Shown here: piece by piece, positions 1 to 64,000 of the stretch | Position numbering within the stretch: position 1 is the stretch's first letter | Layout: each line of letters begins with the position of its first letter | Assembly (NCBI GenBank): GCA_016703605.1 | Contig: JADJBU010000008.1 | Coordinates: 91,819 to 155,818, forward strand | Origin: Candidatus Villigracilis adiacens | GTDB taxonomy: Bacteria > Chloroflexota > Anaerolineae > Anaerolineales > Villigracilaceae | Reading direction: 5' to 3' | DNA length: 64,000 bases | Made by a program: the position numbers and the translations under genes | Notes under the pieces: model-generated | The model's input: the letters and a program-made list of their open reading frames with translations, nothing else | Databases searched by the model: none | What the model was told of the DNA's origin: nothing

Positions 1-789
1 TTATGCAAAGTATAGCACGAGCGCAACCGCCGCCCCGAACGCGCCACAGGAGAAATTGACCAGGTCATTGTCCAGCCACTTCCAGCCGCGGAGGTGGACG
101 GTCTCTGCGCCGCAGGTGTGGAGGGGATGTTTCTCGGTCTCTTTTTTATCGGTGGGGCAGTAGTACATGGCTTGGACGGTGCCGCCGATCAGGGAGTCGA
201 AGAGCGAACCAGCCAACCCGGAGATAGTGATCAGTGGGAGGAGTGACCAGTTCCCAGTTAAGAGAGAGGCGAGGAAGGCGATTAACGCTGATCCGGCTAG
301 GGAGGCGAGGGTGCCGACCAGCGAGATTCCGCCCGAGGTGCCTTTTTCCACCGTTTTAAATAAGTTTGTGATCATGCGCGGAGGATTGGGATTCAGCACG
401 CCGAGTTCGGTTGCCCAGGTGTCGGCGTTGACGGCGGCGAGAGAGGCGGCGAAGCCAACCCATACCCAGGGTTCGTTGGGATAAAAATAATGCAATGCGG
501 CGAAGAAGGTGGCGATGCCGCCATTGCCAAAGACCTGACCGGCATCACGCTCATGCCCTTTGGAGAATTTTTCTTCGAGAGCCGCTTTGCGTTTTTTGAA
601 GGCGCGGCTTAACGCGGAGGATGTGATGAAGAAGGTGAGCAATAGAATCGCCCATGCTAAACCGCCGATCCCGAAGATGATTGTGCCGGTGAAGGCGGCG
701 GCAACGGCTCCGCTTTTGTTGAGGCTGCGGGCTTTGTAGGCGAGGAAGGCGATGAGAAGAGCGAGGAGAAAACCGAGGAGGAGTTGCAT
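1..789 (-). CDS. DUF92/TMEM19 family integral membrane protein
   Basis: 262-aa multi-TM ORF with family-typical motifs RDAGQVFGNGG, NADTWATELG, GGISLVGTLAS and DNDLVNF. Confidence 0.85.
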   Translation of the reverse strand: MQLLLGFLLALLIAFLAYKARSLNKSGAVAAAFTGTIIFGIGGLAWAILLLTFFITSSALSRAFKKRKAALEEKFSKGHERDAGQVFGNGGIATFFAALHYFYPNEPWVWVGFAASLAAVNADTWATELGVLNPNPPRMITNLFKTVEKGTSGGISLVGTLASLAGSALIAFLASLLTGNWSLLPLITISGLAGSLFDSLIGGTVQAMYYCPTDKKETEKHPLHTCGAETVHLRGWKWLDNDLVNFSCGAFGAAVALVLYFA

Positions 790-795
790 GGAATG

Positions 796-859
796 GGTTG
801 AAGGTTGCAGGTTGAATGTTGGAAGGTTTTGAACTTGTAACCTTCAACGTTGAACTTTT
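796..859. repeat. Inverted heptamer arrays (GGTTGAA-type) forming a hairpin
   Basis: GGTTGAA GGTTGCA GGTTGAA TGTTGGA followed by AACTTGT AACCTTC AACGTTG; 796-813 matches the reverse complement of 832-849 at 15/18 positions. Confidence 0.75.
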
Positions 860-1766
860 AAACTGGTGTGGTGATGATGAATAGAACGGCTAAAAGAAAA
901 AGCAGGCTGGTGAATGTGCTCGAGCCCCAAACGATGAAGGCGAGCGTTCGTTCGCGGTCCCAGCGATAGAAGTAGAGACCGGCGATCCAACCTGCGACTG
1001 TCAGTAAAAGACTCGCAACCGGGAAGATGATCAGTTGTGAGGAGGGGACAGTTTCTAATGCGCCGCCTGATGCTTGGACACCGAGTGCCACTTGTGGGGT
1101 GGTGGGGATGATCAGGCTTGCCCAAATGAACAAGCCGATGTTGAGAAAGAGCGCCGAAAGCCACAGGTAACGCGCCATGCCGCTTTCCCATGCTTGTGAG
1201 ACGATGAAAGAAGGATAGACCGATTTGGCTTCTGCGGGAGCAAGGCTGCCCAATTCAGTGGCGCGGGCGAAGGTTTGGGTCAGCCCAGCGGGATTGTCTG
1301 GTGAAATTACAAACACGCGTTTGGCGGTTGCGACGATCAAAAGTTTTTTTGCATCTGATGCGATGAATTCCACACTGCCAAGGTCTGGGTGGCGGCGAAT
1401 GCCAAGCAACGCACCAGGCAAAGGCAAAGCAGGCAGGCGGAGCGGGTTGGTCAGATCTTCGGCGGGGCGCATCCATTCGATGTCTGAGAGGGGGATGTCT
1501 TCGACGCGCAAACCCCAATGGATGGCGAGACTGTCGCGGTCTATTTCATAACTTCCGCGATACAGGGCAAAGATGCGATATGCAAAAAAAGGAATCGGCA
1601 CAAATGCCGCCAGCGAGACCAGGAGCCAGATGAGAAAGGCGGGTCCCACGTCGGCGGCGGAGAGTTGGAAGAAGCCGACGATCACCACCGCCGTCAGCGC
1701 GAGGAGGAGGATGCCGTGAATGAGAAGTCCGCGTTGTTTGGGCGGGGGGAATTGTCCGGTGTTCAT
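858..1766 (-). CDS. Membrane protein with bacterial PH (bPH) domain
   Basis: Two N-terminal TM helices, then YEIDRDSLAIHWGLRVEDIPLSDIEWM (bPH-like), then three C-terminal TM helices. Confidence 0.6.
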   Translation of the reverse strand: MNTGQFPPPKQRGLLIHGILLLALTAVVIVGFFQLSAADVGPAFLIWLLVSLAAFVPIPFFAYRIFALYRGSYEIDRDSLAIHWGLRVEDIPLSDIEWMRPAEDLTNPLRLPALPLPGALLGIRRHPDLGSVEFIASDAKKLLIVATAKRVFVISPDNPAGLTQTFARATELGSLAPAEAKSVYPSFIVSQAWESGMARYLWLSALFLNIGLFIWASLIIPTTPQVALGVQASGGALETVPSSQLIIFPVASLLLTVAGWIAGLYFYRWDRERTLAFIVWGSSTFTSLLFLLAVLFIITTPV

Positions 1767-1783
1767 GCCGTCGGAGTTTGGGG

Positions 1784-2257
1784 TTAATCCAGAAAGAGGT
1801 CTTTGATGAAAACGGTCTTTGGGCTTTGTTCCTTGACGATCAGATTCAGTGAGCCGCCCTCGTCGATTCCGTAGACATCCGGGTTGCCCGGCAGTTTGAT
1901 GCGCGACTGGTAATCTTCTCCGTTGACTTTGTAGTCCACCACGGCGTAATAGGAATAATTGCGCCTGCCCTGATTGTTACGCGACGAGGCGGTTTCGTCT
2001 ATGCGCGAGACCCTGCCTTTGATGGTGATTCCCTCGCGAAAAACGGACGTGGCAGCCATATATCGGTATGCCGTCCAAAGAATTCCCGCCAGGCTCAGCA
2101 ACCCGAGCAGATACGGCAGGAACGGGATGGAAATCGTCTCGCCCATGAAATAGGTCGCCAGTTGAAACAGCGGGGGAAAGAGCGCCATGGCAAGCGCGTT
2201 TTTCAGGACGGAGTCTCGCATGATCAGTTTGCCGATGGCGGGTGTTGGGTTTTCCAT
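1784..2257 (-). CDS. DUF3592-like membrane protein (paralog 1)
   Basis: 2 TM helices plus a beta-rich domain with YYAVVDYKVNGEDY; RBS-like AAGGA upstream; aligns with 2515-3003. Confidence 0.6.
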   Translation of the reverse strand: MENPTPAIGKLIMRDSVLKNALAMALFPPLFQLATYFMGETISIPFLPYLLGLLSLAGILWTAYRYMAATSVFREGITIKGRVSRIDETASSRNNQGRRNYSYYAVVDYKVNGEDYQSRIKLPGNPDVYGIDEGGSLNLIVKEQSPKTVFIKDLFLD

Positions 2258-2369
2258 AATGAGTTCCTTTTATGATTACAGTGCAGGGCGTTTTTGATAA
2301 AACACCGCCTGAGTTTTGCCATCGCACAGAGAACGGCGGTAACTACTCAGCCAATTCACTACCTCGCCT

Positions 2370-2456
2370 TGTCATTTCGAGTGGCGCGAGGCGCCACGAG
2401 AAATCTTTCTCAATATTGCGCAAGATTTCTCCTCGCTGGCGCTCGTCGAAATGACA
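2370..2456. repeat. Small palindromic element (TGTCA...TGACA family)
   Basis: Perfect 11-bp terminal inverted repeat TGTCATTTCGA/TCGAAATGACA and inner inverted repeat GAGAAATCTT/AAGATTTCTC. Confidence 0.8.
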
Positions 2457-2514
2457 GGCTGGGTAGTTACGAACGGCGGCAGATTTAGCCCTGACGTATT
2501 CAGTCTCTCCGTAT

Positions 2515-3003
2515 TTAGAAACGGCTGAAATAGACGTTTTTGATCAGGACTTTTTGCGGCGAAGATTCTTTGTACATCAATTCGACTTCCTGCTTGTCGT
2601 GGATGTTATAGACGGAACCGGAATTGGGCATCCGAATTTGCTTTTTATAGGTCTCGCCGTTGACCACGTAACGGACATTGACGTAATACGAATAGCGTTT
2701 GGATTTTACGCGATTCCAATCGTCCTTTTCCTTCGTGACGTGATGATCGAAGCCTTCCACGATTCCCTTCACGGTGACGCCGTCGCGCAGGGTGGAGATG
2801 ACTGTGTTGTATCGAACTGCAAAGACAACCAGCCCCACCAAAGCGACCGGCAACGCCACGGCAAGGACGACCGGCGCTATGGCGGGGTCCGCATAGAATA
2901 CACCGCCCGAAAAAACGAGAGCGATAACCACCGCCTGTATTGCGTACGTGATCGTAAAATCTTTTCGATACAGGGCAACGACGTTCGGTATTTTGTTTTG
3001 CAT
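2515..3003 (-). CDS. DUF3592-like membrane protein (paralog 2)
   Basis: 2 TM helices plus YYVNVRYVVNGETY; aligns end to end with 1784-2257. Confidence 0.6.
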   Translation of the reverse strand: MQNKIPNVVALYRKDFTITYAIQAVVIALVFSGGVFYADPAIAPVVLAVALPVALVGLVVFAVRYNTVISTLRDGVTVKGIVEGFDHHVTKEKDDWNRVKSKRYSYYVNVRYVVNGETYKKQIRMPNSGSVYNIHDKQEVELMYKESSPQKVLIKNVYFSRF

Positions 3004-3006
3004 ATG

Positions 3007-4203
3007 TCACCTCGCGGAAAAAATTTTTATATCCCGGATTTGTTCCAGGACGATTGCCTCGGTGTTTTGCAGGTTTCTTCTTTTCAATTCTACCATCCCG
3101 CTTTGCAGTCCTTTTTCCCCAACCGTCATCCGCGCGGGGCAGCCGATCAGGTCCGCGTCGTTGAACTTGACCCCGGCGCGTTCGTCGCGGTCGTCGAACA
3201 AAACCGAAACGCCGTTGTTTTTCAACGCGTCATAAATTTCTTCGGCTTTGGCTTTCGTATCCATCGTCTTGCCCGGGACGTGCATCAGGTACAGGTCGAA
3301 GGGCGAGGCGGCGGGGGACAGGGTCAAGCCTTTGTCGTCGTGAAAAGTTTCGGCGAGGGCAAGCATCAGATTCGTAAAATCAATCTCATCGCCCGATGCG
3401 ATTTGAATCGCGGACAATATCTCGAGCGGCTTTCCACACTTCGCGCACGCATCCCCGGCTTTAACCTGCGCGAGGTCGGCGACCATGTCCGCCGCATAAT
3501 CGCGCGGAGTGTTCGTATTGAGCAGATGAAAGCCCGGCTCGTTCGCGCCTGCCGCGAGATTCTGCGATTTGGGGATGAGATCGTCCACGAGGATGAGCGC
3601 ATCCTTCAGCCCGATCGGCGACGCATACCCCGCCTCTGCCCCGGACTTTGAAATGGATTCTGCATCCGCAAGTTTTACCCCGCCGACGAGTTTTTCCAGT
3701 TTCGCTTCGCTCAACTGCATGTCGCCACGGAGGACGATGAAGACGAATTTATCATCCGTCTTGCGGACGTACATCAGCGCTTTGGCGGTTTTCTCTTTGG
3801 GGATGTTCAATAAATTCGCCAACGCCTCGATGGTGTTGCAATCCGGCGTGGACACTTTCTCCAGCGGAAGTTCCGCTTTGCGCGGCAGGGGAGTCTTTTT
3901 GAACTGCGCCAGGTCGCGCCGCTCCGTGTAGTGACCGAACGGGCAGATAGCGATTTCCACATCCCCGCTGGAGAGAGGAAAATAAATATCCTGCTCGTTG
4001 TAGCGGATCGGCAATGACAGGTCGAAGATGAAGGAATGGTCAGCCGCCGATTGTTTCAGCCGTTCGATCATCCGCTCGCCCAGCGGCAGGAGTTGATTCT
4101 CGCGGGTCAAATATCCCGCGCGGACGAGCCAGCCAAATCCCTGCGTGCGGGCGTTGTTCGGAAATTCGCGTTGAGTTTGGATTTCGAGTTCGGTGTATCT
4201 CAT
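3007..4203 (-). CDS. Prolyl-tRNA synthetase paralog: editing (INS/YbaK-like) plus anticodon-binding domains, catalytic core largely deleted
   Basis: ProRS-like N-terminus (LVRAGY..LLPLGERM), INS domain (KTAKAL, GYASPIG, AGANEPGFH) and C-terminal DDRDERAGVKFNDADLIG; class II motifs 2 and 3 are absent; 398 aa from the ATG at 4203. Confidence 0.85.
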   Translation of the reverse strand: MRYTELEIQTQREFPNNARTQGFGWLVRAGYLTRENQLLPLGERMIERLKQSAADHSFIFDLSLPIRYNEQDIYFPLSSGDVEIAICPFGHYTERRDLAQFKKTPLPRKAELPLEKVSTPDCNTIEALANLLNIPKEKTAKALMYVRKTDDKFVFIVLRGDMQLSEAKLEKLVGGVKLADAESISKSGAEAGYASPIGLKDALILVDDLIPKSQNLAAGANEPGFHLLNTNTPRDYAADMVADLAQVKAGDACAKCGKPLEILSAIQIASGDEIDFTNLMLALAETFHDDKGLTLSPAASPFDLYLMHVPGKTMDTKAKAEEIYDALKNNGVSVLFDDRDERAGVKFNDADLIGCPARMTVGEKGLQSGMVELKRRNLQNTEAIVLEQIRDIKIFSAR

Positions 4204-4286
4204 GGATGGAAAAGCCCCTTGCAAAAAGTTTATGGACTCCAACGACTCCCGTCGTTGGCTCTCAATCGTCGGAGACGTTCCGGGGG

Positions 4287-4805
4287 TTATGCCTTTTTCT
4301 TCCGCATCAATTTCTGCGTGGTCTCGACAGCCGGAGCCGGTTCCGGGATTTGGATCGGCGTCTGGGCAATGACCTCGGCTTGGGCGGCTTCCGAAGGCGT
4401 GGCTTCAGGAGCAGGCTCGAGATTAAGGTCGACCGATTCTTCCATCCGAATTTGACCGCGCAGGAACGCGCCTTCCTCGGTCACAAAGGCGGTTGTGACC
4501 ACGTCACCCCACACTCGCCCCGTCGCGCGGATTTCCAATTTTTGAGTGGTGATATTTCCGCGCACCGCGCCCGCCACAATGACGGTATTCGCGCGCACGT
4601 TCTGGCAGGTCACGCGTCCCGTCTCACCGACGACGAGCATCCCGCGCAGGGCAATCTCGCCTTCGAACGCGCCCTCGATGCGCACACCGCCCGACCCGTT
4701 GATCGAGCCGTGCCAGATCACGCCCGAGCCAAGCACGGACGTAATCCGCTCCACGGCTTGAACGGGTTGGGCTGTTTCTGCGGGTGTCGTGTTGCGTTTG
4801 AACAT
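4287..4805 (-). CDS. Bactofilin / polymer-forming cytoskeletal protein (CcmA family)
   Basis: ITSVLGSGVIWHGSI..VRIEGAFEGEI..VIVAGAVRGNI..LEIRATGRVWGDV..EEGAFLRG beta-helix signature. Confidence 0.9.
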   Translation of the reverse strand: MFKRNTTPAETAQPVQAVERITSVLGSGVIWHGSINGSGGVRIEGAFEGEIALRGMLVVGETGRVTCQNVRANTVIVAGAVRGNITTQKLEIRATGRVWGDVVTTAFVTEEGAFLRGQIRMEESVDLNLEPAPEATPSEAAQAEVIAQTPIQIPEPAPAVETTQKLMRKKKA

Positions 4806-4856
4806 GGGGGCAATTTTACCTTAAATGAAAAGGACGCTGACGATTCGCCAACGTCC

Positions 4857-4905
4857 CAACTTGTAACTTGTAACTTGTAACTCGTAACTCGTATCTCGTT
4901 ACTCG
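4857..4905. repeat. Heptamer tandem array (TAACTTG/TAACTCG) x7
   Basis: CAACTTG TAACTTG TAACTTG TAACTCG TAACTCG TATCTCG TTACTCG just downstream of the fabI stop. Confidence 0.85.
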
Positions 4906-4908
4906 CTC

Positions 4909-5700
4909 TCACTCCCCCTTCATCCCCATCTGCACGCCCATGATATTGAAACCCGAATCCACGTAAAGGATTTCGCCGGTGATCCGCTTCGAGAGGTCTG
5001 AAGCCAAAAACACTGCCGCGTCGCCCACGTCGTCAATCGTCACATTCTCCTGCATGGGAGACATATCCGCAAAGTGCTTGTACATATCGCGGAAACCGCC
5101 CACGCCCGCCGCCGCCAATGTGCGGATCGCGCCCGCCGAAATCGCATTGACGCGAATCTTCTTCGGTCCCAAATCATATGCCAGGTAGCGGGTGGAAGAT
5201 TCCAACGCCGCCTTCGCCACGCCCATTACGTTGTAGTGGGGGGCAACCTTCACCGCTCCCGACCCATAGGTCAGGCACATGATCGAGCCGCCTTCGTTCA
5301 TAACGGGCAGGAAGGCATTCGTCAACGCCACAAAGGAAAAGACCGAAATATCCAGCGCGTTCTTGAACCCATCCCGGCTGGTTTGATGATACGGCTTGCT
5401 CAACTCGTCGCGCCCCGCGAAGGCAATCGAATGGACGAGGATATCGATCTTCCCAAAATGTTTCGCCGCGCTTTCTGCCGCCGCCGCAATCTGATCGTCC
5501 TTCGTCACATCGCATTCCTCGACCCACTTGCAGTCCACTTTTTCAGCGAGCGGTTTTACGCGCCGTTCGAGCATCTCGCCCGCATAGCTGATGCCGATAT
5601 TCGCGCCTTCGCGCTTGAACGCCTGCGTAATTCCCCATGCAATTGATTTGTCGTTCGCCAGCCCAAAGACCAGCGCGTTCTTGCCTTCAAGTAAACCCAT
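4909..5700 (-). CDS. fabI: Enoyl-ACP reductase FabI
   Basis: GLANDKSIAWGI, LVHSIAFA, YNVMGVAKAALES, RVNAISAGAIRTLA. Confidence 0.95.
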   Translation of the reverse strand: MGLLEGKNALVFGLANDKSIAWGITQAFKREGANIGISYAGEMLERRVKPLAEKVDCKWVEECDVTKDDQIAAAAESAAKHFGKIDILVHSIAFAGRDELSKPYHQTSRDGFKNALDISVFSFVALTNAFLPVMNEGGSIMCLTYGSGAVKVAPHYNVMGVAKAALESSTRYLAYDLGPKKIRVNAISAGAIRTLAAAGVGGFRDMYKHFADMSPMQENVTIDDVGDAAVFLASDLSKRITGEILYVDSGFNIMGVQMGMKGE

Positions 5701-5763
5701 AACTCCTCCGAAAATGTTGCGCAGCGGGCGTTCTCTTACGCCCGCGACGTTAGAGAACGTCGC

Positions 5764-6372
5764 CTACGCCAAATTAATCTTCCAATTTTTTACAACAAAC
5801 CGCCACGGCTTGGAAAACCACGGCTCCGGTGTCTTATTTAACCCCACACGGGGACTAATCGTCACGCTTTTATCGGGGACTTTAACCCCCGCCTCGATCC
5901 ATAGACCTGAGCCTGATTCCGTTAAATCGGCATAATTCTCGCGGATGGTGATTCCCAGCGCCTGAGTCAGTTTCCCCGGACCGAACGTATCCCGCCCCTG
6001 ACGGCGCTTCATCATCACCTCCACGCCTTCCACGGGCTGAATCGCGCGGATCAACACCGCCGCCGGGAAGCCCTCCCGCTCGGTGACGACGTTGAACATC
6101 CAATGATTGCCGTATGTGAAATAAATGTATGCGTGTCCCGGCTCGCCGTACATGGGATCGGTGCGCTTCGTCCGCCCGGCTTTGGCGTGGCAGGCAAGGT
6201 CTTCCTCGCCGATATAACCTTCGGTCTCGGTGATGAGTCCCGCCAGTGTTTTGCCGCGCGAAATATAGACCAGCCGCGCCCCAAGCAATTCGCGGGCGAC
6301 GGTCAGCGTGGGACGGTTGTAGAATTTGCGGGGGAGTGGAAGAGATTTGACCACGGAGATCACAGAAGACAC
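5764..6372 (-). CDS. mpg: DNA-3-methyladenine glycosylase (Mpg/AAG family)
   Basis: VARELLG, ITETEGY, YIYFTYGNH, AVLIRAIQP, GPGKLTQALGI, PRVGL, PWRF. Confidence 0.92.
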   Translation of the reverse strand: MSSVISVVKSLPLPRKFYNRPTLTVARELLGARLVYISRGKTLAGLITETEGYIGEEDLACHAKAGRTKRTDPMYGEPGHAYIYFTYGNHWMFNVVTEREGFPAAVLIRAIQPVEGVEVMMKRRQGRDTFGPGKLTQALGITIRENYADLTESGSGLWIEAGVKVPDKSVTISPRVGLNKTPEPWFSKPWRFVVKNWKINLA

Positions 6373-6379
6373 AGAGAGG
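6350..6379. repeat. Left arm of 9-mer inverted repeat flanking the GxxExxY gene
   Basis: ACCACGGAGAT CACAGAAGA CACAGAGAGG; inverted counterpart at 6814-6841. Confidence 0.8.
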
Positions 6380-6389
6380 ATTTAGAGGA

Positions 6390-6782
6390 TCAGTTAGCGA
6401 GTCTTTTAATGCCGCCGTGTTTGAGCATTTTGACGTTGAAATTCAGCAGTAAACCGATTTTTCCGCCGGAGATTTTCAAGTAGGAAAGCAGTTGTGCTTC
6501 GTGTATGGCAGCCAGACTTTCCACAGATTTTATCTCGACGATAACGGCATCGTTTACCAGCAAGTCCAATTTGTACCCGCAATCCAGGAATATGCCTTTG
6601 TATTTCAAGGGTAGTGGAACTTCTTGTAATGCTTCATATCCGCGTTGAAGTAATTCATATCTCAAACATTTGCGGTAAGCGGATTCCAGCAAGCCCGGAC
6701 CGAGGTTTCGGTGAACCTCGATTGCCGCGCCAATAATGGCTTCGGTGATCTTATTGAGTTCATCCATGCTCAATTGTTTCAT
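6390..6782 (-). CDS. GxxExxY protein (PD-(D/E)XK nuclease-like fold)
   Basis: [10 protein letters not shown] motif, [26 protein letters not shown]; AGGAG RBS before the ATG at 6782. Confidence 0.93.
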
Positions 6783-6813
6783 CGTATCTCCTTCCTGTCT
6801 CAACTCTATTAAA

Positions 6814-6841
6814 CCTCTGTGCTCTCCGTGTTCTCTGTGGT
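6814..6841. repeat. Right arm of 9-mer inverted repeat flanking the GxxExxY gene
   Basis: CCTCTGTG CTCTCCGTG TTCTCTGTGGT; reverse complement is ACCACAGAGAA CACGGAGAG CACAGAGG. Confidence 0.8.
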
Positions 6842-6846
6842 GAATC

Positions 6847-7770
6847 TTACTTGAACCGGGAGTCGCGTTGCAGCGTCAACCTTAACCCTTCCACCAGACT
6901 GATGGAAGGACTAAATCGTAGTTTTTCCTTTGCCAGGGTCAAATCCGCTTTCATGCGCGACAGCCCGCCGGAGGTCTGGGTGTTATACACGACATTGGCT
7001 TTGCTGTCGGTCACGCCCAGCACGGTGCGGATCAAATCCTTTATCGAAGTTTCGACTCCCGAGCCGACGTTGATGACCAGCCCATTCAAATTGGGGGCGG
7101 TTGAGGTGGCGAGCATGGCGCTGACCACATCGTCCACGTAGATGTAGTCGCGGGTCTGGCTCCCGTCGCCGTGAGCGACCAGCGTCCCGCCGCGCAGCGC
7201 CTGTTTGAGGTAGTGCGGCACCACAGGCGGATGCGAGGGCGGCAGGTGCTGCCCCGGCCCATACGCGTTGAAGATGCGCAAGCTGACAGTTTCAATATTC
7301 CATAAATTACCAATGGTGCGGACGTAATGCTCTGCTGCGATTTTCGAAACAGCGTACGGCGAGCGCGGGTTGGGGGTGTCGCTTTCTTTCAAACCGCCGT
7401 CGTTCATATCGCCGTAGACCGCGCCGGAGGAGGCAAGCACAACGCGTTTGACGCCCACGTCGCGCATGGCTTCCATGAGCGCCACCGTCCCGCCGACGTT
7501 TGCGGCGTTGTAGTCGCGCGGGTATAGGATCGACTCCTGGACGGAGACCCGAGCCGCGAGGTGGTAGACCACGTCCACGTCCTGGAGCAAAGTCCACAGC
7601 TTGGGGCGGTCGCCCACATCCCCGCGGGTGAAGTGAACCTCGGAAGATAAAATCCTGGGGTCGCCGGTGGAGAGATCGTCCAGCCCGCGCACTTGATGAC
7701 CCTCGCGGGCCAGATGGTTGGCAAGCGAAGAGCCGAGGAATCCCGCGGCTCCGGTAATGAGAAAGTTCAT
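6847..7770 (-). CDS. NAD-dependent nucleotide-sugar epimerase/dehydratase (extended SDR)
   Basis: [20 protein letters not shown] (YxxxK), [19 protein letters not shown]. Confidence 0.9.
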
Positions 7771-7811
7771 AGGCAGGAGATTATACTCTCGATATTCGCC
7801 CTGCTTTTTGA

Positions 7812-7840
7812 TTGACGTATGCCGTTCCGTGTGTTATTGT
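7812..7840 (+). promoter_or_regulatory. Sigma70-type promoter upstream of cspA
   Basis: TTGACG-17 nt-TATTGT with an extended -10 TG at 7832-7833. Confidence 0.6.
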
Positions 7841-7886
7841 TGAGCCAGATAGGAAAACGGTAGGTTACGTTGGTTTGAAGAACATC

Positions 7887-7923
7887 AGCGGCTCGCGGTT
7901 TGACTGCGGGTCGCTTTGTTTTA
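7887..7923 (+). terminator. Terminator/attenuator-like hairpin in the cspA leader region
   Basis: AGCGGCTCGCGGT-TTG-ACTGCGGGTCGCT (stem with G-U pairs) followed by TTGTTTT. Confidence 0.5.
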
Positions 7924-8000
7924 TCCTCCGATGGAACAAACAGATTTGCCTATAAAATGCCCGCAAGGGTATAAAATCTCAATTGCCATAGGAGGCAAAC

Positions 8001-8213
8001 ATGTCTGACAGAATTATTGGAACAGTGAAGTGGTTCAACGGCGACAAGGGCTACGGCTTCATCGAACGCGAAGGCGGACCCGATGTTTTCGTCCACTTCT
8101 CCGCCATCCAGGGTGACGGTTACCGGAACCTGCAGGAAGGCCAGAAGGTCGAATTCACCGTCGAGAAGGGACCGAAAGGTCCGCAAGCCAGCAACGTCAC
8201 TGTTCTGGGCTAA
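8001..8213 (+). CDS. cspA: Cold-shock protein (CspA family)
   Basis: [15 protein letters not shown] (RNP1), DVFVHFSAI (RNP2); AGGAGG RBS. Confidence 0.97.
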
Positions 8214-8217
8214 AGAC

Positions 8218-8253
8218 AAAAAAGACGCCCCGCAATTTTGCGGGGCGTCTTTT
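8218..8253 (+). terminator. Bidirectional rho-independent terminator after cspA
   Basis: AAAAGACGCCCCGCA-ATTT-TGCGGGGCGTCTTTT. Confidence 0.85.
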
Positions 8254-8344
8254 GCATTAAAACCCGTGTATTAAGACTTGGTCAGAACGGACGCAGAATA
8301 ATTACAGCGTAAATTTAGTTTCTGAATAACCTTCTATGATTACG

Positions 8345-8510
8345 TATCACCCTGAGCCGCTAGGCGAAGGGTCTCTGGGATTGGCGTAGAGATGCTTCGT
8401 GGCGTCTTGCGCTCCAAAGTCTGGAGATGCCGTGCGGCGTCACGGCGCCGTTTTGGACTCCAGTTTCATCCCTTCGGCTTCGCCCAGGACAAGCCTTCGG
8501 GATGAAACTC
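8345..8510. repeat. Composite palindromic element (TCACCCTGAG...GCGAAGGG family with nested hairpins)
   Basis: Starts TATCACCCTGAGCCGCTAGGCGAAGGG (similar to 46598-46620); contains AGTTTCATCCC...GGGATGAAACT and a 40-nt segment resembling 46845-46886. Confidence 0.6.
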
Positions 8511-8555
8511 GTTTCATGAATACTCTGTGGCAAAAAAGAGTTAGGAATCAGTCTC

Positions 8556-9452
8556 TTATCGAACGCTGTTCGAGTTATCCGACCAATTCGGGGCGACATT
8601 TTCAGGGACGGACTGCTGCCCCTGCGTGTGACTCCTGTGCCAGTTCTTCAGGACGAGATAGGCAATCGGCAAGCCGACTCCCAGCGCCTTTAATTGAATA
8701 TTCTTCCGGTTATGCAGCGACAGGTTGACGAAATAATGCCTCCCATTTCGGCTCTGGGTAAACCGGAACTGGACAATGGCGATCTCGTCGGCGCGGATGG
8801 TCCTTTCGCCAAGAATGTACTTTAAACCCATTGTGTTCCCATCAAGAGTCAGCGCGCGCGGCACAGAAAAGACCATTGACCCAAAGGCAATCGTTATGAG
8901 GACAAAGACCAGCAGGGGCAGGTACTCCACGGGCGAAGTATTCGGCGAATCCATCGTCACATAAACATAGAAAAGCGAAATGCCGAGGATCAGCGTCACG
9001 AAGAGAAATATCAGGACGTAGACCGTCACCCCGCGCTTCATGTCGCTGTATTGGTTCGGGCTGAACAGGTCGGGGCGTCTGACCCCCGCAAATTCGACGA
9101 TCTCTTCGTAGCCCGGCAGCTGCGGGTTGATGGACATTTTCACACCCTCATCCCGGTCGTGAAGTTTCAACGCATACCCCCGCCCCGAAACGCGGTCCAC
9201 CTCCGCCCAGCGCAGCGATTTGACGCCAAATAAATTCTGAATGCTGATCTCTTCGTCCGAGACGGTAACTTTTGCGAATTGCGCCACGAACGCCAACACC
9301 AATAAAAGCATGATGATCGCAACCATTGGCAGAGTAAATGAAATGCCCTCCAGCCCGACCCCAAAAATGATACCGCCGAACAACAGTGCAAAAGACACCA
9401 GAAGCACAACAAAGACCATCGGAGACGATTTATAAACGCGCGGTTCCTTCAT
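8556..9452 (-). CDS. Membrane protein with two tandem (2TM + bPH-like) modules
   Basis: VTVSDEEISIQNLFGVKSLRWAEV and LTLDGNTMGLKYILGERTIRADEI, each preceded by two TM helices. Confidence 0.55.
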   Translation of the reverse strand: MKEPRVYKSSPMVFVVLLVSFALLFGGIIFGVGLEGISFTLPMVAIIMLLLVLAFVAQFAKVTVSDEEISIQNLFGVKSLRWAEVDRVSGRGYALKLHDRDEGVKMSINPQLPGYEEIVEFAGVRRPDLFSPNQYSDMKRGVTVYVLIFLFVTLILGISLFYVYVTMDSPNTSPVEYLPLLVFVLITIAFGSMVFSVPRALTLDGNTMGLKYILGERTIRADEIAIVQFRFTQSRNGRHYFVNLSLHNRKNIQLKALGVGLPIAYLVLKNWHRSHTQGQQSVPENVAPNWSDNSNSVR

Positions 9453-9538
9453 GAAAAGTTCCTTTTCTTGTGGCTAAAAAATCTGCACAACTATACAACA
9501 GAAAAGACGGAATTGGGATAACTTTCATCTCCGCGCCC

Positions 9539-9591
9539 GGAGTCAAAAGTCTCCCGACTTTTGAACCCAACGACGGGAGTCGTTGGACTCC
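9539..9591. repeat. REP-like doublet (GGAGTC head, TCCC loop)
   Basis: GGAGTC-AAAAGTC-TCCC-GACTTTT on + and GGAGTC-CAACGAC-TCCC-GTCGTTG on -; the 20-mer CCAACGACTCCCGTCGTTGG recurs exactly at 4239-4258. Confidence 0.7.
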
Positions 9592-9631
9592 GTCTCTCCC
9601 TTTCCCGCCATAACCCCTGTATAATTACCCC

Positions 9632-10951
9632 ATGTCCATGAACGACGAACCAATCCTTCCCCCACAGCCCGCGAAGGATGAATTGCCCGCCCCGCTGCCT
9701 TCACCGCGAAGGCGGCGCGCCACGCGCCGGTCGCACATCCCAACCGACCCCGAGGGACAGGCGGAGTTAATTGCATCACTGGCTCGCCGCGCATATCCCT
9801 CGTGGGAGTTGTTCGTCTATTCGCTGGTTTGCGGCGCGATCATCGGACTGGGCTATCTACTCGACTCACAGGCAGCGCTTCTCTTCGGAATACTCGTCGC
9901 GCCGCTCATGACCCCCTGGGTGGGTTTCCTGCTTGCCCTGCTCACCGGCTCGATCCGCTTCATGTTCGAAACGCTCATGGCGCTGTTCATCAGCATCATC
10001 TTCGTCTTCCTCGGCGGCTTGCTGACCGGCTTTGCCGCCCTGCCCTTCATGCCCCGAACCTTCGACAACGTCTACCTCCACTCGCGGCTTTGGATTCCCG
10101 AGCTGATCGTCTTCGCCATCGGCGCCATCACCCTCGTCATCTCATTTGCGCGTTCCGAAGAACGTCCCTTCCTGCCGAGCGTCATTGTCGCATACGCCTT
10201 CTTCCTGCCCATCAGCGCCGCCGCCTTCGGTCTTGGCTCCGGCATCCCCAATGTCTGGATGCAGGGCTTGCTGGTCTTTGCCGCCCACTTCGCCTTAACC
10301 GGCATCCTCGGTCTCGTCACGCTCTTCATCCTTCGATTGCGCCCCTCCACCGGTGGATTCATCCTGAGCGGGCTCACCCTGCTCGTCTTCAGCGGAGTCT
10401 TCGTTTTCCTCGCCGCATCAGGCTCCCCGTCCAGGAATGAAGCGGAGATTCCCCAGTTTACGCCGACAAATCAGATTCAGACGGTTCCTTCCCCAAGCCC
10501 GAGCCTGACTCTTCCCCCCAATCCAAACCCAACGCTGACAAAACTCCCCGCCACGCGCACGCCGACAGCGGACCAGTTGACCCCGGAGGGGATCACGCCC
10601 AGCCCCGTCCCGTTGACGTTGGAGATTACCCTGCCGCCGACCGAAACCCCCACCATCACGCTCACCATCCAGCCGACGCCCACGTATGGGCGGGTTGCCG
10701 CCAGCGAGGGCGGCGGCGCGAACCTGCGCGATGAGCCGGGCGGCAACTACGTCATGACCCTGCTCAATGGGACCATTGTCGAAACCTATTCTGAATTCCA
10801 GATCGTGAACGGCAGCACCTGGGTGAAGGTGTATGCGCTCCTCAACGGGCAGCGCATCGAAGGCTGGCTCTTGGAGTCGGTCATCGCCTACGCCACCCCC
10901 GCCCCCAATTTCAGCCCATCGACCACACCCACAGCGACCGTAACGCCATAG
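9632..10951 (+). CDS. DUF389-like membrane protein with Pro/Thr linker and C-terminal SH3b-like domain
   Basis: IIGLGYLLDS..GILVAPLMTP DUF389-type TM bundle; PT-rich stalk; GANLRDEPG..NGTIV..WVKV SH3-like tail. Confidence 0.65.
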   Translation: MSMNDEPILPPQPAKDELPAPLPSPRRRRATRRSHIPTDPEGQAELIASLARRAYPSWELFVYSLVCGAIIGLGYLLDSQAALLFGILVAPLMTPWVGFLLALLTGSIRFMFETLMALFISIIFVFLGGLLTGFAALPFMPRTFDNVYLHSRLWIPELIVFAIGAITLVISFARSEERPFLPSVIVAYAFFLPISAAAFGLGSGIPNVWMQGLLVFAAHFALTGILGLVTLFILRLRPSTGGFILSGLTLLVFSGVFVFLAASGSPSRNEAEIPQFTPTNQIQTVPSPSPSLTLPPNPNPTLTKLPATRTPTADQLTPEGITPSPVPLTLEITLPPTETPTITLTIQPTPTYGRVAASEGGGANLRDEPGGNYVMTLLNGTIVETYSEFQIVNGSTWVKVYALLNGQRIEGWLLESVIAYATPAPNFSPSTTPTATVTP

Positions 10952-11053
10952 ATTACAAACAGCATAACGAATAGCGCATCACGATTTTCTTTTGCGTTTT
11001 ACCATTTTCATTTCATCCATCGCATATTACAAACCACCATTCAAGGAGCAACA

Positions 11054-12502
11054 ATGCCCATTCACTTCGGCACCGACGGCTGGCGCGCCGTCATCTCGGA
11101 TAGTTTCACCTTCGGCAACCTGCGCATGGTTTCGCAAGCCATCGCCGACGCGGTCGCCTCGGACCATTGGGACAAATTCGATTCTGTGGACGCGAAAAAG
11201 ATCGTCATCGGCTACGATACGCGCTTTCTTTCAGACCGCTTTGCGGGAGAAGTGGCGCGCGTGCTTGCCGCGAACGGATTTTCCGTCCTGCTTGCCCAGT
11301 CTGATTCGCCCACGCCTGCCGTTTCGTATGCGGTCAAGAACAACAACGCCATCGCGGGCGTGATGATCACCGCTTCGCACAATGCGCCGCGTTACAACGG
11401 CGTGAAGTTGAAGGGCGCGTTTGGCGGTTCTGCCCTGCCCGAACAATGCCGCCGCGTGGAAGTGTACATCAACGATAACGAAGAACAGGCGCGCGGTCCG
11501 AACCTGATGGATTTCAAAAAAGCGCGTGAAGCGGGGCTGATCCAGAAATTCAACCCCCTGCCCGCCTACTTCGACCATCTGCGGACGCTGATCAAGACCG
11601 ATGTTATTGCCGAGAATCCCCAGCGCTTCGTGGCAGACGCCATGTACGGCTCGGGGCGCGGGGTGATCAAATCCTTTTTGCAGGGGACGGGCTGTGAAGT
11701 CTATGAGATCCGCGGCGAGATGAACCCCGGCTTCGGCGGCGTACATCCGGAGCCGATTGCCAAAAACCTTGGCGCGTTATCGAGCGCGGTCAGCTCGGGC
11801 TTTGGCAGCTTCGGCGTGGTCACCGACGGCGACGCCGACCGTATCGGCGCGATGGACGAGCGCGGCAACTTTGTAGACCCGCATAAGATCATGGCGCTTT
11901 CGTTGAAATACCTGGTTGAGAAGCGCGGCATGAGCGGCTCGGTCGTGCGGACGGTTTCCACCACGCGCATGTTGGACAGACTCGCCAAACGCTACGGTTT
12001 CAAAATCCACGAGACGCCGGTGGGTTTCAATCACATTGCCGATATCATGATGGGCGAGGATGTGTTGATCGGTGGGGAAGAGTCCGGCGGCATTTCGTTC
12101 AAGGGGCACATCCCCGAAGGCGACGGTCCGATCATGGGTTTGCTGGTCGTCGAAATGCTTGCGGCTTCGGGCAAGTCGCTGGGCGAGATGGTGGAAGACC
12201 TGCTCGCGGATGTCGGCCCCGCCTTTTACGAGCGCGTAGACCTGCGCCTCAGCCGCCCTGTTGCCAAAGCCGAGATGACAGAGTTCCTCACTAAAAAGGC
12301 TCCAGCCGAGATCGGCGGCGCGAAAGTCGGCGAGATCAGCCAGCGCGATGGGGTGAAATATATTATGGAGGATGATTCGTGGCTGCTGATCCGCCCATCG
12401 GGAACGGAGCCGGTTCTGCGAGTCTACGCTGAGGGGCGCACGCAGGAGATGGTGAAGGCGCTTTTGGGCTATGGCAGGAAGGTTGCCGAGAGCGTGGTGT
12501 AA
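11054..12502 (+). CDS. Phosphoglucomutase/phosphomannomutase family protein
   Basis: FGTDGWR, ITASHNA (phosphoserine), TDGDADR (metal loop), GGEESGG, RPSGTEP. Confidence 0.95.
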   Translation: MPIHFGTDGWRAVISDSFTFGNLRMVSQAIADAVASDHWDKFDSVDAKKIVIGYDTRFLSDRFAGEVARVLAANGFSVLLAQSDSPTPAVSYAVKNNNAIAGVMITASHNAPRYNGVKLKGAFGGSALPEQCRRVEVYINDNEEQARGPNLMDFKKAREAGLIQKFNPLPAYFDHLRTLIKTDVIAENPQRFVADAMYGSGRGVIKSFLQGTGCEVYEIRGEMNPGFGGVHPEPIAKNLGALSSAVSSGFGSFGVVTDGDADRIGAMDERGNFVDPHKIMALSLKYLVEKRGMSGSVVRTVSTTRMLDRLAKRYGFKIHETPVGFNHIADIMMGEDVLIGGEESGGISFKGHIPEGDGPIMGLLVVEMLAASGKSLGEMVEDLLADVGPAFYERVDLRLSRPVAKAEMTEFLTKKAPAEIGGAKVGEISQRDGVKYIMEDDSWLLIRPSGTEPVLRVYAEGRTQEMVKALLGYGRKVAESVV

Positions 12503-12507
12503 ATATT

Positions 12508-12796
12508 GTACGACAAGGTTCACCTTGTCCTTCTGACGGCGCAAAGTGAACTTTGCGGTACGACAAGGTTCACCTTGTCCTTCTGACGGCGCAAAGTGAA
12601 CTTTGCGGTACGACAAGGTTCACCTTGTCCTTCTGACGGTGCAAAGTAAACTTTGCGGTACGACAAGGTTCACCTTTCGACGGGCAAAGTACTTCGGTAC
12701 GACAAGGTTCACCTTGTCCTTCTGACGGTGCAAAGTAAACTTTGCGGTACGACAAGGTTCACCTTGTCCTTCTGACGGCGCAAAGTAAACTTTGCG
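12508..12796. repeat. BIME-like tandem array of a 50-nt double-hairpin unit (5 full copies plus one 39-nt variant)
   Basis: Unit GTACGACAAGGTTCACCTTGTCCTTCTGACGG(C/T)GCAAAGT(G/A)AACTTTGCG at 12508, 12558, 12608, 12697 and 12747; shortened copy at 12658-12696. Confidence 0.9.
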
Positions 12797-12797
12797 G

Positions 12798-12832
12798 CAA
12801 AAAAATACCCCGATACATCGGGGTATTTTTTT
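12798..12832. terminator. Bidirectional rho-independent terminator
   Basis: AAAAAAATACCCCGAT-AC-ATCGGGGTATTTTTTT between convergent genes. Confidence 0.85.
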
Positions 12833-12848
12833 GAGGTTGGGTAAGCAA

Positions 12849-13424
12849 CTACCGGCTGGGGACGAAGCGCAGTCTGCGGACGACGAGGATGACGATCATG
12901 AAAGCCAGCGCCATGACGACGAGTCCGGGCGCGCCGACGTCATCCACGAAACCGGTATCGGGCAGCCCGGTGGTGGTGGGGACGATGGTCAATTGCGCGA
13001 TGGCAGCCTGGGTCAACGCTGCGCCGACAGTGGCGGTTGCGGCGACTTGGGTTGCATTAAGCGCCTGCGGCGTGCCGGCGCTGGGGTCGGGTGTGTTTGT
13101 GACGGTGGGGACGTTGACGACCGGCGTGTTTGTGGGCTGCAAGGTGGCGGTGGGAACCAGGGCTGCCGCCTGCGTGGCGGTCAGCGCTTCGTTGATGAAG
13201 TTGCTGTTGACGACCGCGGTCTCCGTCAGGGCGGCGTTTTGATCTTCGACCTGCGCGGTGGTGTTCTGGGTGTAGAGATAAACGCCAACGATACAGGCGA
13301 ATGCCAGCAGGATGATCCCGCCGAGAATGCCAGCCGCGATCAGGAAGGTGCGGTTATTATTTGATTCTTCCGGCAGTTGGCCGTCTTCCGGGGTATCGTC
13401 GAAATTGGATTCTTCAAAAGACAT
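12849..13424 (-). CDS. Thr/Ala-rich surface protein with an N-terminal TM helix and a C-terminal LPXTG sorting signal
   Basis: Acidic N-tail, TM (FLIAAGILGGIILLAFACIVGV), TAT/PTNT stalk, then LPDTG + hydrophobic helix + RRLR tail; AGGAG RBS before the ATG at 13424. Confidence 0.75.
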   Translation of the reverse strand: MSFEESNFDDTPEDGQLPEESNNNRTFLIAAGILGGIILLAFACIVGVYLYTQNTTAQVEDQNAALTETAVVNSNFINEALTATQAAALVPTATLQPTNTPVVNVPTVTNTPDPSAGTPQALNATQVAATATVGAALTQAAIAQLTIVPTTTGLPDTGFVDDVGAPGLVVMALAFMIVILVVRRLRFVPSR

Positions 13425-13464
13425 GAAGCACTCTCCTGATTTTTGGTTGAAGGTGATTGGGTAA

Positions 13465-14520
13465 TTATCCCACAACTTCCATGTTTACGAGCGGGACAAT
13501 GATGTTTTCGTTGTTCTCGAGTTTGACCTCCGCAGCCGGGGCGCGCAGCCCGCTGGGCAGCGCTGTCAGCCCGGGTTTGATGGAGACGATGGAGCCGATC
13601 ATGCCCATGGCGGGGGCGCGGCGCATCCGTACCTGCGAGCCGGGGACGAAGGTCTCGGTCTCATTCGGCATGGGCGGGTCGGAGGATGTGGGCAGGGGGA
13701 TGATGATCTCGGGGCGCGAGCCTGAATAGCGGTCGAAGGTTTCGGCGTTCAGCGCCACGTCGCGTTTGGCATTGGTGCTGAGCAATTTATAGGCGACCGA
13801 GTTCATCGGCAGCGATCCGATGCCGTCTGTCACAAGGATCGGATAACGCATTTCGCGCGCTTTTGCCAGCAGACCGGGCACGATGCTGGAGGCGACCAGA
13901 CCACGGGCGGGAAGTTCCGCGAGGGCTTGCAGGGTTTCGAGGTGTTCGATGCGCCCGCCCAGAATGACTGAGCCGCGCAGGCTGACATCCACCTGGTCGG
14001 GGATCAGGACCGTGGCGGGGGTTTGCATCAGGTTGACCATCAAACCGGAGTCGATGCGTCCGTTTCCCCATACGCATTGAACCAGGCCGCCGGAAGCCTG
14101 GATGACCACGCCGCGGTTGGGGATGACCTGAATCACCGTGCCGGGGAAGCCCGCGCGCAATTCGATTTTCGATTCGCCGACTTCCAGCAGGACCTGCCCG
14201 CCTCCCACTGCCACTACGCGCGCTTCGCGCGGCGCGCGGACCGAACGCGGGAATAAGCCTTTGCCGACTGCGATTTCACTGGATGCTGCCAGTTTATCGT
14301 CCACCTGGCATTTGATCAGGCGGTCTGCCGCGGCGGGGGTGACTCCCAGTGAACGCGCCACATCCAGCAGGACATGTTCGCGCGCCCAGCGGGTTTCAGC
14401 GACGACCTCACCGGCGGTTACCTTTTGCTGCGCGCGCGCGGCGACATTGCCCGAGATGGGCAGCAACCGCTCGCGGATGATGGTGGTTAATCCGATGATG
14501 TGGTGAACAGGAGCAAGCAT
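13465..14520 (-). CDS. Conserved hypothetical protein; barrel-sandwich-hybrid-like N-terminal half and KOW/SH3-like C-terminal domain
   Basis: KVTAGEVVAE and SVRAPREARVVAVGGGQVLLE (lipoyl-like strands); C-terminal GSQVRMRRAPAMGMIGSIVSI resembles a KOW motif; 3-nt gap to the upstream gene. Confidence 0.55.
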   Translation of the reverse strand: MLAPVHHIIGLTTIIRERLLPISGNVAARAQQKVTAGEVVAETRWAREHVLLDVARSLGVTPAAADRLIKCQVDDKLAASSEIAVGKGLFPRSVRAPREARVVAVGGGQVLLEVGESKIELRAGFPGTVIQVIPNRGVVIQASGGLVQCVWGNGRIDSGLMVNLMQTPATVLIPDQVDVSLRGSVILGGRIEHLETLQALAELPARGLVASSIVPGLLAKAREMRYPILVTDGIGSLPMNSVAYKLLSTNAKRDVALNAETFDRYSGSRPEIIIPLPTSSDPPMPNETETFVPGSQVRMRRAPAMGMIGSIVSIKPGLTALPSGLRAPAAEVKLENNENIIVPLVNMEVVG

Positions 14521-14523
14521 GAG

Positions 14524-16284
14524 TTATCCGCCTCCCAGCGTCCAGTCCCATTTTTTGATGAGTTCGCGCCGGCGCACCGGGTCGGACGGCATATCGAGCG
14601 GACGCCCACGCCCGTCGAAGACGACTCCCAGGGCGCCGCCGTTGATCTGCATATTTTTCACGCCTCGCCCGGGACCGAAGCCAATATCCACGCCGCGGGC
14701 GGGCTGGATGCTCATTTTTCCGGATTCGCCGCTGCCCAGGGGCAGGACTTCGAGGAAGCCGTACTTCAGATCAACATTTGCTTCTGCGCCGGTATCGTAA
14801 ACGACTTTTGCCTTCAGGATGGTCGCGCCATATTTTGCCGTGACCACCGGGCAGACGACTGTGCCAATGCTCAGGAATGCGCCGGACTCGAGCACATGCA
14901 CCGGCAGGATGTTGTTGACCGAACCTGCCGCGCCGAGGAGGGGCATAAGGTTGTTCTGGTCGAGGATGACGGTGGAAATGCCCACGGGTTGAACCGAGTC
15001 CAGCAGCAGGAGCAGGCTCTGACCGGGGCGCGAAGCGTCGCTTAGGGCGGCGCCCCCGGCGATGATGGGGTCGAAGAGCGGGGTGAGAGTCGGCTTGATG
15101 AAGGCGGCATCCCTCGGAAAATCTTTTCGGGCTTCGCGCACGGCAAGGAACAATGATTGTTTTGCGACCGATTGCGCGATGACCAGGTCTTCCCTGGTGG
15201 CGGGGATGGTTGCGGGGTAAAGCGCCTTTTGATGAAGGAAATCGATGATGGCTGTGGGCGGGATGTCGAGCGTGGACCAGCGCAGGATATCGTCGATGGA
15301 CGTGTAGTTGAGCAGACCGGTCAGGTTCTCGCCCTGCCCAAATTGGGGATACACCTTCAGGACGGACTTGTCCTTGAATCCGGCGGCAATGACCGTGGAC
15401 GATGCGCCCAGGTCGACGCTCAAGAGACCTTTTGGCGAGCCGTAGACGTTGGAAAGAAACCGAACCATGCGCCCCGTGGCGAAGGCGGTCGGCAGGGTGT
15501 GACCTCCCGCCCACAGGTCGAGGATATCGAGCCCTTTGAGCTGCTTTTTGCGGACCTTGATGAACATGTGCGCCAGTTCGCTCTCGGCAGGCGGGATGTT
15601 TTCCTTATCGAGCGAGGGGCGGATGTTGGAACTGAAATGCAGGTGCGAGGCGAGCGAGCCAACCAATGCCTTGACTTCGTCCACAAGTTGGTCGTTGCCC
15701 GCGAAGAGGACGGCGGGGCGTTTTTCTTCGGGCAGAAGGTAGCTGGCAAGCCCGATCGGTTCGAGAAGTTTTTGAACGGAACGCGATGCGCCTCCGTTCG
15801 TGCCCCCGGCGATGATGACCATCTCGGGGCGCTGGCGCAGGATGGTGTCTATCTGTTGTTCGGGCTTGCGCTGCCCTCCGAGGCTGACGGAGTCGATTAT
15901 GCGCGTATAGGTGGATTCAGTCAGGCGGCGGGCGCTTTCGAGCGAGACGTCTTTGAGCAAGCCGACGACGAGCGTGCGCACAGCAGGACCCGCGGATACT
16001 GTGACCACCAGCGCGTCCACGCCGGAGCCGTCGGGCTGGCTTGGCAGGATCAGGTTGCGCGAGACGTCTAGCAGGTTCCTTTTTAGAATGCCCTGCAACG
16101 CCTGAATGGCATTGCGCGCGCCTTCTGAAACATCCCTGAGAGGCGATTCAGCCGTGCTGGGCGCGATTCCCGAAGCCACAAAGCGATATTCGCCTTCGAT
16201 GACGTCGAAAAGCACGGCGCGGGTGTTCGCGGCTCCGATATCGATGGCGAGCATGGAATTGGCGGTGACGATGGAAGTAGGCAT
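14524..16284 (-). CDS. GlmL/MutL(glutamate mutase L)-like ASKHA (actin-fold) ATPase
   Basis: LAIDIGAANTR (phosphate 1), IIAGGTNGG, LSVDLGASST (phosphate 2), IIAGGAAL (adenosine), GGALGVVFDGRGRP. Confidence 0.75.
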   Translation of the reverse strand: MPTSIVTANSMLAIDIGAANTRAVLFDVIEGEYRFVASGIAPSTAESPLRDVSEGARNAIQALQGILKRNLLDVSRNLILPSQPDGSGVDALVVTVSAGPAVRTLVVGLLKDVSLESARRLTESTYTRIIDSVSLGGQRKPEQQIDTILRQRPEMVIIAGGTNGGASRSVQKLLEPIGLASYLLPEEKRPAVLFAGNDQLVDEVKALVGSLASHLHFSSNIRPSLDKENIPPAESELAHMFIKVRKKQLKGLDILDLWAGGHTLPTAFATGRMVRFLSNVYGSPKGLLSVDLGASSTVIAAGFKDKSVLKVYPQFGQGENLTGLLNYTSIDDILRWSTLDIPPTAIIDFLHQKALYPATIPATREDLVIAQSVAKQSLFLAVREARKDFPRDAAFIKPTLTPLFDPIIAGGAALSDASRPGQSLLLLLDSVQPVGISTVILDQNNLMPLLGAAGSVNNILPVHVLESGAFLSIGTVVCPVVTAKYGATILKAKVVYDTGAEANVDLKYGFLEVLPLGSGESGKMSIQPARGVDIGFGPGRGVKNMQINGGALGVVFDGRGRPLDMPSDPVRRRELIKKWDWTLGGG

Positions 16285-16290
16285 GAGACC

Positions 16291-16992
16291 TTAGGATCGT
16301 CCAAATATAGACATGAGGAAGCCGACAATCGAAGCGATGCGTTCGATCAGGGCGGTCAGCGCCGCGGCGTATACGCCTGCAAAGACGGCGCCCAATGCGC
16401 TGCCGATGAAGACCCGCCCCACCCAGGCTAGCAGGTTGATGACGCCCGCCCGCTTTGCCGACCCATCGGGTTTCTGGCGCGCTCCGAAGTGGAAGTATGC
16501 CAGGGAAGTGACCGTTCCCAAAAGGATCACGCCGCCGCTGAGCGCGATCTCGAGCATTTGGTCTGCCGGTTTGGAGATCGCGCCGTCGAAGAAATTAACG
16601 GTGGCTTCGATCTGCGGGATGATGGTCCCGGTCAATGCGCCGACGATGGTCACCGCCGCGCCCACGCCGACCAGGTATGCCATGGTGATGCGCGCCGTCC
16701 CTGCCAGGCGCGGCGAGATCTTCATCAAAATAAAGGCAAAACCCAGCCACGGCGCAGCCAGCAGGATCATGCGGCTGTAATCACCGGTTTGGATGATGTT
16801 CCATGTTGGCAGGAAGAGTTTCGGCATCAGCACCTGCCAGATCACGATCGTCGCGGCATACCCCGAAGCGACGCCGACAAACAGGTAGACCGCGACCTTG
16901 AAGAGCGGGTTGTCGCCGATCAGGTAACTGAGAATCATCACCGTGAACAATAAACTGAGCGCGCCGGTGACGAGGTCGAGGGAGAAGATCAT
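16291..16992 (-). CDS. Conserved multi-pass membrane protein of unknown function
   Basis: About 6 TM helices; LSYLIGDNPLFKVAVYLFVGVASGY; likely ATG at 16992, 1 nt after the upstream stop. Confidence 0.7.
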   Translation of the reverse strand: MIFSLDLVTGALSLLFTVMILSYLIGDNPLFKVAVYLFVGVASGYAATIVIWQVLMPKLFLPTWNIIQTGDYSRMILLAAPWLGFAFILMKISPRLAGTARITMAYLVGVGAAVTIVGALTGTIIPQIEATVNFFDGAISKPADQMLEIALSGGVILLGTVTSLAYFHFGARQKPDGSAKRAGVINLLAWVGRVFIGSALGAVFAGVYAAALTALIERIASIVGFLMSIFGRS

Positions 16993-16993
16993 G

Positions 16994-19561
16994 TTATTTC
17001 CCGCCCTTCGCTGACGGTTGTTTGCGCATTCCGAGACCCCAATTGATGAAGCCTCCGCCGAGGGTAAAGACCAGCGCAAGCGCCATGCCGATGCTGTAGG
17101 CGTCCCAATATCCGCGCGAGGTGCCGGGACGGCCGCTGTTGTACTGCCGCTCGACGATCGCGCCGCCGTACAAGCCCGATACCACGCCCGCCACCTGTCC
17201 CGAGTCGTAATACGGCTGGATCAGCGGCGCGGCTTGCGCGCTGGCAACCGCCACAACCGGAACGACCCCGCGCGCGGATTGAGTCTGTTCGATCCAATCG
17301 CGGGCGGCATCGGCGTCATCGGTGACGAGGATGATCAGGGCAAACTGATTGAGGGATTTCACGTCTTGCAGCATGGGGAGGGTCCACGCGGGCTGACCGG
17401 TAATGTCAACGGGCATTGCCGCCGCGGGGTTCTGCGCAAAGGAGCGGATGCCGACCTGCCCACCGGCAAGGTAGCCCAGGTTCAGGTAGGTGACTCCGTT
17501 TTGCACATGGAACGCCAGGGGTCCGTTCATGAAGCGTTCGGTCAGGATCGAACCGGCTTCATTGCTGGCAACAAAGGTCAAACGCGGATGTTTGAACAGG
17601 ATCAGGTTATCAAACAGAGGCGCGGCGGCGGCTTCCATTTCACCGGCGCGCGAAGCGTCGTAATCCATTGCCACCAAAACAGGGGCGTTTTCCGGGATGG
17701 CTTGCGCCACCGAGACGGCAAAGGCAATCTCATTGGGAACGCCGATCGGCACCGAGAGGAACTGGCTTCCCATAAAGGAAGTGACAAGGATGACGCCGAT
17801 CAGAATCGCCGAGATCGCCCAGCGCAGTCCGCGGGACGCCCCGAGCGTCTTTTCGGTCGACAAAACCTCAGGCGCGGTTTCGGCTGCAAGAATCTGCTCG
17901 AAGATCCCGGCATGTTTCAATTGCTCATCGTCCACACTGAGTTTATTCGAATAGGCTTTGGGCTTGCTGGTCGGCGCAAACCCCGCGCCGGCAGGCAATA
18001 CGCCCTGCAAACCCGCCAATGCCCCGCGTTGTTCGAGGGTCTGATCGCTCATCAACGAAGCGGAACCGGGGATGGTTTGTTCCATGGGGCGCATGGCTTC
18101 GAGCCAGCCGGGCAGGGAACCGGAGGCAAGCGCTTCCTGGCTGACAGGTTCGGCTGCCGGTATTGACGGCGTCTCGACGGCGTTGGAAAGCCAGTCGGGC
18201 ATTTCGGTGAACAGATCATCGGAGCCGGAGGTTGCATCATCAGTGAAAGCCGCCGCCGTGAGGGGGGGAGCCGCTTCGATGCCCGGCGCAGGCTGGGCGG
18301 GCTGCTCGAAGACCATCGGTTCCGGCGCGGCAGATTTCAACCAGTCGGGCATGTCGATCAGACCGTCGTCGACTGGCGGCGCATTTATCTCCTGCGCGGG
18401 CTGCTGCGTTTTCGCCTCGTCCGCAGACAACCATGCAGGCGTGTCGGCGCTGCTGTTGTCTTTTAACCAGATCGGCGTGGAATCAGATTTTTTGGATTCT
18501 TCCGGGGCAAGCCAGGACGGCAGTTCCCCATCGGACGCGAACGGTTCAGACTCAGCCGGGGCTGGTTCGGCGAACGGAGCCGCGTCCTGGCTGGGGGGGC
18601 CACCCAGGTCTTGCAACCAGTCCGGCGAATCCACGGTATAGGCGGGCTGCCCGGATTCTTCCTCCTGCGGACCGGTGTTCATGTCGGCTTGCAATTTGCT
18701 CAACCAATCGGGCGTGTCGGAACCGGCGGCAGGCGCAAACGATTCCTGTGAACCCGGTGATGCGGCAGCGTCTGCCTGTAATTGACTTAACCAATCCGGG
18801 GCTTGGGATTCAGCGGAGGAAACGAACGGGGTCGCCGATTCAGCCGTCGGCGCGGAGGGAGCCGCAGCCGGGGGTTGGCTGAACCAGTCCAGCGTGGCAT
18901 CAGGCGCCGGTTCGCTTTTCATCTCTCCGGCATCGGCTGCCATTTGCTTCAACCAATCCGGCGTATCGTCTGAAGCGGATGGGGTGAAGGGCGGCTCGAG
19001 TTCGGAGAGGGGTTGGAATGAATTTTGGAACGGGCTTGAGGCGTTGTCCCAGTCGGATGTCAATTCGTCTTTTTTCTCGGCGCCCCCGGCAGACGGTTGC
19101 AAACCTGCCAGCCAGTCTGGAGTGTCTTCCTCCTGCTGGAAATCGTCCTTGCGCCCGGTTTCCACCCAGCGCGCTCCGGTCGGTTCGGCGGGTTCTTCGG
19201 TCCTGGCTTTTGGTTTCGAGACCCCGGTAATGCTGGCAAGCCAGTCTGGCACTTCTTCGTCGTCGTCAGCAGCGGTTTGAGATTGCAGACCCGCCAAAAA
19301 GTCTGTTGGCGACGCGGCTGGCTGGTTTTGCTCGGGTGGGTTGAGGCGTTCCTCCATCCCCGATTGCTTGGCGGTCTCGCGGGCATCCCGCAGCCATTCC
19401 GGCAGGATGGGTTCCAGTTCGCCGGTATCTTTTCTTATCGGAGCCTGCCCCGGCTGGAAGGATTCGCCGGAAAGCGGGGTCTGGCAGTTCTGGCAGATTT
19501 TCTGGTCGGGCGGGTTGATCGTTCCGCACAGGGGGCATTTCACCGTGTTTGCCATTTTCAT
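16994..19561 (-). CDS. Zinc-ribbon / acidic PxWL-repeat membrane protein
   Basis: CPLC..CQNC ribbon; 13 PxWL motifs in an acidic low-complexity region; TM near residue 580; alpha/beta domain (LVAMDYD, YLNLGYLAGG); C-terminal TM. Confidence 0.8.
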   Translation of the reverse strand: MKMANTVKCPLCGTINPPDQKICQNCQTPLSGESFQPGQAPIRKDTGELEPILPEWLRDARETAKQSGMEERLNPPEQNQPAASPTDFLAGLQSQTAADDDEEVPDWLASITGVSKPKARTEEPAEPTGARWVETGRKDDFQQEEDTPDWLAGLQPSAGGAEKKDELTSDWDNASSPFQNSFQPLSELEPPFTPSASDDTPDWLKQMAADAGEMKSEPAPDATLDWFSQPPAAAPSAPTAESATPFVSSAESQAPDWLSQLQADAAASPGSQESFAPAAGSDTPDWLSKLQADMNTGPQEEESGQPAYTVDSPDWLQDLGGPPSQDAAPFAEPAPAESEPFASDGELPSWLAPEESKKSDSTPIWLKDNSSADTPAWLSADEAKTQQPAQEINAPPVDDGLIDMPDWLKSAAPEPMVFEQPAQPAPGIEAAPPLTAAAFTDDATSGSDDLFTEMPDWLSNAVETPSIPAAEPVSQEALASGSLPGWLEAMRPMEQTIPGSASLMSDQTLEQRGALAGLQGVLPAGAGFAPTSKPKAYSNKLSVDDEQLKHAGIFEQILAAETAPEVLSTEKTLGASRGLRWAISAILIGVILVTSFMGSQFLSVPIGVPNEIAFAVSVAQAIPENAPVLVAMDYDASRAGEMEAAAAPLFDNLILFKHPRLTFVASNEAGSILTERFMNGPLAFHVQNGVTYLNLGYLAGGQVGIRSFAQNPAAAMPVDITGQPAWTLPMLQDVKSLNQFALIILVTDDADAARDWIEQTQSARGVVPVVAVASAQAAPLIQPYYDSGQVAGVVSGLYGGAIVERQYNSGRPGTSRGYWDAYSIGMALALVFTLGGGFINWGLGMRKQPSAKGGK

Positions 19562-20187
19562 TTGCCCCCGTACGGGCGGTCCATGCCGAACAATACGCGC
19601 AGACCGGTCAGCAGTGCGCCAAGCCCCACGCCGATCAAAATTCCGCGCGCCCCGCCCAACGCCCAGACCTGCGAAACCCAGGGGCGGATCAGGGTGCCAA
19701 ACAGGGGCAGGTCGCCAAAGGGCAGGGTGATGGAGCCGAGGAAGATCAATGCGGCGGTGGCGATGAATGCCACGCCCATCAGGTCGGCGCGGCGGCGCAG
19801 CAGTCTTACCGCGGCATAGAGCAGGGAGACGGCGAGCAGCCCCATCAACGAGGCTTCGACCGGGATGATGATCCCTTCGAGCAGGATGGATTGCATCAGG
19901 ATGTGCTGCGGCTTGAGGAAGAGTCCGAGGGTGAAGGCGGCGATCAAGCCCATCACAAGCAGGGCGCTGTAAATGCCGTCTTTTTTACGGCGGCGGATCT
20001 TTTCAGTGTGAACGCTGAACAGGTTGAAGACGCCGATCAATGCCGCGGCAGCCGCAAGAATGACCGCCCAGTCGAGCAGCACGGCTTGCAGCCCCGCCGC
20101 ATTGGGGAACAATTCCTGCGGAAGGAAATAGCCGAGCAGGACCAGGACACCGAAGGCGATGGCTATTACGGCGGTGATGACGCGCAT
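19558..20187 (-). CDS. Conserved multi-pass membrane protein of unknown function
   Basis: About 6 TM helices; C-terminal GGARGILIGVGLGALLTGLRVLFGMDRPY; overlaps both neighbours. Confidence 0.7.
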   Translation of the reverse strand: MRVITAVIAIAFGVLVLLGYFLPQELFPNAAGLQAVLLDWAVILAAAAALIGVFNLFSVHTEKIRRRKKDGIYSALLVMGLIAAFTLGLFLKPQHILMQSILLEGIIIPVEASLMGLLAVSLLYAAVRLLRRRADLMGVAFIATAALIFLGSITLPFGDLPLFGTLIRPWVSQVWALGGARGILIGVGLGALLTGLRVLFGMDRPYGGK

Positions 20188-20918
20188 TAGAAGACCCCCA
20201 TGAATTTCGCGGCAGACCCTGCCAGCAAGCCGAGGATGATCAGCCAGCGGAAGAGGTCCTGCGCGGACAAGCTTGCTTCATGCGCCGGGTCTGAGTTCAG
20301 GTAGGCGCCGGCGGCAAAGAGTTCTTCACCGATCAAAGGTTCCTGCGCACCGGCGAAAAGAACGGACTGCCCCGCAATATCTTCTGTGGCGCCGATCAGG
20401 GTCGTGGCGGCGCGTTCCGATGCTTCGGCGAGCAGACCCGCTTCGGGACCGAAATGCCCGAGCAGGATGTTTGTGGAGATGTTTTCGTTTTGGGGGATGG
20501 GCATGGTTCCTGCCGCGTAACTGAACGGGGTGAGCCCGGTGACGCGCCCCATCGTGTGGACGTAGGCATCCTCGACGCCTGCCGCCTGATATCCGGCTTG
20601 AAGCGTGTCCTGTGTGAGCAGCCCAAGGGTTGGGTCGCCGGCGGTGGCAACGGAGGGCATGTCGCTGACCGAGGTGCGTTCGGCGACGTTTCGCAGTAAT
20701 GCCAGCCCGGCGAGCGCCGAGCCGCCGCGTCCGTCGAACAGGCCGCCGTGACCGAGCGAGATGTGCAGGCGTTTGCCGTCTTCGATGCTCAAACCGACGG
20801 CGCGCGCCAGTGTGGTGAAGGCGGGAATCTGTCTCAGCGATCCGGGGCTGCGGCGTTTCCATAATGTGATGACACCCAGCAGGAAGGCGGCAAGTAAAAG
20901 CACGGTAAGCGGAATCAT
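20187..20918 (-). CDS. DUF6754-like membrane-anchored protein
   Basis: N-terminal TM, LRQIPAFTTLARAVGLSIEDGKRLHISLG, IGEELFAAGAYL, C-terminal TM; family name from recall only. Confidence 0.6.
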   Translation of the reverse strand: MIPLTVLLLAAFLLGVITLWKRRSPGSLRQIPAFTTLARAVGLSIEDGKRLHISLGHGGLFDGRGGSALAGLALLRNVAERTSVSDMPSVATAGDPTLGLLTQDTLQAGYQAAGVEDAYVHTMGRVTGLTPFSYAAGTMPIPQNENISTNILLGHFGPEAGLLAEASERAATTLIGATEDIAGQSVLFAGAQEPLIGEELFAAGAYLNSDPAHEASLSAQDLFRWLIILGLLAGSAAKFMGVF

Positions 20919-21160
20919 GAAGCCGTCCCTTCCCGGTTCAAATATGCCGCAAATGCCCGCGTTTCAGATTCATCCTCGAGCATTGCGGCGAGCGCGTCGA
21001 GATGCTCGTTTTTAATGAACGCGCCGCCAAAATAAATCGCCTGCGCGCCGAGCAAGGCAAGCGGGCTGCCTGCTTCGAGGAACGAGGCGATCAAATCATG
21101 AAGTTGATAACGGCGCAGGGAGTCAGCCCAGCGCTGCCAGAATTCGTGTGTTGAATTCAT
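20915..21160 (-). CDS. Small hypothetical protein, first gene of the operon
   Basis: 81 aa; ATGA overlap with the next gene; extended -10 TGcTATACT at 21171-21179 on the minus strand. Confidence 0.6.
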   Translation of the reverse strand: MNSTHEFWQRWADSLRRYQLHDLIASFLEAGSPLALLGAQAIYFGGAFIKNEHLDALAAMLEDESETRAFAAYLNREGTAS

Positions 21161-21318
21161 AGTTTTTGCCAGTATAGCATAATTTTAATGTTGACCCGCG
21201 TCGCGCGCGCCGGAAAGTATTGCAATTTTGTAATAGACCCTGAATTTTACGCGCGACGCCCGCAGATCGCATGATCGCAGGCGTCTTTCAGGCAATCTTT
21301 TGCGCTTTCGGCGCGTCT

Positions 21319-22566
21319 TTATGGCGCGATGACCGTGCCGGGCTGTATTTCGACATCCTTCGGGATGATAACGATGCCGTCGCGCACGTACCAGTTCTCA
21401 TTGTCAATGTCCACATTGCGCGGGAATGGGCGGATGACGACGCCGTCGCCGAGGCGGGCGTTCTTGTCGAGGATCGCGCCTTCGATGTGGCAGTTTGCGC
21501 CGATGCCGATGGGCAGCCCGCCCCAATCGCGCTCGTAATAGTCCGCGCCCATCACGATGCTGTCGCGGATGACGCATCCCGCCGCGATCTGGCTGCGGAT
21601 GCCGATGATGGAATGGGAAATCTCCGACCTGAGCACGCGGCTGCCTTCGGCGATCAGCACATCCTTCAGGCGGCTGTCTTCGACGATGGAGGCGGGCAGG
21701 TAGCGCGTATCGGTATAGATCGGCAGTTTGGCGTCGTAAAAATTAAAGGGCGAGTTCGACGTGGTCAGCATCAGGTTGGTCTCATAGAACGAGCGGATCG
21801 TTCCGATATCCTGCCAGTAGTCGTCGAAATCAAAGCCGTAGACGTTGTGGGTCTTGATGGCATGGGGGATGATATCCCCGCCGAAGTCGTCGTATCCGGG
21901 ATACTCGCTGAGAAAATCGAGCAGGACCTTGGTGTTGAACATGTAAATCCCCATCGAGCCGAGGAAGGGACGCGCCGGGTCTTCGCGGCTGACGAATTGA
22001 TCCTGAACCGCCGGGTCTTTTGGCTTCTCGACAAAATTGCTGATCTTCAAATCGGCTTCGCGCTTCAGAATCCCGAAGCGGCTTGCCTCCTCTTTCGCAA
22101 CCGGCTGCACGGCGACGGTGATGTCGGCGCGGTTCTGCCAGTGAAATTCCGCCATGGCTTTGTAGTCCATGCGGTATAGATGGTCGCCTGCCAACACCAG
22201 CACATACTTCGCGCCCGTCGAACGGATCTCAAGCATCTGCTTGCGGACGGCGTCTGCCGTGCCCTGGTACCAGTCGGCGCTTTCCATCGTTTGTTCCGCC
22301 GCCCAGATCTGCACCCAGCCCTGGTGAAAGGAGTCGAAATTGTAAATGCGGGTGATATGGCGGTGAAGAGAGACCGAGTTGAACTGGGTCAGGATCGCTA
22401 TTCTAAAAATTTCCGAGTTAATGCAATTGCTGATGGGGATGTCGATCAGGCGGTATTTCCCGGCGATCGGCACGGCAGGTTTGGACCGCATCTGCGTCAA
22501 CGGATAAAGCCGCGCCCCGCGTCCACCCCCAAGAATGACCGCCAGAACTTCGTTGTAAGACGGCAT
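21319..22566 (-). CDS. glgC: Glucose-1-phosphate adenylyltransferase
   Basis: ILGGGRGARLYPLT..RSKPAVPIAGKYRLIDIP, WYQGTADAV, GDHLY, FVEKP, YWQDIGTI. Confidence 0.97.
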   Translation of the reverse strand: MPSYNEVLAVILGGGRGARLYPLTQMRSKPAVPIAGKYRLIDIPISNCINSEIFRIAILTQFNSVSLHRHITRIYNFDSFHQGWVQIWAAEQTMESADWYQGTADAVRKQMLEIRSTGAKYVLVLAGDHLYRMDYKAMAEFHWQNRADITVAVQPVAKEEASRFGILKREADLKISNFVEKPKDPAVQDQFVSREDPARPFLGSMGIYMFNTKVLLDFLSEYPGYDDFGGDIIPHAIKTHNVYGFDFDDYWQDIGTIRSFYETNLMLTTSNSPFNFYDAKLPIYTDTRYLPASIVEDSRLKDVLIAEGSRVLRSEISHSIIGIRSQIAAGCVIRDSIVMGADYYERDWGGLPIGIGANCHIEGAILDKNARLGDGVVIRPFPRNVDIDNENWYVRDGIVIIPKDVEIQPGTVIAP

Positions 22567-22745
22567 GAAAAGCCTCCCGAAAGGGTATTGGAATGTCTGG
22601 CAATGGGTTTATTTTACACCCTTCATCCTTTTCAGGCGATGGAAAACATATGCAATCGGATACACCAGTAGAATGAGCATATCGAACAGCGCGAAGAATA
22701 GTTTGAGTTTCATGAAACCGCCTCCTGGCGGATCGTCGTTTTATT

Positions 22746-23732
22746 TTACCTGGCGCATCCCGCAGATAATTTTTCCACAGGCAGACCAAATGCCTCGTAG
22801 ATCGGCACGCCGTCCCATTCGGCGGGTATCGGCAGGTTCAACGCAAAGGCGGCGGTGGCGGCGGTGTCGGTGGTTGTGATGCTTGAATTCAACGCGGCGG
22901 GTTGTACGCCCGCGCCGAACGCGATCCAGGGGATGGTCATATCTTCGGGCAGGCTGTAGCCGTGGGTGGTGTCGTGCCCGCCGTGGTCGGCGGTGATGAT
23001 GAAAAGCGTTTCTTCCATCAAGCCGCGTGATTCAAGTTCGGTCACAAGTTTTTCGATGGCTTGATCGGCGCGGAAGAGCACGCTGAGTTGTTCGGGGGAG
23101 AGCCAGCCGTATTCGTGTCCCATGAAGTCGGGGGTGGGGAAGTGGACGAACATCAGTCGAAAATCGGCGGGAAAGTTTTGGAGGAGGTCTTCGGTGATGA
23201 CGAGGTCGCGGTCGTTGATGAATTTGAAGATGTCGGTGCTGGGCGGTTCGGTGACCTGGCGCAGTTTTTCCTTGCCAACGTACATTACGGTTTGCATCCC
23301 GGCGGCGTGGGCGATGTCGAAGAGGTCGGTGACCTGGGCGTAGCCGTTTTCGGGGATGTAGTCGTTCCAGTCCACTTTATGTTTGGCGGGGCATTGTCCG
23401 CTGAGCATGGAGGTGTGCGCCACGAGAGTCACGCTGGGGTAAACCGTCTGCGCGGTGAGGGAGTAGGCGGATTTTTCGAGCAGGGTCATCAGGAAGGGCA
23501 TGGGGGCGAGGGGCATGGCGTCGGGGCGGAAACCGTCAATGGAGAGGATCAGCACACGGCGAGTCAGAGGCGCGGGCGTGGGAGTCAGAGTCGGCTTGGG
23601 GGTGAGAGTCGCTGTGGGAGTCAGAGTCGGTTCGGGGGTCAGAGTCGGCGTTTGGGTTGGAATCGGCATGATCTGCGATTGACAGGCAAGCGCGGCAAGA
23701 CAAAGAATTACAACAAGGTTGTAGCGTGACAT
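22746..23732 (-). CDS. Alkaline phosphatase superfamily (NPP/PglZ-like) lipoprotein
   Basis: Signal ending LAC, PT-rich linker, LILSIDGFRPD, PSVTLVAHTSM, PDFMGH, ITADHGG; start placed at ATG 23732. Confidence 0.85.
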   Translation of the reverse strand: MSRYNLVVILCLAALACQSQIMPIPTQTPTLTPEPTLTPTATLTPKPTLTPTPAPLTRRVLILSIDGFRPDAMPLAPMPFLMTLLEKSAYSLTAQTVYPSVTLVAHTSMLSGQCPAKHKVDWNDYIPENGYAQVTDLFDIAHAAGMQTVMYVGKEKLRQVTEPPSTDIFKFINDRDLVITEDLLQNFPADFRLMFVHFPTPDFMGHEYGWLSPEQLSVLFRADQAIEKLVTELESRGLMEETLFIITADHGGHDTTHGYSLPEDMTIPWIAFGAGVQPAALNSSITTTDTAATAAFALNLPIPAEWDGVPIYEAFGLPVEKLSAGCAR

Positions 23733-23774
23733 TCGTCCATTATAAATAGTTTGGGGCGCGGGTATGATGGGAAT

Positions 23775-24515
23775 ATGGAAACGAGAATTCATAAAACATT
23801 GCACGAGGAAATTTTTCATCACAATTATACGGACCCGCACAGGCGCGGTTCGGGACTTTCGGATTTTATTTTGGGGGCGCAGGATGGGCTGGTGAATGTG
23901 CTTGGGGTCGCTTTGGGGATTGCGGCGGCGACGAACGATGCGCGGGTGGTGCTGGTGGCGGGGCTGGCGACGACCTTTGCTGAATCCATTTCGATGGGGG
24001 CGGTGGCGTTCACGACGACGCTCGCCGATGCGGATTTGTATCAGAGCGAGCGTGAGCGGGAGTATCGTCACATTGTCGAGGCGCCGGCGTTGGAGAGGAA
24101 GGAGATCCGCGATATTTATGAAAGCAAGGGCTTCAAGGGGGATTTGCTGGAGCGCATTGTGGATACGATCACGGCGAACAAGGATGTGTGGGTGGCGGTG
24201 ATGATGGCGGAGGAACATCAGCTCTCGCCGGTGGATCGCAAGACTGCGATGAAGGCGGCGTGGGTGGTGGGGCTTTCGGCGATCATCGGGTCGCTGGTGC
24301 CGATCCTGCCGTTTGTGTTTTTGCCGGTGTCGGTCAGTATGTGGCTGTCGGTGTTGGCGACCGCATTGGTGTTGTTCGGTATCGGGTTTTACAAGGCGCG
24401 GGTGACGGTGGGCAAGCCGATGCGGAGCGGATTGGAAATGATGTTGATCGGGACGGTCAGCGCGATGGCGGGGTATTTGGTGGGGGTTTTATTGAAAGTC
24501 CCGCCCCTGCCTTAG
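23775..24515 (+). CDS. VIT1/CCC1 family iron/manganese transporter
   Basis: SDFILGAQDGLV, AESISMGAV, E-rich cytosolic loop (EREREY, MMAEEH), three C-terminal TM helices. Confidence 0.92.
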   Translation: METRIHKTLHEEIFHHNYTDPHRRGSGLSDFILGAQDGLVNVLGVALGIAAATNDARVVLVAGLATTFAESISMGAVAFTTTLADADLYQSEREREYRHIVEAPALERKEIRDIYESKGFKGDLLERIVDTITANKDVWVAVMMAEEHQLSPVDRKTAMKAAWVVGLSAIIGSLVPILPFVFLPVSVSMWLSVLATALVLFGIGFYKARVTVGKPMRSGLEMMLIGTVSAMAGYLVGVLLKVPPLP

Positions 24516-24528
24516 TGGTCGTCCATTC

Positions 24529-24561
24529 AGACCTGACGGGTTTTAGAAACCCGTCAGGTCT
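24529..24561. repeat. 33-nt palindromic REP-like hairpin
   Basis: AGACCTGACGGGTTT-TAG-AAACCCGTCAGGTCT; near-identical copy at 52104-52136. Confidence 0.8.
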
Positions 24562-24889
24562 TTTTTGTTCCTTTACCGAAATATAGATTCGCGAGCATTC
24601 CCAGAAAGAAGACGAAGAGCATTGCCACGATCACTTCGGCGACCCAGCCGATGAGGGGGACAAAGGTGAGGACTTCGAGCGCGGCGTCTTTCAGCACGGT
24701 GGAAAGTCCGTAGAGGGCGATGGCGGATATTCCGATCTCTTCGATGCCCAGTTTCGCGTCGTGGATTTTGGAGAGATGCACGATCATGTACACTTCCAGC
24801 CCGGTCAGCAGGAGCGAGGTTCCGGGAATCGGCGCGGTGAGCGCGGAGATGACGCCTGCGATGAGGGTGTAGAGCAGGATCAGTTTCAT
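24554..24889 (-). CDS. Small hydrophobic protein (DUF697-like)
   Basis: 111 aa; SALTAPIPG..LEVYMIVHLSKI..TFVPLIGW pattern. Confidence 0.45.
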   Translation of the reverse strand: MKLILLYTLIAGVISALTAPIPGTSLLLTGLEVYMIVHLSKIHDAKLGIEEIGISAIALYGLSTVLKDAALEVLTFVPLIGWVAEVIVAMLFVFFLGMLANLYFGKGTKKT

Positions 24890-25365
24890 GATCGGTTCAT
24901 GAAATAGAAGGCGGCAAACGCGGCGACCGCCAGCGCGAAGCAGAGGACGACGCCCAGGATGACGTAGGTGAATGCGCCCGTCCGCCCGTCCTCTTCGATG
25001 GCGGAGGATGGCTGGGATGGGAGAAACGGCTTCGAGACGGTTTGAGGCGGCGGGGTGTTTGTGTCGGCTGGGGTTGTGAGCATTCCCATGTTGGAGAGCG
25101 TTTTGAACGCGCCATCCACAGACTGGCGCAGGTCGGGGGGGAGGTCTTCGAGGGTGTGGTAGACCTTTCCATTTACGGTGACATGCGCGTTATTTGAATG
25201 TGCCGCGAGGACGTTTTGCACCATGTCGCCTTCGAGCAGGTCGGGGATGCCGTTCCCGTTTTTGTCCACGAGCAGTTGGGATACCTGTTCGTACGCCTGT
25301 CGTTCGTTGGCGGGCATGTCTTCGATGGAGTTGTATGTCTTGCCGTTGAAGATGATGATCTGCAT
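24886..25365 (-). CDS. Hypothetical tail-anchored protein with an internal duplication
   Basis: Repeats IFNGKTYNSIEDMP and TVNGKVYHTLEDLP, a DKNGNGIPD loop and a C-terminal TM. Confidence 0.6.
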   Translation of the reverse strand: MQIIIFNGKTYNSIEDMPANERQAYEQVSQLLVDKNGNGIPDLLEGDMVQNVLAAHSNNAHVTVNGKVYHTLEDLPPDLRQSVDGAFKTLSNMGMLTTPADTNTPPPQTVSKPFLPSQPSSAIEEDGRTGAFTYVILGVVLCFALAVAAFAAFYFMNRS

Positions 25366-25469
25366 GGAGATATCCTTTGCCCCCATTTTACACTCCCCGC
25401 GGCTCGGTCCGCGCTCTCTGTACGCAACGGGTTTTCACTTCACTTTAACTCGCCTTACGCAGTTCCTCG

Positions 25470-25520
25470 GTACCGCGACATGCATGTCGCCCTGAAATTG
25501 CGAGATAAATCTCGCAATAC
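25470..25520. repeat. REP doublet (GTAN + hairpin on each strand)
   Basis: GTAC-CGCGACA-TGCA-TGTCGC on + and GTAT-TGCGAGA-TTTA-TCTCGCA on -. Confidence 0.7.
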
Positions 25521-25638
25521 CGCGTAAGGGGACCACTTAATTCTGAAGGGTCAAAGAAAAGCCCAAAACAGGCTTGGACGGAGTCGAACGTGGCGCGCTA
25601 ATGAGTCGGTTGACGCGGCGGCATTTCCTGGCGTTCGA

Positions 25639-26631
25639 TTAATTTCCCTGCCTGATGGAATATTTTTTGTCGAAGACTTTTTGCTTTTCGATCTGGTTGA
25701 CGGAGTTCTCGATCAGCTTCCCGATATATCTTGCAAAAACAAGGGCGGTTTCTTTTTCATGGTTGGTAAATGGGGAATAGGTGGCGCGGGAAAGCGAGAG
25801 CAGCCCGACGGGTCCGTTCGGGCTGATGACCGGGGCGCCAAGCCAGCACCGGGTTCTGGGTGGAAACTCTCCGCTCGACCAGCCCGGCACGCGGTTGACA
25901 TCCTCGACCACGATGGGCTGGTTTAGGGAGACCACCGAGGCGAAGATGCTGTTGCGTTCCAGCAGCCTTTGCTGGTATCGAATATTCGGATGCGCAAAGA
26001 ATCCCCCGTCTTCTTCGAGATTCAGATAGACATGGGTGTGATGGGTGGGGACCACGCTTTCCATGCCTTCCAGGATCAATTCGAGGGTGGTGGAGAATTT
26101 TCCCTGGTCGCTGCCCAGCATCATTTCGATATTGTTGAGCGAGGTGATGATTCCGCTCAGGTTTTGTGATAACTGTGACTGGCTGAGGAGAAGGACGTAC
26201 ATATCGAGCAGGCGGAGTTCTCCGTTTTCAAGTTCGACGATGATCGGATCGTAAATGCGGGTCTGGACGCGGCTTAAGGCGAGTTTTACCGCAATGTTAA
26301 TGGAAAGGTGACTCTTCAATACCAGGGCATCCGAGCCGAGGTCCTGTTCGAGTTTGAGGATGGGTCTTCTGAGAAATAACTCGACGCCGTAGCGCCTTCC
26401 AAGGCGTTCGAACATTTTTTGGCGCGGGATGATGCTTTTCACCCGCCCGTCATGCAGGATGATCGCCCCCGGCACGAGCGGATTCGAATCGAGATAAGCT
26501 GCCACCTCTTCGGTCAGGGTCTCGTCGGTGATGATATAGTCCGACATGGGCAGGTCGCCGATACAGACCGGCACAATGATCTTCCCGGTCGGGAATATAT
26601 TGAAATAGTGTGGGATCTCCGAAGGTTTCAT
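25639..26631 (-). CDS. CBS-like + GAF domain protein with no output domain
   Basis: EEVAAYLDSNPLVPGAII..IIPRQKMFERL..YGVELFLRRPI N-domain; GAF signature PIVVEDV..RCWLGAPVI..VGLLSL..FTNHE. Confidence 0.65.
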   Translation of the reverse strand: MKPSEIPHYFNIFPTGKIIVPVCIGDLPMSDYIITDETLTEEVAAYLDSNPLVPGAIILHDGRVKSIIPRQKMFERLGRRYGVELFLRRPILKLEQDLGSDALVLKSHLSINIAVKLALSRVQTRIYDPIIVELENGELRLLDMYVLLLSQSQLSQNLSGIITSLNNIEMMLGSDQGKFSTTLELILEGMESVVPTHHTHVYLNLEEDGGFFAHPNIRYQQRLLERNSIFASVVSLNQPIVVEDVNRVPGWSSGEFPPRTRCWLGAPVISPNGPVGLLSLSRATYSPFTNHEKETALVFARYIGKLIENSVNQIEKQKVFDKKYSIRQGN

Positions 26632-26750
26632 GGATACCTTCGGGATTATAAGTTTGGGTATTTAAGCTTTTTTGAAGCAGGGATTAACGACGCGTAAAGG
26701 GGTGGGATTGAAAGGTTCCTGTAATGACGGGGCTGACCCCTTCGCCTGGG

Positions 26751-27578
26751 TCAGTCTTTGCGATGCCCCGGGCTGCGCAGGTGGTTTTCGTAATCTTGAA
26801 AGTCCACCCGGGCGGTCATGTCGAGGCTGATCGGCGTGACGGCGACGATCTTCTCCCTGCGCAGGTAGTAGACGTCGGTGCCTTCCTGTTCATGCGGAAG
26901 GTTGTTGTCGTGTTCATAGCCGACGGGGCCCGGCTCGTTCCATGAAGCGCGTTTGGCGGGTGTGGGTTTGTAATATCGGAGGTGGGAAAGCCGCGAGAGG
27001 CGCCACTCCGTTTCGGGCGTGGCATGACGCGGCACTTCCACTTTCAACAGATCCACACCCTCGAAGGTTTTCTTCGCCAGCAGGATGCGGGCAAAGTAGG
27101 CGGTGAAATGCGCCGCAGCTTTAAAGTCCACGTCTTCGGAATGGGAGAGATGCAGGCGCGGATCGGTTTCGAGCGAGACAGCCAGGGCGCGGTACCCAAG
27201 CCCGGCGGCTTCCATTGCGGCTCCGACCGTGCCGGAGATGGTGATTCCCAACCCGACATTTTCTCCGTAGTTGATTCCTGATACGACAAGATCAGGTTGA
27301 TGCGGGGCGATTTCAAGGATGCCATGCAAGACAGCCTGTGCCGGGGAGCCGCCCACCGCGTACACATCCCAGGATTGTCCGTTGATTTGTACCTGTTCCT
27401 TTTTGATGATCCCATCCGATGTGCTGGGCAGGCTGCGTCCCATTCCGCTGGATTGTTCGCGCGGCGCGGCGACGGTGACGTAGCCGATCTTCGAGAGTTC
27501 GCCGGCTGCCGCCCACAAGCCGGGCGAGCGGATGCCGTCGTCATTGGTGAGCAGGATATGGGGTTTGCGTTTTGTCAT
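26751..27578 (-). CDS. surE: 5'/3'-nucleotidase SurE
   Basis: ILLTNDDGIRSPGL, VSGINYGEN, ISGTVGAAME, VTPISLDMT. Confidence 0.95.
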   Translation of the reverse strand: MTKRKPHILLTNDDGIRSPGLWAAAGELSKIGYVTVAAPREQSSGMGRSLPSTSDGIIKKEQVQINGQSWDVYAVGGSPAQAVLHGILEIAPHQPDLVVSGINYGENVGLGITISGTVGAAMEAAGLGYRALAVSLETDPRLHLSHSEDVDFKAAAHFTAYFARILLAKKTFEGVDLLKVEVPRHATPETEWRLSRLSHLRYYKPTPAKRASWNEPGPVGYEHDNNLPHEQEGTDVYYLRREKIVAVTPISLDMTARVDFQDYENHLRSPGHRKD

Positions 27579-27638
27579 GGCGGGGGATTATAACCAGGCT
27601 GTAAATAATAAACCGTCTCTGGTGTGAGACGGCTGGTG

Positions 27639-27712
27639 CGCCCTCGGACGGACTCGAACCGCCGACCTATTGCTCCGCAAGCAAGCGCTCTAATCCACTG
27701 AGCTACGAGGGC
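27639..27712 (-). tRNA. tRNA-Arg (anticodon GCG)
   Basis: Cloverleaf GCCCTCG/CGAGGGC, D-loop AGTGGATTA containing A20, anticodon loop TT-GCG-GA, T-loop TTCGAGT, discriminator G; CCA is not immediately encoded. Confidence 0.9.
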
Positions 27713-27804
27713 ATTGATTAAGCGGGCTGATTGTACTTTAATGCCCCGGGACGGTCAAGGTGCTTGACGCTCTGCCTTCCAGCATGTAAAATCGGTATCG
27801 CCTT

Positions 27805-27877
27805 GCGGGAGTCGCCAAGTGGTAAGGCATCAGCCTTCCAAGCTGACATTACGTGGGTTCGAATCCCATCTCCCGCT
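27805..27877 (+). tRNA. tRNA-Gly (anticodon TCC)
   Basis: GCGGGAG/CTCCCGC acceptor, TCAGC-CT TCC AA-GCTGA, T-loop TTCGAAT, discriminator U; 6-nt variable loop. Confidence 0.92.
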
Positions 27878-27885
27878 CTGATGTT

Positions 27886-27931
27886 CGGTGTCAAGTGTCA
27901 GGTGTCACACGACACTCCGCGCTTGACACCG
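27886..27931. repeat. Heptamer (RGTGTCA x3) hairpin between tRNA genes
   Basis: GGTGTCA AGTGTCA GGTGTCA; CGGTGTCAA (27886-94) pairs with TTGACACCG (27923-31). Confidence 0.65.
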
Positions 27932-27946
27932 GATACTTTAAGCCAC

Positions 27947-28019
27947 GGGCTCGTGGCGCAGCGGTTAGCGCAGGCGACTCATAATCGCTTGGTCGTAGGT
28001 TCGAATCCTACCGGGCCCA
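27947..28019 (+). tRNA. tRNA-Ile2 (anticodon CAT, lysidine type)
   Basis: GGGCTCG/CGGGCCC acceptor; anticodon arm AGGCGACTCATAATCGCTTGGTC matches the E. coli ileX type; no initiator GGG/CCC stem. Confidence 0.8.
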
Positions 28020-28096
28020 CCTAAAGGGGAGGAAGCAGACTCCCAATGCGTATAAAAGGCTGCTGGAAAAGATCGCCGGGAACAAAAGCGATGGAG

Positions 28097-28129
28097 AAGC
28101 GACTGTCATTTTCAAGGTGACAGTCGCTT
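28097..28129. repeat. 33-nt GACTGTC/GACAGTC hairpin
   Basis: AAGCGACTGTCA-TTTTCAAGG-TGACAGTCGCTT; also a likely terminator. Confidence 0.7.
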
Positions 28130-28137
28130 TTGTTTAA

Positions 28138-29061
28138 CTACGGCGCAGACAGGCGGAACTCGCCCACGCAGGTGAAGCCATAGGGCGCCTGGAGCGGTTC
28201 GTAACGATATTCATCGAGATACAGGACCGCGTCGAGGTTGGGACCGGTGACGTGATACACGTCCAGGATCGTGTCTCCGCTGGAGACGGAGCCTTCGCGT
28301 TCATAAGCCAGGATTTCGCCATTGGGACCGAGCAGGTTATCGAGGTAGGCGCGTTCGCGGGCTGGACCTTCGAAAAAATCGCCGCCGACCTGGATCGGGT
28401 TCGCCTCGGTGTATCCGTAGGTTTTATCTTCGCTGATGGGGCATCCGCCGCGGTTTTGAACTTCGACGAATTCGAGCGAGTCGAGCATCGCTTCGAAATA
28501 GACCGAACCGGAGGTCTGCCACACGTCTGCGCCGCTTTCGAGGTTCGACACCCCGATCGCAAAGAAGACCGAGTCGCCCGCCGGTTCGACCGCAACCGCC
28601 CGGCCTTCAACGGGGCGGTCGGACAATATTCCTTCCAATTCCACAGAAACGCCGCGCATCCCTCCCAGGGTGATCGGAACCGCCTCGCTTCGCGTGAACT
28701 TTGCTCCGCGCTCCCCAATCGCTTTGATGTAATTGTCAATGACATCCTCCAGCGAATTGGTCCTGCCGTCGTAGGGTGTCCGCATGAATGAGGCGAGGAA
28801 GGTGCCCTCCTGGTCATAGATGCCCAGAATTTTATTGGTCACCTCGAAGCCCAGCGCGTTGGGAACAAGCAGCGAGAACCCGTCTGCCTCCACTTTGACC
28901 GCTTTCGGCGCAGGCGAGGCTGTGGCTGTGGGTGCAGGCGTCGGCGTAGGAAGAGGCGTGGAGGTAAAGGTTGGGGCGGGGGAGGGCGTCGGTTCGGGGG
29001 CGGGGGTTCCACATCCCACCAGCAGGGCGGATATCAAAATAAACTTCAAAGTACGGAGCAT
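28138..29061 (-). CDS. Lipoprotein with PT linker and two extracellular domains, function unknown
   Basis: Lipobox LLVG-C, Pro/Thr linker, PsbP-like middle domain, C-domain YGYTEANPIQVGG..LLGPNGE. Confidence 0.7.
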   Translation of the reverse strand: MLRTLKFILISALLVGCGTPAPEPTPSPAPTFTSTPLPTPTPAPTATASPAPKAVKVEADGFSLLVPNALGFEVTNKILGIYDQEGTFLASFMRTPYDGRTNSLEDVIDNYIKAIGERGAKFTRSEAVPITLGGMRGVSVELEGILSDRPVEGRAVAVEPAGDSVFFAIGVSNLESGADVWQTSGSVYFEAMLDSLEFVEVQNRGGCPISEDKTYGYTEANPIQVGGDFFEGPARERAYLDNLLGPNGEILAYEREGSVSSGDTILDVYHVTGPNLDAVLYLDEYRYEPLQAPYGFTCVGEFRLSAP

Positions 29062-29240
29062 GTTTCCTCCTTTTGGGAAAGGCTGATTGCATTATAACGG
29101 CGGGATGCAACCGGCTTCCCTGGATTTGTATAAACAACTTGATAATTTTGGAAAACTGTGCTATTAACAAGCGACTAAATTTACCCTGCCTCGCCAAAAT
29201 TTGGGATACGGCAATAGGAGGCTGGTTGGAAGGCAAACAC

Positions 29241-30071
29241 ATGCACCGCGAACGAGTATCTGAAAATGTTTTTTGGTTTCAAAGCGAAGTCTATGCCCAG
29301 GTGACGGCGGGAGTCATTGTCGGACCGCAATGGGCGGTGGTCATCGATACGCTGGCGCTTCCCGAAGAGGCGTTGACCATGCGCGAATTCATCGAGCACG
29401 AGCTGGGCGTACAGGTCCGCTATGTGATCAACACGCACTACCATGCCGACCACTGCTGGGGGAATTGCTTCTTCCCCGGCGCCATTGTGGTGGGTCATGC
29501 CAGGTGCCGCCAATACCTGGTGGAGGAGGGCGTTGCCTCGCTGGAGAGCGCCCAGAAGCAGAATCCCAGCCTGCGCCAGGTGAAGATCGTGCCGCCGCAT
29601 CTCACCTTCGAAACCGGCGAGATGACCCTGCGGGTCGGCAAAAAGAATCTCATCCTTTCCACGACCCCGGGGCATAGCAGTGACGGCATCTCGGTGCTGG
29701 TCGAGGAAGACCGCGTATTGTTTGCCGGCGACGCGTTCATGCCCCTGCCCTTCATCGTGGACGGGGACGCGGACGACATGCTCGCCTCGATTAAAAAGAT
29801 CGGCAAGATGGGTCTGGAAAACATCATCCAGGGTCACGGCGATATCATCCTGCGCGGCGAGATCGACGCCGCCGTGCGCGACAACGTCAACTACCTGAAC
29901 AATATCAAGAAGGCGGTCAAGGCTGGCGGCAGGCGAAAGAATGCCGCGGAATATCTCGAGGAGATCGCCATCGAAGACTGCGGCAAAAGCCGGGTCCATC
30001 TTGGCGGGCTTGCGGAGACCCTGCACCGGCGCAACCTGCGCGCCCTGCACCGCCAGATGTTCGGCGAATAG
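29241..30071 (+). CDS. MBL-fold metallo-hydrolase
   Basis: VVIDT, INTHYHADHCWGN (HxHxDH), PGHS, LFAGD, IQGHG; AGGAGG RBS. Confidence 0.9.
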   Translation: MHRERVSENVFWFQSEVYAQVTAGVIVGPQWAVVIDTLALPEEALTMREFIEHELGVQVRYVINTHYHADHCWGNCFFPGAIVVGHARCRQYLVEEGVASLESAQKQNPSLRQVKIVPPHLTFETGEMTLRVGKKNLILSTTPGHSSDGISVLVEEDRVLFAGDAFMPLPFIVDGDADDMLASIKKIGKMGLENIIQGHGDIILRGEIDAAVRDNVNYLNNIKKAVKAGGRRKNAAEYLEEIAIEDCGKSRVHLGGLAETLHRRNLRALHRQMFGE

Positions 30072-30144
30072 CACAAGGATGTTGCAGATGCCCGCCCGGT
30101 CTGCAACATCCTGCATTTAAATGTGATTGAGTGGAAAAGCAGAC

Positions 30145-30597
30145 ATGAAATATATCCTTGAACGAAGCCGTTACCTGACCCTCGTCGGAATCCCCGCCCT
30201 GTTGACCGCCTCCCTCACCGCCTTTGCCTGGGGCGCCATCAAGACGGTGACCACCACGCTGCTGGTGATCCGTTCCCTCGGCGCGGACAGTTCCATCACC
30301 GTCGAATTGATCGAGATCATCGACATCTTCCTGATTGCCACCACCATCCTGATCTTCGCGGCGAGCCTGTACGAACTCTTCATCGACAAACTCGACCTGC
30401 CCGAGTGGATGCTGGCGCATAACCTGTACGAACTCAAGAATAAATTGAGCAGTATGATCGTGCTGGTGATGGCGGTCAAGTTCCTTCAAAAGTTGATCGA
30501 TATCAAAGATGGGACCGAACTCCTCCAGCGCGGGGTCGCGGTTGCGGTCGTCTCGGCGGCGCTGATCGCATTTGGGTATTTCGGAAAGAAGGACTGA
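30145..30597 (+). CDS. YqhA/UPF0114 family membrane protein
   Basis: IIDIFLIAT..SLYELFI..LYELKNKLSSMIVLV; 4 TM helices. Confidence 0.85.
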   Translation: MKYILERSRYLTLVGIPALLTASLTAFAWGAIKTVTTTLLVIRSLGADSSITVELIEIIDIFLIATTILIFAASLYELFIDKLDLPEWMLAHNLYELKNKLSSMIVLVMAVKFLQKLIDIKDGTELLQRGVAVAVVSAALIAFGYFGKKD

Positions 30598-30604
30598 CGC
30601 GCTC

Positions 30605-31183
30605 ATGGCAAACCCGAACCGCCTGATGACCGGTTTGCCGCCCTTTCAGCAGGGAGGCTTGGATTCCCTCTGCGGCTTGTACAGCATCATCAACGCCGAG
30701 CGCATCGTCAACCGTTCCTCCGACGATGAAACCCAGCAGCTATTCAACGACCTGATCCATTATCTCTCGCGCCGCGGGCTGTTGAGCAAATTCCTGATCG
30801 ATGGCATCATCCACAGGGAGATGCTCGTGATCCTGAACAAGGTGGTTACAAAAAAACGCATCGCCTACGTTGAAATTCCCTTTCGCGGCGTGCCCAACCC
30901 CGACCTGACCACCTTCTGGAAGGCGATGCAAGCCTTTCTCGACGGCGCCCCCGGGCGTTCGATCATCCTCGGTTTGCAGGGCTATCACGACCACTGGACC
31001 GTCATCGAAAAGATCACCAACCGCTCCATCCTCCTCTACGACTCGGCGCTCATCAAGCGGCTGCCGCGCCTCTCCTGCACCACCGTCTACGCCACATACA
31101 AACGCAAACACGTCCTGCTCCCCGCGCAGACGTACTTCCTCTCGAACGATCTACAGGGCGTCGGCAGGAGCCAGAATCTTTAG
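30605..31183 (+). CDS. Stand-alone papain-fold (C39-like) putative cysteine peptidase
   Basis: QQGGLDSLCGLYS (Q..C), HWTVI (H), LLYDS (D) in papain order. Confidence 0.55.
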   Translation: MANPNRLMTGLPPFQQGGLDSLCGLYSIINAERIVNRSSDDETQQLFNDLIHYLSRRGLLSKFLIDGIIHREMLVILNKVVTKKRIAYVEIPFRGVPNPDLTTFWKAMQAFLDGAPGRSIILGLQGYHDHWTVIEKITNRSILLYDSALIKRLPRLSCTTVYATYKRKHVLLPAQTYFLSNDLQGVGRSQNL

Positions 31184-31203
31184 CCCATCCCTTTCGATCC
31201 CCG

Positions 31204-31803
31204 CTAATTTTCCAGCGTAATGTATTTTTTCTTGGTCTTCTTTTTGGGGTTGATCCCGCTCATATTTTGAAACGCAGCCATGATCTTCGGCATATCCGCT
31301 TCGGCATCCTCCGTGGGCTGGAATACCTCGCCCACACGGGCAGTCTTTTTTACCCCGTCGATCTTCGCCATCACAATTGGGATATTCGCCTTCTGCGCGA
31401 TGTGATGAAACCCCCGCTTCCATTCGTTGACGTGATAGCGCGTCCCCTCCGGCGCGATGACCAGGATGAACTTCTTCGACTGGCTGCATATCTCCACCAT
31501 CTGCTCCACCAGCCCCGTGGACTTTTTCCGATCCACCGGCACGCCGCCGCACCAGTAGAAGAACCAGCCAAAGGGGTTGTTGAACAACTCCGCCTTGCCC
31601 ATGTAACGCACGCTGATTTTCAGGTGAAAGACAATCCCCAAAAAAAGCAGAAAATCCCAATTCGAGGTGTGCGGCGCGCCGATAATGATGTATTTCGGCA
31701 GGTCTGGCATTTTACCGTCCACGCGCCAGCCTGCCAGGCGCATGATAAGTCCGCTCAACAGGCGGAGGATGGGGCTGATGATGGGGGTGTCGAAAATGGT
31801 CAC
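31204..31803 (-). CDS. Lysophospholipid acyltransferase (PlsC family)
   Basis: APHTSNWD (Hx4D), GKAELF, PVDR, APEGTR. Confidence 0.9.
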   Translation of the reverse strand: MTIFDTPIISPILRLLSGLIMRLAGWRVDGKMPDLPKYIIIGAPHTSNWDFLLFLGIVFHLKISVRYMGKAELFNNPFGWFFYWCGGVPVDRKKSTGLVEQMVEICSQSKKFILVIAPEGTRYHVNEWKRGFHHIAQKANIPIVMAKIDGVKKTARVGEVFQPTEDAEADMPKIMAAFQNMSGINPKKKTKKKYITLEN

Positions 31804-31877
31804 GGGAAACTCTCCGCAAGGTAAAACCCTGAACTCACGCGGAAGTCTCGCCGGGGAATCTGTGGTTAAATACCCGC

Positions 31878-32723
31878 ATGTTCAAAGCATCCCTGCGTTC
31901 CGCGGTATATCAGGCTGAAAAAAAATTGCAGCGCCTGCGCTTCCCGTCCGCACCCGCAAATCTGCCCATTCTGCTCGGAATTTCCTTCCCGAAAAGCGGA
32001 ACTCACCTGCTCGACCAGATCCTGCTCGGCTTTGCAAACGTCGCGCCGTATGCCAAACGCCTGCATTCGTTTTACGCCGAATACGAAGGCGAGAGCGGAA
32101 AGAAACGCGAACCGCAACAGGCGCTCGACTGGCTCGACTCGCTTCGCCCGCGCGACATCGCCTCCGCCCATCTCTTCGCCCGACCCGAAGCCGTCGCCCG
32201 CGTCTGTAGCCCAAAATTCGCGCCCTACTTCATCTTCCGCGACCCGCGCGACGTGGTCGTCTCGCACGTCTTCTACGTCACCGACATGGAAGCCCGCCAC
32301 GTCCATCACGACTACTACCAATCCCTGCCCGACTTCAACGCGCGTCTCAAAATCAGCATCCTCGGCAGACCCGACGCGCGAGTGGAATTCCCAAACATCG
32401 CCGCCCGCTTCGAACCTTATCTCGGCTGGCTCGATCATAAGGAAGTATTGACGCTTCACTTCGAGGACCTGATCCACCGCCGCGAGTCGACTCTCCTCTC
32501 GATCATGGATCACCTCCTCAGCCGCGTCCCGCTTCCCACCAGCCGACAGTTGATCCTCGCTTCGCTTGAAGCCTCCATCAACCCGACAAAATCCCCGACC
32601 TTCCGCTCTGGCAAGACCGGCGAATGGAGGAAACATTTCACCGACGAACACAGGGAGATATTCAAAGATGTGGCGGGTGATCTGTTGGTGAAGTTGGGGT
32701 ATGAGAAAGGTGGGGAATGGTGA
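31878..32723 (+). CDS. Sulfotransferase (PAPS-dependent)
   Basis: ISFPKSGTHLL (5'-PSB), FRDPRDVVVS (3'-PB), FRSGKTGEWRKHFT; stop codon supplied by the heptamer array. Confidence 0.88.
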   Translation: MFKASLRSAVYQAEKKLQRLRFPSAPANLPILLGISFPKSGTHLLDQILLGFANVAPYAKRLHSFYAEYEGESGKKREPQQALDWLDSLRPRDIASAHLFARPEAVARVCSPKFAPYFIFRDPRDVVVSHVFYVTDMEARHVHHDYYQSLPDFNARLKISILGRPDARVEFPNIAARFEPYLGWLDHKEVLTLHFEDLIHRRESTLLSIMDHLLSRVPLPTSRQLILASLEASINPTKSPTFRSGKTGEWRKHFTDEHREIFKDVAGDLLVKLGYEKGGEW

Positions 32724-32770
32724 ATAGGAAATAGGAAACCCATTCCCCATTCACCATTCCCCATTCCCCC
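32712..32770. repeat. ORF-less inverted heptamer hairpin (AATGGTG/CACCATT type)
   Basis: GGGGAATGGTGAAT (32712-25) is the perfect reverse complement of ATTCACCATTCCCC (32749-62). Confidence 0.85.
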
Positions 32771-33718
32771 ATGCCCTGCTCCCTCATCATCCGCGCCTAT
32801 AACGAAGCCCAGCACATCGGACGTTTGCTCGAAGGAATCAAACAGCAGACCGTCCGCGATGTGGAGGTTATTTTGGTTGATTCCGGCTCGACCGACGCGA
32901 CGGTTTCCATCGCCGAATATTTTGGCGCGAGAGTCGTCCACATCCCCCCGGCGGAGTTTACCTTTGGGAGGTCGCTCAACCTGGGGATTAAGTCCGCGAG
33001 CCGCGAATTGATCGTCATCGCCAGCGCGCATGTCTACCCCGTCTACCCCGATTGGCTGGAGACTCTGCTGCGTCCATTTCAAGATGATAGCGTGGCATTG
33101 ACCTACGGCAAACAGCGCGGACACGCAGTCTCGAAATATTCCGAGCATCAGATATTTCATCAATGGTATCCAGATGCAGGTAGTCTCGATCAAGCCACAG
33201 CATTTTGCAATAACGCCAATTCTGCCATTCGAAAAAGTTTGTGGAAGCAACATTCCTACGACGAAACGCTCACTGGCTTGGAAGATTTGGAATGGAGCAA
33301 GTGGGCGAAGGGGCAGGGACACAAGATCGCCTACGCCGCCGAAGCCGAGATCGTCCACATCCACAACGAGACGCCGCGCGGAGTCTATAACCGTTACCGC
33401 CGCGAAGCCATGGCATTGCGGAATATTTATCCTGAAACAAATTTCAATTTTTATGACTTTTTGCGCCTGACCTTTACGAACATCGTCAGCGACCTTTGGC
33501 ATTCCTCGCGCGAAGGGGTTTTCTTGAAAAGTTTTATCTCCATCTTCTGGTTTCGATTCGCCCAATTCCACGGCACCCGCATGGGACACCGCGAGACCAG
33601 CCTTGTAACGCCGCAATTGCGCGAGACGTTCTATTATGCGCGGGAACGAAAGAGGAAAGAGGAGAGAAAGAGGGATGTGGAGCCGATTCGGTATAATGAT
33701 AGGAATGGTGAATGGTGA
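32771..33718 (+). CDS. Glycosyltransferase family 2 (rhamnosyltransferase-like)
   Basis: SLIIRAYNE, VILVDSGSTD, FCNNANSAIR, EDLEW; stop codon lies within the heptamer array. Confidence 0.9.
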   Translation: MPCSLIIRAYNEAQHIGRLLEGIKQQTVRDVEVILVDSGSTDATVSIAEYFGARVVHIPPAEFTFGRSLNLGIKSASRELIVIASAHVYPVYPDWLETLLRPFQDDSVALTYGKQRGHAVSKYSEHQIFHQWYPDAGSLDQATAFCNNANSAIRKSLWKQHSYDETLTGLEDLEWSKWAKGQGHKIAYAAEAEIVHIHNETPRGVYNRYRREAMALRNIYPETNFNFYDFLRLTFTNIVSDLWHSSREGVFLKSFISIFWFRFAQFHGTRMGHRETSLVTPQLRETFYYARERKRKEERKRDVEPIRYNDRNGEW

Positions 33719-33787
33719 ATGGTGAATGGTGAATGGTGAATGGTGAATGGTGAATAGGTAATAGTGAATAGTGAATAGGTAATGGTG
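33704..33787 (+). repeat. Heptamer array x12 upstream of the four-helix-bundle gene
   Basis: (AATGGTG)7 AATAGGT AATAGTG AATAGTG AATAGGT AATGGTG. Confidence 0.95.
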
Positions 33788-33801
33788 AACAGGAGTTTGA
33801 T

Positions 33802-34251
33802 GTGAGCAGCGATAATATTCAAGGGTTGGAGACATTGGAGACTTGGAAAAAAGCAAGGGCATTTTCGCTTGTTGTTTACAAGGAAGTTCTGCCGCAATTG
33901 CCTGCTGATGAGAAATGGCATTTGAATCAGCAAATTCGACGTTCCGCTCAAAGCGTCCCAGCCAATCTTGCCGAGGGACATGGACGATTTTATTATCAAG
34001 ACAACGTCCGTTTTTGCTATATCGCTCGCGGCTCGCTGACAGAGACCTACACTCACCTTCTTCTTGCTCGTGACCTGGGATATATTTCAAGCGGACTCTT
34101 TGATCGTCTGAAAAGTCAAATCGAAGAACTCATTCGAATTATCAATGGGTACATCGCCTATTTGAAACGTTCTAAACGCGGCGAAAAAGAACCCGGAGCC
34201 AATTACGCTGTTCGCGATGAATCATCAGAGTATTTGACTGAAGATATCTAA
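33802..34251 (+). CDS. Four-helix-bundle protein (23S rRNA IVS protein / Avd-like family)
   Basis: LETWKKA, LPADEKWHLNQQIRRSAQSVPANLAEGHGR, YIARGSLTET, ARDLGYI; AGGAG RBS then GTG. Confidence 0.93.
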   Translation: MSSDNIQGLETLETWKKARAFSLVVYKEVLPQLPADEKWHLNQQIRRSAQSVPANLAEGHGRFYYQDNVRFCYIARGSLTETYTHLLLARDLGYISSGLFDRLKSQIEELIRIINGYIAYLKRSKRGEKEPGANYAVRDESSEYLTEDI

Positions 34252-34256
34252 TCTCC

Positions 34257-34326
34257 CCCTATTTCCCTATTCCCTATCCCCTATCCCCCATTCCCTATTC
34301 CCTATCCCCCATTCCCCATTCACTAT
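34257..34326 (+). repeat. Inverted heptamer array (about 10 units) downstream of the four-helix-bundle gene
   Basis: TCCCTAT/CCCCTAT/CCCCCAT/TCCCCAT/TCACTAT units, complementary (about 6/7 with G-U) to the upstream ATGGTGA/ATAGTGA units. Confidence 0.92.
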
Positions 34327-34334
34327 TTCTCCCC

Positions 34335-35198
34335 ATGACCAATTCACTATTACCCTACTCACTTTCCCCCGCTTCCGCCCACCCCATCCCCGCCCTCGCG
34401 GACTTGATGACTCGCAGTTTCGAGGGCTATCTCGTGCCGATCAACATCACCGAGGCGGTCATGCACACCATGATCCGGCGCGACGGGATTGACCTGACCG
34501 CCAGCCGCGTATTGACCAAAGATAACGAACCCGTCGGCATCGCCTTCATCGCCCGCCGCGGCTGGACGAGTCGACTCGCGGCGATGGGGATCACGATGAA
34601 TGTCCGCAAGGACGGCGCGGGGACGTGGACGATGGAGCAACTCATCGAAGAAGCAAGAGGACGCGGCGAAAAGGAAATGCTGCTCGAAGTCATCGAACAA
34701 AACACGGCGGGGGTGAAGTTGTACGAGAAGGTCGGTTTCAAAAAGATGCGCAGGCTGGTGGGTTATAAACTCGACCTCACCTCTGCTCCCGCCGCCGGGG
34801 ACAGCGGCTTGAGCAAACAGATGGATATCGAAGAAATAGACATCCGCGAACTTGCCCGCACAGTCGCATACCACGGATTGAAAGACCTGCCCTGGCAGTT
34901 ATCCGGCGCGACCATCATGCAATACACCCCGCCCGCGCGCGCCTTCAAACTCAACGACGCCTATTGTCTCATCAGCAACCCCGAAGGGGCGGACATCGCC
35001 ATCCATTCGGTGCTGGTCAAAGCCCGGTCGCGCGGAGCAGGCTTGAGCGCGGTCTTGATGCGCGGTCTGTTCGCCAAATTCCCAAACAAAATCTGGCACG
35101 TCTCGCCGATCTATCCCGAAGAGATGGGCTTCATCTTCGAACACGTCGGCATGGAACGCGAGCCGCTTTCGCAGTGGCAGATGTCCCGCGTTTTGTAA
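34335..35198 (+). CDS. GNAT family N-acetyltransferase (tandem GNAT)
   Basis: RLAAMGITMNVRKDGAG, LEVIEQNTAGVKLYEKVGF; second degenerate GNAT half with ARSRGAGLS. Confidence 0.85.
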   Translation: MTNSLLPYSLSPASAHPIPALADLMTRSFEGYLVPINITEAVMHTMIRRDGIDLTASRVLTKDNEPVGIAFIARRGWTSRLAAMGITMNVRKDGAGTWTMEQLIEEARGRGEKEMLLEVIEQNTAGVKLYEKVGFKKMRRLVGYKLDLTSAPAAGDSGLSKQMDIEEIDIRELARTVAYHGLKDLPWQLSGATIMQYTPPARAFKLNDAYCLISNPEGADIAIHSVLVKARSRGAGLSAVLMRGLFAKFPNKIWHVSPIYPEEMGFIFEHVGMEREPLSQWQMSRVL

Positions 35199-35221
35199 GT
35201 CGGAATTGAATTCCGACTTAC
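35195..35221. repeat. GTAN-REP palindrome overlapping the GNAT stop codon
   Basis: GTAAGTCGGAATT-G-AATTCCGACTTAC. Confidence 0.75.
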
Positions 35222-35235
35222 GATAAAATAAGCGC

Positions 35236-35898
35236 ATGAAAATTGCCGCCCTCGTTCCCATGCGCCATCACAGCCAGCGCGTGCCGGGAAAAAACTACCG
35301 TCCCCTCGCGGGCAAACCCCTCTACCAGCACATTTTGGAAACGCTTCAAGCCGTGCCTGAAATTGATACCGTGATCGTGGATACGGATTCCGAGCCGGTG
35401 ATGGATGGAGTGCAGCGGTTCTACCCAGATGTGAAGTTGATCGCGCGCCCCGAGCATCTCCGCGCCGACGACGTTCCCATGAACGACATCCTGCTCCATG
35501 ACACGGCGCAAGCGCAGGCGGATTTTTACCTGCAAACCCACAGCACAAATCCATTGCTCAAACCCGGGACCATCTCCCGCGCAATCCAATCTCTCATCTC
35601 CAATTACCCAAAATACGACTCTCTTTTTTCAGTTACGCGCCTGCAAACCCGCCTCTACTGGCAGGACGGACGCGCCATCAACCATAATCCGCTGGAGTTG
35701 ATTCAGACGCAGGATTTACCGCCCGTCTATGAAGAGAACTCCTGCATCTACGTTTTCACCCGCGAGAATCTCGAACGCAAAAAACATCGCATCGGCGACA
35801 GTCCGATGATGTTCGAGATCAGCGCCGACGAGGCCTGGGACATTGACGAAGAACTGGATTTCGAGATCGCGGATTTTTTGATGAGAAAGAAAGTGTAG
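35236..35898 (+). CDS. Acylneuraminate cytidylyltransferase family (NeuA/KdsB-like)
   Basis: ALVPMRHHSQRVPGKNYRPLAGKPL, THSTNPL, YEENSCIY, DIDEELDF. Confidence 0.9.
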   Translation: MKIAALVPMRHHSQRVPGKNYRPLAGKPLYQHILETLQAVPEIDTVIVDTDSEPVMDGVQRFYPDVKLIARPEHLRADDVPMNDILLHDTAQAQADFYLQTHSTNPLLKPGTISRAIQSLISNYPKYDSLFSVTRLQTRLYWQDGRAINHNPLELIQTQDLPPVYEENSCIYVFTRENLERKKHRIGDSPMMFEISADEAWDIDEELDFEIADFLMRKKV

Positions 35899-35917
35899 CG
35901 CAAGATTTATCTTGCGC
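35895..35917 (+). repeat. GTAG-REP overlapping the cytidylyltransferase stop codon
   Basis: GTAG-CGCAAGA-TTTA-TCTTGCG. Confidence 0.75.
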
Positions 35918-35984
35918 ATGGCAATTGTGCCAAGGTTCCCCGCTGAGACCGGAAAATGAATTTTGCGGTACTAAAAAAATCACC

Positions 35985-38012
35985 ATGCAAACCCTAAAAG
36001 ACAAACTCGGCTCATTTCGGTTCGGCGCGTTGTTCCTGACCCTGCTCGGCGCGTTGACCTACCTGCCCCTCGCCGCGCGGATGGGATATATCAACGACGA
36101 TTGGTATTTGATGTTCGACGGCTACGTGGGGGGCGCGTCGTTCTTCCACGATGTCTTCATCGTGGACCGTCCCCTGCGCGGATATGTGATGCAGGCGGCG
36201 TTCGCGCTGTTCGGGATGAATCCACTGTATTATCACCTGAGCGCGTTTTTATTCCGCCTGGTCAGCGCGGCAGCGTTATTCTGGATCGGGAATCAACTCT
36301 GGTCGCGCCGGGTCACGTATAACTGGCTGGCGGCCTTGCTCTTCCTCGTTTATCCCGGCTTTCTTTCGCAGGTCAACCCGATTGACTATCAATCGCAGGT
36401 CTTCAGCCTCGCCTGCGGGATGGTCTCCGTCGCGTTGACGCTGAAAGCCTTGCAGGCGAAAACATCCGCGGCGCGTTGGGGATATATTGCCGCCTCTGCC
36501 GCGTTGGCGTGGGTCTATCTCGGCTTGGTGGAATATTTTCTCGGCTTCGAGGCATTGCGTTTTGCGATCATCGGCGTTTTGCGGCTGAGGCAAACTGACC
36601 AGCCCATTTTTACCCGGTTGAAATCGGCGGCTGTGGAATCGCTTCCGTTTCTGGCGGGCGCGGGCGGATTTTTGATCTGGCGTCTGTTCTTCTTTGAAGC
36701 CGAGCGCAAGGCGACCGATGTCAGTTTGCAATTGTCGTCCGTGTTCGAGTCGCCGTTGACGGTTTTGTGGTGGTTGAATTATCTGATCCAGGATGTCTTC
36801 AAGGTCGTCATGGCGGCGTGGACGGTTCCGCTGAACCTGTTCGGGTTCTCCCTGCGGCTGGGCGATTCCTTCGCCGGCTTTGGGCTGGCGGCGCTGGCTG
36901 TGGCTGTCTTGCTGGTCTTTTTGCGTCAGGGTGGGGAAATGCCCGGGGACGAAGAATCAAGCCAAAGTCTGGGTGAGATGCGTGAGCAAATCTGGCTGGC
37001 GTTCATTACCATCGTCGCCTGTCTGGTTCCGGTCATCCTCGTCAACCGCCATGTCACGCTTCCCGATTATTCGCGTTACGCGCTCGCGCCCGCGGTGGGA
37101 GTCGGCATTTTGTTCTCGGTCATTTTTGAGAGGGTGAGTTCAGTGTCGCTTCGCGCCGGGCTGGCCGCCTTTCTGTTGGGCGTTTCGGTGTTGACCCATC
37201 ATGGCAACGCCGTGCGCGTGGCGGATGAGACCGAAGCGACGCGCAATTTTTGGTGGCAGGCTGCCTGGCGCGCGCCGAAGATCGAGGAAGGCGTGACGTT
37301 GATTGCGTTGTACCCGGGCGGCTCTTTGAGCGAGGATTATTTCATTTGGGGTCCGGCGAATTTTATTTATTATCCCGAAAAGCAGGACGCGAATCCGCTG
37401 ACGATTAAACTGCCCGCCGCTGTGTTGAACGGCGAGACGGTGATGCAGATCATAACGGGCAGCGGCGTGGAGACCCCGCTGCGGCGCGGCAATTATCTCG
37501 AACGCGATTTCGGGAACGTGCTGGTGATAACGCAATCCAGTTCCGACAGTTGCGTTCGTTTTATCAACGGCGCTTCGCCGGAATTAAACTCTTTTGATGA
37601 CGGTCGCATTGTGATGGTCGCGCCGTATTCGCGGCTGGATGCGGTCACGACCGAGGGCGAAGTCCCCAACGTGCCGGTGGAAATTTTCGGCGCGGAACCG
37701 GAGCGCGGCTGGTGTTACTATTATCAGCAGGCAGACCTTGCCCGCCAGCGCGGCGATTGGGATGTTGTGACAACTCTGCTCGACGAAGCCTTGAAGAAGG
37801 GCTATTATCCCAACGACCCGCTCGAATGGATTCCCTTCATGCAGGGATATGCCGCGCAGGGGAATGTGGAGGAGATGCGCAAGATGATGAAACTGGTTGC
37901 GCTGGATAAATATCTGCGTTTGCAGGTTTGCAACAGCATGAAGTACCTGGCTGAAAACGAATCGCTTTCGGATGAGGTCAACGAATTCATTACGAAGAAA
38001 ATTTGCGAGTGA
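35985..38012 (+). CDS. Multi-TM GT-C-fold-like putative glycosyltransferase / membrane protein
   Basis: GYINDDWY loop after TM1, DRPLRG, 10 or more TM helices, extracellular C-domain. Confidence 0.55.
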   Translation: MQTLKDKLGSFRFGALFLTLLGALTYLPLAARMGYINDDWYLMFDGYVGGASFFHDVFIVDRPLRGYVMQAAFALFGMNPLYYHLSAFLFRLVSAAALFWIGNQLWSRRVTYNWLAALLFLVYPGFLSQVNPIDYQSQVFSLACGMVSVALTLKALQAKTSAARWGYIAASAALAWVYLGLVEYFLGFEALRFAIIGVLRLRQTDQPIFTRLKSAAVESLPFLAGAGGFLIWRLFFFEAERKATDVSLQLSSVFESPLTVLWWLNYLIQDVFKVVMAAWTVPLNLFGFSLRLGDSFAGFGLAALAVAVLLVFLRQGGEMPGDEESSQSLGEMREQIWLAFITIVACLVPVILVNRHVTLPDYSRYALAPAVGVGILFSVIFERVSSVSLRAGLAAFLLGVSVLTHHGNAVRVADETEATRNFWWQAAWRAPKIEEGVTLIALYPGGSLSEDYFIWGPANFIYYPEKQDANPLTIKLPAAVLNGETVMQIITGSGVETPLRRGNYLERDFGNVLVITQSSSDSCVRFINGASPELNSFDDGRIVMVAPYSRLDAVTTEGEVPNVPVEIFGAEPERGWCYYYQQADLARQRGDWDVVTTLLDEALKKGYYPNDPLEWIPFMQGYAAQGNVEEMRKMMKLVALDKYLRLQVCNSMKYLAENESLSDEVNEFITKKICE

Positions 38013-38015
38013 ATA

Positions 38016-38962
38016 ATGCCCACTGTTTTGATGACCGCCCCCTACATGATTCCTTTCCTTGACCGCTTCCGCCCGGCGCTGGCGGATTACGGCATTGACC
38101 TGATCGTGCCGGATGTGGAAGAACGCATGGAGGAGGAGGACATCCTCAAATACGCCGGTCAGTTCGATGGAACGATCTGCGGCGACGACCGCTACACGGC
38201 GCGGGTCATCGAAGCCTGCCTCCGCGTTTGAAGGTCATCTCCAAATGGGGAACGGGGGTCGACTCGATTGACGCCGAAGCCTGCGCGAAGTTCGGGGTGA
38301 AACTTGGGCGCACGCCGAACGCGTTCACCACCCCGGTGGCGGATACGGTGCTTGGCTACATGCTCGCCTTCGCCCGCCGCGCTCCGTGGATGGATCGTGC
38401 CATGAAAAGCGGAAAGTGGGAAAAAATTCCCGGCAGGACTCTCAGCGAAATGACTCTCGGCGTGATCGGCATCGGCAACATCGGCAAGGCGGTCACGAGA
38501 CGCGCCAAAGCCTTCGGGATGAAAGTTTATGGCACAGACATCATTGACGTGGATCACGTCTTCGTCGGCGAAACCGGCATCGAAATGACCAATCTCCAAT
38601 CTCTACTCTCTAACTCCGACTTCGTGTCCGTCAACTGCGACCTCAACCCAACCAGCCATCACCTCATCAACGCCGATACGCTTGCGCTGATGAAACCGAC
38701 GGCGATTCTGATCAACACCGCGCGGGGTCCCATCGTGGAGGAAAAGGCTTTGGTCGCCGCGCTAGGCTCGGGTCAGGTGGGAGGCGCGGCGCTGGATGTC
38801 TTCGAGTTCGAGCCGTTGCCCGCGGATAGTCCGCTTTTGAAGATGGATAACGTCATGCTCGCGCCGCATAATTCCAACTCCAGCCCGGCGGCGTGGGAGC
38901 GCGTGCATTGGAACACGATCAAAAATTTGGTGGAGGGGCTGGGGATGCAGGTGAAAAAATGA
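38016..38962 (+). pseudogene. D-2-hydroxyacid (phosphoglycerate-like) dehydrogenase split by a 1-nt frameshift
   Basis: 38016-38231 and 38228-38962 join into one enzyme (KVISKWGTGVD, GVIGIGNIG, INTARG, LDVFEFEP, LAPH) if one C is restored at about 38222 (CTC C[C]G CGT TTG AAG). Confidence 0.8.
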
Positions 38963-40521
38963 CGACGAAAATCCGCCTCGCGCTGCCTTTTATCTTTCTC
39001 CTGTTGCTGACGGCGGTTGTCCTCGACCTTGCCAATCCCTTCTTCGACGCGCCCGCCCGCGACGGCGGATTTTTCCTTTACGCGGGCGATCAAATTCTGG
39101 ACGGCAAAATTCCATACCGCGATTTTTGGGATTCGAAAGGTCCCGGCATTTTTTACATCAACGCGCTGGGTTTGTTGATCGGCGGCGGTTCGCGCTGGGG
39201 GGGGTGGCTGGTCGAGTTTGCCTTTATCTTTGGCGCTTTATGTCTTTTGTATTACACGCTTTCGAAACGCTGGGGCGTCGGCGCGGGCTTGTTTGGTTCG
39301 CTGCTGGCGGGGCTGGGTCTGCGTGTTGCGCTGGGCTATGGAAATTACACCGAGGAATATGCCCTGCTCTTCAACGCGGCGGGACTGACCCTCTTCCTCT
39401 CGATGGTGGACGTGGAACGGAATTATTGGAAGTATCTCTGGGTCGGCGCGTTCTTCGGCTTGAGTTTCACCTTTCGCGCGAATAACATCGGCGGGTTGGT
39501 TGCGGTCCTTGGCGCGGTGTTTTTGTTTTACATGCCCAAAAGGCATTTCCTCGAAGCCCTGCGGATCATCCTCGCCGCGCTGGCGGGGTTTGCAATTCCC
39601 CTGATTCTGTGGATGCTTTACTTTGCCGTGCCGGGCGTTGCGGGCGAAATGATCAACGCCTCGATTCTCTTCAACTTTTCCTATGCAGCCGCCAAGGAAC
39701 GCGAATGGCTCGACATCTTCGGCGGACTTGGTCGTTATGGCATGGGCTGGGTTGGCTGGTTCACGCTGGCGGCATGGTTTGTCCTGGTTTTCAGGATGCT
39801 GGTCAGTTTCGTCCAACGCAAGGTTTCCGTGTTTGAGACTTTTTTGCTCGTCTGGTTTCCCGTCGAGATTCTGCTCAGCAATCTCTCCGGCAGGAACTTC
39901 ACGCATTACTACATCAGTTGGACGCTGGCAGTGGGCGTGTATTCCGCCTTCCTGTTCGCCGAAGCGTGGCAGGCGGCGTTTCGAATCCATCCGCTCGAAG
40001 GTTTTGGCGAGAACGCGGGCGCGATGCTGACGCTTGCCCTGGGCATTGCATTGTTTGCGTTCTTTCCCTCCACGCCGGGCAGGTACATCGACTCTTTCGG
40101 CGGCGGCGAATATCCCGACCCCGTCTCAGCCTACATTCGCGACAATTCCCAGCCCGGCGATCTTCTGCTGACGTGGTATCCTGAAATGGGGGTCAACTTC
40201 ATGGCAGACCGCGCCTCGCCGGTCAAGTATGTGTATTATCCGCTTTTCCTCGACGGCTCATTGACCAAGGAAATCGAATCCCGCTACCTTGAAGACCTGA
40301 TGAAGACCCCGCCTCAACTCATCCTCGACTGTTCCCGCACCGTGGACGCCATCCCTTCGCTGGATCCTGTCACGCGCGAAATTCAATACGACATCCCCGG
40401 CGTGAAGAAAAAGATGTACATCCAGCCGGGCATGGATGAGGTCTTCGAGTTCGTGCAGGCGAATTACCAGATCGAGAACACGATTGATGAATGTTTGATC
40501 TTCAGGTTGAAAACAGATTGA
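38959..40521 (+). CDS. GT-C fold (PMT/ArnT-like) glycosyltransferase
   Basis: RDGGFFLY..G..PYRDFWDSKGPG, NYTEEY, HYY motif, many TM helices. Confidence 0.7.
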   Translation: MTTKIRLALPFIFLLLLTAVVLDLANPFFDAPARDGGFFLYAGDQILDGKIPYRDFWDSKGPGIFYINALGLLIGGGSRWGGWLVEFAFIFGALCLLYYTLSKRWGVGAGLFGSLLAGLGLRVALGYGNYTEEYALLFNAAGLTLFLSMVDVERNYWKYLWVGAFFGLSFTFRANNIGGLVAVLGAVFLFYMPKRHFLEALRIILAALAGFAIPLILWMLYFAVPGVAGEMINASILFNFSYAAAKEREWLDIFGGLGRYGMGWVGWFTLAAWFVLVFRMLVSFVQRKVSVFETFLLVWFPVEILLSNLSGRNFTHYYISWTLAVGVYSAFLFAEAWQAAFRIHPLEGFGENAGAMLTLALGIALFAFFPSTPGRYIDSFGGGEYPDPVSAYIRDNSQPGDLLLTWYPEMGVNFMADRASPVKYVYYPLFLDGSLTKEIESRYLEDLMKTPPQLILDCSRTVDAIPSLDPVTREIQYDIPGVKKKMYIQPGMDEVFEFVQANYQIENTIDECLIFRLKTD

Positions 40522-40534
40522 TTTACTTTATTGA

Positions 40535-40598
40535 TGTCATGCCGAGGGGGGGGGGGCCCCCCCCCCCCGCCCGGGGGCCCCCCGCGCTCAGGGTGACA
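40535..40598. repeat. TGTCA...TGACA element with homopolymeric G/C interior (probable sequence artefact)
   Basis: TGTCATGCCGA + G11 C12 G C3 G5 C6 + GCGCTCAGGGTGACA. Confidence 0.5.
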
Positions 40599-40766
40599 TT
40601 TCACAAGATAGCCCATGATTATCTGAATACCACAATCGGCGCGAAGCCGAATTTCGACGTAAAATATACGATAATCCCAAGAAAGGTTCACTGACTTGGA
40701 TCAGCCCAAATCCGTAACCCTTAATCTCTTTCCGTGGAATCCGTGTCACTCCGTGTACAAAAAACA

Positions 40767-41537
40767 ATGACCAAAACAATCCTCATCACCGGCGCGGGCG
40801 GCGGCATTGGGCGCGCCTGCATAAGCCATTTCGCCAAACTCGGCTGGCGCGTCATCGGCGTGGACCGAAACGCCCTGAGTGAAGTCGAAGGAGGCGAAGA
40901 CTTTCCGGCGAATGGACGCTTCATCCAAGCCGATATTTCCCAGCCCGAATCGGTTGAGATGATCTTCCAGCAGGCAAGGGATTTCCACCCGACGCTCGAC
41001 GCGCTGGTCAACAATGCCGCCGTGCAGGTCGCCAAACCGCTCGTGGAAACCACCGTCGAGGAGTGGGACGCGGTCATGGCGTCCAATTTGCGGTCCGTGT
41101 TCTTATTCGTCAAACTCGCTCATCCGCTTCTTAAAGCGGCGGGAGGCGGCTCCATCGTCAACGTCTCCTCCGTCCATGCCATGCAGACTTCCGCCAACAT
41201 CGCCGCCTATGCCGCCTCCAAAGGCGGTCTGCTCGCGTTGACCCGCGCCCTGGCAATCGAATTCGCAGCGGATGACATCCGCGTCAACGCCATTTTGCCC
41301 GGCGCGGTGGATACGCCCATGCTGAGAGCCGGCCTTGGGCGCGGACACGCCGGCTCGGGCGATATGCAGGAACGGCTCGACAACCTTGCGCGAAGAACTG
41401 TAAACGGTCGTGTTGGCACGCCCGCCGAAATTGCCAATGCCATTTATTTTCTCGCCGACAGCGAACAATCCTCCTTCATGACCGGTCAGGCAATGATCGT
41501 GGATGGCGGCGCAACGGCGAGACTCAGTACGGAGTAA
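40767..41537 (+). CDS. Short-chain dehydrogenase/reductase (SDR)
   Basis: TGAGGGIG, LVNNAA, YAASK, IRVNAILPG. Confidence 0.92.
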   Translation: MTKTILITGAGGGIGRACISHFAKLGWRVIGVDRNALSEVEGGEDFPANGRFIQADISQPESVEMIFQQARDFHPTLDALVNNAAVQVAKPLVETTVEEWDAVMASNLRSVFLFVKLAHPLLKAAGGGSIVNVSSVHAMQTSANIAAYAASKGGLLALTRALAIEFAADDIRVNAILPGAVDTPMLRAGLGRGHAGSGDMQERLDNLARRTVNGRVGTPAEIANAIYFLADSEQSSFMTGQAMIVDGGATARLSTE

Positions 41538-41541
41538 ACTC

Positions 41542-41889
41542 ATGCAAACTTCTCAATATGCTCGTTATTTGGTCCTGCTCACATCGGGAGTCCTGGCTTT
41601 CTTCAGTGTCGCCTCGCTGACACGCATCGGAGTCAACCCCGAGGCGGCGGGCTGGGTTGCCATCTACGCCTTCATCATGCTGATCGAAGCAGGCGCGCTT
41701 TTGCTTTGTTACTATCGGCTGCCGCGCCAGAAAAAGTTCATCTTCTGGCTGACCTTCATCATTCTCGCGCTGAACATCATCCTGCCGGTCTTCGACCAGA
41801 TCGGGCTGGCGGATGTCCTCTTCATTCTCCTCAACATGGCAACGCTGGCGTTGCTCTACTCATCGCGCAAGGATTTCCTCCCCGCATAA
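41542..41889 (+). CDS. Small 4-TM membrane protein
   Basis: 115 aa, hydrophobic; weakly similar to 41918-42295. Confidence 0.55.
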   Translation: MQTSQYARYLVLLTSGVLAFFSVASLTRIGVNPEAAGWVAIYAFIMLIEAGALLLCYYRLPRQKKFIFWLTFIILALNIILPVFDQIGLADVLFILLNMATLALLYSSRKDFLPA

Positions 41890-41917
41890 AGATGACCCCC
41901 AAAGGCGGCAACCCGGC

Positions 41918-42295
41918 ATGAAGAACACCAGGAAGCGAACCCGCGAAACGAACCTGTCGCGCATTTTGATCGCGCGGATTCTTTATTACGTCAACTTTGC
42001 CCTCTGGCTGGTCATGGGCGCGTATTACGTCTATAGAATGGTCGAGGATAACAACGGCTGGACCTCCGCCATGGTCGGCTTCTTCTTCCTGGTGGCGGCG
42101 TTCTCGCTCCTCTTTGCCGCGCGGATCCTCGACCAGCGCGGCAGGCGGGTATACTTCACCCTCATCTTCGTCACCGGGTTGAATATCTTCCTGACCCTTT
42201 TCGGCTTTCAGGATTTCCCGTTCATCATCGCCGCCCTGTTGGATGCCGCCACGCTTGCAAACCTCATCCCACTCAAGGATCATTACTCCGCTTGA
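41918..42295 (+). CDS. Small 4-TM membrane protein
   Basis: 125 aa; LNIFLTLF..LLDAATL resembles LNIILPVF..LLNMATL of the upstream gene. Confidence 0.55.
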   Translation: MKNTRKRTRETNLSRILIARILYYVNFALWLVMGAYYVYRMVEDNNGWTSAMVGFFFLVAAFSLLFAARILDQRGRRVYFTLIFVTGLNIFLTLFGFQDFPFIIAALLDAATLANLIPLKDHYSA

Positions 42296-43113
42296 GCATC
42301 AAACAAACCGTCAAAAGCATCATCCCCCAGCCGCTCTGGAGTTTCGTCCGCGATATCTACGACGGGTTCCGCCGCATTCCGCAGCTGCCCGCCGCGTATT
42401 TTCATCCCTGGCGGCGCGAGAGCATCAAACGTCTCGCCGCGTTGAAAGACATTCACAAAGGCAAACGCGCCTTCATCATCGGCAATGGACCCTCGCTGAA
42501 GCAGACCGATCTCAACAAGCTCAAGAACGAGATCACCTTCGGCATGAACCGCATCTATCTAGCCTTTCCCGATCTCGGTTTCACCACCTCGTATATCTGT
42601 GTCACCAACGACCTCGTCATCGAACAATTCGTCAACGATTTTCTCGCTCTGCAAGTTCCGCAATTCATCGCCTGGCGTTCGCGCCGTCACTACAACCCCC
42701 AATTACCAATCTCTAATCTCCCCACATTCGTTTACACAACATATACAGGCCCGCGTTTCGCCACAGACGTTCGCAATCGCGTCTGGGAAGGCGCAACCGT
42801 CACCAACCTTGCCTTGCAAATGGCGTATCACATGGGCATCGAGCAAGCCATCCTTATCGGCGTCGATCACAACTTCGCATCGAAAGGGGATGCCAACAAG
42901 ACCGTCGTCTCCGAAGGCGATGACCCGAATCATTTCATGCCGAATTATTTTGGCAAAGGCGTCAAATGGCAATTGCCCGATCTCGACACCTCTGAAGTCG
43001 GTTACATCATGGCGCGTGATGCCTACGTCAAAGCCGGTCGTCAGATCGTGGATGCAACCATCGGCGGCAAACTGACCGTCTTCCCCAAAGTCGACTACAA
43101 TTCCCTCTTCTAA
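42292..43113 (+). CDS. MAF_flag10/MptE-like (DUF115) putative nonulosonate-type transferase
   Basis: GKRAFIIGNGPSL, TFGMNRI, LQMAYHMG..ILIGVDH, VDATIGGKL. Confidence 0.75.
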   Translation: MSIKQTVKSIIPQPLWSFVRDIYDGFRRIPQLPAAYFHPWRRESIKRLAALKDIHKGKRAFIIGNGPSLKQTDLNKLKNEITFGMNRIYLAFPDLGFTTSYICVTNDLVIEQFVNDFLALQVPQFIAWRSRRHYNPQLPISNLPTFVYTTYTGPRFATDVRNRVWEGATVTNLALQMAYHMGIEQAILIGVDHNFASKGDANKTVVSEGDDPNHFMPNYFGKGVKWQLPDLDTSEVGYIMARDAYVKAGRQIVDATIGGKLTVFPKVDYNSLF

Positions 43114-43141
43114 TTTGACCTTCGACTTTTGACCTTTGACT
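43114..43141 (+). repeat. Heptamer array (TTTGACC-type) x4
   Basis: TTTGACC TTCGACT TTTGACC TTTGACT. Confidence 0.65.
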
Positions 43142-43146
43142 CCTCA

Positions 43147-44649
43147 ATGACCCTTTCGCTTCTTTCCCGTACCAAAACCTGGTCCATCCCCTTCATCCTT
43201 CTCCTCACCCTGGGCGGACTCCTCCGACTCCTCGACCTGACTGACCCTCCACTCGACTTTCATACTTCGCGTCAACTTCGCAACTCGCTGGTCGCGCGCG
43301 AGATCTATTACAACGCCCTTCCCTCCGCCACCGAGGAACAACGTCAGCTTGCAGCATCCTTTGCTAACTCGGTGGGGAAATATGAACCGCCCGTCATTGA
43401 AACCATTGTCGCTTATTCCTACTTCCTGACCGGCGGCGAGAACATCGCCGTTGCCCGCGTCTGGGTGACCATCTTCTGGCTCGCGGCAGGAGTTGCCCTG
43501 TTCGATCTCATGCGCCGTGTGGCATCCCCTTGGGCGGCGTTGGTCGCCCTGGCGTATTATTTCGTCCTGCCATTTTCCGTCGAAGTCAGCCGTTCCTTCC
43601 AACCAGACCCATTGATGACTTCGGCATTTATCATCGGCGTTTATTTCCTCTACCGCTGGAGCGAGGATAGTTCCCCTCTTCTCGCAGGGACGAATTCCAC
43701 GTGGAAGTGGGCGATCCTTGCAGGTGTGTTTCTTGGGTTTGCCACTTTCGTAAAGGTCATCATTGCCTTCATGGTGGGAGCCGCCGCGATTGCTCTAGTT
43801 CTTTTTACTCTCGGCAAAGATTTCTGGAAATCGAAACAAGTATGGGCGATGGCTACCATCATGGTCACCCCGGCGTTGCTGTTCTATGTAGTGCTCAGCT
43901 CCGGGCGTTCCACTGAATATTTCTTTGCATGGACGGTCGCGCTGATGAAGCTCATCACCAGCACCGATTTTTATACCAAGTGGCTGGCGTTCCTCGGCAC
44001 GCTCTTCGGCTTGACCATTCTCTTCCTCGGCATTGCAGGCGCGCTCATCGCTCCTTCACGTATGCGCTGGCTGCTCGTCAGTTTGTGGATCGGTTATCTG
44101 CTGTATGGGCTCACGTTGCCATTTCAGATGTACACACACAGTTATTATCACATTCAACTCATCCCACTCATTGCGCTGGGACTCGCTGTCGTGTTGAATC
44201 CGCTCACTGAAAGTGTGGCAGGCATGGGCGGAGTCGGACGCGTGGGTTTCATCGCATTGGTCGTGGCTGTCATTGGGTATCAAGCCTATGCGGCGCGGTC
44301 CGTTCTCGTGGCTGAAAGCTTCCGTCATGAGCCTGCATTTTGGAATGAAGTGGGCGAAGCCTTCCCATCGGATGCGAAGGTGATCGCGTTGACTCAGGAT
44401 TACGGCTACCGCCTGATGCTTTACGGCTGGCGCAAAGTGGATTTGTGGCCCCTCGCCACCGAGTTGAGCGCGGAACGCAACCCCGATAAAGACAACGCCG
44501 CGCAGTTCGATGAATTGACTGAAGGCAAGGATTATTTTCTCGTCACCGCGTTTGGGCAATTGGAGAAACAGCCCGGGTTGAAAAAGATTTTAGATACCTA
44601 TCCCATCGCTTTTGAAGGCGAAGGATTCATTCTTTACGATTTACGATAA
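43147..44649 (+). CDS. ArnT/PMT (GT39/83-like) GT-C glycosyltransferase
   Basis: DFHTSRQ loop, EPPVIE, SRSFQPDPLM, ATFVK, HSYYH. Confidence 0.8.
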   Translation: MTLSLLSRTKTWSIPFILLLTLGGLLRLLDLTDPPLDFHTSRQLRNSLVAREIYYNALPSATEEQRQLAASFANSVGKYEPPVIETIVAYSYFLTGGENIAVARVWVTIFWLAAGVALFDLMRRVASPWAALVALAYYFVLPFSVEVSRSFQPDPLMTSAFIIGVYFLYRWSEDSSPLLAGTNSTWKWAILAGVFLGFATFVKVIIAFMVGAAAIALVLFTLGKDFWKSKQVWAMATIMVTPALLFYVVLSSGRSTEYFFAWTVALMKLITSTDFYTKWLAFLGTLFGLTILFLGIAGALIAPSRMRWLLVSLWIGYLLYGLTLPFQMYTHSYYHIQLIPLIALGLAVVLNPLTESVAGMGGVGRVGFIALVVAVIGYQAYAARSVLVAESFRHEPAFWNEVGEAFPSDAKVIALTQDYGYRLMLYGWRKVDLWPLATELSAERNPDKDNAAQFDELTEGKDYFLVTAFGQLEKQPGLKKILDTYPIAFEGEGFILYDLR

Positions 44650-44651
44650 AC

Positions 44652-44677
44652 GTAGGGGCGACCCTTGCGGTCGCCCT
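44652..44677 (+). repeat. GTAG-REP
   Basis: GTAG-GGGCGACC-CTTGC-GGTCGCCC. Confidence 0.75.
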
Positions 44678-44690
44678 TTGTATTACAACC

Positions 44691-45635
44691 ATGACCCTCG
44701 TTTCCATCATCACCCCCTCGTACAACCAAGCCAAATATCTTGAGCAGACGATTCTCTCTGTCTTGAATCAAGATCATCCACGCATCGAATACATCGTCAT
44801 GGACGGTGCTTCCACGGACGGCAGTGTGGACATTATCAAGAAGTATGCTGGGAGATTGGTACATTGGGAATCAGAAAAAGATAAAGGGCAAGCAGACGCC
44901 ATCAACAAAGGATTTGCGCGTGCGACCGGTGAGATCATTGCATGGCTAAACTCGGATGATTACTACCTGCCCGGAACGATTCGCACCGTGGTAAAAGTAT
45001 TTGAAGAAAACCCCGATGTCGTTTTGGTTTATGGAAATATGCTCGCTGTGGACGAGAACGGCAAGACGTTCAATACCTTGAATTATAAACAATTAACTCT
45101 CGAAGATTTATTGTGTTTCCAGATCATCGGTCAGCCTGCCGTGTTCATGCGTCGTTCTGCGTTGCAAAAAACGGACGGTCTGGACTCTACTTTCCACTTT
45201 CTACTCGACCATCTCTTATGGATTCAAATCGCCAAACATGGGCGCATTCTGCATATCGACCAAACCTGGTCTGCGGCGCGTTACCATGCCGAGGCAAAGA
45301 ACGTCGCCAAAGCCGCCGAGTTTGGGCGTGAAGCTTTTCGTATTTTGGAAACCATCGCACAGGATAAAGACCTGGCTGCCACATTGCTGAAAATAGATCG
45401 CCGCGCGCACGCCTCTGCCTTCCGAGTGGATGCGCGTTATCTGCTCGATGGTGGGTTACCAGGTAAAGCATTGCAAGCATGGTTCCGCGCCTTGCTTATC
45501 TATCCGCCGGTGGCGTTGAAGCGCATGAATATTTTTGTGTCGGCGATTTTGAATTTGCTGGGACTGGGGAAATTACGCGAGATGATTTTGAAGCGAAGAA
45601 AAAAGAATATTAAACCAGGTGACAGTCACCTTTAA
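44691..45635 (+). CDS. Glycosyltransferase family 2
   Basis: VSIITPSYNQ, VMDGASTDG, WLNSDD. Confidence 0.93.
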   Translation: MTLVSIITPSYNQAKYLEQTILSVLNQDHPRIEYIVMDGASTDGSVDIIKKYAGRLVHWESEKDKGQADAINKGFARATGEIIAWLNSDDYYLPGTIRTVVKVFEENPDVVLVYGNMLAVDENGKTFNTLNYKQLTLEDLLCFQIIGQPAVFMRRSALQKTDGLDSTFHFLLDHLLWIQIAKHGRILHIDQTWSAARYHAEAKNVAKAAEFGREAFRILETIAQDKDLAATLLKIDRRAHASAFRVDARYLLDGGLPGKALQAWFRALLIYPPVALKRMNIFVSAILNLLGLGKLREMILKRRKKNIKPGDSHL

Positions 45636-45645
45636 GGTGACTGTC
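45621..45645. repeat. GACAGTC hairpin (likely bidirectional terminator)
   Basis: GACAGTCACCTT-T-AAGGTGACTGTC followed by a T-run. Confidence 0.7.
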
Positions 45646-45650
45646 CTTTT

Positions 45651-46589
45651 TTATTCAGGGATCGTCAACCGCGTCTTCGGCGGGATTTGTCCGCTGGCGT
45701 AAAAACTGCGGTTGGCGTTGACATAATGTGGGAAATCTTCTGTCCATGCGCGGCGTGTGTCGTAACCGAACAACTCAACGTATGCCATGAACAAGTCTGC
45801 ATTTTGGGCGGCGAAGTAATGCGGGTTGCGGAAGAACATCTCGAGATAGCCCGCCGCGAATTCACCGTCATTTTGAAAGACATACGGATGCCCAACCGGA
45901 ATCGGCTGGGAAAAATCTCCAGATTGGCGAGACAGGTAGCGCGTTAGTTCGAGGCGTTTGCCTTGGAGGAAGAGAATCCGCGCTTGAGGGGTGAAGATGT
46001 CGCCGTCGCTGACTCTTAATCCGGGGTACAGTCCCTCGCCTCGTTTCATGGACCCGGAGCCTGAGTCGAACGCATCGAGCATGTGACCCAGCTCATGCAA
46101 GAACGGACACACGCCGGGCGTGGCTTGATTGAAGCCTTCGAACAGGCGCGACATGACGAGTTGAATGCATTCGCGGGCCGGGTTGTAACATCCGCCAGAT
46201 ACGCCGCCATCTTGCTGAAAGGCTTCGGGCGTGGTGTAGAGTTGAAAGTGGCGCGGACTGGACAGAAAACGCGCAAGGATGTCGCGCCGGAAGAAGAAAA
46301 CTTCGACAAGATGCCCCGCCACGAGATGCCGCACAGACGCAGGCATTTGCGTTGTGAGATTCATTCTATTCGCGCCGATGAGTTGCAGGTCAAAGTTGGG
46401 GTGATGTGCAATGTGTTGAACGAGTTGATAAAACGAATCAGCGTCGTCAAGGATGCGCACGATGGGGAAGTAACGATCAAGTGCCCGTAGATCGCCTGTG
46501 GAGTCAAAGGTCAACGCCGCGGCTTGCGGACGGCATTGTCCGTTTGTGAGTGAGTCGAATTTGGCGGAGGCGGATTGAAGGTGGGACAT
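45651..46589 (-). CDS. Zinc-dependent peptidase (M90/MtfA-like)
   Basis: LHELGHMLD (HExxH), EFAAGYLEMFFRNP. Confidence 0.7.
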   Translation of the reverse strand: MSHLQSASAKFDSLTNGQCRPQAAALTFDSTGDLRALDRYFPIVRILDDADSFYQLVQHIAHHPNFDLQLIGANRMNLTTQMPASVRHLVAGHLVEVFFFRRDILARFLSSPRHFQLYTTPEAFQQDGGVSGGCYNPARECIQLVMSRLFEGFNQATPGVCPFLHELGHMLDAFDSGSGSMKRGEGLYPGLRVSDGDIFTPQARILFLQGKRLELTRYLSRQSGDFSQPIPVGHPYVFQNDGEFAAGYLEMFFRNPHYFAAQNADLFMAYVELFGYDTRRAWTEDFPHYVNANRSFYASGQIPPKTRLTIPE

Positions 46590-46633
46590 TTTTTGCTTAT
46601 CACCCTGAGTGGCGAAGGGCGCCACTCAGGGTG

Positions 46634-46750
46634 CATATTTATTCGGCTGGCAGCATTTTCCTGGCGAGTTCTAAAGCCTGAAATAGTTTGGTCGGACTTT
46701 GTGAAAGTTTCATGCGTTTCTGGTGAAAAAAGATTTATATAGTCCGCCAT
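46634..46750 (-). pseudogene. N-terminal remnant of a probable EVE-domain protein, truncated at a hairpin element
   Basis: MADYINLFSPETHETFTKSDQTISGFRTRQENAASRI, then the frame runs into the hairpin at 46601-46633; family identity from recall. Confidence 0.5.
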
Positions 46751-46995
46751 TTAATTCCGGTTTTCAAGATTATACCTTTCCCTGATGTGCAAGCAAAGGT
46801 TGTCAATGTGGACTGCAAAATCTCCCGATTTTGCTCGAAAGTCGGGAGATGCCGCCACGGCGTCACTCTGCGCCGCTTTCGACTCCGTGCCTGGCATGTT
46901 TTGCTTGCGCACTTTTCCCGCCATTCGATTCTCCTCTTACAAACATGCGTTAAAATACTCCAGGTTTAACAAAAAAAATTATGACGGAGGTCTCA

Positions 46996-47358
46996 ATGCA
47001 ATCCCCTGAAAAACCAACCCGCCTCGGAACGATCTCTTTTGCCCTCGCTGTTTTGGTCATCGTCATCTGGTGCGTTTACTTCATCGTCTTTGCCGCCACA
47101 ACGGAAGGCGGCTTTAACTTTGGGGCAGATGCCGAAACTGCCGGATATATGGTTGTGCTTGGCGGCAGCCTGGTCATGGGAGTTTTAACCGTTCTGATCA
47201 CGCTGGCGGGAGTCATCACGGGCATCCTTGCCTTGCGAAATAAAGACCCAAAACGGGCGCTTGCCATCAGCGGTATCCTTCTTAACTTCCTGTGCCTTGC
47301 CCCGTACTGCCTCCTTTTGATTTTCATCGCCGTTTCCGGCATGTCGTTCGGCCCGTAA
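46996..47358 (+). CDS. Small 3-TM membrane protein
   Basis: GGAGG RBS; GILALRNKDPKRALAISGIL. Confidence 0.55.
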   Translation: MQSPEKPTRLGTISFALAVLVIVIWCVYFIVFAATTEGGFNFGADAETAGYMVVLGGSLVMGVLTVLITLAGVITGILALRNKDPKRALAISGILLNFLCLAPYCLLLIFIAVSGMSFGP

Positions 47359-47427
47359 TCCTTTGTCATGAAATTGCATAGTTTGCACTCGGCGCTATCC
47401 GGTACAGTGTAGCAACGGAGGCAGGCC

Positions 47428-47742
47428 ATGTACATCTTTCAAGTCCACCACTACATTAAACCCGAGGGCATCGAAGCCTACAAAGCGGTCACCCTGGAAA
47501 ACGCGCAAAAGACCCGCCTCGAACCGGGCGTGTTGCGTTTTGAATTCTTTCAGGACGCTGCAGACCCGGCGCACTTCAGCCTGTTTGAAGTCTACGCCGA
47601 TATGGCTGCGCGTGACGACCACCTGCAAACCCAGCATTTTCTAAAATGGAAGGATGTCTATCTTGCCACGCAGGCGCGCAAAGGCGAAGGGCATGAATTT
47701 ATTGCAGTGTATCCAGAAGAAGGGGATTGGAAAAAGGTCTAG
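47428..47742 (+). CDS. Antibiotic biosynthesis monooxygenase (LsrG/YgiN-like)
   Basis: EPGVLRFEF..FSLFEVY..HLQTQHF..W. Confidence 0.85.
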   Translation: MYIFQVHHYIKPEGIEAYKAVTLENAQKTRLEPGVLRFEFFQDAADPAHFSLFEVYADMAARDDHLQTQHFLKWKDVYLATQARKGEGHEFIAVYPEEGDWKKV

Positions 47743-48710
47743 CGCGCCAATTCCACAACCAGCGTATCGAGAGCCAGGTCCAGCGCGATCTGGCTTCTTT
47801 TTACCTGCTCATCGATCCTAAGCAAACGGCGGTAAATACCTTCGAGCGCATCCATCGAAAAACGGCTCGCCTGCCCGGTGGTTTTCTCCGCCACGAAGGG
47901 ATGCACACCCAGCGCGCGCGCCACATCGTCTTTGTTCCCGCGTCCGTCCAAAATCTCGCGCGCCTGAATCAGCAAACGGAACTGGCGCACGACCATGCCC
48001 CACAGCGAGAACGCCTCTTCGTTTTCAAGCAGCCGATGCAATAACCTTTGAGCGACTTTGGCATTGCCCTGCGACAGGGCGTCCACGAAGTCGAACACGC
48101 TTTGCTGGGAGGTGACGATACAAACCGCCTCCACATCGGATCCGCGAACGGGTCGCTCCCAGTTGACATATGCCAGCAGTTTGGAGAGTTCCATGCCCGC
48201 CTGGCGGGTATCCACACCCACCATTTCGGCGAGCTTGGCGGCGGCGGCTGGTTCGATCTGTCCCTTTTGATTTCTGGCTTCGTTGATGATCCAGCCGGGC
48301 ATGTCGCGCTGCTGCGGCAGGAAAAATGCCTGGGCTTTGACGAGCGTCTTGTTCTTCTCCGCCCATTTCACCAGCCAGTGTTTCTCGGCTTCCTTCGGTT
48401 TTTCCACCGTGTCGTACAAAACGACCTTTGCTGTGTCGGGCGCCTTCTCCAGAAACTCTTGAAACTTCTTGCGGGCGTCCGGTTTATTGAATTTGGTTGA
48501 CGGGTATGCTATGAAGACCAGCCGCTTCGGCGCGAGGAAGGGCATGGCGTTGACCGCGTTGTTGAGATCGTTCTCGGTCATCGTCCGCGCTTCGAGACGG
48601 GTCGTGTTCATGTCCGCAGTGGTGGGGTCGCTGAACTCTGACTCGAAATCCTTGAGCTTGCGAGCAATGGCAAATTCGTCGTTGCCGTAGAGGAGGGAGA
48701 TGTTTGGCAT
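47739..48710 (-). CDS. holA: DNA polymerase III delta subunit
   Basis: LLYGNDEF, AMPFLAPKRLV, ELSKL, VFDFVDAL, GVHPFVAEK. Confidence 0.9.
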   Translation of the reverse strand: MPNISLLYGNDEFAIARKLKDFESEFSDPTTADMNTTRLEARTMTENDLNNAVNAMPFLAPKRLVFIAYPSTKFNKPDARKKFQEFLEKAPDTAKVVLYDTVEKPKEAEKHWLVKWAEKNKTLVKAQAFFLPQQRDMPGWIINEARNQKGQIEPAAAAKLAEMVGVDTRQAGMELSKLLAYVNWERPVRGSDVEAVCIVTSQQSVFDFVDALSQGNAKVAQRLLHRLLENEEAFSLWGMVVRQFRLLIQAREILDGRGNKDDVARALGVHPFVAEKTTGQASRFSMDALEGIYRRLLRIDEQVKRSQIALDLALDTLVVELAR

Positions 48711-48754
48711 TTCGGAAGGATGAATTAGGAATGATGAAAAGAAGAAAGATGGGG

Positions 48755-49243
48755 TTATTTTGTGACGACTCGATGAACGCCCTTGCGGACGGGCACAATA
48801 TCCACGATCTGCATATTACCCAAATCTGCCTCGGTGGTGACGTGTTTCTGGAGCCACGGTCCGAGCGGACGGCTGAGTTGGTAACCTGCGATGGCAAAGA
48901 GCAAGGCGAACGGGATGAGCAGAATCCGCCACAGCGTAGACTTCGTTCCCCGCAGCGGCATCCAGGCGAAGGTCCCGGCGAGAAGCGCGGTGGTCGCCAT
49001 GTTGGTCCCGCAGCCCGGGTGGACCGCCAATCCGCTTTCACCGGAATTGAGTCGTGTATGCGCTTCGGTTGCAGATTCCCGGATTTCCTGCGCCGTCAGG
49101 TTGCCGAGCAGAAAAAAGCCGGTCGGGTTGGAATGTCCCGCCATGCGTTTGCCCGGATGTTTATGCGCGAGCAAATGGATGGTGGCATGTTCGAGCGCAT
49201 GGTTGCGCCGGGTTTCGAGAATGAGGGGGAGGTTGAGAAGCAT
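48755..49243 (-). CDS. DUF6391-like membrane-associated protein
   Basis: RRNHALEHATIH, LAVHPGCGTN; family name from recall. Confidence 0.6.
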   Translation of the reverse strand: MLLNLPLILETRRNHALEHATIHLLAHKHPGKRMAGHSNPTGFFLLGNLTAQEIRESATEAHTRLNSGESGLAVHPGCGTNMATTALLAGTFAWMPLRGTKSTLWRILLIPFALLFAIAGYQLSRPLGPWLQKHVTTEADLGNMQIVDIVPVRKGVHRVVTK

Positions 49244-49260
49244 AGTTTGATTATAAAGTA

Positions 49261-49299
49261 AGACCTGGCAGTCGCGCTGACAGCGCGACTGTCAGGTCT
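49261..49299. repeat. AGACCTG...CAGGTCT hairpin
   Basis: AGACCTGGCAGTCGCGCTG-A-CAGCGCGACTGTCAGGTCT. Confidence 0.7.
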
Positions 49300-50263
49300 G
49301 CATAATGGGTGAGTCGTAAATAGTTTCGAGCAGTTCCAAAAACTCAGCCGACGGGCGCGAACGGAGAATTTCGCGGCGCTCGTCGCGGGTGAGATGATTC
49401 ATCATCACATATTGCACGGCATTTTTGCGGAAGAGGCGCGAACCGTCTTCGTCGCCGTAGAATTCGACGCTGCGGGCGAGATGCTTGCGGATGGTCTCCT
49501 TGACCATCTCCGGCGGGACCTGGTCGCGGTCGAGACGGGAAAATATCCACGGGTTGGGGATCGCGCCGCGCCCGATCATGACGGCATCCACGCTGGCATG
49601 AGCTTTCAAACGGTCTATATCGGCGACGGTTTTCAAATCACCGCTGCCGATGACGGGAATCTTCACCAGCGATTTGACTTCGGCAATCGCATCCCAATCG
49701 GCATTCCCAGCATAGCGTTGTTCCTTCGTCCGTCCATGGACTGCAACCAACGAGCCGCCTTCTTCTTCGATAATGCGGGCGATGAGCTTGTAATTCTTGT
49801 TGCGGTCCCAGCCGAGGCGGATTTTGCCGGTGACTGGCACGCGTAAATGCTTGACGAGTTTGCGAAATGTCCGCGCGATGCGAAGCGGAGAAGGCATCAT
49901 GCCCACGCCCGCGCCGCGGTCTGCAATCGTCTTGGCAGGGCAGCCCATGTTGAGGTCGATCACATCGGGATTATTCTCCTGGATCTTTAGCGCGGCTTGC
50001 AGGATGAGGTCCGGGTCTTCGCCGTAAATTTGAAACGTGATCGGGCGCTCCGGTTCGGTGAAATACATCCGTTTGGCAGGCTGTTTGGATTTGCTGAGAA
50101 TTTTTTCGACCTTGATGAACTCGGTGTAACTCATGGCAGAGCCAAGTTCGCGGCAGAGCGAGCGGAAGGGCCAGTCGGAATACCCGTCCATCGGCGCGAG
50201 AATCGTGTCGCCGTAGATGGGTACATCGCGGATATGGAAGTTTGGCGTCTTGTTCTCAATCAT
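49292..50263 (-). CDS. dusB: tRNA-dihydrouridine synthase DusB
   Basis: LAPMDG, IDLNMGCP, KIRLGW, AVHGRT, VMIGRGA. Confidence 0.93.
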   Translation of the reverse strand: MIENKTPNFHIRDVPIYGDTILAPMDGYSDWPFRSLCRELGSAMSYTEFIKVEKILSKSKQPAKRMYFTEPERPITFQIYGEDPDLILQAALKIQENNPDVIDLNMGCPAKTIADRGAGVGMMPSPLRIARTFRKLVKHLRVPVTGKIRLGWDRNKNYKLIARIIEEEGGSLVAVHGRTKEQRYAGNADWDAIAEVKSLVKIPVIGSGDLKTVADIDRLKAHASVDAVMIGRGAIPNPWIFSRLDRDQVPPEMVKETIRKHLARSVEFYGDEDGSRLFRKNAVQYVMMNHLTRDERREILRSRPSAEFLELLETIYDSPIMQT

Positions 50264-50302
50264 AAGTTTAGAAAGTATAACAAACTATTTTCCCCATAAT
50301 TC

Positions 50303-50335
50303 AGGTGACAGTCACTTTCAAAGTGACTGTCACCT
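50303..50335. repeat. 33-nt GACAGTC hairpin
   Basis: AGGTGACAGTCACTTT-C-AAAGTGACTGTCACCT, perfect. Confidence 0.8.
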
Positions 50336-50342
50336 TTTTTAC

Positions 50343-50894
50343 TTAAGTTGCCTGTTTCCTCCACAAGTCCTGGTAGTGCTTGCGGAACTTGCTCACCTTC
50401 GGCGCAATGACCGCCATGCAATATGGCTGGTATTGATTGCGCGCGAAATATTCCTGGTGATAATCTTCGGCGATGTAAAAATCCTTCACCGGCTCCACCT
50501 CGGTGACGATGGGCTGGTCCCAAATCTTTTGCGCGTTCAATTCCGTAATCAGCGTTTCGGCGATCTCCTTTTGCTCCGGGGTATGATAGTAAATCCCTGA
50601 ACGATACTGCGGACCCACATCCGCGCCCTGACGGTTCAATGTGGTCGGATCGTGGATGCCGAAGAAGACATTCAAAATATCGCGGACGCCGATCACCGCG
50701 GGGTCGAACTTGACCTGCACCACCTCGGCATGACCCGAATCCCCGTTGCAGACCTGCCGATAGGTCGGATTCTTCAAATGCCCATTGGCATAACCAGAAT
50801 CCACAGACAGCACTCCCTTCACTTCATCGAAAACAGCCTCCAAACACCAGAAACATCCCCCCGCCAGCGTAATGGTTTCAACACCTGCGCTCAT
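50343..50894 (-). CDS. msrA: Peptide-methionine (S)-S-oxide reductase
   Basis: GGCFWC, GHAEVVQV, HDPT, QYRSGI, AEDYHQ. Confidence 0.96.
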   Translation of the reverse strand: MSAGVETITLAGGCFWCLEAVFDEVKGVLSVDSGYANGHLKNPTYRQVCNGDSGHAEVVQVKFDPAVIGVRDILNVFFGIHDPTTLNRQGADVGPQYRSGIYYHTPEQKEIAETLITELNAQKIWDQPIVTEVEPVKDFYIAEDYHQEYFARNQYQPYCMAVIAPKVSKFRKHYQDLWRKQAT

Positions 50895-51043
50895 AATAAA
50901 TTCTCCTTTTTGCCCTGCTTCAGCGGGCTGTAACAGATAGACGCAGCGTGAGCGAAAAATATTCTTAATCACAGGTAAAAGTTTTGGATGAAAACAAAAA
51001 GCCCGCCTCACGCGGACTTTGAGCTTGCTCAGCGCTTCGTGAC

Positions 51044-52096
51044 TTATCTCGTCCCTGAAAGCGTTACCAACCCACTCGTCACCTTGAGGCTCACCAACGC
51101 CAGACCCGGAGCCTGCCGTTCGATCTGCTCGCTGAGGGATTGGTTCAGCCATGCTTCCATTTGCGCGAGAAGCGCTGTTGGGACGACCTGCTGACCGACC
51201 TGCATCGACTCGATGCTGAGATATGGGTGTTTGTTCTCACCGATGACCAACTCGCTCACCACAAGGGCAGAGGTGGAATTTTCGCTGCCGGTGATCATGC
51301 CCCAAATCTGCACCTTTCCATCGCGGAGGTAAACCTGCACCTCGCTCAACGGCAGGTCGGGGTTGTTCTTCATCTCCAGCGCCAGCCAGGAGGAAATCTG
51401 CTGTTCGGTGATTGTGACCGATGTCATGCTCCCCGGCTGGGGCAGGCTGTTCGCCAGCATGTCCTTTGTCTCCATTGCCGCGCTATCCGAGGTAAGGATG
51501 CGGTCACCGGGGCGTTCGGGCGCGCCGTCCATGCCGCTGTTGGTATTTGCGACAGCGAAGCCAAGGAGGGCATCCACCAGCGGGGCGTATTCGGGATGAG
51601 ACTCGTTGATCTCCGCCCGGGTTTGTGGGGCGACATCGTCCGGGAGGGCGGCGTTATCGAAGACCGTGGGCGTGGCAACCGCAAAAATTTGCGCGACCTG
51701 CGAGCCGGGGTTGTTCCGCGCGAATGCAAAGGCGGTCGTCCCAAATAACAGGAGTCCCACCAGAGTCAACAAAGCGCCGCGCAAGACATTCCCTGCCCGG
51801 CTGGTCCTGGGTTTCTGGCTTTTTATTTGTTTCGGCAGCGGAAGGGTGGGGCTGATCGAAGCGCGCACCCGCACAATGGCAAGTTTGGCTTCGTCGTTAC
51901 GCGGGTTGATCTTCAAGACCCGCTCATAACATTCGATCTTGCGCTCTTTTTCCTCCACCACGCGGGCGAGGAGCATCCACGCGGCTTCATCGTCAGGGTA
52001 TGCGTTGAGAAGATCGGAAAGATACTTCTTCGCCAGTTCGCGGTTTCCGCGCTGGAAGGTGTAATCGGCTTGCTTTAAAAGTTCCTGTTTGTTCAT
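51044..52096 (-). CDS. TPR + TM + LmeA/DUF2993-like extracellular domain protein
   Basis: N-terminal TPR (AWMLLA..CYERVLKINPRN), one TM, beta-rich C-domain; start at 52096. Confidence 0.6.
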   Translation of the reverse strand: MNKQELLKQADYTFQRGNRELAKKYLSDLLNAYPDDEAAWMLLARVVEEKERKIECYERVLKINPRNDEAKLAIVRVRASISPTLPLPKQIKSQKPRTSRAGNVLRGALLTLVGLLLFGTTAFAFARNNPGSQVAQIFAVATPTVFDNAALPDDVAPQTRAEINESHPEYAPLVDALLGFAVANTNSGMDGAPERPGDRILTSDSAAMETKDMLANSLPQPGSMTSVTITEQQISSWLALEMKNNPDLPLSEVQVYLRDGKVQIWGMITGSENSTSALVVSELVIGENKHPYLSIESMQVGQQVVPTALLAQMEAWLNQSLSEQIERQAPGLALVSLKVTSGLVTLSGTR

Positions 52097-52103
52097 CTTG
52101 AAT

Positions 52104-52136
52104 AGACCTGACAGGTTTTTAAAACCTGTCAGGTCT
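52104..52136. repeat. 33-nt palindromic REP-like hairpin
   Basis: AGACCTGACAGGTTTT-T-AAAACCTGTCAGGTCT, perfect. Confidence 0.8.
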
Positions 52137-52145
52137 GAGTGGCTT

Positions 52146-54629
52146 TTATAAACTCGGCTCGACGATCGCCTCAGATGATTTCGCCAGCGCGATCTCGCCG
52201 TCGTCATCGACGACAATCGTGATGTTATCGCCATCGACGAATTCGCCGGAGAGCAATTTATCGGAGAGCGGGTCTTCGACCTTCATCTGGATGACGCGGC
52301 GTAACGGTCTTGCGCCAAACTCGGAGTCGTATCCCTGCTCTGCCAGAAGAGACAGGGCTTCCTCGATTGCGATCAGTCCCAGGTCGTGGTCTGTGAGGCG
52401 TTCGGCGACCTTGTCCAGTTCGAGGCTGACGATTTTGCGGATGTCTTCCTTGTTGAGGGCGCGGAAGATGACCACGGCATCCACGCGGTTGATGAACTCG
52501 GGGCGGAAGGCGCGTTTGAGCGATTCGTTCAACTTCTTGCGCATGTCTTCGTACGAAAGTTTCTCCTCGGTCTCTTCATCGCGTTTGAGCGCAAAACCGA
52601 GATTGCTCTGGCGTTTAATCACATCCGCGCCGATGTTGGAGGTCATGACGATGATGGCGTTGCGGAAGTCAACCTTGTGTCCCTTCGCGTCGCTGAGGTG
52701 ACCTTCTTCCATGATTTGCAGCAACATGTTGTGGACTTCGGGATGCGCCTTCTCGATCTCATCAAAGACGACGATGGAATACGGGCGGCGGCGCAGGGCT
52801 TCGGTCAGTTGACCGGCGTCTTCGTAGCCGATGTATCCGGGAGGGGCGCCAACCAGGCGCGAGGCGGTGTGGCGTTCCATGAACTCGGACATGTCGAGCA
52901 TCACGGCGGCGTCTTCGCTGCCAAACATAAATTTGGCGAGAGCCTTGGTCAATTCGGTTTTGCCGACGCCGGTGGGTCCGAGGAACATGAACGAACCGAT
53001 GGGGCGTTTGGGATTCTTCAACCCGGCGCGGGCGCGGCGCACGGCGCGGGAGATGGCAATGATGGCGTCCTCCTGCCCGACGATGGCTTTGCGCAACTCT
53101 TCTTCCATCTTGAGCAGGCGCTGCGATTCGGCTTCAGTAAGCTGCATGAGCGGAACGCCCGTCCACATCGAGACGACTTCAGCGATATCTTCGGCAGAAA
53201 CGACCGGGCTGCTGGCGCGGTCCCAGCCGGTGCGCAGGCGTTCGATCTGCTGACCAAGGTCGATCTCGCGTTCCTCCCATTCGCGCAGGTCTTCGGTGTT
53301 GCCCTCTTCATTGGCAAGTGAGCGGTTCTGGCGCGCCTGGCGCAACTGACTGAACAAATCCTTGGCTTGTTTCGCGGCGGGGCTTTTGTACATGCGCACG
53401 CGCGAGGATGATTCATCAATCAGGTCGATGGCTTTGTCGGGTAAAAACCGTTCGGTGACATAGCGCGACGATAAATGCGCGGCGGCTTCGAGCGCATCGT
53501 CTGAAATGACAAGGTGGTGGTGTTCTTCGTAGGCGGAGCGAATGCCCTTGAGGATTTGGATCGTCTCTTCTTCCGAGGGTTCATCCACCTGCACGGGTTG
53601 GAAGCGGCGTTCGAGCGCGGCATCCGATTCGATGTGTTTGCGGTATTCGTCCAGCGTGGTCGCGCCGATGACCTGCAACTCGCCGCGCGATAATGCCGGT
53701 TTGAGGATGTTTGCGGCGTCGACGGAGGAGCCCGCGGCTCCCGCCCCGACCAGCATGTGGACCTCGTCTATGAACAGGATCGCCCCCGATTGTTTTAACT
53801 CATCTATGATTCGTTTGAGTCTTTCCTCGAATTGACCGCGATACATGGTGCCCGCCACGAGTGAGCCTACATCCAATTGAAGCAGGCGCTTGTTCATGAG
53901 CGGAGCAGGCACATCGCCGTCGACGATGCGCTGGGCGAGCCCTTCCACGATGGCGGTCTTGCCCACGCCGGGTTCGCCGATGAGGGCGGGGTTGTTCTTG
54001 GTGCGGCGCGCCAGAATTTGAATGACGCGCTCAATTTCCATCTGGCGGCCGATGACCGGGTCGAGTTTTTTCTCTTCGGCTTTGGCGGTCAGGTCGCTGG
54101 CGAGTTGGTCGACGAGCGGGGTTTTGGGATTCGCTCCCGGGGCAGACCTGCCCGGTTGGGGTCCCGCAGGCGTCGGCGCGGAGGTCGAGGCGGACTCATT
54201 AAGGACGCGCCGGGTCTGGCGGCGAATCTGGTCTGGAGTCACGCCGAGTCGCCTTAAGGCTTCCAAGGCAGTCGAATCCACGCGGACAAGCCCGAGCAGG
54301 ATGTGCTCGGTGCCGATGTAGTGATGCCCGAGTCGGCGGGCTTCGTCCACGGCATATTCGAGAACCTGCTGGGTCTCCGGGGCAAGTTCGACGCGGTTGG
54401 GATCGAAATTGGCGGCGCTGCCCGAGATGCGGTTGATCACGTCACGCACCCGGTCGGATGACATGCCAAGTTCGCGCAGGACGCGTCCCGCCACGCCGCC
54501 CTCTTCGTCCATGAGACCGAGGAGCAGGTGTTCGGTGCCGATATTATTCTGCCGGGCGCGTTCCGCCTCCTGATGGGCGAGGGAAAGCACGCGCCGTGCC
54601 CTTTGTGTAAATCGTTCCATGCCAGCCAT
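52146..54629 (-). CDS. clpC: ATP-dependent Clp protease ATP-binding subunit ClpC
   Basis: Clp N repeats, [37 protein letters not shown]. Confidence 0.97.
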
Positions 54630-54997
54630 AATTTTCTCCTAACTAACTATCGGGATTCTACCAAAAAGCGGGGAGGCGGGTGTAGGAAAAAGGTTAGAGT
54701 TTCCTTACGGGAGTGAATTTTGGTCGTGAAAAATTGATTTTTTATTACATACCTGGACAAATGGGTAGGTTCTTGAATAGACCTTTTGGAAAAGTTCCAG
54801 CCAAACTCTTCATATAACCTTTCCACCACGAAAGCAAGGAGCGCGGAGTTTTTGAATTCTTTGTGCGTCCGTGTCTCACGGTTGGGGCTTGTATCTTTTC
54901 AGCGTTCCCAATAAATCTCCATGCCGCAACCTGCTTTTCAAGATGGTAAGAATTCCGCCCGGGGTATAATGCGGAAATTTTTCACAGCGGACATCCC

Positions 54998-56176
54998 ATG
55001 AATCTCAACACACAATTCGAACTCATCCGGCAATCTGCGACGGTTGCCATGGCGGACAGGATCCTGGCGCTCAAGGCAGGCGGAAGGAACATCATCGGTT
55101 TGCAGGTCGGCGACCCGGATTACGGCACGCACCCCGCCATTGCAGAAGCGGCGCTCAAAGCGATTCAAAGCGGGTTGACCCATTACGGTCCTTCACGCGG
55201 ATATCCAGACCTGCGTGAAGCAATCGCAGCAAAATTGAAACGCGATGAAAACGTGATTTACGATCCCGCCTCGGAGATACTGGTCACCCACGGCGGCATC
55301 CATGCCTATTACACCGCCATGCAGTCGATTCTCAACCCCGGCGACGATGTCTTGATCCCCGACCCATCCTGGGCAACCCATTCCAATATGGCGATCATGC
55401 TGAGGGGAAACGTGATCCGCGTGCCTGCTCCGGCGGAAAACAACTTCATCCCGCATTTCGAATCTTGGGAGAAGGCTCTCACACCCAAAACACGGATCAT
55501 CGTGTTGAACTACCCCTCCAACCCGACCGGCGCATACCCAACACGGGACTATCTGCAAAAATTACAAGGCTTCGCAAAGGCGCATAACCTGTGGATCGTC
55601 AGCGATGAAGTGTATGGAAGTTTGTATTATGGAGGGAAGCCGACATGTGCCGCGGCGTTCGAAGGCGCAAAGGAGCGGACGATCCTCGTCAACAGCCTGT
55701 CGAAGTCTTATGCGATGACGGGCTGGCGGGTCGGTTTTCTTGCCGCGCCCGCATCCGTGATCGATAACGCCTTGAAAGCCGGGCAAAACTCGATCACCTG
55801 TGTCGCCCCTTTCATTCAAAAAGCCGCCGCGTTCGCATTGACCGACCCTGAGATTCAACAGGTCACAGCCAGGATGCGAGCCGGGTATGCCCATCGCCGC
55901 GAATCGGTTTTGAGGATCGCGCGCGAACTTGAAAGCGACAAAGTCCTCGTTACGCCTCCGCAAGGCGCGTTCTATTTCTTCCTCGACCTGCGTCCTTTGA
56001 AGATGACCTCGCTCGATATCTGCGAAAGAATCCTTGATGAAGCGGGCGTGGGACTGGTTCCCGGTTCGGCGTTTGGGACCCAGGGAGAAGGTTTCGTGCG
56101 GATGTGCATTGCCGCCTCCGATGAAGATGTGGAGAATGGGTTTCGGAAGATTGTGGAGTGGGCGGAGAGACGTTAA
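54998..56176 (+). CDS. PLP-dependent class I/II aminotransferase (aspartate/aromatic)
   Basis: GDPD, NYPSNPTG, SDEVY, SLSKSYAMTGWRVG. Confidence 0.92.
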   Translation: MNLNTQFELIRQSATVAMADRILALKAGGRNIIGLQVGDPDYGTHPAIAEAALKAIQSGLTHYGPSRGYPDLREAIAAKLKRDENVIYDPASEILVTHGGIHAYYTAMQSILNPGDDVLIPDPSWATHSNMAIMLRGNVIRVPAPAENNFIPHFESWEKALTPKTRIIVLNYPSNPTGAYPTRDYLQKLQGFAKAHNLWIVSDEVYGSLYYGGKPTCAAAFEGAKERTILVNSLSKSYAMTGWRVGFLAAPASVIDNALKAGQNSITCVAPFIQKAAAFALTDPEIQQVTARMRAGYAHRRESVLRIARELESDKVLVTPPQGAFYFFLDLRPLKMTSLDICERILDEAGVGLVPGSAFGTQGEGFVRMCIAASDEDVENGFRKIVEWAERR

Positions 56177-56178
56177 GT

Positions 56179-56276
56179 AGTTATCAGTGAGTAGTGAGTA
56201 GTGAGTAGTGAATGGTGAATGGTAAGTAGTGAGTAGTGAATGGTGAATGGTGAATGGTGAATAGTGGATAGTGGAG
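56179..56276 (+). repeat. Heptamer array x14, all units RGT-N4
   Basis: AGTTATC (AGTGAGT)3 AGTGAAT GGTGAAT GGTAAGT AGTGAGT AGTGAAT (GGTGAAT)3 AGTGGAT AGTGGAG. Confidence 0.92.
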
Positions 56277-56281
56277 ATGAT

Positions 56282-57094
56282 ATGAGAGTTGCATTTCAGG
56301 GCGAACCGGGGGCTTATTCGGAACAGGCAGTGTTCGAATATTTTGGCGAGGTGGAAACCGTCCCTTGCGAATCTTTCGATGTGATGTTCGATTCGGTCGC
56401 CTCGGGCAAAAGCGACGCCGCCCTCGCCCCCATCGAGAATTCCCTCGCCGGGAGCATTCATCAAAACTACGACCTGCTCCTGCGCCATTCCCTGCACATC
56501 ACGGGTGAGTATTTTTTGCGCGTCCGGCATTGTCTGATCGCAAACCATGGGGTCAAGAAGGAGGAATTAAAGAAAGCCATCAGCCATCCGCAGGCTTTGG
56601 GTCAATGCGCCGGGTATTTGCACAGCTGCGGCATCAAAGCGGAACAGGTCTACGATACGGCGGGAAGCGTCAAGATGTTGAAGGAATCCGGCGCGCGCGA
56701 CACTGCCGCCATTGCATCGAAACGCGCTGCAAAGTTATACGGAATGCAGATATTGGAAGAGGGAATTGAAGACAACGCCGAGAACTACACCCGCTTCCTT
56801 GCTGTGCAGCGCGAACCTGTCGCCCCGCAAGGCAACGCAAAAACTTCCATTGTGTTTACCCTGAAGAATGTCCCCGGGTCGCTTTTCAAAGCCATGAGCG
56901 TCTTTGCCCTGCGCGACATCGACCTGACCAAGATCGAATCGCGCCCGCTGGCGGGCAAGCCCTGGGAATATTTGTTTTATATCGATTTCCTCGGCTCTAT
57001 CAATGAAGAGCCGGCCAAACGCGCGCTCGATCATCTCGGCGAATATGCCATCATGCTGCGCGTGTTGGGTTCGTATCCGCGCTTCATCCCTTGA
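56282..57094 (+). CDS. pheA: Prephenate dehydratase
   Basis: VAFQGEPGAYS, PIENS, SHPQALGQC, NYTRF, LTKIESRP ACT domain. Confidence 0.95.
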   Translation: MRVAFQGEPGAYSEQAVFEYFGEVETVPCESFDVMFDSVASGKSDAALAPIENSLAGSIHQNYDLLLRHSLHITGEYFLRVRHCLIANHGVKKEELKKAISHPQALGQCAGYLHSCGIKAEQVYDTAGSVKMLKESGARDTAAIASKRAAKLYGMQILEEGIEDNAENYTRFLAVQREPVAPQGNAKTSIVFTLKNVPGSLFKAMSVFALRDIDLTKIESRPLAGKPWEYLFYIDFLGSINEEPAKRALDHLGEYAIMLRVLGSYPRFIP

Positions 57095-57518
57095 TGATCT
57101 CGACCAATCCCCTCAAGCCCAATTCATAAGAGCGCCAGCCGAAGCCGGTTACTTTGCCTTTACACACGGCAGACACAAATGATGTATGCCTGAATTCTTC
57201 ACGCGCATACACGTTCGAAAGATGCACTTCGATCACTGGAATCACAATCGCTGAGATTGCATCACGCAACGCCACAGACGTATGAGTGTACCCACCCGGG
57301 TTGAAGACCACGCCCGAAGCCCATGTCCGCGCATCGTGCAGGGCATCGATCAACGCGCCTTCATGGTTCGACTGCAAACAGCTCACTTCGGCGCCCAACT
57401 CCTTGCCCAATGCGATCATCTTCTGGTTGATGTCATCCAATGTCATCGAGCCGTACACATCCGGCTCACGTGTGCCAAGTAAATTTAAGTTTGGTCCGTG
57501 CAGGATCAATATTTTCAT
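57084..57518 (-). CDS. aroQ: Type II 3-dehydroquinate dehydratase
   Basis: LHGPNLNLLGTREPDVYG, SNHEG, NPGGYTHTS, EVHLSN. Confidence 0.97.
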   Translation of the reverse strand: MKILILHGPNLNLLGTREPDVYGSMTLDDINQKMIALGKELGAEVSCLQSNHEGALIDALHDARTWASGVVFNPGGYTHTSVALRDAISAIVIPVIEVHLSNVYAREEFRHTSFVSAVCKGKVTGFGWRSYELGLRGLVEIIKG

Positions 57519-57574
57519 TCAGCCTCTCGTACTGCAAAATTTATTTTGCAACTTCACACAACCTGAAGGTTGCG

Positions 57575-59089
57575 CTACAAAACTTCTTCCAAATCATCCA
57601 CGTTCACCAACTCCACCCTGCCGATCTCAACTGGCAAAGCAAAGCGAATGGATTTTGCATTCTTCTTTTTATCCACCCGCATGGCTTGGATGATTTTCCC
57701 GCGCGGCATTTCAGCAGGGATTTGGATGGGCAGTCCCAACGCTGACAACGTGGACTCAATCGCCTCAACTGTGCTTTGACTTGCCAGCCCAACCCGAGCC
57801 GCATACCTCGCCTCAGCCGCCGTGCCGATGGCGATTGCCTCGCCATGCCGCAGCTCAAACTTGCTGACAAGTTCCACCGCATGTCCAATTGTGTGCCCCA
57901 GATTTAATTTCGCGCGGTCTCCCTTTTCATACGGGTCTTCTTCGATGACTTTTATCTTCACCGCCATTGCGCGTTTAACGACTTCTTCCAGATTCGACTT
58001 AACCCAGTCCATGCCCTGCTGGCACATGGCGAAGAGGTCTGGGTCTGAGATGATGCCGTGCTTGACCACCTCCGCCATGCCGGAGCGGAGCTCGCGATCT
58101 GTCAGCGTAAGCAAAAGGCTTGGGTCTGCAATGACCAGCTTCGGCGGATGGAAAGAGCCGATGAGGTTTTTTCCTTCCGGTAGATCAAAGCCAGTCTTCC
58201 CACCCAGCGAAGCATCCACCATGGAAAGCAGGGTCGTGGGAACGCCGATCCAATCGATGCCGCGCATGTAGGTGGACGCGGCAAAACCGGTCATGTCGCC
58301 GATCACGCCGCCGCCGAGGGCAATGACGGCGCTTTTGCGGTCGAGCCCGTTTTCGAGAAAAGCTTTCCACAGGCGCGAAACGGTTTCGAGATTTTTATGC
58401 TCTTCGCCCGCAGGCACGATAACGGATTTGGCGTTGAAGAGCGTTTGAATTTTTTCGAGATGATGCTTTGCTACGTTTTCGTCAGTGACGATGATGGGGT
58501 TTTGCAAAGATGGCAAGTTGAAAACTTGCCCTACGATGATGTCATATTCACCCATCGCGGAGAGATGATGCCTGCCGAGTTTAATTTGGGCTTCGCGCGC
58601 GTTTTGCTCGGAAGGCTTGTTGTCAACATGGTGTTTTAGTGTGAACGAGTTGTAATGTTCTTTGCGTTTTTCAAGCAACGCCGCGAGTTTATTTTTGAGA
58701 TCACCTGCCAACAGCGGACGTTTGCCCGGCTCATGCTGAATGCGGTTGAGCAGGGTTGGGAGTTCCGCCATGAGCAAAAGGATTTTGCCATTCGCTTCGG
58801 CGTAGTCACGGTTTTCATTGCGCAGCAACGCGCCGCCGCCAAGGGCGATGATTTTGTGTGAGTCTGTCACGCTGGAAGCGTGACCTACAAGTTCTTTTAA
58901 CGCGGCAGTTTCCATGTCACGAAAAGCGGTCTCGCCCTGCTGTTCCATGATCTGCGGAATGGACATGCCTGCATTTGTTTCGATCACGCGGTCAAGGTCT
59001 ATGAACGCGAGTTTGAGACTCCGCGCCAGAAGTTTGCCGAGGGTGCTTTTGCCCGTGCCGGGCGGTCCGTAGAGGAAGATATGTTTCAT
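57575..59089 (-). CDS. aroB: Bifunctional shikimate kinase / 3-dehydroquinate synthase (AroK-AroB fusion)
   Basis: GPPGTGKS..DLDRVIE..GGG (AroK), then GGGVIGD, PTTLL..DAS.GGKTG, NLGHTIGHA (AroB). Confidence 0.93.
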   Translation of the reverse strand: MKHIFLYGPPGTGKSTLGKLLARSLKLAFIDLDRVIETNAGMSIPQIMEQQGETAFRDMETAALKELVGHASSVTDSHKIIALGGGALLRNENRDYAEANGKILLLMAELPTLLNRIQHEPGKRPLLAGDLKNKLAALLEKRKEHYNSFTLKHHVDNKPSEQNAREAQIKLGRHHLSAMGEYDIIVGQVFNLPSLQNPIIVTDENVAKHHLEKIQTLFNAKSVIVPAGEEHKNLETVSRLWKAFLENGLDRKSAVIALGGGVIGDMTGFAASTYMRGIDWIGVPTTLLSMVDASLGGKTGFDLPEGKNLIGSFHPPKLVIADPSLLLTLTDRELRSGMAEVVKHGIISDPDLFAMCQQGMDWVKSNLEEVVKRAMAVKIKVIEEDPYEKGDRAKLNLGHTIGHAVELVSKFELRHGEAIAIGTAAEARYAARVGLASQSTVEAIESTLSALGLPIQIPAEMPRGKIIQAMRVDKKKNAKSIRFALPVEIGRVELVNVDDLEEVL

Positions 59090-59166
59090 AATGAAGAATG
59101 CAGAATGATGAATGAGGAATGGGGCGTGTTTACTTGTTTACTTGTCTACTTGTTTCCATGTTTACT
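59090..59166. repeat. Heptamer array (AATG-N3 x5) followed by an octamer array (TGTTTACT-type x5)
   Basis: AATGAAG AATGCAG AATGATG AATGAGG AATGGGG; TGTTTACT TGTTTACT TGTCTACT TGTTTCCA TGTTTACT. Confidence 0.85.
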
Positions 59167-59169
59167 TTC

Positions 59170-60345
59170 TTACTCCCAAAACACATGCGGAATATTATCC
59201 ATCGGCAGGTCTTCGAGGGTGGCTTTGCGCAAGGACTCAAAGCGCGGTTTCATTTCGTTCATTGAGTCACCGCCGAGTTTTTCGAGGAGCGCATCTGCCA
59301 AAACGAAGGCGACCATTGCCTCAAGAATCGGCACCGCGCGCGGAACGGGGCAGAAGTCGGAACGTTCGTATTTGGTGGGGGCATTCTCGCCAGAAGCAAG
59401 GTCAACGGTTTGTTGTGGGACGAGGGTTGTAGCAATCGGTTTCATCGCAGCGCGGATGATGATGGGCTGTCCGTTGCTTACTCCGCCTTCGGTGCCGCCG
59501 GCTCTGTTGGTTGAACGTTGAAGGTCGAAGGTTGAAGGTTGAAGGTTGATTGGGTCATGCGCTTTAGTTCCTAATCGTTTTGCATTTTCAAATGCGTCGC
59601 CGACTTCGACACCTTTGATCGCTTGAACGGACATGATGGCATGAGCCAGTTTGGCTTCGAGGCGTTTGTCCCATTGCACGAAACTACCCAAGCCAACGGG
59701 TAGATTGAGCGCAACGATTTCAAGGACGCCGCCGAGGGTATTTTTGCTGTGGATGGTCTTTTCGATTTCGGCGCGCATCTTTTCAGCGGAGGATTCGATT
59801 GGGCAACGGATATCCGATTCTTCGGCGCGAGTGAAGCGTTCTTCATAGGGCAAATCGCCAAAATCGGTTTGCACTTCGCCAATTGACGAAACGTATCCGC
59901 CAACGATGATGCCGAACTGGGCAAGGAAATGTTTACACACAGCTCCAGCCGCAACGCGCATGGTGGTCTCACGAGCGGAGGCGCGCTCCAATGCAGGGCG
60001 CAAATCTTTATAGCCATACTTGACTGCGCCGGTTAAGTCCGCGTGACCTGGGCGGGGAGCGGTCATCGGCTCGATGGCTTTGCCCTTCCATTTGACATGG
60101 TCATCGTTTTGCACGAGCAAAGCAATCGGCGCGCCGGTGGTTTCGCCGCCCATCACGCCGCCGAGAATTTGCACCGTGTCTTTCTCGATCTTCATGCGCC
60201 CGCCGGAGCCGTATCCCTGCTGGCGGCGGGTGAGTTCTTTGTTGATAATGTCTGGCGAGAGGGGAAGCCCGGCGGGGATGCCATCGAGAATGGTGGTGAG
60301 TGATGGTCCGTGGGATTCACCGGCGGTGAGAAAGCGTAAGGGCAT
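59170..60345 (-). CDS. aroC: Chorismate synthase
   Basis: LRFLTAGESHG, PRPGHAD, ERASARET, NRAGGTEGG, KPIAT, RSD; contains an in-frame heptamer tract at 59509-59550. Confidence 0.96.
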   Translation of the reverse strand: MPLRFLTAGESHGPSLTTILDGIPAGLPLSPDIINKELTRRQQGYGSGGRMKIEKDTVQILGGVMGGETTGAPIALLVQNDDHVKWKGKAIEPMTAPRPGHADLTGAVKYGYKDLRPALERASARETTMRVAAGAVCKHFLAQFGIIVGGYVSSIGEVQTDFGDLPYEERFTRAEESDIRCPIESSAEKMRAEIEKTIHSKNTLGGVLEIVALNLPVGLGSFVQWDKRLEAKLAHAIMSVQAIKGVEVGDAFENAKRLGTKAHDPINLQPSTFDLQRSTNRAGGTEGGVSNGQPIIIRAAMKPIATTLVPQQTVDLASGENAPTKYERSDFCPVPRAVPILEAMVAFVLADALLEKLGGDSMNEMKPRFESLRKATLEDLPMDNIPHVFWE

Positions 60346-60355
60346 GGGGTCTCCG

Positions 60356-60418
60356 AGTGGAAAGTGGTGAGTGGAAAGTGGAAAGTTATCAGTTGTCAGT
60401 GAATAGTGATAAGTATTC
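60356..60418. repeat. Heptamer array x9, all units AGT-N4
   Basis: AGTGGAA AGTGGTG AGTGGAA AGTGGAA AGTTATC AGTTGTC AGTGAAT AGTGATA AGTATTC. Confidence 0.88.
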
Positions 60419-60446
60419 AAAAGAGGAAAGAAGAAAGAAGACGGAA

Positions 60447-61271
60447 TTATGATTCGATAGCTTGATAAAGAATGTCGCGCGGCGGGTTGTGTCCTGTCCA
60501 TTTTTCGAAGGCGAGGGCGGCTTGTTCGATGAGCATGCCCAAGCCGGTGGAGGCGTTCAGTCCCTGGGCGCGGGCGTCGCGGACGAGTTTGGTCTCACGT
60601 GGGTTATACACTAAATCATAAACGAATGTGCGTTTCGATAAAACCGTATTTTCAGGCAGGGGTGAGGTTTCGATGTTGGGTGTCATGCCGAGAGGAGTGG
60701 TGTTGACGAGTAAGTGGAAAGTTAAAAGTGGAAAGTCGGCGAGGTTGGTAATTGGTAATTGGTAATTGGTAAATGAGTCTGCGAGTTTTTGCGCTTGTTC
60801 AATTCGACGGGCCGCAATTGTGACGTTCCAGCCATCGTTAAGCAAAGCATAAACAACGGCTCTGGCAGAACCTCCCGCACCGAGTACCAACGCAGAATGC
60901 GGAATGATGAATGATGAATTTGAAACCCTCTTCAAATCGGAAAGGAAACCTGGCGCGTCGGTATTGTCTCCGATGAGTTTGTCGTCTCGCATATAAATGG
61001 TATTGACTGCGCCAATGGATTTTGCTGTTTGCGTGAGTTCATCCATGAACCCGATCACATTTTGTTTATGCGGAATGGTGACATTGAGTCCGTGGATTTC
61101 GCCTGCACGGACACGGGTTAGGAGATTAAAAAGTTCTTGCTTATCATCCGGGTGAATGGGGAATAGAGAATAGTTACCTTGCAAGTTAAACGCACTCAAA
61201 GCAGCCGTATGAATCTTTGGCGAAAGTGAGTGTCCTAAAGGGTAACCGATCAAACCGAGTTGATAATTCAT
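60447..61271 (-). CDS. aroE: Shikimate dehydrogenase
   Basis: GYPLGHSLSP, NVTIPHK, GAVNT, NTD, LGAGGSAR, DLVYNP, GMLIEQA; two in-frame heptamer tracts. Confidence 0.95.
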   Translation of the reverse strand: MNYQLGLIGYPLGHSLSPKIHTAALSAFNLQGNYSLFPIHPDDKQELFNLLTRVRAGEIHGLNVTIPHKQNVIGFMDELTQTAKSIGAVNTIYMRDDKLIGDNTDAPGFLSDLKRVSNSSFIIPHSALVLGAGGSARAVVYALLNDGWNVTIAARRIEQAQKLADSFTNYQLPITNLADFPLLTFHLLVNTTPLGMTPNIETSPLPENTVLSKRTFVYDLVYNPRETKLVRDARAQGLNASTGLGMLIEQAALAFEKWTGHNPPRDILYQAIES

Positions 61272-61281
61272 CTTTACCTGT

Positions 61282-62637
61282 TTACTTGTTTCCTTGTGTA
61301 CGTAATTTCTCAAGGACTTCAAAGTAGTTTGGGAAAGTCTTGGAAACACAGGAGGGATTTTCGATGGTGACGCCGTCAACGCGCAAGCCGATGAGGGAGA
61401 ATGCCATTGCCATGCGGTGGTCGTTGTAGGTTTGGATGGTTGCAGGTTTGAAGGTTGAAAGTTGAAGGTTGAAGGTTGGGTGGATGGTCATGCCGTCTGC
61501 GTGTTCTTCGACTTGCACACCTAAACGGGCGAGTTCGGCGCAGGTTGCGTGGACACGGTCTGTTTCCTTCACACGGGCGGAAGCAATGCCGCGAATTCGT
61601 GTTGGTGACGAAGCGAAGGGAGCGACGGCGGCGAGGGTTTGGGCTGTGTCTGGGATGTCGCGCATGTCTACGTCTACGCCGTGCAAGAGCGAGTGACCAG
61701 TGACCAGTAAACAGTTATCAGTTTCTTGTACAGTACAGCCCATTTGTTGAAGGACATCAAGAAAGGCGATGTCGCCTTGAACAGACTTGCGCGAGATGTT
61801 CTCTACTTTGACAGTCCCACCGCAGATGGCAGGGGCAGCGAAGAAGTAGGAGGCGGCGGAGGCGTCACTTTCAAGAGGATACGAGTTACGAGTTACAGAT
61901 TGCGTAACTTGTAACTCGTAACTCGCGGGCGGCACACGAAAAAAATCATAACCACGCCGTTCCACTTCCACGCCAAAGTCTTGCATGATGGAGAGAGTCA
62001 TATCCACGTAGGGTTTAGAGTTGAGGTCGGTGGTGAGCTTCACTTCAACGGGAGTTTGAGCGTACGGGGCAACCATCAATAAAGCCGATAAGAATTGAGA
62101 GGAAATATCTCCCGCAATCGTTGTCCTTCCGCCCTTCAAGCCCGATGCCGTAATTTTTACTGGCGGGCAAATCTGCCTTCCGCCTTCCGCTTTCTGCATT
62201 GGCTGAATATCACACCCCAATTGTGCCAATGCCTCCACCAAATCCCCGATCGGACGTTCGCGCATTCTAGGTTCGCCATCCAGAATATATTCGCCGTTTC
62301 CAAGAGTCAGAAAGGCGGAAAGGAATCTGGCGGCAGTGCCTGCGTTGCCAATGAAGAGTTCCGCTTTCTTTGCAGGAATTTTCCCGCCCAGCCCGGTAAC
62401 CGTCATGGAGAAATTTGCTTCATCCAGTTGAACGTCGAAGCCGAGAGTTTGCAGGGCTTTGGCGAAGTAGCGCGAGTCGTCGGAGAAGAGGGCGTTGGTG
62501 AGATGAGTTGTCCCGTTTGCAAGGGCGGCAATGAGCAAGGCGCGGTTGGTGAGGGATTTCGAACCGGGCACGCGGACGGTGGCGTTGAGGGGGTGGTGGA
62601 TGGGGGGGATGCGGAGGGAAGGGGGGAGAGTGGGCAT
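61282..62637 (-). CDS. aroA: 3-phosphoshikimate 1-carboxyvinyltransferase (EPSP synthase)
   Basis: PGSKSLTNR, GNAGTAARF, SSQFLSALL, KETDR, DHRMAM, KTFP; three in-frame heptamer tracts. Confidence 0.96.
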   Translation of the reverse strand: MPTLPPSLRIPPIHHPLNATVRVPGSKSLTNRALLIAALANGTTHLTNALFSDDSRYFAKALQTLGFDVQLDEANFSMTVTGLGGKIPAKKAELFIGNAGTAARFLSAFLTLGNGEYILDGEPRMRERPIGDLVEALAQLGCDIQPMQKAEGGRQICPPVKITASGLKGGRTTIAGDISSQFLSALLMVAPYAQTPVEVKLTTDLNSKPYVDMTLSIMQDFGVEVERRGYDFFRVPPASYELQVTQSVTRNSYPLESDASAASYFFAAPAICGGTVKVENISRKSVQGDIAFLDVLQQMGCTVQETDNCLLVTGHSLLHGVDVDMRDIPDTAQTLAAVAPFASSPTRIRGIASARVKETDRVHATCAELARLGVQVEEHADGMTIHPTFNLQLSTFKPATIQTYNDHRMAMAFSLIGLRVDGVTIENPSCVSKTFPNYFEVLEKLRTQGNK

Positions 62638-62714
62638 GGTGGGGAGTGGAAAGTGGGGAGTGGAAAGTGAATAGTGAATAGTGAATAGTGAATAGTGATC
62701 AGTGAACAGTGAGA
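62638..62714. repeat. Heptamer array x11 (RGT-N4) between tyrA and aroA
   Basis: GGTGGGG AGTGGAA AGTGGGG AGTGGAA (AGTGAAT)4 AGTGATC AGTGAAC AGTGAGA; contains the tyrA stop codon. Confidence 0.9.
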
Positions 62715-63556
62715 GAGTGGTAGGCGGATTGTGATTCGTTGAGGAGCGATTCAAGTTTGGTGAAATCTTCTGAAGATAACGCAGACTCGATCTCTGCCAG
62801 TTGACTTTGCATTCCACGCAGAGCATTTAATACATTTTCGCGGTTGGATTGTAAGACGCCCAACATCATGGAAGATGATGTGCCTGCGAGTCTACTCGTG
62901 GACTTGAAGCCGGGTCCAACAAAAGGGGCGACGTCTTCGGGTGTAGTGCGTGCCAGTGCAGACGAGATCAGAAATGGCAGATGGCTTGTGGAAGCAAGGA
63001 TGCGGTCATGGTCTACGGCATCCAGCGTTTTGCCTTTGGCACCGAGGGCTTCGATGATCTGATATGCGGCAGAGATGGCGCGAGGCGATGTGCGATCCAG
63101 CGGAGTCAACAAAAAAGGCGCAGCGTAGTAAAGCGTTCTCTCTGCATTCGCCAGCGAAAGCTTTTCTTTGCCGCAAATGGGATGCCCGCCGATGGGGTCG
63201 AAGCGTTCAGGCAATTTTGCCATCGCTTCGACGACCAATCGTTTTGTGGAGCCCAAGTCCATGACGATGCAGGGATGGGGAATGGTAATTGGTAATTGGT
63301 CAATGAGTGTGATGATTGACTGGACTGGCGCTGACAGAATCACAACATCAACATCGGCGGGGAGGGTGGCAGGGTCGCTGTCGGCGTAGTCCACGATATG
63401 TTGGGACAGAGCAAGCTCGAGCGTGGCAGGATGCGGGTCAATTCCATAAAGAGCCGCACATTTGCCGCGCAGTCCCAATGCCAACGAGCCGCCCATCAAG
63501 CCCAATCCGATGATGGCGATTTTTGATTCGGAGAGTGTAAAGTTTATGTCTTCCAT
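62699..63556 (-). CDS. tyrA: Prephenate dehydrogenase
   Basis: [30 protein letters not shown]; start at 63556. Confidence 0.92.
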
Positions 63557-64000
63557 TGGGTAATTGGTAATTGGTAATTGGAGATTACCAATCTCCTCTC
63601 CACCGCCTCCGCCACCGCTTTGACCTGCTTCACCATTTTGGCAAAGGCTTCGGGTGTGAGCGACTGCTTGCCATCGGAAATGGCGTGTGGCGGGTCTTGA
63701 TGGACTTCGACGATGAGACCGTCGGCGCCAGCGGCGATGCTTGCTTTGGCAATGGATTGCACATACGCCGAGTCGCCGGTGGAGTGGGATGGGTCCATGA
63801 CAACTGGGAGATGCGTGAGTTTCTTGAGCACGGGCACGGCGTTGATGTCGGTGGTGTTGCGCGTGGCGGTTTCGAATGTGCGGATGCCGCGCTCGCAAAG
63901 AATGACGCGATGATTGCCGCCGTTGAGAATGTATTCGCTCGCCATGAGCATTTCTTCGATGGTGGCAGACATGCCGCGCTTGAACAAGACGGGCGTGCGG
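63544..64000 (-). CDS. aroF: DAHP synthase (type I-beta), C-terminal part; the gene starts beyond the window
   Basis: [33 protein letters not shown]; C-terminus ([13 protein letters not shown]) is encoded by a GGTAATT heptamer tract. Confidence 0.9.

Follow-up and report, generated by a model that had tools for sequence, protein, structure and literature searches.

'Triple-sieve' editing is classically illustrated by quality control at proline codons. In the threonine system, Korencic et al. reportedly described in 2004 a protein, ThrRS-ed, in which a synthetase-derived editing domain is joined to an anticodon-binding domain (ABD) and which stands beside an editing-less ThrRS-cat. Crenarchaeal ThrRS-ed is also treated in a 2024 review (PMC11295145). 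In intact prolyl-tRNA synthetase (ProRS) the INS editing domain depends on the ABD (G35/G36) to avoid Ala-tRNA-Ala, all INS-superfamily members besides ProRS-INS are single-domain proteins, and the ProXp-x type has weak Ala-tRNA-Pro activity (PMC11295145). An initial annotation of the locus studied here had noted that free-standing INS-type proteins are not known to carry an ABD, which agrees with the same review. Where the ProRS has no INS, editing is provided by ProXp-ala (PMC3973320). No published description of a protein that carries INS and ABD without the class II core was found in the literature searched.

The window (the whole 64,000-nucleotide stretch analysed, from a Candidatus Villigracilis adiacens contig) encodes a 398-amino-acid protein whose most likely design, judged from its sequence, is that of a core-less, anticodon-guided, stand-alone tRNA-Pro proofreader. 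The ORF and its translation place the gene for this ProRS derivative (398 codons plus TGA) on the minus strand at 3007-4203, with an ATG start at 4203 and the TGA stop at 3009-3007. A TTG start at 4242, which would give 411 amino acids, is ruled out, as the homologues all begin at M(K/R)Y, the equivalent of 4203. The 398-codon frame without frameshift that the initial annotation had listed is real and intact, and lies on the minus strand. The features of the locus are as follows.

4287..4805, minus strand: upstream bactofilin gene, 172 aa (ORF), 83 nt ahead of the start codon
3007..4203, minus strand: whole CDS, INS plus anticodon-binding domain (ORF, domains, homologues, dN/dS 0.17-0.21)
4009..4203, minus strand: N-terminal segment and motif-1 helix, residues 1-65, QTQREFPNNART..LVRAGY..LPLGERMIERLK; aligns with E. 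coli ProS (Ec) 1-~69
3850..4008, minus strand: class II core sheet remnant and linker to INS, residues 66-118; aligns with Ec ~183-256
3511..3849, minus strand: INS/YbaK-type editing domain, residues 119-231 (PF04073, 70.2 bits; lowest dN/dS)
3781..3783, minus strand: Lys141 codon, the strictly conserved editing lysine, E. coli ProRS Lys279 (alignment)
3616..3630, minus strand: G192-Y-A-S-P196 codons, the GxxxP loop, E. coli G336-P340 (alignment)
3526..3528, minus strand: His226 codon, E. coli His369, which sets editing-pocket specificity (alignment)
3349..3510, minus strand: second core remnant, residues 232-285; aligns with Ec ~375-414 and 445-463
3010..3348, minus strand: class IIa anticodon-binding domain, residues 286-398 (PF03129; TIGR00409 positions 448-561)
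2515..3003, minus strand: downstream 162-aa membrane-protein ORF (ORF list), 3 nt past the stop, junction TGA-CAT-ATG

The downstream membrane-protein ORF is probably co-transcribed with the core-less gene; in the relative L118 its position is occupied by a 157-aa gene. The upstream neighbour matches the bactofilin family (Pfam PF04519) in the relatives L117 and L118, and gene order around the ProRS derivative is conserved, the kept neighbours being bactofilin, FabI and membrane proteins.

Pfam recognizes two domains in the protein, tRNA_edit (PF04073; residues 119-231, 70.2 bits against a cut-off of 25.5) and HGTP_anticodon (PF03129; residues 314-389, 60 bits against 21), both above cut-off; the initial annotation had described the INS and anticodon-binding domains as intact. 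The class II core domain tRNA-synt_2b is absent from it even at E<=1. The two bacterial ProRS models fall below threshold (NF006625, 230.1 against 558; TIGR00409, 147.5 against 306.7) and cover the protein solely at model positions 214-406 and 448-561. Alignment with E. coli ProS shows what is missing: Ec ~70-182 and ~199-209, and with them motif 2 entirely and the latter half of motif 1, as well as Ec ~415-444, where the strand and loop of motif 3 would lie. Asn278 takes the place of the motif-3 Arg (Asn in 72 of 77 family members), and none of the 28 truncated proteins examined has retained the motif 1 strand, motif 2 or motif 3. The absence of motifs 2 and 3 noticed in the initial annotation is borne out by this alignment. 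The two strings that it had quoted as flanking the gap, LLPLGERMIERLK (residues 38-50) and YFPLSSGDVEIAIC (residues 74-87), are both found in the protein; they are not nearly adjacent as it had claimed, however, since 23 residues (51-73) lie between them.

What remains of the core is itself conserved. Residues 1-65, which end just ahead of the lost motif-1 strand and its Pro, contain the invariant Y3, Q9, R12, P15, N17, R19, G22, R28, G30 and R34, have a dN/dS of 0.23-0.31, and form helices at 21-29 and 40-52 in the structural model described below. Residues 66-118 are modelled with a pLDDT of 92-95 and strands at 72-76, 82-87 and 92-95, and carry a Cys knuckle at C87 that reads CPFGH in the window protein and CxxC in 71 of 77 relatives; we note that one Cys of this conserved Cys4 knuckle is substituted in the window protein's own subclade. 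The second remnant, residues 232-285 (pLDDT 95-96), includes C253-x2-C256, one strand and that half of the motif-3 helix which survives, Asn278 included, the motif-3 deletion site lying after about residue 271. The ABD, residues 286-398, contains an invariant DDRxERAGVKFNDxDxxGxP and has a dN/dS of 0.17-0.23. For the whole gene dN/dS is 0.17-0.21, so the comparison of rates proposed at the outset gives purifying selection; by region it is lowest in INS (0.07-0.11), with 0.17-0.23 for the ABD, and the N-terminal segment and core remnants are also constrained (0.13-0.38).

The editing site is complete. KTAKAL (Lys141), GYASP (192-196) and PGFH (His226) are all present in the protein as reported, and a set of 28 truncated proteins is identical throughout at the equivalents of Ec T257, I263, L266, T277, K279, G336, D350 and H369; nor do the editing residues vary in a 77-sequence family alignment. 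Every protein compared has the editing Lys (truncated forms, 28/28; degenerate forms, 7/7; other ProRS, 61/61), and in the truncated set the GxxxP loop has its Gly in 28 of 28 and its Pro in 26 of 28 and the pocket His (His226 equivalent) is always present (28/28). The initial annotation's view that catalytic Lys, loop and His are intact extends to all 28 truncated proteins, the loop Pro to 26 of them, and the pocket residues of these proteins match those of canonical Chloroflexota ProRS. The AlphaFold2 model of the protein (pLDDT 88.9, pTM 0.83) has as its top PDB match the whole-chain ProRS of E. faecalis, 2J3L (E 1.8e-33, TMq 0.75-0.77), and because it superposes on the whole chain the INS-ABD geometry is preserved in the model. 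The PolG2 accessory subunit is also among the fold matches.

The architecture of about 400 amino acids is present in 126 of the 201 genomes of the window's GTDB family, single-contig assemblies included, and in none of 376 other Chloroflexota sampled; it is thus not restricted to one assembly, a point on which the initial annotation had wanted a check. More than 120 near-full-length homologues (390-407 aa) were collected, with 17 more genome loci besides. The truncated proteins are monophyletic (47-92% identity) and form one clade in the tree with support 100/98, on a stem branch of 0.73; their sisters are, in order, a 492-aa form (100/98), a 513-aa form (96/79) and then full-length, motif-eroded paralogues. 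A tree built on 395 shared columns keeps the same order, with 96-100% bootstrap at key nodes, and a 4-residue N-terminal deletion is common to the 492-aa form and the truncated family. Long-branch attraction might still contribute to the grouping of truncated and degenerate forms.

In the sister genus g7 a full-length P-type (bacterial-type) ProRS gene adjoins the E-type (archaeal/eukaryote-type) gene. This g7 P-type ProRS was considered as the closest relative and rejected, as it sits in the 'canonical' clade instead; either the relic lineage is therefore older than the family, or a canonical copy was later regained by g7. A representative search also returned further short tRNA_edit plus ABD clusters (P0142, P0192, P0193, P0225, P0242 and P0170), some of which may be mis-called fragments because one also contains a 566-aa member. 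Database names for homologues of the window protein are inconsistent ('proline--tRNA ligase', 'YbaK/EbsC family', 'anticodon-binding domain-containing', 'hypothetical'), and a genome may as a result be counted as having a second ProRS where there is none.

The genome encodes one E-type ProRS (C12:43451-44863; 573.6 bits on TIGR00408, cut-off 437), which lacks INS and whose gene is on a different contig from the core-less derivative. The initial annotation had guessed that an editing-less archaeal/eukaryote-type proS would lie elsewhere in the genome, and this C12 gene, with its TIGR00408 score of 573.6, is such a gene. Profile searches of the genome gave no P-type ProRS that reached its cut-off, nor did they bring up an orphan class II ProRS-like core. 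Its three tRNA-Pro genes are of the bacterial type (C1:G72, A73). Four free-standing tRNA_edit proteins are encoded, one YbaK-like, one ProXp-x-like and two distant forms, none of them ProXp-ala-like. Among Anaerolineae genomes with the E-type enzyme only, G202 and G184 have zero tRNA_edit domains and in the others such domains are limited to YbaK-like or ProXp-x-like proteins; no ProXp-ala-like protein was found in those examined. These E-type-only genomes mildly suggest that the class can do without Ala editing, and because some E-type sister lineages lack any tRNA_edit domain the idea that the core-less protein serves an editing-less ProRS is weakened a little.

We consider it likely, from the sequence features above, that the 398-aa protein is a tRNA-Pro-specific trans-editing factor for Ala-tRNA-Pro; the deacylase activity, Ala as substrate and dependence on the anticodon are what we infer. 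The lineage would have come to rely on an E-type ProRS without an editing domain, and the resident P-type paralogue would have lost its class II catalytic motifs first and then been trimmed stepwise to about 400 amino acids. The small folded core remnant keeps INS and ABD placed, in the model, as in intact ProRS. The ABD would bind the tRNA-Pro anticodon (G35/G36) and so position the acceptor end for access to the INS pocket, where Lys141, the GYASP loop, Asp207, His226, Ile125, Leu128 and Thr139 would hydrolyse Ala-tRNA-Pro released by the E-type enzyme and spare Pro-tRNA-Pro. Proline activation and tRNA charging should be impossible for this protein, and because it cannot charge tRNA its editing must act in trans on another enzyme's product. 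Cautions for the Ala-tRNA-Pro role are that a ProXp-x-like protein is also encoded in the genome, that half of the dimer interface (motif 1) is gone, and that the window protein's own subclade has exchanged one Cys of the Cys4 knuckle.

The same anticodon-guided deacylase could instead act on a residue other than Ala (Cys, Ser/Thr, 2-aminobutyrate or another analogue), or over a broader range than INS does in cis. Proteins of the INS superfamily differ in amino-acid specificity although their fold and active-site features are common to all (PMC11295145), the stem branch of the truncated clade is long (0.73) and E-type-only relatives live without any Ala-editing factor; but all 28 truncated proteins keep the Ala-pocket residues (Ec I263, L266, T277, K279, H369) just as canonical Chloroflexota ProRS has them, and YbaK-like and ProXp-x-like proteins are already in the genome for Cys and Abu, so we regard a non-Ala substrate as unlikely. 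A protein that binds tRNA-Pro without hydrolysis, by hand-off or sequestration, as an accessory subunit on the E-type ProRS or as a charging sensor, would have parallels in HisZ, a synthetase relic with a non-catalytic role (PMC5388404), and in the PolG2 accessory subunit found among the fold matches, and it would account for constraint on the N-terminal segment and core remnants (dN/dS 0.13-0.38) that a plain tether might not need. We think such a role rather improbable: constraint is strongest in INS, whose catalytic residues never vary, and this would hardly be expected of a non-catalytic protein; conserved linkage to the E-type proS gene, which is on another contig, is lacking; and the kept neighbours (bactofilin, FabI, membrane proteins) point to no such pathway.

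The motif-1 helix survives, as does some of the core sheet, and this might be read as a sign of a persisting part in aminoacylation, for example with a partner protein from which motifs 2 and 3 would come in trans. The ATP- and proline-binding motifs are all physically gone, however, the genome searches found no orphan class II ProRS-like core and a complete E-type ProRS is present, which makes this very unlikely. Large internal deletions in a gene whose main function was taken over are also what a decaying pseudogene or an assembly artefact would have, but the frame is intact, the architecture recurs in 126 of the family's 201 genomes, some of them single-contig assemblies, the clade is monophyletic at 47-92% identity, dN/dS is about 0.2 and the fold is predicted with confidence, so decay or misassembly is scarcely credible.

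If the trans-editing reading is true, the protein represents a new way for a trans-editing factor to gain tRNA specificity and a minimal scaffold for INS-ABD cooperation that is free of interference from a synthetic site. The graded relatives give an unusually clear picture of the fate of a housekeeping synthetase after displacement by a foreign isozyme. A wider interpretation, which we offer as a tentative possibility, is that these Anaerolineae have a 'split' ProRS, in which the E-type enzyme charges and the P-type relic would be a dedicated, anticodon-reading proofreading partner that possibly receives or resamples tRNA-Pro directly, and that the comb-like series, from intact enzyme through motif-eroded full-length forms to those of 513, 492 and ~400 aa, records the stepwise conversion of a redundant synthetase to a trans-editing protein. 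If so, the INS superfamily would gain its first member that is multi-domain and guided by an anticodon, and the history of that protein would be a general route to free-standing editing proteins.

P-type ProRS (E. coli ProS; E. faecalis, 2J3L; S. aureus, 5ZNJ) is both the ancestor and the direct homologue of the 398-aa protein. The two have in common the N-terminal segment, an INS with identical editing residues, the ABD and the domain arrangement, and differ in that the 398-aa protein lacks about 170 class II core residues and has NCBIfam scores of less than half the cut-offs. The full-length 'dead' P-type ProRS paralogues of Chloroflexota, of which we found no description in the literature searched, belong to the same lineage and have eroded motifs 2 and 3, intact INS and ABD, and an E-type ProRS beside them; they keep the core of a protein of ~560-600 aa as scaffold, whereas the window family has deleted it, and the 513-aa and 492-aa forms bridge the two. 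The truncated ProRSx of Streptomyces (~200 aa) is likewise a ProRS paralogue reduced by deletion, but consists of the C-terminal ABD only, without an editing domain, and is sporadic; its authors read it as partial deletion or inactivation (PMC10404621).

The free-standing factors ProXp-ala, YbaK, ProXp-x and ProXp-ST1/2 share with the 398-aa protein the tRNA_edit fold, the Lys, the GxxxP loop and a trans mode of action (presumed for the 398-aa protein), and with ProXp-ala the presumed substrate, Ala-tRNA-Pro, is also the same. They are single-domain proteins of ~150-170 aa that recognize the acceptor stem or depend on ProRS (PMC11295145), whereas the 398-aa protein has its own ABD and core remnants and resembles ProRS-INS in sequence more than it does any of them. 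Its closest analogue is crenarchaeal ThrRS-ed, the Ser-tRNA(Thr) hydrolase that is the editing half of the ThrRS-cat/ThrRS-ed pair. The window genome has the corresponding features, an editing domain plus ABD with no synthetic site and an E-type ProRS without an editing domain. The ThrRS-ed model NF011500 gives 13.2 bits on the 398-aa protein against a cut-off of 362, and over the ABD only. The two cases differ in system (Pro, not Thr), in editing fold and in domain of life, and the E-type enzyme and P-type relic are partners of separate evolutionary types, not halves of one gene. If the trans-editing reading holds, the 398-aa protein would be the bacterial proline counterpart of the archaeal ThrRS-cat/ThrRS-ed split.

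The relic of ProRS in the window is a single intact minus-strand ORF that runs from an ATG at 4203 to a TGA at 3009–3007 and encodes 398 amino acids, as proposed in the initial annotation, which gave no strand. An AAGGGG sequence lies 13 nt 5' of the ATG; a longer version beginning at TTG 4242 was set aside, since all homologues begin at the M(K/R)Y that matches 4203. In relatives the genes follow the same order: FabI, bactofilin, relic, small membrane protein, bPH_5, DUF92. The next ORF begins 3 nt past the relic stop codon; these neighbours suggest no function. We note a short inverted repeat (CCAACGACGGGAGTCGTTGG, 4234–4253, minus strand) between the bactofilin gene and the relic start codon, and, just downstream of the relic, a paralogous pair of minus-strand ORFs (2515–3003 and 1784–2257; 157–162 aa) with a hydrophobic N-terminal half and the common C-terminal pattern ..YSYY..V.Y.VNGE.Y...I..P....VY.I......L..KE.SP..V.IK... 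Pfam recognizes two domains in the relic:

Relic residues 119–231, tRNA editing domain (INS), PF04073, 70.2 bits
Relic residues 314–389, class IIa anticodon-binding domain (ABD), PF03129, 60 bits

Even at E ≤ 1 Pfam gives no match to a class II core domain, and the NCBIfam bacterial ProRS models match piecewise (model positions 214–406 and 448–561) with less than half of the cut-off scores (230 vs. 558 and 147.5 vs. 306.7). The closest solved structures are the S. aureus and E. faecalis ProRSs. On score and on motifs the relic falls outside the proline–tRNA ligases, and it belongs to the INS/YbaK editing superfamily.

In an alignment of the relic with E. coli ProS (from NC_000913) and 20 Chloroflexota relatives, the truncated proteins lack E. 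coli residues ~70–182 and ~199–209, so that motif 1 loses its strand and the loop region and all of motif 2 (FRDEVRPRFGVMRSREF) are gone. They also lack ~415–444, where motif 3 has its strand and loop (GHIFQLG...GCYGIG); the terminal arginine of motif 3 is replaced by Asn278, and 72 of 77 relatives have Asn at this position. All three motifs are absent from 28 of 28 truncated proteins examined, in agreement with the earlier claim that motifs 2 and 3 are missing. The motif-1 string and the one to which, in the initial annotation, the sequence jumps almost directly are both present, but 23 residues lie between them. The known INS editing-site residues (E. coli T257, I263, L266, T277, K279, G336, P340, D350 and H369, of which G336 and P340 make up the GxxxP loop) are all kept; their equivalents in the window include I125, L128, T139, K141, G192–P196, D207 and H226, and the strings KTAKAL, GYASP and PGFH, correctly read as intact INS sites, correspond to them. 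Eight of the nine residues are identical in 28/28 truncated proteins and the ninth, the loop proline, in 26/28. A CxxC...CxxC pair, absent from E. coli ProS, flanks INS in the bacterial-type (P-type) ProRSs of Chloroflexota and in the relics, and looks like a zinc knuckle. Its halves in the window are:

3934–3945, minus strand, C87-P-F-G90-H91
3436–3447, minus strand, C253-x2-C256

All 77 relatives have C87, C253 and C256. In six of them, which form the window's subclade, CPxGH takes the place of CxxCG, and the histidine one position on may stand in for the lost cysteine.

Decay or an assembly artefact is ruled out by the homologues, dN/dS and the predicted fold. A search of 5.8 billion proteins gave more than 120 of 390–407 aa with 64–92% identity and the same two Pfam domains, all from Anaerolineales metagenome-assembled genomes and inconsistently named in the databases; 17 more loci with the ~400-aa form (52–80% identity) came from scanning a single genome of each species. 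Among 1.84 billion representative proteins this form makes up about ten 50%-identity clusters, and the same search returned many relatives of 490–560 aa and a few other short tRNA_edit plus ABD proteins of uncertain completeness. Proteins P0170 (506 aa), P0142, P0192, P0193, P0225 and P0242, from other 50%-identity clusters, have tRNA_edit and HGTP_anticodon domains and no significant core match; P0170 matches the relic over its entire length and has ~85 additional residues at its N-terminus, and some of these proteins may be fragments. Across 401 sampled genomes of Chloroflexota, 23 of the 25 that belong to the same GTDB family as the window have the short form, defined as a match over the full length in a frame of 400–500 codons, and 0 of the 376 others do. 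Conservation, one of the checks proposed in the initial annotation, is borne out by a denser family sample, in which 126 of 201 genomes (22 of 36 genera) carry the ~400-aa architecture, so it is not unique to this assembly; 19 family genomes with no match are mostly fragmented or incomplete assemblies. Another, dN/dS (pairwise Nei-Gojobori), gave 0.17–0.21 for unsaturated pairs, and by region 0.07–0.11 for INS, 0.17–0.23 for the ABD, 0.23–0.31 for the N-terminal segment and 0.13–0.38 for the two core remnants. The AlphaFold2 model (77-sequence alignment) has a mean pLDDT of 88.9 (92–96 in the core remnants) and a pTM of 0.83, and its top Foldseek match in the PDB is E. faecalis ProRS 2J3L over the whole chain (E 1.8e-33; query-normalised TM 0.75–0.77), so that in the model INS and the ABD keep the arrangement of the intact enzyme.

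In the genome that contains the window (4.44 Mb, 99.45% complete), no bacterial-type ProRS reaches the cut-off. As the initial annotation had supposed, it encodes one archaeal/eukaryote-type (E-type) ProRS elsewhere, at C12:43451–44863 (573.6 bits on TIGR00408, cut-off 437), with the C-terminal Cys cluster and a Tyr as last residue. All three genes for tRNA-Pro (UGG, GGG, CGG) are of bacterial type (C1:G72 and A73); B. thuringiensis ProRS2 is a described case of an E-type enzyme that serves P-type tRNA-Pro (PMC11229370). The genome also has four free-standing tRNA_edit proteins at other loci:

YbaK-like protein, TIGR00011 135.9 bits
ProXp-x-like protein, 125 bits to PDB 2CX5
C2:76410–76958 and C26:112782–113264, two remote proteins, best PDB matches 39–48 bits

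The last two are distant from YbaK, ProXp-x, ProXp-ala and any characterised type, and none of the four is ProXp-ala-like (5VXB, ≤22.9 bits).

In intact bacterial ProRS, INS clears Ala-tRNA-Pro, and reading of G35/G36 by the ABD averts Ala-tRNA-Ala (PMC11295145); where ProRS lacks INS, free-standing ProXp-ala takes over editing (PMC3973320). Post-transfer editing guided by the anticodon requires just the two modules that the relic retains, and its predicted model shows them in their native geometry. Because of this, and because the sole synthetase is without INS and a ProXp-ala-like protein is missing, we infer its activity, substrate and anticodon dependence and consider it a likely trans-acting, tRNA-Pro-specific Ala-tRNA-Pro deacylase, unable to charge tRNA.

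Of 46 Anaerolineae genomes re-examined, 43 have an E-type ProRS, 11 an additional P-type ProRS above cut-off and several sub-threshold P-type paralogues; in 8 there is no P-type relative whatever. Some with E-type ProRS only have no tRNA_edit domain and some only a YbaK-like protein. The class therefore does not strictly depend on such editing, and this is the chief evidence against the proposed deacylase. Genomes G202 and G184 (genus g11 of Anaerolineae, same order; ~2 Mb, 97–98% complete) have an E-type ProRS though no tRNA_edit (INS/YbaK/ProX) domain was detected genome-wide, and seem to manage without any known tRNA-Pro editing factor. The relic may thus act on a substrate other than Ala-tRNA-Pro, or have a non-hydrolytic role in binding tRNA-Pro. 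The retained modules, their geometry and the genome's complement of synthetase and editing proteins are our grounds for preferring the Ala-tRNA-Pro deacylase. The original observation is confirmed, and its interpretation as a putative trans-editing factor from a dead synthetase is supported.

Near-full-length paralogues with motifs 2 and 3 eroded, INS residues intact and an E-type ProRS alongside occur in genomes G130, G346, G210 and G121 and at loci L057, L065 and L084. In the window's family a 513-aa form (genus g241) and a 492-aa form (genus g221) are each partly deleted and their motifs are degenerate, and the 4-residue N-terminal-segment deletion of the truncated proteins is already present in the latter. 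One g241 genome, G424, carries both a ~400-aa relic (C191:95–1276) and the 513-aa intermediate (C3:868–1521, L135), which may be a real double copy or metagenome-bin contamination. A maximum-likelihood tree was limited to the 395 columns common to ≥92% of rows and is therefore not driven by the deleted segments. In it (ultrafast bootstrap/SH-aLRT) the truncated proteins form a single clade (100/98) with the 492-aa form as sister (100/98); the 513-aa form branches next (96/79), followed by a comb of motif-eroded full-length paralogues, and long-branch attraction is possible at the deeper nodes. Genera g7 and g223 have near-canonical P-type enzymes, which lie in another, "normal" clade apart from the relic lineage; in g7 the full-length P-type gene adjoins the E-type proS on the same strand (G226:C20:122503–125807 and G175:C19:53987–57710; L018, L019). 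In the simplest reading the catalytic motifs would have been lost first and the now-useless core then trimmed stepwise, while selection kept INS, ABD and a minimal connecting scaffold throughout.

According to a 2024 review (PMC11295145) every member of the INS superfamily except ProRS-INS itself is single-domain, which bears out the earlier statement that other free-standing INS proteins lack an ABD; the relic, with two domains, departs from them. No description of an INS plus ABD protein without the core was found in the literature searched. The truncated ProRSx of Streptomyces, regarded as inactivated (PMC10404621), has only the ABD and no editing domain, whereas the relic has both. Its closest functional analogue is crenarchaeal ThrRS-ed, an editing domain plus ABD that partners an editing-less ThrRS, although homology between the two is confined to the ABD. 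As a probable multi-domain, anticodon-reading trans-editing factor from a dead synthetase, the relic deserves the attention of those who study translation fidelity and the evolution of synthetases.

Follow-up and report, generated by a model that had tools for sequence, protein, structure and literature searches.

A GxxExxY gene between inverted arrays of 9-nt units in Candidatus Villigracilis adiacens, a candidate member of a nuclease and repeat system

A small gene of the GxxExxY family in Candidatus Villigracilis adiacens lies between two inverted arrays, each made up of three phased 9-nt units, and we propose with moderate confidence that this cassette is the gene-bearing member of a system consisting of a nuclease and its cognate repeat, similar to REP/RAYT or NTS/Ssn. 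In such a system the nuclease gene would be carried in the loop between the inverted arms, and the rest of the repeat family would consist of hairpins in the same genome that share this arm design but lack a gene. The nuclease, probably a dimer, would recognize the phased cores and nick or cut at or near the arms, an activity that would copy, move, or maintain the hairpins and, on rare occasions, also the cassette. We infer binding or cutting of these repeats by the protein, which would also drive the spread of the hairpins, and the combination looks like a seemingly undescribed nuclease-plus-repeat counterpart of both.

The window cassette and its protein

The window is the whole stretch of 64,000 nt that was analyzed (contig JADJBU010000008.1, positions 91,819 to 155,818). 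The features of the cassette and its neighborhood are as follows.

4909-5700, minus strand: FabI gene (ORF and profile search)
5764..6372, minus strand: mpg (methylpurine-DNA glycosylase), the downstream host gene (ORF and profile search)
6350..6379, plus strand: 3' arm, ACCACGGAG-AT-CACAGAA-GA-CACAGAG-AGG, in inverse orientation to the 5' arm
6390..6782, minus strand: GxxExxY gene, 130 aa, PF13366 / TIGR04256 (profile matches, motif residues)
6783..6813, minus strand: leader from the arm to the start codon, TTTAATAGAGTTGAGACAGGAAGGAGATACG (direct sequence reading)
6814..6841, minus strand: 5' arm, gene-proximal, on the gene strand ACCACAGAG-AA-CACGGAG-AG-CACAGAG-G, three 9-nt units with the core CACRGAG
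6847..7770, minus strand: NAD-dependent epimerase/dehydratase, the upstream host gene (ORF and profile search)

Read directly, the plus strand at 6350-6379 is ACCACGGAGATCACAGAAGACACAGAGAGG and the reverse complement of 6814-6841 is ACCACAGAGAACACGGAGAGCACAGAGG. Both arms contain three units starting with CAC, at offsets 2, 11, and 20, and the period is therefore 9. A repeat search of the window returned the arm pair as an inverted repeat with 30-nt arms that are 77% complementary and spaced by 438 nt. The pattern CACRGAGRRCACRGAG, with two or fewer mismatches, has four matches within the two arms and one elsewhere in the 64 kb, and shuffled sequences gave a mean of 0.27 matches, with none of 100 shuffles reaching five; this arm architecture (inverted, three 9-nt units each) is far above chance. 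The preliminary description of the locus had pointed out the inverted 9-mer arrays bracketing the gene, the start of one arm 5 nt past the epimerase stop codon, and the co-orientation of the cassette within the epimerase-mpg-fabI run, and the sequence reads as stated in all these respects, with three units per arm, GATTC as the spacer, and all genes on the minus strand; this gene order is kept across the genus. It had also noted that AGATT precedes both arms; this flank is not conserved, and orthologous cassettes have TTTTTT (G022) and TCTT (G024) instead. We therefore rejected AGATT as an element part or target duplication and ascribe it to chance or to a local extension of the inverted repeat. 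By sequence comparison the 5' arm is also present in orthologous cassettes. The outer end of the window-cassette arms is TCACCAC, and no direct repeat or target-site duplication was found at the cassette ends when the sequence and orthologous loci were compared. The leader contains a Shine-Dalgarno-like AAGGAG about 7 nt 5' of the ATG and has a putative ribosome-binding role.

The 3' arm reaches into mpg. It had been described as encoding the first codons of this gene, and MSSVISVVKS proved to be the longest mpg reading; the candidate GTG starts (6372, 6363, and 6354) all three lie inside the arm. Likewise, in the three cassette-bearing genomes of the same genus in the first sample (G000, G022, and G024) the mpg frame crosses the GTG of the arm-terminal GTGGT, and comparison of Mpg N-termini across relatives places the start at mpg's own ATG where the site is empty. 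Judged from these reading frames, the cassette at the epimerase/mpg site now provides the mpg start codon, and the locus is an example of a cassette long resident inside an operon, even donating the start codon of a DNA-repair gene.

The window protein significantly matches PF13366 (E = 2.8e-40, 137.8 bits, cut-off 22), with no other Pfam match, as well as TIGR04256 GxxExxY (E = 1.1e-42, 145 bits, cut-off 35). Its GxxExxY motif is G30-L-L-E33-S-A-Y36, and RecB nuclease motifs I-IV are represented by E33, D73, E83-x-K85, and Q97-xxx-Y101. In a set of 34 sequences D73, E83, K85, Q97, and Y101 are invariant, as is C39 as the sole such cysteine, and E33 is conserved in at least 90%. For the AF2 model (pLDDT 95.5) the best folds in Foldseek are Cas4 SSO0001, lambda exonuclease, and the AdnAB nuclease, at E values of only about 4e-3 and a TM score of about 0.48, and a Cas4b profile gives a weak match (E = 0.0023). 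With the window protein as query, a sequence search of the PDB found no homologue and a PHROGs search no match, and ORFs and profile searches revealed no cas genes near the window cassette. Motifs and model indicate that the GxxExxY protein is a minimal Cas4/RecB-like PD-(D/E)XK nuclease, and with its motif residues kept and a nuclease-like predicted fold the enzyme is active-looking. It is encoded by the sole ORF of the cassette, where no transposase of a recognizable class (DDE, HUH, serine/tyrosine recombinase) was found. The GxxExxY/PDDEXK_3 family comprises 21,228 clusters at 50% identity (E value of 1e-3 or less); its function was given as unknown in a 2012 survey of PD-(D/E)XK proteins, and our literature search found no paper tying it to repeats.

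Phased arrays around GxxExxY genes and in intergenic spacers

All five PF13366 paralogues of the host genome lie between inverted arrays with a period of about 9, each with a different core. The preliminary description had allowed for such arms being no commoner around GxxExxY genes than elsewhere; across the phylum they flank 22 of 32 PF13366 loci, compared with 2 of the 60 ORFs that served as controls (Fisher p = 1e-11). Arms of the CRCNGAG type accompany homologues of 57-92% identity in at least eight phyla, as found in a cross-phyla search for related loci with the single window protein as query. The window also holds a second cassette.

33703..34327, plus strand: second cassette, with a PF05635 four-helix-bundle gene at about 33829-34149
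33703-33789 and 34257-34327: heptamer arrays of this cassette, GAATGGT (12 units) and CCCTATT (10 units), respectively

Of ten PF05635 four-helix-bundle genes in the host genome, eight are enclosed by inverted arrays with a 7-nt period (8 nt in one case), which agrees with the original proposal that two ORF families share one design with periods 9 and 7.

Three-unit arrays of the same unit types number at least 192 in the host genome, compared with 3-8 in shuffles, and array pairs are convergent in 43 cases and divergent in none, with loops mostly of 6-40 nt. The convergent pairs are mostly gene-less hairpins, and their termini are conserved. Gene-less hairpins are scattered in intergenic spacers and number about 100 per genome. 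The main families (CACNAAG, CACNGAG, CGCNGAT/AAT, and CGCNAAG) resemble the arms of the four full-length paralogues. In a set of 301 genomes of the phylum, PF13366 is present in 35 of the 42 array-rich genomes, defined as those with 20 or more arrays, and in 30 of the 259 others (p = 5e-21); several of the seven array-rich genomes in which it was not detected are incomplete MAGs. Protein clade and repeat type match only in part. Five or more GAG-type arrays occur in 10 of 19 genomes that encode a homologue of at least 55% identity and in 10 of 46 that do not (p = 0.02), and five genomes (G055, G065, G046, G095, and G156) have GAG arrays together with fetched genes that have other arm types, so that a strict rule of one clade and one repeat type received partial support only.

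At the variable positions of the arms, complementarity is lower within an element than between elements (p of 0.0005 or less). Compensatory pairing between arms was rejected on account of this opposite trend, and arms that are not tuned for pairing make it more likely that the cores are read by a protein than that the stem is selected for its stability. The same observation bears on a quite unlikely alternative, namely that the cassette is an RNA device like the 23S rRNA intervening sequence, in which the arms of the operon transcript would form one long stem and be under selection as an RNA helix, and RNase III or a similar enzyme would cut the stem and release or insulate the cassette mRNA, with the insertion being tolerated. 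Several observations are consistent with such a device: in the minimum-free-energy RNA structure of the 526-nt cassette the two arms pair and enclose the entire ORF (z = -2.1), the co-oriented cassette is tightly packed in the operon, the sister design brackets genes of PF05635, a family named for 23S rRNA intervening sequences, and hairpins that lack a gene have folding energies of about -33 kcal/mol on both strands, with 13 of 40 located between convergent genes. However, the variable positions are uncompensated, and the cores are kept as sequence across phyla, beyond mere pairing. The better-folding strand lacks a sense bias (12 sense versus 8, not significant), which led us to reject strand-specific RNA selection on the hairpins. 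An RNA device would also leave unexplained both the co-occurrence of arrays with the nuclease gene and the identical copies with target duplications described in the next section.

History of the epimerase/mpg site and movement of hairpins

Orthologous loci that always carry the gene had been considered at the outset; the cassette is missing from 19 of 37 related epimerase|mpg loci, and from 14 of 20 further congeners at the same site. Loci with and without the cassette are interspersed on the flank tree of the 37 loci, which requires six or more changes, yet cassette distance tracks flank distance (r = 0.81 for amino acids; r = 0.49 for ingroup nucleotides, Mantel p = 0.0005). The amino-acid divergence of GxxExxY is 0.88 times that of Epi/Mpg/FabI. 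Scattered presence combined with divergence in step with the flanks points to the window cassette being an old resident that is mostly vertically inherited, under purifying selection, and often lost in relatives. Because cassette distances track flank distances, recent horizontal spread was rejected as the main process at this site, and the window copy gives no sign of a recent move.

Such a scattered distribution on the host tree at one precise site could also be produced by a free-standing homing endonuclease gene, whose product would cut the empty epimerase|mpg junction of incoming or sister DNA so that repair copies the cassette in, with the arms being incidental. PD-(D/E)XK homing enzymes exist, I-Ssp6803I being one. 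We nevertheless regard homing as very improbable here. Cassette-adjacent flanks do not cluster by cassette state, so no flank segment gives a co-conversion signal, although synonymous sites are near saturation; cassette distance follows flank distance; the arms are strongly conserved and are also found without the gene; and this cassette is also present at a second, unrelated site. At that site, in OLB14 and others, a cassette that is 88-91% identical, with the same arms, has DUF4910 and CTP_transf_3 genes as its neighbors. The second site of the host genome (C2:720730-721075) was rejected as an empty site for defining the cassette ends because a different small gene sits there.

Gene-less copies turn over as well. 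The orthologous prfA|prmC site of congeners carries hairpins of three different families, or none. The congener G024 contains a 129-nt palindromic element centered on a CGCWGAW nonamer hairpin of a sister family, in three copies that are 99-100% identical and all have 4-bp target duplications (ATTA/ATTA, AATA/AATA, and AATA/AATA). One of these copies splits the orthologue of the window GxxExxY gene, about 35 related copies exist, and the arm termini of a GxxExxY gene in this genome match the element (ATCG-GGACGC...CAGCGTCC-AAAAA). These copies are signs of recent hairpin transposition in G024 with target duplications. Since the element carries outer inverted repeats outside the arrays, the moving unit may be a larger MITE served by another enzyme. 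A 4-bp target duplication is typical of ordinary transposases, and we know of no lone 130-aa PD-(D/E)XK nuclease that performs transposition. More than 30 identical copies in Waddliaceae were not accepted as proof that the element transposes autonomously, since what is repeated there reaches well past the arms. The preliminary description had suggested a class of minimal mobile elements; the mobility of such elements is supported by the second site, the turnover, and the duplicated copies, but the word minimal does not suit a family with about 100 gene-less hairpins per genome.

Some of these observations would also fit an independent hairpin class whose spread is due to a host function or to a different transposase, with GxxExxY genes inserted or captured in the loops; alternatively, the protein could process or restrain the repeats for the host without mobilizing them. 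Several genomes are array-rich without a detected matching gene, heptamer arrays in the host genome also bracket ordinary housekeeping genes, the moving G024 unit resembles ordinary MITEs in its 4-bp duplication and in the inverted repeats at its outer ends, and in Waddliaceae the copies are multiplied only together with the larger repeat that carries them. Empty orthologous epimerase|mpg sites often carry other hairpin arrays, so that the spot attracts such elements. We consider this explanation unlikely, although less so than an RNA device, since arms of the CACAGAG type travel with this protein clade in at least eight phyla and at two different sites, no CACAGAG hairpin was found at the empty orthologous sites, each paralogue has its own arm type, and the gene is present in 83% of array-rich genomes.

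Wider reading and comparison with known systems

Beyond the nuclease and cognate-repeat reading of the cassette itself, we tentatively suggest that GxxExxY proteins are the trans-acting nucleases of a pan-bacterial, undescribed class of phased-repeat hairpins. Each paralogue would read and cut its own 7-nt core, present three times at a 9-nt phase in each arm, and cutting would mobilize or maintain the gene-less hairpins plus the cassette that encodes the protein. RAYT/REP and Ssn/NTS would then be joined by a third nuclease-repeat symbiosis of independent origin, whose specificity is naturally reprogrammable, and the four-helix-bundle/heptamer cassettes would form a parallel system. If the nuclease acts on the flanking phased repeats, a function can be assigned to the very large GxxExxY/PDDEXK_3 family, an explanation is at hand for many of the bacterial hairpin repeats at which MAG assemblies break, a third superfamily joins the few known partnerships (RAYT/REP and Ssn/NTS), and a set of small nucleases becomes available with specificity apparently written in a readable 7-nt core.

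Known systems share different parts of this design. The 23S rRNA intervening sequence likewise has a small ORF within inverted arms able to pair in the transcript, and its ORF belongs to PF05635, as do the genes of the sister cassettes described here; however, the present cassette is part of an operon of protein-coding genes, an Rfam search detected no rRNA in the vicinity, and the arms show no compensatory pairing. MITEs and their parent IS elements resemble it in their terminal inverted repeats and many gene-less copies, and the related G024 element has 4-bp duplications and identical copies, whereas here there is no recognizable transposase, the gene-bearing copy is single per family and old, and the window cassette has no target duplication. 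As to the protein, Cas4/RecB nucleases (SSO0001, PDB 4ic1; lambda exonuclease) are the best structural matches and have the motifs E, D, ExK, and QxxxY in common with it, but the window protein is half the size, lacks the four-cysteine Fe-S cluster, and has no CRISPR context.

The likeness is broader for the two nuclease-repeat partnerships. In REP/REPIN-RAYT systems the gene occurs in one or a few copies with inverted copies of a short repeat on both sides (PMC3116915, PMC3337134, PMC3733652), intergenic DNA contains tens to hundreds of further copies of the repeat as hairpin-forming doublets, several gene/repeat pairs per genome are possible, inheritance is vertical over the long term, and gene and repeat co-occur across genomes, as in the 35/42 versus 30/259 reported here, with type-matching being partial. 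Unlike RAYT, an HUH/Y1 enzyme that is IS200-like (IS200/IS605 TnpA-like), the protein here is a predicted PD-(D/E)XK nuclease of the Cas4/RecB type; each arm has three phased units of about 9 nt where REP is a single palindrome tagged by GTAG/CGTC, and the two arms differ systematically at variable positions. In the Ssn/NTS system a small stand-alone nuclease gene is likewise framed by a dispersed hairpin repeat, which the Ssn nuclease acts on (PMC11893778, 2025). There the nuclease is of the GIY-YIG type (cd10448) and the NTS/SRM repeat is a single hairpin, as opposed to the PD-(D/E)XK protein, with PF13366 as its sole match, and the phased three-unit array found here; cleavage of ssDNA and an effect on transformation were demonstrated for Ssn (PMC11893778). 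Both systems include homologues with diverged specificities, predicted ones in the present case, and the share of repeat-rich genomes that carry the gene is 81% for Ssn/NTS (PMC11893778) and 83% (35/42) here.

Arms of the GxxExxY cassette

All genes around the cassette (the epimerase, the 130-aa ORF, mpg and fabI) lie on the minus strand, and re-reading of the sequence confirmed the coordinates and wording that the preliminary description had given for the gene and its arms. In window coordinates, the features are:

7770-6847, minus strand, epimerase
Reverse complement of 6814-6841, arm ACCACAGAGAACACGGAGAGCACAGAGG, core CACRGAG, three units in 9-nt phase
6782-6390, minus strand, 130-aa GxxExxY ORF (PF13366, E = 2.8e-40; TIGR04256 GxxExxY, E = 1.1e-42)
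6350-6379, inverted partner arm ACCACGGAGATCACAGAAGACACAGAGAGG, core CACRGAG, three units in 9-nt phase
GTG at 6372, 6363 or 6354 to 5764, minus strand, mpg
5700-4909, minus strand, fabI

Of the five matches to the unit pattern, four lie in the arms; 0.27 matches would be expected over the whole window. AGATT, described earlier as preceding both arms, is not kept in orthologous cassettes and was therefore rejected as part of the element. On the minus strand at 40730-40755 there is also a lone three-unit array, CACGGAGTGACACGGATTCCACGGAA, for which a strict regex found no partner.

The arms are tied to the gene family. Each of the genome's five PF13366 genes is flanked by inverted arrays with a period of about 9, and the core differs every time (CACRGAG, CACRAAGG, CGCGAAW, a GATT-type core, and a truncated fifth). 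A phylum-wide sample gave a significant flanking inverted repeat at 22 of 32 PF13366 loci versus 2 of 60 random ORFs of comparable size (p = 1e-11). Homologues at 57–92% identity from Chloroflexota, Acidobacteriota, Planctomycetota, Chlamydiota, Armatimonadota, Ignavibacteria, Geobacteraceae, and Saprospiraceae have CRCNGAG-type arms of 3–4 units ending (T)CACCAC...GTGGTG(A).

Residues H24, D73, E83, K85, Q97, and Y101 are invariant among 34 homologues, and E33, Y36, and H94 are kept in at least 90% of them, which gives the E/D/ExK/QxxxY set of RecB/Cas4-type nucleases. The confident AlphaFold2 model (pLDDT 95.5) has as its closest PDB folds Cas4 SSO0001, lambda exonuclease, LHK-Exo, and the AdnAB nuclease, at an E value of only ~4e-3 and a TM score of ~0.48; the protein has no sequence relative in PDB and no match in PHROGs, and PADLOC gave a weak Cas4b match. 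The family comprises 21,228 clusters at 50% identity (E ≤ 1e-3), including proteins of 266–295 aa with two GxxExxY domains in tandem (P0121–P0130 and others), which hints that the single-domain protein may work as a dimer. Four paralogues in this genome are 36–42% identical, and all have D...ExK. One paralogue (C22:852178-852627, L002) is flanked by one gene that ends ...LFRTLLHQLMTGQVR and another that starts MPKPGEHKTVQTRILQYAQDIGW; by eye, these look like type I restriction-modification hsdS and hsdR.

Residence, decay, and movement

The epimerase-mpg-fabI synteny is kept across the genus. In a first sample of 22 same-genus genomes, 3 carried the cassette between epimerase and mpg, 1 had another insert, and 18 had a short spacer; in a second sample, 6 of 20 further congeners carried it. 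Phased hairpins of other kinds, GTTTNAAC octamers for example, often fill the short spacers, and many empty sites (L010, L011, L012, L017, L019, L222, and L229) carry a gene-less palindrome of 8-nt units (GTTTGAAC, GTTTAAAC, and similar). Such elements are attracted to the interval that separates the epimerase stop codon from the start of mpg. The reading frame of mpg passes through a GTG of the arm-terminal GTGGT in all three genomes from the first sample that carry the cassette; empty-site alleles of mpg have their own ATG. Two genomes (G018 and G340) instead have an insert of ~650 nt at this junction; its translation, read by eye, looks like a LuxR/GerE-type HTH protein.

On a tree of the flanking proteins Epi, Mpg, and FabI from 37 loci (18 with the cassette and 19 without), cassette state requires 14 changes, at least 6 of them forced by well-supported branches, and all three outgroup loci carry the cassette. 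GxxExxY and flank distances correlate (r = 0.81 for amino acids; r = 0.49 for ingroup nucleotides, Mantel p = 0.0005), mean nucleotide distances are equal (0.228 vs. 0.224), and no flank segment clusters by cassette state. These sequences are read most simply as a long vertical resident that has been kept by purifying selection and often lost or replaced. Signs of decay are seen in three otherwise well conserved orthologous copies at the junction (L096, L099, and L100), each with one in-frame stop that could also be a sequencing error, and in one further copy (in the congener G024), which is split.

In Chloroflexi bacterium OLB14 and other assemblies, a cassette that is 88–91% identical and has the same arms occupies a second site, between DUF4910/M28 peptidase and CTP_transf_3 genes; OLB14 (G022) also has the epimerase-mpg copy. 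Homing remains an alternative account of the cassette. At the corresponding junction of the present genome (C2:720730-721075), an ORF of ~90 aa encoding a hydrophobic protein (MVVVTFIFAFALAF...) takes the place of the cassette.

An insertion of 133 nt, missing from seven intact orthologues, splits the G024 gene. This insert is a 129-nt palindromic element with a CGCWGAW nonamer hairpin at its centre (L022:2308-2440; G024:C53:7945-8073); it has three copies, 99–100% identical, at unrelated loci (the others are L233 and L235), with ~35 related copies in G024. Direct duplications of 4 bp flank the copies (ATTA/ATTA, AATA/AATA, AATA/AATA), evidence of movement to be read with the caveat that outer inverted repeats extend the moving unit past the arrays. 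One of the ~10 PF13366 genes of G024 has arms with the same termini as the element (ATCG-GGACGC...CAGCGTCC-AAAAA). A fourth copy of the element contains a nested GC-rich hairpin insert.

The Waddliaceae MAG CAVVNU01 (L112–L142) has >30 identical GxxExxY cassettes with CACAGAG/CACCGAG arms. Because the identity reaches at least 170–200 nt past both arms, the cassette there is a passenger in a larger multicopy element. A passenger or landing-pad relationship, with another enzyme moving the hairpins, remains an alternative.

Dispersed gene-less hairpins

By regex, this genome contains 192 three-unit phased arrays versus 3–8 in block shuffles (CACNAAG, 75; CACNGAG, 48; CGCNGAT/AAT, 29; CGCNAAG, 16), and they are rarer in long open frames (49% vs. 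91% for random sites). Array pairs are convergent in 43 cases and divergent in none (p = 2e-13). Loops are mostly 6–40 nt; the short-loop pairs are gene-less hairpins with conserved termini, and the two long-loop pairs (438 and 620 nt) are gene-bearing cassettes. Among 301 phylum genomes, PF13366 is present in 35 of 42 with at least 20 arrays versus 30 of 259 others (p = 5e-21); our genus-level tally from the same tables gives ~17 of 20 array-rich versus 19 of 151 others.

Matching of protein clade to repeat type is only partial. Five or more GAG-type arrays were found in 10 of the 19 genomes that have a homologue at ≥55% identity versus 10 of the 46 that lack one (p = 0.02). Gene arms of the AAG and AAT types agree with the genome's arrays in G088 and G228; five genomes (G055, G065, G046, G095, and G156) have GAG arrays, and the genes fetched from them have other arm types.

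The hairpin at the conserved prfA-prmC junction is of the CACNGAG family in this genome (C6:50847-50903, outside the window) and G024, of the CGCNAAG family in G007, and of the CACNAAG family in G012; at least 10 congeners have no phased hairpin, showing a GC-rich terminator-like hairpin only or overlapping genes (compared loci L181–L210). These differences indicate family turnover at one orthologous site. Arrays often lie at contig ends: in G107, dozens of contigs have CACAGAG-type arrays 2–60 nt from an end. Such hairpins break short-read assemblies, and gene-bearing copies framed by them may be hidden in MAGs.

The two arms of a hairpin match each other at core positions 1–3 and 5–7. The two arms of one element agree less often than two arms paired at random within the family, both at core position 4 (0.5 vs. 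1.23 of 3, p ≤ 0.0005) and in the spacers (0.88 vs. 1.45 of 4, p ≤ 0.0005); every element thus has an A arm and a B arm. The hairpin copies seem to derive from asymmetric masters, and what they conserve is not a perfect stem. An IVS-like RNA stem remains an alternative: the arms are paired in the RNA fold of the cassette. Predicted hairpin folding energy is about −33 kcal/mol on either strand, and hairpin folding has no sense-strand bias (12 vs. 8).

A second cassette design and known systems

The earlier proposal that a second ORF family uses the same inverted design was supported: 8 of 10 genes of PF05635, the 23S IVS protein, a four-helix bundle, are framed by inverted TRF arrays with a period of 7 (8 in one case), some with up to 14 units.

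Array-bracketed PF05635 genes of this genome
33703-34327 (window)
C2:120321-120832
C2:522574-523110
C24:28584-29046
C22:577407-578036
C22:144909-145455
C4:219352-219879
C26:692811-693337

Inverted heptamer or octamer arrays also surround ordinary genes of this genome that are aroF/DAHP synthase-, ilvC-, leuD-, and pheS-like (C8:155101-156487, window 63283 to beyond its end; C8:7773-8931; C8:12371-13023; C2:523087-524213). Arrays around these housekeeping genes are translated at protein termini, in one example as the same 11-residue stretch at both ends.

No paper connecting GxxExxY with flanking repeats turned up in our literature search. The GxxExxY cassette would fit a nuclease-plus-cognate-repeat system, with a mode of action that may be like that of REP/REPIN-RAYT (PMC3116915, PMC3337134) or NTS-Ssn (PMC11893778). 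It lies outside both families because its protein is not of the class that defines either; unlike them, it combines a PD-(D/E)XK nuclease with phased three-unit arms.

Follow-up and report, generated by a model that had tools for sequence, protein, structure and literature searches.

An eight-gene Chloroflexota operon predicted to encode an envelope complex with an actin-fold nucleotide-binding protein

In the PilM-PilN and FtsA-FtsZ/FtsN systems, the partners, bitopic or polymeric, use short cytoplasmic peptides to hold an actin-fold protein at the inner face of the membrane; FtsA, for example, binds the C-terminal peptide of FtsZ. Recruitment by a membrane protein is also a feature of the Myxococcus Agl-Glt focal-adhesion machinery, in which the bitopic membrane protein GltJ, whose N-terminal zinc-finger domain lies in the cytosol, brings switch proteins and MreB to an envelope-spanning complex by means of this domain and of cytosolic binding motifs (PMC11135422). 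The operon described here lies in a window of 64,000 nucleotides (the whole stretch of DNA analysed) from Candidatus Villigracilis adiacens. It matches no described system, and its five membrane proteins belong to unknown families. Family databases, structures and the literature yielded no described system or paper with this gene set, in agreement with the initial annotation of the window, which knew of no characterised system of this composition.

Organization and conservation of the gene cluster

The ORF listing places eight genes on the minus strand, spanning positions 12849-21160. Their successive junctions, from g1 to g8, are overlaps of 4, 1 and 4 nt followed by gaps of 1, 6, 3 and 40 nt. 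The features of the region are:

21171..21179 (-), extended -10 promoter TGCTATACT, read directly and conserved in relatives
20915..21160 (-), g1, 81-aa small subunit (ORF)
20187..20918 (-), g2, 243 aa, DUF6754 protein (PF20539 match)
19558..20187 (-), g3, 209 aa, 6-TM membrane protein, family unclassified
16994..19561 (-), g4, 855-aa putative scaffold with a zinc ribbon, a PxWL region and two TM helices
16291..16992 (-), g5, 233 aa counted from ATG, 6-7 TM helices, family unclassified
14524..16284 (-), g6, 586 aa, long MutL/GlmL-type ASKHA (actin/Hsp70-fold) nucleotide-binding protein (PF13941)
13465..14520 (-), g7, 351-aa soluble partner with three domains (AlphaFold2 and Foldseek)
12849..13424 (-), g8, 191 aa counted from ATG, likely sortase substrate
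12798..12832 (-), intrinsic terminator: A-tract, 16-bp hairpin, U7 (folding and shuffles)

The initial annotation had described this layout of overlaps, 1-6-nt gaps and 40 nt before the last gene, and the ORF coordinates confirm it. Family matches, topology and models uphold the protein type it gave to each of g1-g8, with g5 now assigned 6-7 TM helices. Its statement that enzyme, substrate-binding and ABC motifs are absent also holds: none of the eight proteins matches an ABC, enzyme or substrate-binding family in Pfam or NCBIfam, and the same libraries reveal no Sec or sortase homolog within the cluster.

The sequence TGCTATACT at 21179-21171 sits 10 nt 5' of the g1 ATG. The consensus promoter scan did not flag this site, and no -35 hexamer was found for the g1 promoter. 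At least 29 of 41 Anaerolineales loci share this extended -10 motif, placed 7-10 nt 5' of the g1 start; the phylogenetic footprint bears out the element first proposed from the window and implies a near-leaderless mRNA. The terminator proposed at 12798-12832 is likewise substantiated: its 16-bp hairpin, followed by U7, folds with -22.2 kcal/mol (z = -6.1), and none of 200 shuffles folds as well. The eight genes form one predicted transcription unit for a self-contained, conserved Chloroflexota envelope complex.

Because 79 of 80 related loci in Anaerolineales keep all eight genes in identical order, the arrangement is far above chance. Herpetosiphon, Oscillochloris, Brevefilum, Limnocylindria and further Chloroflexota families share the core g1-g7, and synteny extends over at least nine families. 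The gene neighbourhoods thus show genes that co-occur and remain syntenic across Chloroflexota families, in line with their first description as one operon. Among 201 genomes, all of them Chloroflexota, DUF6754 occurs as a single copy in 55; 53 of these 55 also contain a long MutL-type gene (PF13941), which lies within 10 kb in 37.

The system is modular. Ktedonobacteria have the g6-g7 pair and a zinc-ribbon/PxWL protein without any of the membrane genes, and family f28 similarly lacks g1-g5 and has a soluble zinc-ribbon protein directly upstream of g6-g7. These soluble proteins carry five to seven PxW[LM] motifs each and, of the four loci read, three encode one with an FtsA-like amphipathic tail at its end. 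The g7 gene of Herpetosiphon and Oscillochloris lies apart from the cluster and adjoins receiver-domain proteins. Families f16 and f23 have a GT-C glycosyltransferase placed between g5 and g6, joined in f16 by a GT2, an SMR-like flippase candidate and an epimerase; the in-cluster enzyme of f23 is a PMT_2-type mannosyltransferase.

Membrane subunits and the cytoplasmic arm of g4

Protein g1 has a conserved, moderately hydrophobic segment (LEA..PL..LGAQ..Y) and no family match in Pfam or NCBIfam. A g1 ortholog was identified in 64 of 80 Anaerolineales loci, the missing cases being at contig ends; in most other families, a small g1-like ORF precedes g2. Protein g2 matches PF20539 (DUF6754; 5.5e-29, 101.5 bits vs a gathering cut-off of 27) and has two TM helices flanking a ~200-aa domain, which is predicted to be cytoplasmic because TM1 is followed by KRR. 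The six TM helices of g3 are predicted by the positive-inside rule to run N-in/C-in. Its R181 and R197 are invariant and its C-terminal DRPY is conserved; searches gave no consistent Pfam or PDB match and no NCBIfam match. Protein g5, with conserved SY..GDNP.FR, PQ and ER motifs, has no match in Pfam, NCBIfam or PDB. Conserved charged or polar residues include E112 and R181/R197 in g3 and D27 and R218 in g5. Neither protein matched a known transporter family or solved transporter in these three databases.

These two polytopic proteins are central to the main alternative to the model proposed below, an ATP-driven transporter or translocase in which g3, g5 and the TM helices of both g2 and g4 would make up a channel and g6-g7 the motor. 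An actin/Hsp70-fold ATPase would here replace an ABC or AAA+ engine and move an envelope precursor, a lipid or a polymer. Two conserved polytopic proteins with invariant or near-invariant charged residues are equally compatible with such a transporter, and the tight translational coupling is that of transporter operons. The glycosyltransferases between g5 and g6 in f16 and f23, with the additional f16 genes, would fit it as well, as would the g6 nucleotide site, which retains all glycine motifs and, in 62 of 96 orthologs, both canonical aspartates. We nevertheless consider it unlikely: the cluster has no substrate-binding protein and resembles no transporter family or structure, a canonical aspartate is missing from a third of g6 orthologs, Ktedonobacteria have g6 and g7 without the membrane module, and the long multivalent docking arm of g4 has no counterpart in transporters.

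That arm begins with a cytoplasmic zinc ribbon (aa 6-30, nt 19472-19546), for which all matches fall under the Pfam cut-offs, and continues in an acidic disordered region (aa 52-490) containing 13 PxWL motifs. The C-terminal part (aa 575-855, nt 16997-17839) comprises a TM helix, a 227-aa Rossmann-like domain on the outside, a second TM helix and a basic tail; the AlphaFold2 model of this module (pLDDT 93.3) matches only generic Rossmann/RCK folds. From 742 instances, the consensus of the motif is [DE]-hydrophobic-P-x-W-L-[KR], and g4 orthologs carry between 0 and 44 copies. No PxWL motif occurs in g4 of Limnocylindria or of families f16, f23 and f29, so that the motifs cannot be the sole docking route. 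In the Herpetosiphonaceae loci L038 and L039, PxWL motifs also occur in the C-terminal tail of g6 itself, and the g6 tails of these loci and of the Oscillochloris family end in a basic-aromatic peptide.

The acidic PxWL motif resembles the FtsZ C-terminal tail, which in this genome ends in DLDVPSFLRNRR, over a short stretch of ~7 residues with W always in place of F. If the motif mimicked the FtsZ peptide, it might bind FtsA or SepF and not g6/g7, and the platform would be tied to cell division or septal wall synthesis. Besides the motif itself, the amphipathic tail of the soluble PxWL proteins, which resembles the FtsA membrane-targeting helix, and the Oscillochloris locus L035, where the cluster lies directly downstream of ftsA-ftsZ, agree with this divisome-linked explanation. 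However, L035 is the only locus in which such adjacency was seen, and even L037 of the same family does not share it; PxWL proteins always adjoin g6-g7; and the genome encodes a further PxWL protein outside any division context. A divisome-linked module is accordingly very unlikely in our judgement. The genome's own ftsA-ftsZ lie on another contig.

The g6-g7 pair and the surface protein g8

Residues 11-464 of g6 match PF13941 (MutL; 8e-53, 180.2 bits vs a gathering cut-off of 27), and an additional C-terminal domain of ~120 aa contains the invariant motif VIDARGRP...W. This family match, and the name "glutamate mutase L" that source databases give to g6 homologs, would suggest an accessory (reactivase) protein of a coenzyme-B12 mutase. 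However, g6 is under the cut-offs of all three NCBIfam models (NF040745, TIGR01319 and NF040744), reaching 86.7 bits vs 475 for the GlmL equivalog NF040745 and 71 bits vs 204 for TIGR01319. The genome has no match to the glutamate mutase E subunit (PF06368), and, wherever flanking genes were read, the cluster had no mutase gene as a neighbour, contrary to the association with B12 mutase subunits that the initial annotation had considered a possible refutation. True GlmL-type paralogs of ~440-480 aa occur separately in relatives; one, a GlmL/Or-4 paralog on a relative's contig, is a separate 443-aa gene beside an aminomutase. Assignment of g6 as a B12-mutase chaperone or GlmL was rejected on the scores, the lack of PF06368 and the separate paralogs. 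With the extra 120-aa domain also against it, the B12 accessory reading has scarcely any probability left and is refuted for practical purposes.

The best PDB profile match of g6 is PilM (2e-4), a local match confined to the phosphate-2 region; in this limited sense PilM is the closest solved relative by profile, as its earlier comparison with PilM had anticipated. Across 96 g6 orthologs the nucleotide-binding glycines are near-invariant, and D442, D557, R559, P562 and W579 of the C-terminal extension are invariant. The protein of the window has D15 and D291, with N163 where D is usual. One of the canonical aspartates (D15 or D291) is replaced in 34 of the 96 orthologs; the other 62, that of the window included, keep both, so that ATP hydrolysis may matter. 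The original description of g6 as an ATPase may overstate its activity, given the 34 orthologs with a replaced aspartate.

The AlphaFold2 model of g7 (pLDDT 92.5) contains barrel-sandwich hybrid, alpha/beta (swivel-like) and KOW/SH3-like domains, and the protein has a conserved QGVWGNG loop. Foldseek gave domain-level matches to the KOW domains of NusG/Spt5/eS4, to AF_0055 and to RnfC, with whole-chain TM-scores <0.2 except for 0.25 with the small AF_0055 protein. One g7 ortholog reaches the Pfam cut-off for RnfC_N, and some homologs carry precomputed PF13375 or PF00467 matches. The family comprises 3487 clusters at 50% identity.

Protein g8 has an acidic cytoplasmic N-tail of 27 aa, a TM helix, a Thr/Ala/Pro-rich stalk of ~116 aa, LPDTG, a second TM helix and RRLR. 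[LM]Px[TS]G is found in 74 of 79 orthologs, 73 of these 74 with a basic tail; the Pfam Gram_pos_anchor score of 16.3 is below the cut-off of 20. A C-terminal scan of the genome found g8 as the only LPXTG-type signal, and the genome has four sortase-domain matches. With its motif, helix and basic tail, g8 is likely a sortase substrate and possibly a membrane-to-wall tether. Proteins of the g8 type ([LVM]P[DQ]T[GS], TM helix, basic tail) end the cluster in five families, analogous proteins lying downstream in L032, L039, L046 and L141. No g8-like gene was found beside the cluster in Brevefilum-type loci, Limnocylindria, Oscillochloris and some other families.

Accessory Sec loci sit with their serine-rich LPXTG glycoprotein, and in exosortase-type systems a polytopic subunit processes the C-terminal signal. 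By conceptual likeness to these, the cluster might be a dedicated biogenesis pathway that exports, glycosylates or anchors its own Thr/Ala/Pro-rich LPXTG protein, an explanation that we regard as decidedly unlikely. It is consistent with the place of g8-type proteins at the cluster end in five families, with the uniqueness of the g8 signal in the genome and with the mannosyltransferase inside the f23 cluster; Thr/Pro-rich stalks are typical O-glycosylation targets, and that of g8 would fit. However, the lineages just named have the cluster with no adjoining g8-like gene, the cluster lacks a Sec or sortase homolog of its own, and a special pathway is unneeded since g8 has its own N-terminal TM/signal segment and the genome its four sortase-domain matches.

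Proposed mechanism and comparison with known systems

The best reading of these data, which we advance tentatively and rate somewhat short of an even chance, is a nucleotide-switched scaffold on an envelope-spanning platform. The membrane platform would consist of g1, g2, g3, the C-terminal part of g4 and g5, with the polytopic g3 and g5 as its body, the DUF6754 domain of g2 at its cytoplasmic face and the Rossmann-like domain of g4 as the only large domain at its outer face. Multivalent acidic PxWL motifs of the cytoplasmic g4 arm would recruit g6 and g7 to the membrane, where the pair, comparable to PilM-PilN, FtsA-FtsZ/FtsN and GltJ, would be a nucleotide-dependent switch or scaffold rather than a transport motor. 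A switch is preferred to a motor because 34 of 96 g6 orthologs have lost a canonical aspartate while residues of the C-terminal extension are invariant, and because unlinked g7 adjoins receiver-domain proteins; the scaffold is supported by PxWL proteins that adjoin g6-g7 even where g1-g5 are missing. In Anaerolineales and several other families, g8 would staple the complex to the wall: cleaved at the LPXTG-type signal, it would become attached to the wall and yet remain in the membrane by its N-terminal helix. The output is probably the organisation or regulation of an assembly at the cell envelope. Several observations weigh against the nucleotide-switched scaffold: g4 of Limnocylindria, f16, f23 and f29 has no PxWL motifs, Brevefilum, Limnocylindria and some further families have no g8 beside the cluster, 62 of 96 g6 orthologs keep both aspartates, and the FtsZ-tail likeness covers ~7 residues with W for F.

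The initial annotation had envisaged a membrane-spanning machine with an actin-like ATPase docked on membrane subunits. The conserved membrane-gene cluster agrees with such a machine, the docking is putative, and Ktedonobacteria have g6-g7 without membrane genes. Its suggestion of a role in filament division is not favoured because planktonic Limnocylindria carry the core.

A bolder proposal, which we consider doubtful, is a previously unrecognised cytoskeleton-to-envelope coupling system made of the g6/g7 switch, the PxWL scaffold, the membrane platform and the LPXTG staple. Were it correct, up to 44 FtsZ-tail-like PxWL motifs on a zinc-ribbon scaffold would gather the GlmL-type switch g6, with g7, at a five-protein platform, which its own LPXTG tether would join covalently to the wall; in some lineages, two-component control would act on the system. 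Such a system would parallel focal-adhesion or divisome logic while consisting wholly of uncharacterised protein families.

Compared with GlmL/MutL and Or-4, g6 shares the ASKHA-fold domain of ~450 aa and differs from GlmL in its length of 586 aa, its extra C-terminal domain, the lack of a mutase neighbour and its constant association with g7 and, usually, membrane genes. The PilM match of g6, the FtsZ-tail-like PxWL motifs and the FtsA-like tails of the soluble PxWL proteins recall PilM-PilN and FtsA; unlike those systems, the cluster has no pilus or divisome genes, and no PilM, PilN, PilO or FtsA family match was obtained in Pfam or NCBIfam. With GltJ, and also with ZitP-type zinc-finger membrane proteins, g4 has in common a cytosolic zinc ribbon and motifs, by analogy and with no homology implied. 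The only sequence link to GltJ involves g8 and not g4 (19 bits vs a cut-off of 450, in a low-complexity part of the model); unlike GltJ, g4 has no GYF or TonB-C domain, and the cluster has no Agl, Glt or MglA genes. The two ends of g7 have the folds of the RnfC/NqrA N-terminal barrel-sandwich and the NusG/Spt5 KOW domain, a likeness at the domain level only; g7 lacks Fe-S, NADH and ribosome/RNA-polymerase context. Finally, g8 shares LPDTG, the hydrophobic helix and RRLR with monoderm LPXTG substrates, from which it differs in beginning with an acidic tail and a TM helix in place of a typical signal peptide.

Organization and conservation of the operon

The eight minus-strand genes between positions 12849 and 21160, numbered g1 to g8 in the order of transcription, constitute a genuine and conserved operon of uncharacterized function, unlike any kind of system known. 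Seven of its products fall in families without known function, and the remaining one carries a misleading database name.

Features of the operon (position, strand, description)
21179–21171, minus: extended −10 promoter TGCTATACT, 10 nt 5' of the g1 ATG
20915–21160, minus: g1, ORF of 81 aa
20187–20918, minus: g2, ORF of 243 aa
19558–20187, minus: g3, ORF of 209 aa
16994–19561, minus: g4, ORF of 855 aa
16291–16992, minus: g5, ORF of 233 aa counted from ATG
14524–16284, minus: g6, ORF of 586 aa
13465–14520, minus: g7, ORF of 351 aa
12849–13424, minus: g8, ORF of 191 aa counted from ATG
12798–12832, minus: operon terminator, folding at −22.2 kcal/mol (z = −6.1)

From g1 to g8, the junctions are overlaps of 4, 1 and 4 nt followed by gaps of 1, 6, 3 and 40 nt, in exact agreement with the co-directional arrangement described in the initial annotation. 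The extended −10 element and the terminator that it had proposed are likewise borne out, the former by its retention in relatives: at least 29 of 41 relatives from Anaerolineales have ATGCTATACT 7–10 nt 5' of the g1 start, and AAAATTATGCTATACT is kept at this distance from the start codon across Anaerolineales (window 21161–21200; loci L047–L130). Retention of ATGCTATACT ahead of g1 therefore points to a conserved promoter and a near-leaderless mRNA, and the conserved element implies that g1 is probably translated without a leader. Purine-rich Shine-Dalgarno-like runs precede most starts in the operon, g1 being without one. The g1 promoter lacks a −35 hexamer and so escaped a generic sigma-70 scan. 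Co-transcription of g1–g8 is supported jointly by gene spacing, promoter conservation and the terminator. Directly 3' of the terminator, six tandem 50-nt units (90% matches) at 12508–12797 separate it from a convergent phosphoglucomutase-like gene; short palindromes within the units identify a REP/BIME-like array.

Source names attached to g6 homologs assign the window to Anaerolineales. The source genome contains one gene for a PF13941 (MutL) protein and one for a DUF6754 protein, represented in the operon by g6 and g2. Scanning genome contigs with a g6 pattern yielded at least 576 confirmed relatives, of which the best 80 are all from Anaerolineales; g1–g8 are all present, with order and strand unchanged, in 79 of these 80 loci, and absent genes coincide with contig ends. 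DUF6754 is single-copy in 55 of 201 Chloroflexota species genomes. A PF13941 match accompanies it in 53 of the 55, with both genes no more than 10 kb apart on one contig in 37, and many of the remaining pairs are divided at contig ends, likely because the repetitive g4 disrupts assemblies. Around one in four of the sampled Chloroflexota species has the system, in one copy and strongly conserved. By tblastn, the order g2-g3-g4-g5-g6(-g7) recurs in at least nine families, including those of Herpetosiphon (H. aurantiacus and others), Oscillochloris trichoides, Brevefilum fermentans, Thermogemmatispora and Limnocylindria, and small g1-like ORFs lie 5' of g2 in most other families inspected. The genes therefore co-occur elsewhere, as the initial annotation had expected of a coupled unit. 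Searches seeded with Limnocylindria g6 or with a divergent g7 profile returned, among the matches listed, Chloroflexota-type proteins only; each ranked list of hits was filled with Chloroflexota, and the distribution confirmed is Chloroflexota-wide. The cluster is also modular: Ktedonobacteria (Thermogemmatispora) and family f28 have g6 and g7 without g1–g5, and families f16 and f23 have g1–g4 on one contig and g5–g6 on another.

A record titled 'Syntrophothermus sp.' (L089, JBLNAU010000069.1) carries a whole Anaerolineales-type cluster with a 56% identical g6, likely because the genome or contig was mislabelled or mis-binned. The cluster of Oscillochloris trichoides directly follows ftsA-ftsZ (L035:1119–3851), and the ftsZ ORF there has an odd Arg-rich 3' tail that may reflect an assembly frameshift. 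Macro-domain-like ORFs, recognized by eye (...VNAANNHLWMGGGVAGAI...), occur just 5' of a g1-like gene in two families (L033:4169–4597 and L036:2910–3422).

Membrane subunits and the g7 protein

The topologies of g2, g3, g4, g5 and g8 were predicted from hydropathy and the positive-inside rule. g2, a DUF6754 protein (Pfam, 5.5e-29), would consist of about 200 aa between two TM helices, and the KRR directly after TM1 places this domain probably in the cytoplasm. g3 has six predicted TM helices with both termini inside, and g5 has six or seven. In g4, a 574-aa acidic cytoplasmic arm bearing 13 copies of a short acidic motif, PxWL, would precede two TM helices, between which lies a 227-aa domain on the outside, and the protein would close with a basic tail; Pfam zinc-ribbon matches at aa 6–30 fall below threshold. 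Its C-terminal module was modelled with a pLDDT of 93.3 as a two-helix membrane hairpin bearing a Rossmann-like α/β domain, for which only generic fold matches were obtained (MthK RCK, E of 4e-3 or worse). Pfam contains no match for g1, g3, g5 or g7; 41–42 orthologs each of g3 and g5, scanned singly, revealed no consistent Pfam family, and profiles built from the ortholog alignments found no relative of either among PDB sequences. A g3 match to YLATT (E = 0.061) was discounted as low-complexity or chance. Internal duplication within the membrane module was likewise rejected, since hhalign (probability below 4%) gave no relation between g2 and the C-terminal part of g4 or between g3 and g5, and profile comparison showed no relation of g6 to g7, g2 or the C-terminal part of g4.

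The model of g7 (pLDDT 92.5) displays three domains whose Foldseek relatives are found at the domain level only: the C-terminal part matches NusG/Spt5/eS4 KOW domains, and the remainder resembles RnfC and the swivel-type protein AF_0055 (target TM-score 0.60). Together with an Oscillochloris ortholog that passes the Pfam cut-off for RnfC_N, a barrel-sandwich hybrid, these matches show that g7 was rightly called barrel-sandwich/KOW-like from its sequence. Its match to the CW_7 repeats of Cpl-7 lysozyme (3e-7) rests on WGNG summed over three repeats; homology was rejected since the segment is modelled as a β-hairpin loop with no helical repeat. The g7 family comprises 3487 clusters at 50% identity at E ≤1e-3 and 1112 at E ≤1e-30. 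In Herpetosiphon and Oscillochloris, g7 lies outside the cluster, elsewhere in the genome. The unlinked gene is followed by one for a receiver-domain protein in Oscillochloris, a second Oscillochloris-family genome (G153) and Herpetosiphon (L147:4822–7140, L148:3039–7137 and L149:5959–8360), and in Herpetosiphon a hybrid histidine kinase is also found 3' of it. The Oscillochloris receiver-domain protein (L147) has a weak MP1/Roadblock-like match (1.4e-3).

The actin-fold protein g6 and the PxWL arm

g6 matches MutL/PF13941 (Pfam, 8e-53, aa 11–464) and falls far under every NCBIfam GlmL-type cut-off (86.7 bits versus 475, 71 versus 204 and 51 versus 600). The closest solved relative by profile is PilM (2e-4), through a local match around the phosphate-2 motif. 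Homologous clusters sitting consistently with B12 mutase subunits would have counted against the initial annotation, and this was not observed: in the loci for which flanking genes were examined, no mutase gene adjoins the cluster, and no glutamate mutase E subunit was found in the genome. True GlmL/Or-4 genes in some relatives are a second, shorter paralog of about 440–480 aa that adjoins an aminomutase and matches PF13941 at 1e-136 to 1e-170. A role for g6 as a B12 chaperone is rejected because the GlmL-type cut-offs are missed, mutase neighbors are lacking in the loci examined and the true paralogs are separate; 'glutamate mutase L' is a misleading database name for this protein. On one contig the two paralogs occur 8 kb apart in clearly different contexts, the 443-aa MutL gene adjoining B12 aminomutase and alanine racemase-type genes (L142:17931–21035) and the other encoding a cluster-type 563-aa MutL.

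Across 96 orthologs the glycine motifs of g6 are near-invariant. At the phosphate-1 Asp position, 76 orthologs have D, 12 have E and 8 have N; at the phosphate-2 position, 73 have D and 20 have N; and 34 have lost at least one of the two Asp residues. Both are retained in the window's g6 (D15 and D291), although N163 stands in what is usually a GGxDGG motif. Full invariance of charged or aromatic residues is confined to positions beyond the Pfam domain (D442, D557, R559, P562 and W579; motif VIDARGRP...W). This pattern is a better match for a nucleotide-binding switch or scaffold of the PilM or FtsA kind than for an obligate hydrolytic motor, and hydrolysis by g6 may be compatible with it.

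The PxWL motif was defined from 742 instances in 96 g4 orthologs (0–44 copies per protein), giving the consensus [DE][DE]-(L/V/T/M)-P-D-W-L-(R/S/K). The C-terminal peptide of FtsZ binds FtsA, ZipA and SepF; in the source genome FtsZ ends in DLDVPSFLRNRR. Motif and peptide follow the same pattern of acidic, hydrophobic, P, x, aromatic, L and basic residues, but PxWL always has W in place of F. A link of the system to the divisome, through FtsA or SepF, is possible and in our judgment very unlikely.

The distribution of the motif bears on its partner. In Ktedonobacteria and f28, which are without g1–g5, a soluble zinc-ribbon protein with 5–7 copies of LPxW[LM][RK] is encoded directly 5' of g6-g7. 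Of the four loci examined, three encode a form of this protein with a terminal KRSFLDVIRSWFPH-type or basic-aromatic tail resembling the FtsA membrane-targeting helices of these genomes, e.g. SLDSVKSWMKRLLP. In the Herpetosiphonaceae loci L038 and L039, PxWL motifs are also present within the C-terminal tail of g6, and g6 tails here and in the Oscillochloris family end in KRRGWFGKK-type peptides. Limnocylindria g4 consists of a 290-aa core only, with no PxWL protein near the cluster, so the arm is an add-on to a core that functions without it. These three arrangements together tie the arm, as judged from gene content, to g6-g7 rather than to the membrane module. Every PxWL lineage has g7 as well as g6, so that either g6 or the g7 KOW/SH3-like domain could be the receptor, a directly testable hypothesis of peptide binding. 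A second PxWL protein of the source genome (G000 C22:216748–219831, minus strand, 1027 aa) has TPR repeats at both ends, ten [DE]xPxW[LM] motifs and two PDFL variants even closer in appearance to the FtsZ tail; its neighbors (thymidine phosphorylase, Ndk, response regulators and histidine kinases) provide no functional clue.

The putative wall protein g8, a proposed mechanism and related systems

In the predicted plan of g8, two TM helices flank a 116-aa Thr/Ala/Pro-rich stalk that leads into LPDTG; an acidic N-tail precedes the first helix, and RRLR follows the second. An [LM]Px[TS]G signal is present in 74 of 79 Anaerolineales orthologs, 73 of these 74 with a basic tail. Proteins of this plan, with VPDTG, LPDTS, LPQTG or MPQTG between a Thr/Pro/Ala-rich stalk and the second TM helix, end the cluster in L032 (f7), L039 (Herpetosiphon), L046 (f3) and L141 (f23); no such gene adjoins it in the Brevefilum-type loci L142–L146. 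C-terminal scans found g8 to be the only protein in the genome with an LPXTG-type signal, and four sortase-domain matches are present. Two of these lie inside very long open frames of 2998 and 2022 aa (C26:14260–14661 and C26:68623–69036; L133 and L134). A g8 match to NCBIfam GltJ (19 bits versus 450) was dismissed as low-complexity or chance. We infer that an uncleaved N-terminal helix combined with sortase action would make g8 a covalent membrane-to-wall tether.

We tentatively propose, with doubt somewhat outweighing confidence, that g1–g5 would assemble into a platform in the membrane, with the g2 domain on the cytoplasmic face and the Rossmann-like domain of g4 on the outer face. The g2 domain would probably recruit g6 and g7 in all lineages, and the PxWL arm, where present, would bring them to the platform; g6 and g7 would act as a nucleotide-dependent switch or scaffold, and g8 would anchor the assembly to the wall. 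Gene structure, conservation, modularity, folds and motif statistics are established by the analysis, and contacts between the proteins, their topology, sortase processing and the output of the complex are inferred from them.

Insertions between g5 and g6 bear on two other readings. A PMT_2-type GT-C glycosyltransferase is found there in f23 (L141:7813–11624), and in f16 (L140:5440–11680) the inserted genes encode a GT2, an NAD-dependent epimerase, a small membrane protein resembling SMR/EamA and a polytopic protein with some 11 TM helices, the last without a Pfam match and of GT-C type by our reading. The f16 set resembles a polyprenyl-phosphate-sugar glycosylation cassette. This GT-C/GT2/flippase content hints at extracytoplasmic glycosylation, which would fit an ATP-driven transporter, the main rival, unlikely as we judge it; if g6 did power transport, it would represent a new class of membrane energizer. 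The same hint would fit the next rival, a dedicated biogenesis route for g8-type surface proteins, which we regard as distinctly improbable.

To our knowledge, little is known of how Chloroflexota build, divide and organize their unusual envelope, and a conserved, putatively envelope-spanning complex with an actin-fold component therefore offers a concrete entry point. No paper on DUF6754, PF13941, the PxWL motif or Haur_/OSCT_ locus tags was found in the literature. The interest of the operon lies mainly in its testability in cultured Chloroflexota, as Herpetosiphon aurantiacus, Oscillochloris trichoides and Brevefilum fermentans are carriers, and in the PxWL scaffold as a concrete starting point. 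Because every family-level membership test failed, the g1–g8 system is placed outside PilM-PilN, FtsA-FtsZ/FtsN and GltJ, the systems closest to it in its proposed way of working. GltJ is a membrane protein that uses a cytosolic zinc-finger domain and binding motifs to recruit switch proteins and MreB (PMC11135422).
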